Below are positions 1-10,375 of a DNA stretch of 10,375 nucleotides, in pieces (within the stretch, counting starts at the first letter, position 1; the number at the start of each line of letters is the position of its first letter). This DNA comes from an archaeon (GTDB lineage Archaea > Iainarchaeota > Iainarchaeia > Iainarchaeales > 1-14-0-10-31-34), in the NCBI GenBank assembly GCA_043815885.1, contig JBDRIL010000001.1:1-10375 (forward strand), in the 5' to 3' direction. The notes under the pieces were generated by a model. That model did not search any database and was not told where the DNA came from. It saw only the letters and a list, made by a program, of their open reading frames with translations. A program made the position numbers and the translations under genes.

Positions 1-348
1 AAAATTAACTCTTGATTTACTTTTGAAATGCACTTTCTGATTAAATAATGGATGAAGTTTTGCTCGTTCTTCTTCTGACAATTTTTTTAAGCAGTTTTGG
101 CAAATCAATTTTCCTTCATAAGGATAAATACATTTAGCACAAACCGTTTTCCCGCACCTATTACACAAGTATCCAACTGGATCAAAAAAGTAAGGAGTGG
201 CTTCCCTGCAAATCGGGCACCATTGCGCCCAAAAGGGTTCTTTATCGAAGACAGCTTCTTCTTTGTCGGATGTCTCTTCAATTAATTCATCTGCTTTCCT
301 TACGTCGGTTTCTTCTCCGGTAATTTCTTCTACTTTTTCTTCGTTCAT
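1..348 (-). CDS. Cys8 zinc-finger protein (B-box/FYVE-like treble-clef spacing) with an acidic N-terminus; 3'-partial, runs off the window
   Basis: Manual translation from ATG at 348: MNEEKVEEITGEETDVRKADELIEETSDKEEAVFDKEPFWAQWCPICREATPYFFDPVGYLCNRCGKTVCAKCIYPYEGKLICQNCLKKLSEEERAKLHPLFNQKVHFKSKSRVNF... This is 116 open codons with no stop before position 1. It has four CxxC pairs and a TATA-like element at 372-379. Not in the ORF track because it has no stop codon in the window. Confidence 0.85.
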   Translation of the reverse strand, partial: MNEEKVEEITGEETDVRKADELIEETSDKEEAVFDKEPFWAQWCPICREATPYFFDPVGYLCNRCGKTVCAKCIYPYEGKLICQNCLKKLSEEERAKLHPLFNQKVHFKSKSRVNF

Positions 349-371
349 TGCTAATAATTAGTGCTTTCTAA

Positions 372-379
372 TATTTAAA
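372..379 (-). promoter_or_regulatory. TATA box for the zinc-finger gene, overlapping the polC stop codon
   Basis: TTTAAATA starting 31 nt before ATG 348. No SD is visible, which fits a leaderless or short-leader transcript. Confidence 0.55.
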
Positions 380-3300
380 CATATTCGTAAAGCGATTTCT
401 GCTCTACTTTTTCGTTTGAAAAAATCGATGCAATCTCTTTTTCAGCCAAATCAATTCTCTGCTTTAAGTAATTACTTAATTCATATTTTTCTATCAGCAT
501 TCTCGCAATCTTCAGGTATTTCTTTACTGAACCTTCTGCAATAGTTAAAATTAAATTCCCGCCACACTTAGTGCATTTCCCGATTAATGGAACCCTCCTG
601 TATTTGGCGTTGCAGGAGGTACATCTGAAATTCTGTTTGCTGAATGATCTGGCATTCCCGATGATGTCTGGAAGAAAATGAGAAAGAATTACTCTTTCCA
701 ATGCATCTTTTTTATCTACTGCCGCAATCTTTTCCTGCAGTATTGCCTGCCTTAAAACTTTTTCTTCCATTGTCTTTAGCTGAACGTATCTGCTTATCTT
801 TGGCCCTAAATCAAATGTTTCAGTTGAATGAGTGAAATTAAGTTCAGTGTACTGGTCCTTTCTCCCCAGCTTCTCTTTCACTGTTGGAACAAATTTAAGG
901 TGGGGTTCACTTAACTCTAATGTTTTTTCATAGAACTCCAATGGAAACTCAGCACATGTTTCCATTTCATATACTTCATTATCTATTTCGCTTGGATTCA
1001 ATGCAACAGTAAAAACCAATGGAGCATCCATTCTTCCGCCCCTGCTTTCAGGCAGGTAATGCTCAGAGAAATTAATTAATGGATCCAACAACAACATTAT
1101 TGAATCCTGGTCCCCGTCGCAGTCATAGACGGCTAAATTTCCGAATCCTCCAATATAAGATTTGTTTCCTTCAACCATTAAATCATAAACATATTTTTCC
1201 TTGTTTTTTATTTTCTTGATTTCCTTAATTTCATCTAAAACGAATTTCCCTATTTTTTTGATTCTTTTACCTCTAATTTGTTTCTCTTTAAGCAATTTAA
1301 TTAATTTTCTTTTTCTATTTCCTATTAATCCATTCCTGATTCTATTCAAGTCTGTTGAATAAATTCTTATTCCACAAGATTTTATTTTTTTCTTTATCCC
1401 CTTTTTCTCATAGAATTTTTTCACATAACCCGAACTGATTTCCCTTTCTTTTTCTTCAAAGAAATGAGGGAATATCCCAAGGCGATTACATAACAACCCA
1501 ATTCCATTTGTCAATCCTTCATTCACTGAAGAGGTTTTTACACAATTATAATCAACAGAACCATCCCCAGTTATGTATAATCCAAGAGCTCCCTCCACAC
1601 ATTTTTTATTTGATGACAAAACTTGAGATGGAACCTGCTTATTTTTTGCATTTGTTCCCGCACTCAGCATTTCTTTAAAGAAATCATAATAAACTCTTCC
1701 GCTCAGTGTAAGGTACTCTAAATCACCATCTTTCTTGATTGTAGCTTCTCTGCAAAAGACCCTTTTTATATTTTCTTTTATTCTGTTTGTGATTTCTTTT
1801 TCTGCTGAAACCATATTTACTTGATAAACAAATTTTTTTCTCTTTTGGTTATCTGTTGTCCTGCAATATCCTTCAGCTAAATAATGCCCAATAATTTCCC
1901 CCACTTCTTTGTTTAATTCAATTGTCGTCGGAATCGTGCTTTTTTGTTTGTTGTAACCAATTAATAGATTCTTAAAATCAAAGGCATTCTTCCCCATTTT
2001 ATTAATTATTTTTTCAAATAAGTCTAATGGAATTGAATCAAAATCAATTGCTGTGTGAATTGCCTTTCCTTGCTTATATGGATCCTTCAAATAATCTCTG
2101 TAATCCAACTTTTCAGCAACTTTCCAGCAACCACCATTCTTTTTTACCCATTCTTTTACTTCTTTTTTTGCGTTATGTATCCTCAGTTTTTGTTTAATTT
2201 CTTCTGGTTTTTTTAAGTAGAATTCTAAGACATCAATTTTTTTGGTTTCCTTTTCAGGTTTGAATTCTAATAAACTTAAAAGTTTGTCTCCCACTTTCAG
2301 GTTTCCAACTTTGTTTTTTCCAACTTTATTTTTTTCGTGAATCAGCATTTGATGATCCTTAGTTGCAGTAATTTTTCTTCCATACTTCGTTTTTATTTCA
2401 TATAATTCTTTTGGCGCTTTTTGTTTAAGCAAAGCAGTTACCCTTTCCCTTTTCAATTCTCCTTTTTTATTTATTGCATAAGTGTGGGTGTCCTCTAGTG
2501 GGATTTCTTCACATGTCCCGCCTTTATCTAATGAGCCAATCTCAGCCAAATGTAATCCTTGTTCTGAATTCAATAGAACTTGAGTGTTTCCTGTCAAACA
2601 ATTTCTCCTTTTGCACATTATAAAATAAGGATGCCCCCATCCAACTCTTGATTTAGTGTAGCCAATCACTCTTCCGACAATTCCTGCGGAAGTGTGTGGA
2701 GCAAGACTAATAACTAATTCTCCGATTAAATCCTCTTTTATTTTTGCATTATAGAAGGCTTTCATTCCATAAAATCTTTCAAGTAATTCATCAATGAATT
2801 TACTTACATTCACTAACCATTCTCCTGCCCCTTCATTTACTATTATGTCCTGGGGGAATAATTCAACCACTTGTTCTTCTTTCACTAATTCCTTTCCTTT
2901 AGCGTCTTTCCTGTAACCCAATTCCCTTGCTTTTTTTACACTCATTCCAATCTCTTTTGGCTTGAAATGAGTTATTGGGGCATTAAGTAATTCAAATCTT
3001 GAAGTAGCGTCCCTGAATATATGCACGTTGTGTTTTGCTCTAAGGATTCCTTTTTCTAATGGCTCTGCTTCCTTTGATTCATTGATTAATCCCTTTACTC
3101 CCTTCACTATTTCAGGCATCTTTACCTTTAATTTTTTCAGTGCCTTCTGGCTTAATTTCTCTAAATCGATTTCCTGTTCTTCAAATCCTTTTGTGTCTCC
3201 ATTGCATTTCTCGCATTTTTCTTTTTCAGTCAGCCTTCCGCAATTAATGCACTTGTTTACTTTAATGGTTTTTTCTCCGCACTCAGTACACACAGGCAGA

Positions 3301-5273
3301 AAACTTTTCTTATTGCATTTAAGGCATTTATATAATCCAATTTCTGCCTTTATTGGCTTTCTTTCACTGGAAGAAGATTCAATTGCTTTGTTAATGCTTC
3401 TGGTGTTTCCTCCGCTCAATCCAATTGGAAATAAAATATGGGGGTTTCCTTTCATTTCCCTGGGTTTTGCTTGTTCTGGTCTCCCCATCCTCGCCCCAAT
3501 AAATGTTCCGGCTTTATCCTTTATTTTCATTCCACTGAATTCACTTAAAACATCCAAAATATTCCCGTTTATTTCTTTTGGAACTTCTTTTGTGCTTAAT
3601 GTCCCAATGGTTTTAAGGAAAGAATAAGCAAACTCTTCTCCAACAATAATCCTTCCTTTCTCTAATTTGTGGGGTAATCCAATTCTCTCAAGCAATTCCT
3701 TTACTTTCTCCTTGTCTTCAAATTTTACTCCAACTATTTTTTCTTTTTCAAATACCTTTTCTGCCTTCCTTGCTTCCTTCATTAATTCAATTAATTCCTT
3801 TTCTTTCAGTGCAGTGTAAAAATGAAGGTATTTTGGATGCAATGGAACCTTTAACTGTAAACTCAATTCCACTGCTTCAAACTGATCCATGGAATTAATT
3901 TTCTCCAACAACTCTTCCCTCTTTTTTTCATTTAATTTTTTCCCTTTTTCCAGTGCTTTCTCCAACTCCAGTTTATACCATTCCTCCACGTAAGGAGAAG
4001 GAACTAAGGGATGGGCTGTCTTCCTGAAATCCCCTACAGTAATCAGTATGTCTCCTAAAAAAAGTATTTTTTTTATTCTTCGCTTTACTTTTTCTGCTTC
4101 CTCTATTGAATTAAGCTTTATTACTTCTCCATCTTCAAGTAATATTATTGGGCCGTCAATTGAATCACATGGAAAGAGCTGGGCTGCCTTTCCAGGGCGT
4201 TCAATCCTTATGTGTGTTCCTACTGCAATGAATTCATCCAATACAATCATTGTTGCTGGATTAATTCCTTTCCCCATTATTCCTGTATTCCTGCTTCTTC
4301 CATACCTTATCCTGAATCCCCCGTACTTCATTGGATATGCAAGGAGTGGCCTTCCTGCAGCAATCCTGTCAAGATACTTGTCTATTGGCTTTAATTCATT
4401 CTTTGCTTCCCCTGTCTTTTTTACCTTTACAATCTTTTCAAGCCAATTCCAGTCAAGGTTTAATTCTTTTGCCCATTCCATTATCTTCATTGCTTTCAAG
4501 GCAACTCCCTCGGATATAACCAACCCCATTCCCCCCCTGATTCTGTTGGAGGGAATTCTTTCCAAGTCTCTGTGCACTGATACCTCTCTTTCCTCTGTTG
4601 GCACTCCATTAACGCACACTGGACAGCCTCTTACAATTGTCCTTATTTCTTCCTCGCTCACCATATACTGTCTTGAAATTATTTCTGTCTGGTAAATCAT
4701 TATTTCTTCTACATATCTTTCCACTTCTTCATCTGTTGGCTTGTATCTATCTATATCCAGTAACTTTCTTGCATAGTCCCCTAAAATCAATGGAAGAACT
4801 GTTGCAGAACCTCCTGCTGCTCTTATTGGTCCAGCAAAATAGACATCCACATACCTGCTTCCGTCAGGGTTCTTACTAATAATTATTTTTGGAACTCCGT
4901 CTATTGGCGCTACAACCACTCCCTCTGTCTCTATAACCAGACAAGTCTTTATTGCTTGTTCAATTCTCTCTGATTGGTTTGGGATAGAGCACCATTTCTG
5001 TTCAATTATTTCCTTGAATAATCTAAAGATAACCTTCTCCCTGTCTCCTTTTTCTTCCTTGTGTAATTCCCTGAATCTTTTTGCCACTCCTTTGGGGCCA
5101 ATTATTTCCTCTGTTCTCTCAGCCAAGTCACTTACTGGAATTGATTCAACTTCTCTGTCCACATCCAGTCCTTTTTCTCTTGCTTTTTTTGCTATGCTGA
5201 ATCTTTCATTCACTTTTTCTTTTAATTCATTGAAGTAGTTATTCACTTCTTTTGTTGCAATTAATTCACTCAA
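375..5273 (-). CDS. polC: DNA polymerase D large subunit DP2, intein-containing precursor (1632 aa; 1139 aa after splicing)
   Basis: DP2 motifs: TEGVVVAPIDG, YFAGPIRAAGG, NRIRGGMGLVISEG, GGFRIRYGRSRNTG, ERPGK, FIGARMGRPE, PLEKGILRAK, LAPHTSAG, KRRN/CDGDQD and RGGRMDAPLV. Also central CxxC zinc sites, a C-terminal CTSC...CTKC site and a terminal PIP-box-like QKSLYEYV. The TTG start overlaps the DP1 TGA stop (TTGA). Confidence 0.97.
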   Translation of the reverse strand: MSELIATKEVNNYFNELKEKVNERFSIAKKAREKGLDVDREVESIPVSDLAERTEEIIGPKGVAKRFRELHKEEKGDREKVIFRLFKEIIEQKWCSIPNQSERIEQAIKTCLVIETEGVVVAPIDGVPKIIISKNPDGSRYVDVYFAGPIRAAGGSATVLPLILGDYARKLLDIDRYKPTDEEVERYVEEIMIYQTEIISRQYMVSEEEIRTIVRGCPVCVNGVPTEEREVSVHRDLERIPSNRIRGGMGLVISEGVALKAMKIMEWAKELNLDWNWLEKIVKVKKTGEAKNELKPIDKYLDRIAAGRPLLAYPMKYGGFRIRYGRSRNTGIMGKGINPATMIVLDEFIAVGTHIRIERPGKAAQLFPCDSIDGPIILLEDGEVIKLNSIEEAEKVKRRIKKILFLGDILITVGDFRKTAHPLVPSPYVEEWYKLELEKALEKGKKLNEKKREELLEKINSMDQFEAVELSLQLKVPLHPKYLHFYTALKEKELIELMKEARKAEKVFEKEKIVGVKFEDKEKVKELLERIGLPHKLEKGRIIVGEEFAYSFLKTIGTLSTKEVPKEINGNILDVLSEFSGMKIKDKAGTFIGARMGRPEQAKPREMKGNPHILFPIGLSGGNTRSINKAIESSSSERKPIKAEIGLYKCLKCNKKSFLPVCTECGEKTIKVNKCINCGRLTEKEKCEKCNGDTKGFEEQEIDLEKLSQKALKKLKVKMPEIVKGVKGLINESKEAEPLEKGILRAKHNVHIFRDATSRFELLNAPITHFKPKEIGMSVKKARELGYRKDAKGKELVKEEQVVELFPQDIIVNEGAGEWLVNVSKFIDELLERFYGMKAFYNAKIKEDLIGELVISLAPHTSAGIVGRVIGYTKSRVGWGHPYFIMCKRRNCLTGNTQVLLNSEQGLHLAEIGSLDKGGTCEEIPLEDTHTYAINKKGELKRERVTALLKQKAPKELYEIKTKYGRKITATKDHQMLIHEKNKVGKNKVGNLKVGDKLLSLLEFKPEKETKKIDVLEFYLKKPEEIKQKLRIHNAKKEVKEWVKKNGGCWKVAEKLDYRDYLKDPYKQGKAIHTAIDFDSIPLDLFEKIINKMGKNAFDFKNLLIGYNKQKSTIPTTIELNKEVGEIIGHYLAEGYCRTTDNQKRKKFVYQVNMVSAEKEITNRIKENIKRVFCREATIKKDGDLEYLTLSGRVYYDFFKEMLSAGTNAKNKQVPSQVLSSNKKCVEGALGLYITGDGSVDYNCVKTSSVNEGLTNGIGLLCNRLGIFPHFFEEKEREISSGYVKKFYEKKGIKKKIKSCGIRIYSTDLNRIRNGLIGNRKRKLIKLLKEKQIRGKRIKKIGKFVLDEIKEIKKIKNKEKYVYDLMVEGNKSYIGGFGNLAVYDCDGDQDSIMLLLDPLINFSEHYLPESRGGRMDAPLVFTVALNPSEIDNEVYEMETCAEFPLEFYEKTLELSEPHLKFVPTVKEKLGRKDQYTELNFTHSTETFDLGPKISRYVQLKTMEEKVLRQAILQEKIAAVDKKDALERVILSHFLPDIIGNARSFSKQNFRCTSCNAKYRRVPLIGKCTKCGGNLILTIAEGSVKKYLKIARMLIEKYELSNYLKQRIDLAEKEIASIFSNEKVEQKSLYEYV
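1122..2600 (-). mobile_element. Intein with LAGLIDADG (DOD) homing endonuclease in DP2 (aa 892-1384, 493 aa)
   Basis: It interrupts the conserved KRRN|CDGD motif. Block A CLTGNTQV; block B GRKITATKDH (TxxH); endonuclease motifs IGHYLAEG and LGLYITGDG; block F YVYDLMVEG; ends LAVYD before the +1 Cys. Removing it restores a normal-length DP2. Confidence 0.95.
2303..2332. repeat. 15-bp tandem duplication within the intein (encodes KNKVG-KNKVG)
   Basis: ttccaactttgtttt (2303-2317) and ttccaactttatttt (2318-2332) match at 14 of 15 positions. A third degenerate unit (NLKVG) follows in the protein. Confidence 0.6.
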
Positions 5274-6808
5274 TCCTCTTCCCCTCTTTCCTCTGATTCC
5301 ATTTCCTCTAATACTGTTCCCTCGCCTGCTTCTTCAGTGTAAAAAGCTCTTTCATGTATTTTTCCTGTATTCAATTCCAGTATTGATGCAATTCCCGGCG
5401 TGGGAGAATGGCCTTGCGTTACCTGAAATTCTGTTTTCTTCTGCCATGTTCCAGCACAAACAACTATTGTTCCCCTGTATTCTCCGTAACCATTGTGATG
5501 TAAATCCCCCCCAAAGTACAAGTCCGGAACTTCCTTCAACAGCATGTAATCCTTTTTTTCTGGAACGTATGGACGTTTCATTCCATAGCTTGGCATTAAA
5601 TCCCTTTTCTTTATTAATTCGATTACTGCGTCTTGTGGCTTATTGTAGCTTAAATAACTCACTGAGGAATACAAATCATGCAGTGAAGGCCCGTGATAAA
5701 GCAAGCATTTTAATCCTTCCACTTCAATCCATCCAGGAGAACTCAGGAAATGAAAGTTCTTTCTCTTATACAATTCAGGCACGAATTCTTTTGGCAATGC
5801 AGGCTGTGGGTCAGCAAACCTTACTGCATCATGCTGTCCTGGGATAATTACTACTTCAATGTACTCTGGAACCTCCAGCATTATTTCTTCAAGTTTCTTG
5901 TATTGCTCATAGATGTCCCTTATATTTAATTCATTTATTTGTTTTGGGTAAATCCCTATCCCATCAACACTGTCCCCCAAAACAAACAAGTACTTTATTT
6001 TTCCAACAAACTTTCTCTCCTTTTCGCTTCCAGTGTTTCCTTTCAGCCACTCAAGAAATCTCTGGAAGGAATGCTCTAGAAATAGTTTGCTTCCCACATG
6101 AAGATCGCTTATTGCAACCAAGTTCAGTGCTCTTTCGGCTTTCTTGAATTTATTCAATGGAATTTCAGGCAATATAATTTCCTTTATTATAATCATTTCC
6201 TTTGAGATCTTTGTTCCCTTCACTCCAATAACGTAGTCAGGAAGAATTCTTTCACTCTGTTTTGTTATTCTTGCATTCTCTTTTGAAATAACCCCGATGC
6301 ATTCTCCCTCCAGATCCTCCAGCCTTAGAGCAATATTTTCATTTTTTGTCTTCCATTTATCTCTAATCATTCCAATGAATTCTATTTCTGTATTGTTTCC
6401 GGCAAGCTTCACTCTCTTTATTGGAATTGGATTGAAGTTCGGCCGTTTCTTTAAAATGGCCTCAAGTGAATTAAATTTATCCTGAAAATAAGCAATGAAA
6501 TCCTTTACCTTTCCTTCAGAGGTTGACTGATTCGTTACATTTAATTCATCCAATACCTTTATCCTTGCCTCAACTTCCCTTGCGATAGGATTAAATCCTT
6601 TCTTTTTTATTATTACTTCTTTTGGTTTGGATTCATTTAATTTTTTTTCTATTGATTTCCTTGATAAAACCATTTCTTTATTCAAGGCCAATTCATCTAT
6701 AACCTTCCTGTAATCCTTTGCTCCTTCAAGCAACCCTATTGCATTTGGTTCTATCACTACATTCTTTTCTCCGGCATAATCTATTATTTTCTTTCTCTTT
6801 TCTTCCAT
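5270..6808 (-). CDS. polB: DNA polymerase D small subunit DP1 (OB-fold plus calcineurin-like 3'-5' exonuclease domain)
   Basis: OB-fold segment (IGMIRDKWKTKN...LEDLEG). Phosphoesterase motifs ISDLHVGS, GDSVDGIGIYP, PGQHDA, LYHG and GDLHH, plus GTWQKKTEFQ...PTPG. Lies directly upstream of DP2 with a 4-nt overlap. Confidence 0.96.
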   Translation of the reverse strand: MEEKRKKIIDYAGEKNVVIEPNAIGLLEGAKDYRKVIDELALNKEMVLSRKSIEKKLNESKPKEVIIKKKGFNPIAREVEARIKVLDELNVTNQSTSEGKVKDFIAYFQDKFNSLEAILKKRPNFNPIPIKRVKLAGNNTEIEFIGMIRDKWKTKNENIALRLEDLEGECIGVISKENARITKQSERILPDYVIGVKGTKISKEMIIIKEIILPEIPLNKFKKAERALNLVAISDLHVGSKLFLEHSFQRFLEWLKGNTGSEKERKFVGKIKYLFVLGDSVDGIGIYPKQINELNIRDIYEQYKKLEEIMLEVPEYIEVVIIPGQHDAVRFADPQPALPKEFVPELYKRKNFHFLSSPGWIEVEGLKCLLYHGPSLHDLYSSVSYLSYNKPQDAVIELIKKRDLMPSYGMKRPYVPEKKDYMLLKEVPDLYFGGDLHHNGYGEYRGTIVVCAGTWQKKTEFQVTQGHSPTPGIASILELNTGKIHERAFYTEEAGEGTVLEEMESEERGEED

Positions 6809-7071
6809 TACTTTACCTTCTCTTTTATTGCCTCCAATTCACTGATAAGCGTCCAGATGTCAGTTCTTGTATGGGAAGGCATATTTATGTCATTGCTTAT
6901 GTCGTCCAGCTTATATATTGCTGCAGATACATTCACTCCTAATTCTTTATTGTCTTCCTTTACCTTGTTCTTTGCTTCCTCCACTACTCTCCTGATGTTT
7001 CTTGGAACACCGTTATCCTCTATTATTGAATCCATTAATTCAAGGGCATAACTAGTGTCAATCTTCTTCAT
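6808..7071 (-). CDS. UPF0147 family protein (Ta0600-like small helical protein)
   Basis: Family signature IIEDNGVPRNIRR...LDDISNDINMPSHTRTDIW; 87 aa; strong SD upstream; TAATG stop/start overlap with DP1. Confidence 0.92.
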   Translation of the reverse strand: MKKIDTSYALELMDSIIEDNGVPRNIRRVVEEAKNKVKEDNKELGVNVSAAIYKLDDISNDINMPSHTRTDIWTLISELEAIKEKVK

Positions 7072-7076
7072 TTTTC

Positions 7077-7084
7077 ATCACCTC
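7077..7084 (-). promoter_or_regulatory. Shine-Dalgarno sequence of the UPF0147 gene
   Basis: GAGGTGAT on the minus strand, 5 nt before the ATG at 7071; matches the archaeal SD consensus GGAGGTGA. Confidence 0.8.
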
Positions 7085-7117
7085 TGAAAATTCGCCTAAA
7101 AAATAGGTTTTCTTTTC

Positions 7118-7140
7118 TCCCTTTAAATCTATTAAAGGGA
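7118..7140. promoter_or_regulatory. Perfect 9-bp inverted repeat overlapping a TATA-like TTTAAA (7122-7127) upstream of UPF0147-polB-polC; possible operator or GTPase terminator hairpin
   Basis: tccctttaa-atcta-ttaaaggga. It begins 2 nt after the GTPase stop codon. The repeat is seen directly; its function is inferred. Confidence 0.5.
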
Positions 7141-7142
7141 AA

Positions 7143-8114
7143 TTAATTTAAAATGAATTTCAGCAAGCATTCCTTTAATTCTTTCTCTTTTCCCTCTCCG
7201 CCAAGACAATACTCTCTCTCCCCAACCAATTCAATTACATTCCTCTTTTCCTTTTCCTCCACTAAATCAATTTTATTTATAACTAAAATAACTTTTATTC
7301 CCTTATTCTCTATTTCCCTCAATAGATTCAACTGCTTCTCTAACTCAAACCCGCAATGCATTGTTGGATCCAATACAAAAACAACCCTTCCTTTTAATTC
7401 CCTTAATGCACTCCCTGCCTTTCTCTCTGCCTTATTCCTTTTCTTTTCCTCTCTATCCAGCAGTCCAGGAGTATCGATTACCTGGAATTCCCTGTTCCTG
7501 ACAGTAAAATAACCTAATTCAATCTTCTTTGTAGTAAAAGGATAAGCAGCAATCTTTGGTTTTGAACCAGTCAGTCTCTTAAGCAGAGTCGTTTTCCCTG
7601 TGTTGGGGTAACCTGCAAGAATCAATGAAGGAATCTCAAATTTAATTGCAGGAAATTCCTTTAATTCCCTTTTCACTTCATTCAATTTCTTCACTGTTTT
7701 CCCTAAATCCTTTTTCAGGGAAAACATTCTTCCAAAAAACTTCTTGCTTTCCCTGAATATGTCTCCCTCTTTTTCAGCATGATAAATTGAATTAATTGCC
7801 TCAATCCTCATTCTCACAATAATCTTACTCATTCTCCCAATCCTGCTCAATTCCTTCTTCAATTCATCCACTCCAATTACTGCCTCAATCAATTGCTGGT
7901 AAAAGGGATGCATTGAATCAATCGAAGGAAATCCCTTCACATAATCCCTCAATTCCTTACTCAAATAATTAGATACTGTCTTTACCTTTATGCCCTCTCT
8001 TTTAGCCAGATACTTCTTCTTATTCCTGATCCCCTTCACGCCTGCAGCTTCCTTTTTCGCTTCTTTGAAAGCCCTCTCAATCAATTCATTCAATTCAATA
8101 AATGCTCTGGCCAA
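7143..8114 (-). CDS. NOG1-family (Obg superfamily) GTP-binding protein, probably 50S biogenesis
   Basis: N-terminal helical domain (ELIERAF; FPSIDSMHPFYQQLI), G1 GYPNTGKTT, G2 YPFTT, G3 DTPGLLDR, G4 NKID. I placed the start at TTG 8114, preceded by GGAAGGT. The ORF-track GTG at 8201 lies inside the upstream gene. The start position is uncertain. Confidence 0.88.
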   Translation of the reverse strand: MARAFIELNELIERAFKEAKKEAAGVKGIRNKKKYLAKREGIKVKTVSNYLSKELRDYVKGFPSIDSMHPFYQQLIEAVIGVDELKKELSRIGRMSKIIVRMRIEAINSIYHAEKEGDIFRESKKFFGRMFSLKKDLGKTVKKLNEVKRELKEFPAIKFEIPSLILAGYPNTGKTTLLKRLTGSKPKIAAYPFTTKKIELGYFTVRNREFQVIDTPGLLDREEKKRNKAERKAGSALRELKGRVVFVLDPTMHCGFELEKQLNLLREIENKGIKVILVINKIDLVEEKEKRNVIELVGEREYCLGGEGKEKELKECLLKFILN

Positions 8115-8179
8115 ACCAAAAAACCTTCCATAATTTCTTAATAGAAAAAGCAGTGAAGTTATTTTAAGGAGCAGTTTTT

Positions 8180-9133
8180 TTAGCCGCTCCCACCTACACA
8201 CAAGGGTTTACATAAGCCAATGCTTGAACCATCGGCACAACATCCTGTCCCACCAGGGCAAATGCAACCCTCAGTCTCACCACAAGTGCATCCAACAAAA
8301 GAAGGGTTTCCTGGATCAGAATAATCATATTCCAAAGTACACGCAGAACCTGGTTCTGCGATAATGTTTCCACAGGAACCCCCAGTGTAAACCCATTCAG
8401 AGGCTGAGTCTTCTCTTCCTACTGCATCAGTTACAGTCAGTGTCACTGTTTTCATTACATAGCCTGAATATACATGTGGTGGCGGGTCTTTTTCATCCGA
8501 AGTTGTCCCGTCCCCAAAAATCCATTCATTTGCAACTATCTCCTCTGCAGTTTTATATGATTGATTAGTAAAATTAATTGTTTTTCTAGGAGGATCGCCA
8601 CCATCATGCACCCAATCAAATGCCGCTACAGGATAAAAATCAATATCAATTGTTTTTTTTGCTGTGTTTTTTCCTCCCTCGTTGTCAGTAACAGTTAATG
8701 TCACCAGATAAGGAATGTTTTGAGTGAATTCATGTGTTGGGTTTGAGAGTGTTGAAGTTCCTCCATCTCCGAAATTCCAGCTCCAACTATCAATGCTTCC
8801 ATTTGGGGTAGTTGAGGTATCAGTGAATTCTACTTCAATTGGTGCGGGGCCTCCACTATCCCCAATACTTGTCTCAAAATTCGCTTTTGGTCCTTCTGCT
8901 TTGCCTATTTCTTCTTCAAATAATCCTTTTCCTTTATTTACTGAATTAGTTCCTGTTTCTCCGATTGAAGCCATTATAGCCACAGATACAGCCACAAGTA
9001 TCAGTACCCCTCCAATTATTATAAGATACTCTAATCCTCCTTGTCCTTTTTCATTGTGTGCCTGTGGCATACAATGTTTTTTTGATAAAACTTTTAATAA
9101 AAGTTTTTTTTCCTTCATTTCCATTCCTTCCAT
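8180..9133 (-). CDS. Class III signal peptide (type IV pilin-like) protein with two PKD domains and a C-terminal 10-Cys domain
   Basis: KG|QGGLEYLIIIGGVLILVAVSVAIM; PKD cores WSWNFGDG and WIFGDG, each followed by VTLTVTD; Cys-rich tail at 8180-8374. The start could also be ATG 9124, 9118 or 9070. Confidence 0.88.
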   Translation of the reverse strand: MEGMEMKEKKLLLKVLSKKHCMPQAHNEKGQGGLEYLIIIGGVLILVAVSVAIMASIGETGTNSVNKGKGLFEEEIGKAEGPKANFETSIGDSGGPAPIEVEFTDTSTTPNGSIDSWSWNFGDGGTSTLSNPTHEFTQNIPYLVTLTVTDNEGGKNTAKKTIDIDFYPVAAFDWVHDGGDPPRKTINFTNQSYKTAEEIVANEWIFGDGTTSDEKDPPPHVYSGYVMKTVTLTVTDAVGREDSASEWVYTGGSCGNIIAEPGSACTLEYDYSDPGNPSFVGCTCGETEGCICPGGTGCCADGSSIGLCKPLCVGGSG

Positions 9134-9153
9134 TAATAGATAGTTTTTCTTTA

Positions 9154-9161
9154 TTTATAAA
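9154..9161 (-). promoter_or_regulatory. TATA box for the 8180-9133 gene
   Basis: TTTATAAA starting 28 nt before ATG 9133, preceded by purine-rich GAAGGAATAAA (BRE-like). Confidence 0.65.
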
Positions 9162-9176
9162 TTTATTCCTTCAGTT

Positions 9177-9611
9177 TTAAGAAGGAGCAACTGTAATCAA
9201 TTTCATTGCAGTGTGTGTTCTGGAGTCGTCATCTGTATGCCATGCAGTTAATTCTACCCTGAATTCCCCGCAGGAAGTGTAATTGTGTGTTTCTTCAAAT
9301 GCAATTGATATAGGGCTTCCATCCCCATAATTCCATTCATAGCTGTTTGCTCTTTCTGATTTATTTGTAAAGGTAACCTCAGCTGAAACAGATTCACAAT
9401 TAACTGAAAAACTCACAGGGCTTGCAGTAAACCTTGCCATTGGCCCTAATAGAGTGTCCAAATCTTCTTCGAATAATTCTCCTCCCTCATTTACTCTGTT
9501 TTTTCCTGCCTCTCCCAGGGAAGTCATTACCACTATTGCTACAGCTATTAATAGTATTACTCCTCCAAGCAACAGCAAGTACTCCAGTCCTGTTTGCCCT
9601 CTATTATTCAT
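9177..9611 (-). CDS. Class III signal peptide (type IV pilin-like) protein with one PKD domain
   Basis: MNNRG|QTGLEYLLLLGGVILLIAVAIVVM; PKD motifs FTNKS...YEWNYGDG...HNY...VELTA; two Cys residues that could form a disulfide. Confidence 0.9.
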   Translation of the reverse strand: MNNRGQTGLEYLLLLGGVILLIAVAIVVMTSLGEAGKNRVNEGGELFEEDLDTLLGPMARFTASPVSFSVNCESVSAEVTFTNKSERANSYEWNYGDGSPISIAFEETHNYTSCGEFRVELTAWHTDDDSRTHTAMKLITVAPS

Positions 9612-9637
9612 TTCAATAAACTAATTAGTTTTTTCTG

Positions 9638-9645
9638 TTAATAAA
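9638..9645 (-). promoter_or_regulatory. TATA box for the 9177-9611 gene
   Basis: TTTATTAA starting 34 nt before ATG 9611, in the same AATA-NN context as the other promoters. Followed by a 14-bp palindrome at 9618-9631. Confidence 0.55.
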
Positions 9646-9669
9646 CTTATTGGAAAATGAATAAATCAA

Positions 9670-10375
9670 TCAGTCCGAAATAATTGTGCAACTCTGGTAA
9701 GTCGCAATGTCTGCTGGGATACATTCTCCAGGAGTTTCAGTATCAAGTGCACAGCAAATTGACCCTGCACCAAAACGACTGCAGTCCTCGCATTCAGTTC
9801 TCTCTGCCAAAAAACACAAACACCCAGTAGCTTCTACTGGAGCATCTGGATCACTGAAATCATATTCCAGTCCACATGCATCAGTTGGTTCTGCTATTCC
9901 ATTCCCGCACACTCCCAGAACACGAACATTTCCTGTAGTGGTGGATTCTCCTCCTCTCTTGTCGTTTACTGTAAGTATTACTTCTATTCCGCCTTCATAA
10001 TAGTCATCGTATTGGTGCACTGGATTTTGTTCTGTTGAATTTACATCATCTCCAAAATCCCAGTTCCATTCAATTATTGCGTCATCCAAATCCTTTTTGT
10101 CTGGGGAACCTGAATTAGAGTCATCAAAGAAATTAATTGTTTTAATTGCACTCAATTCATGTCTATAACTAAAGTTTGCATCAGGAGGCGTGTCTGGAGG
10201 AATAATGCTGATTAATTCATCTGCATAACTCTTTCTTCCATCATTATCTGTTACTTTTAGTATTGCCAAAAATCTTCCATATTCAGTGTATTGGTAGGTT
10301 GTATCTCCTGGCGCGGCATTTATTATTTCTGTTTCTCCGTCTCCAAAGTCCCATTCCCATTCAACAATATTTGCT
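9670..10375 (-). CDS. PKD-domain surface protein (at least two PKD domains) with a C-terminal 10-Cys domain; 5'-partial
   Basis: The frame stays open past the ORF-track TTG (10269) to the window edge: ANIVEWEWDFGDGETEIINAAPGDTTYQYTEYGRFLAILKVTDNDG. A second PKD core is WNWDFGDD. The Cys tail at 9670-9909 is homologous to that of 8180-9133. Confidence 0.88.
   Translation of the reverse strand, partial: ANIVEWEWDFGDGETEIINAAPGDTTYQYTEYGRFLAILKVTDNDGRKSYADELISIIPPDTPPDANFSYRHELSAIKTINFFDDSNSGSPDKKDLDDAIIEWNWDFGDDVNSTEQNPVHQYDDYYEGGIEVILTVNDKRGGESTTTGNVRVLGVCGNGIAEPTDACGLEYDFSDPDAPVEATGCLCFLAERTECEDCSRFGAGSICCALDTETPGECIPADIATYQSCTIISD

Follow-up and report, generated by a model that had tools for sequence, protein, structure and literature searches.

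An intein that closes in Tyr-Asp, directly before the catalytic aspartates of a replicative polymerase subunit and with neither of the two histidines usually found in the C-terminal splicing blocks, raises the question of how—or whether—it leaves its host protein. Such an intein lies in the gene for the large subunit (DP2) of PolD in the window, the whole stretch of 10,375 nucleotides of archaeal DNA analyzed here. An earlier note on this DNA had placed it at the catalytic KRRN/CDGD site of DP2 (a slash marks the splice junction here and below), and both the translation and the letters of the junction bear that out. The reading favored here, to which we give a probability of roughly 0.7, is that the insert works as a class-1 intein, that its nested LAGLIDADG homing endonuclease looks to be still live, and that the terminal Asp would cyclize in place of Asn; it is drawn from sequence and its comparison with relatives.

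The intein and its host gene

The genome holds one copy of the DP2 gene. Its product matches the Pfam families PolC_DP2_N, PolC_DP2_central and PolC_DP2_cat (E 3e-96 to 9e-121), exceeds the curated cut-offs of the NCBIfam equivalog profiles PRK04023 (1405 bits; cut-off 1269) and TIGR00354 (1295 bits; cut-off 702), and carries the catalytic acidic motif CDGDQD after the intein. The neighboring DP1 gene is intact, with matches to DNA_pol_E_B (E 1.2e-16) and Metallophos (E 4e-8). The genome also contains a PolB gene. Coordinates of both PolD genes, and of the intein and its parts, are collected in Table 1. On the minus strand, the N-terminal junction of the intein reads KRRN/CLTGNT in translation and the C-terminal junction reads GTC TAT GAC / TGC GAC GGG GAC CAG GAT. 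The earlier note quoted letters of this strand, that is, the reverse complement of the window, with the right coordinates and the strand left unstated.

Table 1. Features of the DP2 locus, in window coordinates.
Feature	Position	Strand	Remarks
DP2 (PolD large subunit) gene	375..5273	-	from ORF list and translation; 1632 codons and stop, one intein inside
N-extein, DP2 residues 1-891	2601..5273	-	ends ...HPYFIMCKRRN
DP2 intein, 493 residues (DP2 892-1384)	1122..2600	-	HINT splicing domain with nested LAGLIDADG homing endonuclease
Cys1 (TGT), step-1 nucleophile	2598..2600	-	invariant in 17 of 17 aligned relatives
Block B Thr-Lys-Asp-His	2352..2363	-	Thr B:7 at 2361-2363, His B:10 at 2352-2354
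First LAGLIDADG motif, IIGHYLAEGY	1866..1895	-	acidic residue kept (alignment of 17 relatives)
Second LAGLIDADG motif, ALGLYITGDGS	1557..1589	-	Asp invariant in 17 of 17
Block F, YVYDLMVEGNKSY	1155..1193	-	Asp F:4 at 1182-1184; Lys at usual His position, 1161-1163
Block G, GNLAVYD	1122..1142	-	Tyr at 1125-1127 (TAT), terminal Asp at 1122-1124 (GAC)
C-extein, DP2 residues 1385-1632 and stop	375..1121	-	second PolC_DP2_cat match at 759-1124
C-extein start, CDGDQD	1104..1121	-	Cys+1 at 1119-1121 and DP2 catalytic acidic motif
DP1 (PolD small subunit) gene	5270..6808	-	last 4 bases overlap DP2 start

Profile searches recognize both parts of the insert. The splicing domain matches Pfam Intein_splicing (PF14890; E 1.6e-16, 61 bits against a cut-off of 35.8) and TIGR01445 intein_Nterm (47.3 bits; cut-off 24.5), and the endonuclease matches LAGLIDADG_3 (PF14528; 24.6 bits; cut-off 22.5). 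An AlphaFold2 model of the intein (mean pLDDT 89.6, pTM 0.89) returned the intein homing endonucleases 2cw7, 7qsu and 1dq3 as its top Foldseek matches, and I-DmoI was also recovered. Two motifs with their acidic residues, together with the predicted endonuclease fold, are the features expected of a LAGLIDADG member.

Most of what characterizes a class-1 intein is likewise present: Cys1, Cys+1, a block B Thr-x-x-His, the F:4 Asp, and the HINT fold and profile. Like Cys1, the Cys+1, the block B Thr and the F:4 Asp do not vary among the 17 aligned relatives; the block B His is replaced by Gln in two of them (L014 and L017). Two class-1 features are absent, as the earlier note had observed. A Lys, seven residues past the F:4 Asp, occupies the position of the block-F His, and a Tyr that of the penultimate (G:6) His. 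The terminal residue (G:7) agrees with class 1 only by way of the accepted variants Gln, Asp and Glu, not as Asn; it is a natural Asp at the C-terminus with a nucleophile at +1, the mark of an Asp-ending intein.

Support for the Tyr-Asp end and its spread at the DP2 site

The terminal codon, GAC, lies one transition away from AAC, and the earlier note had cautioned that the unusual end might be a simple error. On this account Tyr-Asp would come from sequencing or assembly, or from a private AAC-to-GAC mutation in one genome. Some features of the neighborhood are consistent with such a flaw: Logan contigs are broken at 1263-1276 (a stretch that no Logan contig of runs X1 or X2 covers) and tangled at 1174-1222, and a public partial DP2 (P0002) equals the window up to ...KLIKLLK and then diverges from it. 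Through this gap region, however, the window is collinear with 16 relatives and the tail of P0002 is not. The junction itself was checked against assembled Logan contigs, not raw reads. A contig from run X1—which may be the sample from which the window was assembled—spans 1103-1262 with 0 differences, and a contig from run X2, which belongs to a separate study, spans 937-1235 with 1 difference, outside 1119-1130. Two runs from two studies therefore give the same letters at 1119-1130, and both agree with the window over the Tyr and Asp codons (1122-1127), where sequence support had been in question. The X2 difference (1162 T>A, depth 2) changes the block-F Lys codon from AAA to ATA (Ile) on the coding strand; either an error or a variant that the intein tolerates may lie behind it. 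Runs X3 and X4 held diverged pieces only, none of them across 1108-1141, and are uninformative on the junction. Conservation also speaks against an error: Tyr-Asp is kept in 18 related loci, with both Asp codons in use (GAC in 9, GAT in 9) and both Tyr codons as well (TAT in 12, TAC in 6), and Asp is terminal in all 35 inteins of the clade described below. An error or private mutation is effectively refuted as the source of the Tyr-Asp end, and is scarcely credible for the window.

The earlier note had also considered a natural C-terminal Asp very rare, a view that does not survive a tabulation of last residues. Among 80 non-identical inteins at the DP2 site—a sample that was seeded with the window's own intein and is biased accordingly—the terminal residue is Asp in 35, Asn in 24, Gln in 18 and Arg in 3; about 88 RNA-polymerase inteins among the search matches also end in Asp. 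The last two residues of the 35 Asp-enders are YD (32), ID (2) or FD (1). These inteins form one side of a single branch (SH-aLRT 100) with no reversion inside, and on the same tree Asn and Gln need 6 changes each. The block-F Lys is found in 35 of 35, at +7 in 31 and, after a one-residue insertion, at +8 in 4. The 45 non-Asp inteins at the site carry Lys at this position in 1 case and His in 34, so that His is what most Asn- or Gln-ending inteins have there. Because the pairing of Lys with Asp within DP2 is confined to one clade, it is a single evolutionary event and not statistical evidence of coupling.

Tyr and the missing block-F His had been put forward as independent oddities. Both are real, but the missing block-F His weighs little as an oddity. 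Four other inteins of the same genome end canonically (VHN/T, VHN/T, FHN/T and VHN/T), and all four of these His-Asn inteins are without a block-F His. Most DP2-site inteins also do without a penultimate His, which just 7 of the 80 possess.

Whether this ending belongs to a working intein is a separate matter. Three residues commonly held to catalyze step 3 have given way to others here, and PolB is present; the intein might have decayed and ceased to splice, leaving DP2 dead or in two pieces while PolB replicates the genome. The state of the locus and of its relatives makes such decay very improbable. The frame is open across 1632 codons, Cys1, the block B Thr and His, the block F Asp and Cys+1 are all intact, and DP1 adjoins in intact form. 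Median dN/dS is 0.11-0.135 over three parts, the two for splicing (N and C, about 0.13 in both) and the endonuclease; of the 15 pairs that 6 close loci give, 6-7 were usable, and the values rest on these few unsaturated pairs. This pattern of conservation is purifying selection. The ending also persists over a clade whose path lengths exceed 1 change per column and which reaches at least 20 species genomes, and two of its mini-inteins, which no longer carry the endonuclease, retain Lys with FD or YD (P0032, 196 aa; P0250, 170 aa). To this may be added that a passage of a review (PMC4031507) names a C-terminal Asp among the ends that permit splicing. The Tyr-Asp end is an old, conserved trait of an intein clade. 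It is very probable that the DP2 intein has to splice; the firmer statement of the earlier note, that it must, is one we can only infer, because a PolB gene is present and DP2 is not proven essential in the host.

Known systems and Asp ends in other hosts

The PolII (DP2) inteins of Pyrococcus abyssi, P. horikoshii and Methanoculleus marisnigri (PDB 2LCJ, 5BKH) share host protein and insertion point with the window's intein. Like it, they have Cys1 and Cys+1, belong to class 1 and end in a residue other than Asn. Their last two residues are His-Gln, however, and block F still has its His, whereas the window's intein ends in Tyr-Asp and has Lys in block F. Their C-extein is given as C-D-G-D-E-D in a section of PMC8175363, in place of CDGDQD here, and the same section describes the two Pyrococcus inteins as mini-inteins of 185 and 166 residues, whereas the window's carries a LAGLIDADG endonuclease. 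In Foldseek the intein model matches 2lcj (Pab PolII) at E 3.4e-7 and 5bkh at E 1e-6, and the sequence match to 5bkh is confined to the N-terminal part (E 8e-4). The Asp clade groups with the other DP2-site inteins, with 97 local support (FastTree). The best match among solved structures is PI-PkoII, the Pol-2 intein of Thermococcus kodakarensis (PDB 2CW7; sequence E 1.9e-15, fold E 3e-31). It has the same build of intein plus LAGLIDADG endonuclease and a similar stretch from block F to block G, ending ...FLVGFG, but its host is a family-B polymerase and the alignment ends 4 residues short of the chain end.

The Gln of the C-extein (CDGDQD, against CDGDED in Pyrococcus) was considered as a residue that might co-vary with the Asp end, and was rejected. 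Since six intein-free relatives from the phylum read CDGDQD (5) or CDGEQD (1), the Gln belongs to the host lineage. An Arg-ending intein from the same order also precedes CDGDQD, and 8 deep members of the Asp clade precede CDGDED.

Amitai, Dassa and Pietrokovski reportedly described, in 2004 (J Biol Chem 279:3121), an intein of class-1 type with Asp as its natural C-terminal residue; the example is said to be the ribonucleotide reductase intein of Carboxydothermus, whose host protein differs from DP2. In the relevant passage of PMC4031507, cyclization of Asp or Gln is credited to Amitai et al. 2004. The non-standard chemistry that the earlier note had read into the DP2 intein is, going by that passage, a variant of class-1 step 3 with Asp that was already in print. 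Both a C-terminal Asp as a published class-1 splicing variant and DP2 as an intein site are already known, the latter for a long time; the literature searches found no account of Asp-ending DP2 inteins. Atypical C-terminal residues are mentioned for some Nucleocytoviricota and Anaeramoeba inteins in a portion of PMC10710043, the one published statement found with a bearing on the RNA-polymerase inteins described next, and a term search of two of its supplementary files returned nothing on such residues.

The closest relatives outside DP2 are Asp-ending inteins in the largest subunit of RNA polymerase, of the form Ser1...Asp/Thr, which are metagenomic and in some cases labelled viral metagenome. 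They differ from the DP2 intein in having Ser1 and Thr+1 (Cys and Cys in DP2), in a penultimate residue that varies and in their host protein. At the position of the block-F His, the trigger-loop inteins (TLN/TFHxAG) have Arg in 27 and Lys in 11 of 43 cases (38 of 43 basic), and the bridge-helix inteins, a third Asp-ending lineage, have Leu in 32 and Phe in 7 of 46. A first tree of DP2 and RNA-polymerase inteins required a single change to Asp, which would have given all Asp-ending inteins a common origin; it was discarded because this outcome is forced when there are just three groups. Once 52 further inteins were included, those of the DP2 site fell together and Asp needed 3 changes (FastTree only). 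By this tree, DP2 and RNA-polymerase inteins acquired their Asp ends independently, and Asp-ending inteins would be a functional kind, not one family.

Proposed splicing mechanism, and mobility

The first two steps of splicing would use ordinary parts: Cys1, the block B Thr-x-x-His, the block F Asp and Cys+1. The Asn of step 3 would be replaced by the terminal Asp, whose carboxylate would most likely attack the scissile carbonyl to form a succinic anhydride, which would then hydrolyze back to Asp. We infer all of this—splicing, Asp cyclization and any role of Lys or Tyr—from the residues present and from what is described for other inteins. According to passages of PMC4031507, inteins that end in Asp, Gln or Glu follow the same mechanism with that residue cyclizing, some inteins can do without the block-F and penultimate His (the block-F position, F:13, being less conserved), and about 5% of functional inteins have a penultimate residue other than His. 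A carboxylate needs no His to deprotonate it, and Lys and Tyr would therefore serve other roles; they may orient or polarize the carboxylate, stabilize the oxyanion, or protonate the leaving amine. The block-F His of the Pab PolII intein (His11) is placed at a distance of 4.1 A from the terminal Gln's side chain in a section of PMC8175363, and by analogy the Lys here should therefore adjoin the Asp.

It is also possible that splicing occurs and that step 3 proceeds by another course: for example, once the branch has formed, the carboxylate of Asp may serve as general base and the scissile bond be hydrolyzed directly, or Lys may be engaged in some other covalent or electrostatic route. The discussion of Asp, Gln and Glu ends in PMC4031507, so far as the passage extends, allows other mechanisms as well, and an invariant Lys beside the terminal residue is unusual at the DP2 site. 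We regard such a course as unlikely, however: cyclization is the simplest, the side chain of Asp having the same length as that of Asn, and one Asp-ending lineage manages without a basic residue in block F.

A further proposal can be made, tentative and on balance doubtful: that Lys, Tyr and the terminal Asp are a co-adapted catalytic set, a distinct aspartate-lyase solution to step 3, and that a partly similar set of Arg or Lys with Asp arose independently in the trigger-loop inteins of RNA polymerase. Such inteins might show an unusual pH profile of splicing, because a carboxylate and an ammonium group respond to pH unlike Asn and His; this could tie maturation of the replicase to the state of the cell, or serve as a controllable tool.

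Work on step 3 of protein splicing has dealt almost exclusively with Asn-ending inteins and a few that end in Gln. The Asp clade is a large, natural and conserved set with fixed Lys and Tyr, and its mini-inteins (170 and 196 residues) would be easy to express, which makes it ready material for how inteins cleave at Asp. A last step that depends on a carboxylate may differ in its pH behavior and could be of use in protein engineering. For annotation, Tyr-Asp/Cys at the DP2 site is a true intein boundary and is not to be flagged as a defect.

A last question, which goes back to the earlier note, is whether splicing is slowed by the Asp end or made to depend on conditions, for which pH, temperature or redox may be considered, and whether the maturation of PolD, and with it replication, is gated in this way. 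Some precedents point in this direction. In passages of PMC4031507, the related Pab and M. marisnigri PolII inteins are described as slow with their native Gln, and low pH as favoring C-terminal cleavage in other inteins; in a section of PMC8175363, Cys1 and Cys+1 of the Pab PolII intein are joined in a disulfide that has to be reduced, and these two residues are present here too. The distribution of the element, however, makes such gating distinctly unlikely. In run X1, a 1394-base contig matches 1011-1121 and continues with letters that equal 2601-2630 at 29 of 30 positions, the single mismatch being synonymous. This contig is a near-identical allele missing exactly 1122-2600, that is, a presence/absence polymorphism, and it coexists with the intein-bearing allele in the same run. 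A pattern scan recovered an uninterrupted KRRNCDG in 13 of 215 genomes of the phylum. Given the intein-free allele and these uninterrupted sites, the host is not dependent on the intein. Close relatives of the intein occur in 21 of the 215 phylum genomes (the window's own counted) and, within the family, in 4 of the 8 other genomes, and this patchy distribution, with the intact endonuclease, fits a selfish element. The host itself is a small groundwater DPANN archaeon, and near-identical and related records carry the labels Micrarchaeota, Diapherotrites or Iainarchaeum.

The DP2 intein and its junction

The gene for DP2, the large subunit of PolD, is identified by the Pfam domains PolC_DP2_N, _central and _cat (E 3e-96 to 9e-121) and by the NCBIfam models PRK04023 and TIGR00354, both over their curated cut-offs. 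The 493-residue insert that interrupts it has Pfam/NCBIfam matches to the intein splicing domain, to a profile of intein N-termini and to a LAGLIDADG domain, and its junctions with the host protein read KRRN/CLTGNT at the N-terminus and GNLAVYD/CDGDQD at the C-terminus. Block B is T-K-D-H and block F is YVYDLMVEGNKSY, with a Lys seven residues past the Asp at F:4; both LAGLIDADG motifs retain their acidic residues in an alignment of relatives. The earlier note's letters for the Tyr-Asp junction, and its coordinates, are right, the letters being those of the window's reverse complement.

Features of the window, with coordinates on the forward strand
Feature	Coordinates	Strand	Remarks
DP2 gene, PolD large subunit	375-5273	minus	longest frame of the window, 1632 codons
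DP1 gene	5270-6808		directly upstream of DP2; final 4 bases overlap the DP2 start
Intein	1122-2600	minus	493 residues, DP2 residues 892-1384; sole DP2 insert
Cys1	2598-2600		
Penultimate Tyr	1125-1127		
Terminal Asp	1122-1124		
Cys+1, first C-extein residue	1119-1121		
Three adjacent PKD-domain protein genes	8180-10269	minus	two of three with class III (archaeal pilin-type) signal peptides

Support for the junction comes from Logan contigs, that is, assembled contigs rather than raw reads, of two public groundwater metagenome runs from different studies, X1 and X2, of which X1 may be the window's source sample. The X1 contig spans 1103-1262 with no differences to the window and the X2 contig spans 937-1235 with one, at 1162, so that 1119-1130 is unaltered in both. 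The difference in X2 is a T>A change that turns the otherwise invariant block-F Lys (AAA on the coding strand) into Ile (ATA); at a depth of 2, it may be an error. At 1174-1222, where an A-rich stretch and the conserved block F lie, several Logan contigs tangle, and contigs break at about 1263-1283. It is here that the public partial DP2 sequence P0002, which bears the label Candidatus Micrarchaeota archaeon, departs from the window, being identical to it through ...KLIKLLK and continuing into unrelated sequence. The window is collinear with 16 relatives through this region, and the divergence of P0002 likely stems from a chimeric join on the side of the assembly behind P0002.

An AlphaFold2 model of the intein, based on an alignment of 17 sequences, has a mean pLDDT of 89.6 and a pTM of 0.89. 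Foldseek ranks three intein homing endonucleases highest, 2cw7 (E 3e-31) ahead of 7qsu and 1dq3; mini-inteins come next, including the Pab PolII intein 2lcj (E 3.4e-7). In the latter, the distance between the block-F His and the side chain of the terminal Gln is 4.1 A (PMC8175363). The mutual placement of Lys, Tyr and Asp in the window intein is taken from homology.

Lineages of Asp-ending inteins

A search of 5.8 billion proteins with the intein region as query, and a full HMMER scan through 1.84 billion representatives, recovered numerous DP2 proteins interrupted by an intein at this insertion point; with loci added from genomes of the phylum, a set of 90 inteins at the site was extracted, 80 of them non-identical. 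The last residue is Asp in 35 of the 80 (32 Tyr-Asp, two Ile-Asp, one Phe-Asp), Asn in 24, Gln in 18 and Arg in three, shares that are skewed towards the window intein's kin because the sample was seeded with it. In an IQ-TREE tree from which the final two intein residues were left out, all 35 fall on one side of a branch with an SH-aLRT of 100, and no reversion occurs within this Asp clade; elsewhere in the tree, Asn and Gln each require six changes. Among 18 related loci with DNA, Asp is encoded by GAC (9) and GAT (9), and Tyr by TAT (12) and TAC (6); the use of both codons for each residue indicates that the residues are kept by selection on the protein. The Asp ending is therefore not private to one genome, and its description as very rare holds for the accessible literature but not for the sequence collections. 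Median dN/dS among six close loci, for which only 6-7 of 15 pairs are unsaturated, is 0.11-0.135 across the three parts of the intein (N-terminal splicing, endonuclease, C-terminal splicing).

The block-F Lys is present in every Asp-ending member, at +7 in 31 and, with a one-residue insertion, at +8 in four. At the same position, the 45 non-Asp inteins have His in 34 cases and Lys in one. Two endonuclease-less members of the Asp clade (196 and 170 residues) retain the Lys and an FD or YD ending. The Lys-Asp pairing in DP2 represents one evolutionary event, and thus carries no statistical evidence of coupling. Two loci of the clade, L014 and L017, have Gln for the block B His in the alignment (TGKQ, TPKQ) and so have none of the three histidines of block B, block F and the penultimate position; the block B His is the best conserved residue of inteins according to a review (Mills, Johnson, Perler; PMC4031507). 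Some DP2 genes of the phylum, intein-bearing or intein-free (P0010, L014, L029), read CDGEQD instead of CDGDQD, so that the second acidic residue of the DP2 catalytic motif is Glu.

Two further Asp-ending groups lie outside DP2, in genes for the largest subunit of RNA polymerase (proteins P0042-P0251), where Asp-ending inteins are common among the matches. At TLN/TFHxAG, Asp precedes 50 of 59 sites, and the block-F position of the 43 bounded inteins is Arg (27), Lys (11), Thr (3) or Leu (2); at TA[VI]K/T[AS]xTG, about 43 inteins end in Asp, with mostly Leu or Phe at block F. A basic block-F residue is thereby found in two of three Asp-ending lineages. In a FastTree tree of 221 inteins, the DP2-site inteins all group together (local support 97) and Asp/non-Asp ends require three changes; Asp ends therefore arose more than once. 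The RNA-polymerase Asp inteins have the form Ser1...x-Asp/Thr, and a second intein, ending in His-Asn, often lies three residues upstream.

Arg-ending DP2-site inteins (PR/C, IR/C, AR/C, TR/C) carry Cys at position 4 of block F (SYC...) and comprise the locus L025 (G046:C21) and the protein matches P0214, P0162, P0049, P0089, P0174, P0202 and P0219. The three for which both ends could be placed group as a separate clade (SH-aLRT 100). Arg is not known to cyclise in the manner of Asn, Gln or Asp.

Proposed splicing chemistry and the probable need to splice

The DP2 host site, the intein class and the Asp variant are already in print, the last reportedly resting on Amitai et al. 2004 together with a review. 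The review PMC4031507 includes the Asp variant of class 1 splicing, and states that an intein whose last residue is Asp, Gln or Glu cyclises that residue by the same mechanism, others being possible. PMC10710043 mentions atypical C-terminal residues for Nucleocytoviricota and Anaeramoeba inteins; a term search of two of its supplementary files returned nothing on such residues. Literature searches returned no description of a DP2 clade that ends in Asp, nor of the Lys and Tyr it carries. The Asp-ending DP2 intein is real and conserved, but no new category, and it offers a good handle for experiments.

The host genome, 1.16 Mb in 62 contigs and 91.7% complete, contains four other LAGLIDADG inteins, on contigs C13, C10, C29 and C12 (L002-L005), whose hosts, by reading of the translations, appear to be a secretion-type ATPase, a CDC48-type ATPase, an anaerobic ribonucleotide reductase and a fourth protein. 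Each of the four ends His-Asn/Thr and none has His at the block-F position; a missing block-F His alone, which the earlier note had counted as an oddity, is therefore unremarkable. The penultimate His occurs in just seven of the 80 DP2-site inteins.

Steps 1 and 2 of splicing would proceed with ordinary parts: Cys1, the block B Thr and His, the block F Asp and Cys+1. Step 3, the resolution of the branched intermediate by cyclisation of the last residue, would yield a succinic anhydride, hydrolysing back to Asp. According to PMC4031507, the block-F His probably deprotonates the amide of Asn, and block-F and penultimate His are dispensable in some inteins. An Asp carboxylate requires no deprotonation, and so the fixed Lys and Tyr would serve otherwise: they may keep the carboxylate in place and polarise it, stabilise the oxyanion, or give a proton to the leaving amine. 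That the intein must splice is a reasonable proposition, given a DP2 gene in one copy, an intact adjacent DP1 and the evolutionary signals, although the genome also has PolB. The further suggestion that splicing gates replication is supported by no result of the analysis.

Mobility and the intein-free allele

Of 215 genomes of the phylum, 21 (this one included) carry close relatives of the intein, as do four of eight other genomes of the family; a pattern scan found uninterrupted KRRNCDG in 13 of the 215. The named records in which the closest relatives stand are MAGs, several from groundwater, that bear the labels Candidatus Iainarchaeum, Diapherotrites and Micrarchaeota. A 1394-base contig of X1 matches 1011-1121 and continues with 30 letters equal to 2601-2630, save one synonymous change. 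It is a near-identical DP2 allele missing exactly 1122-2600, and therefore defines the intein boundaries in the DNA, to within the shared TGC. Intein-plus and intein-free alleles thus coexist in one groundwater sample, and this coexistence, together with the patchy distribution, is consistent with a selfish element dispensable to its host. Depth in X1 is 5.46 for the intein-free contig, versus 3.4-5.15 for the intein-bearing pieces.
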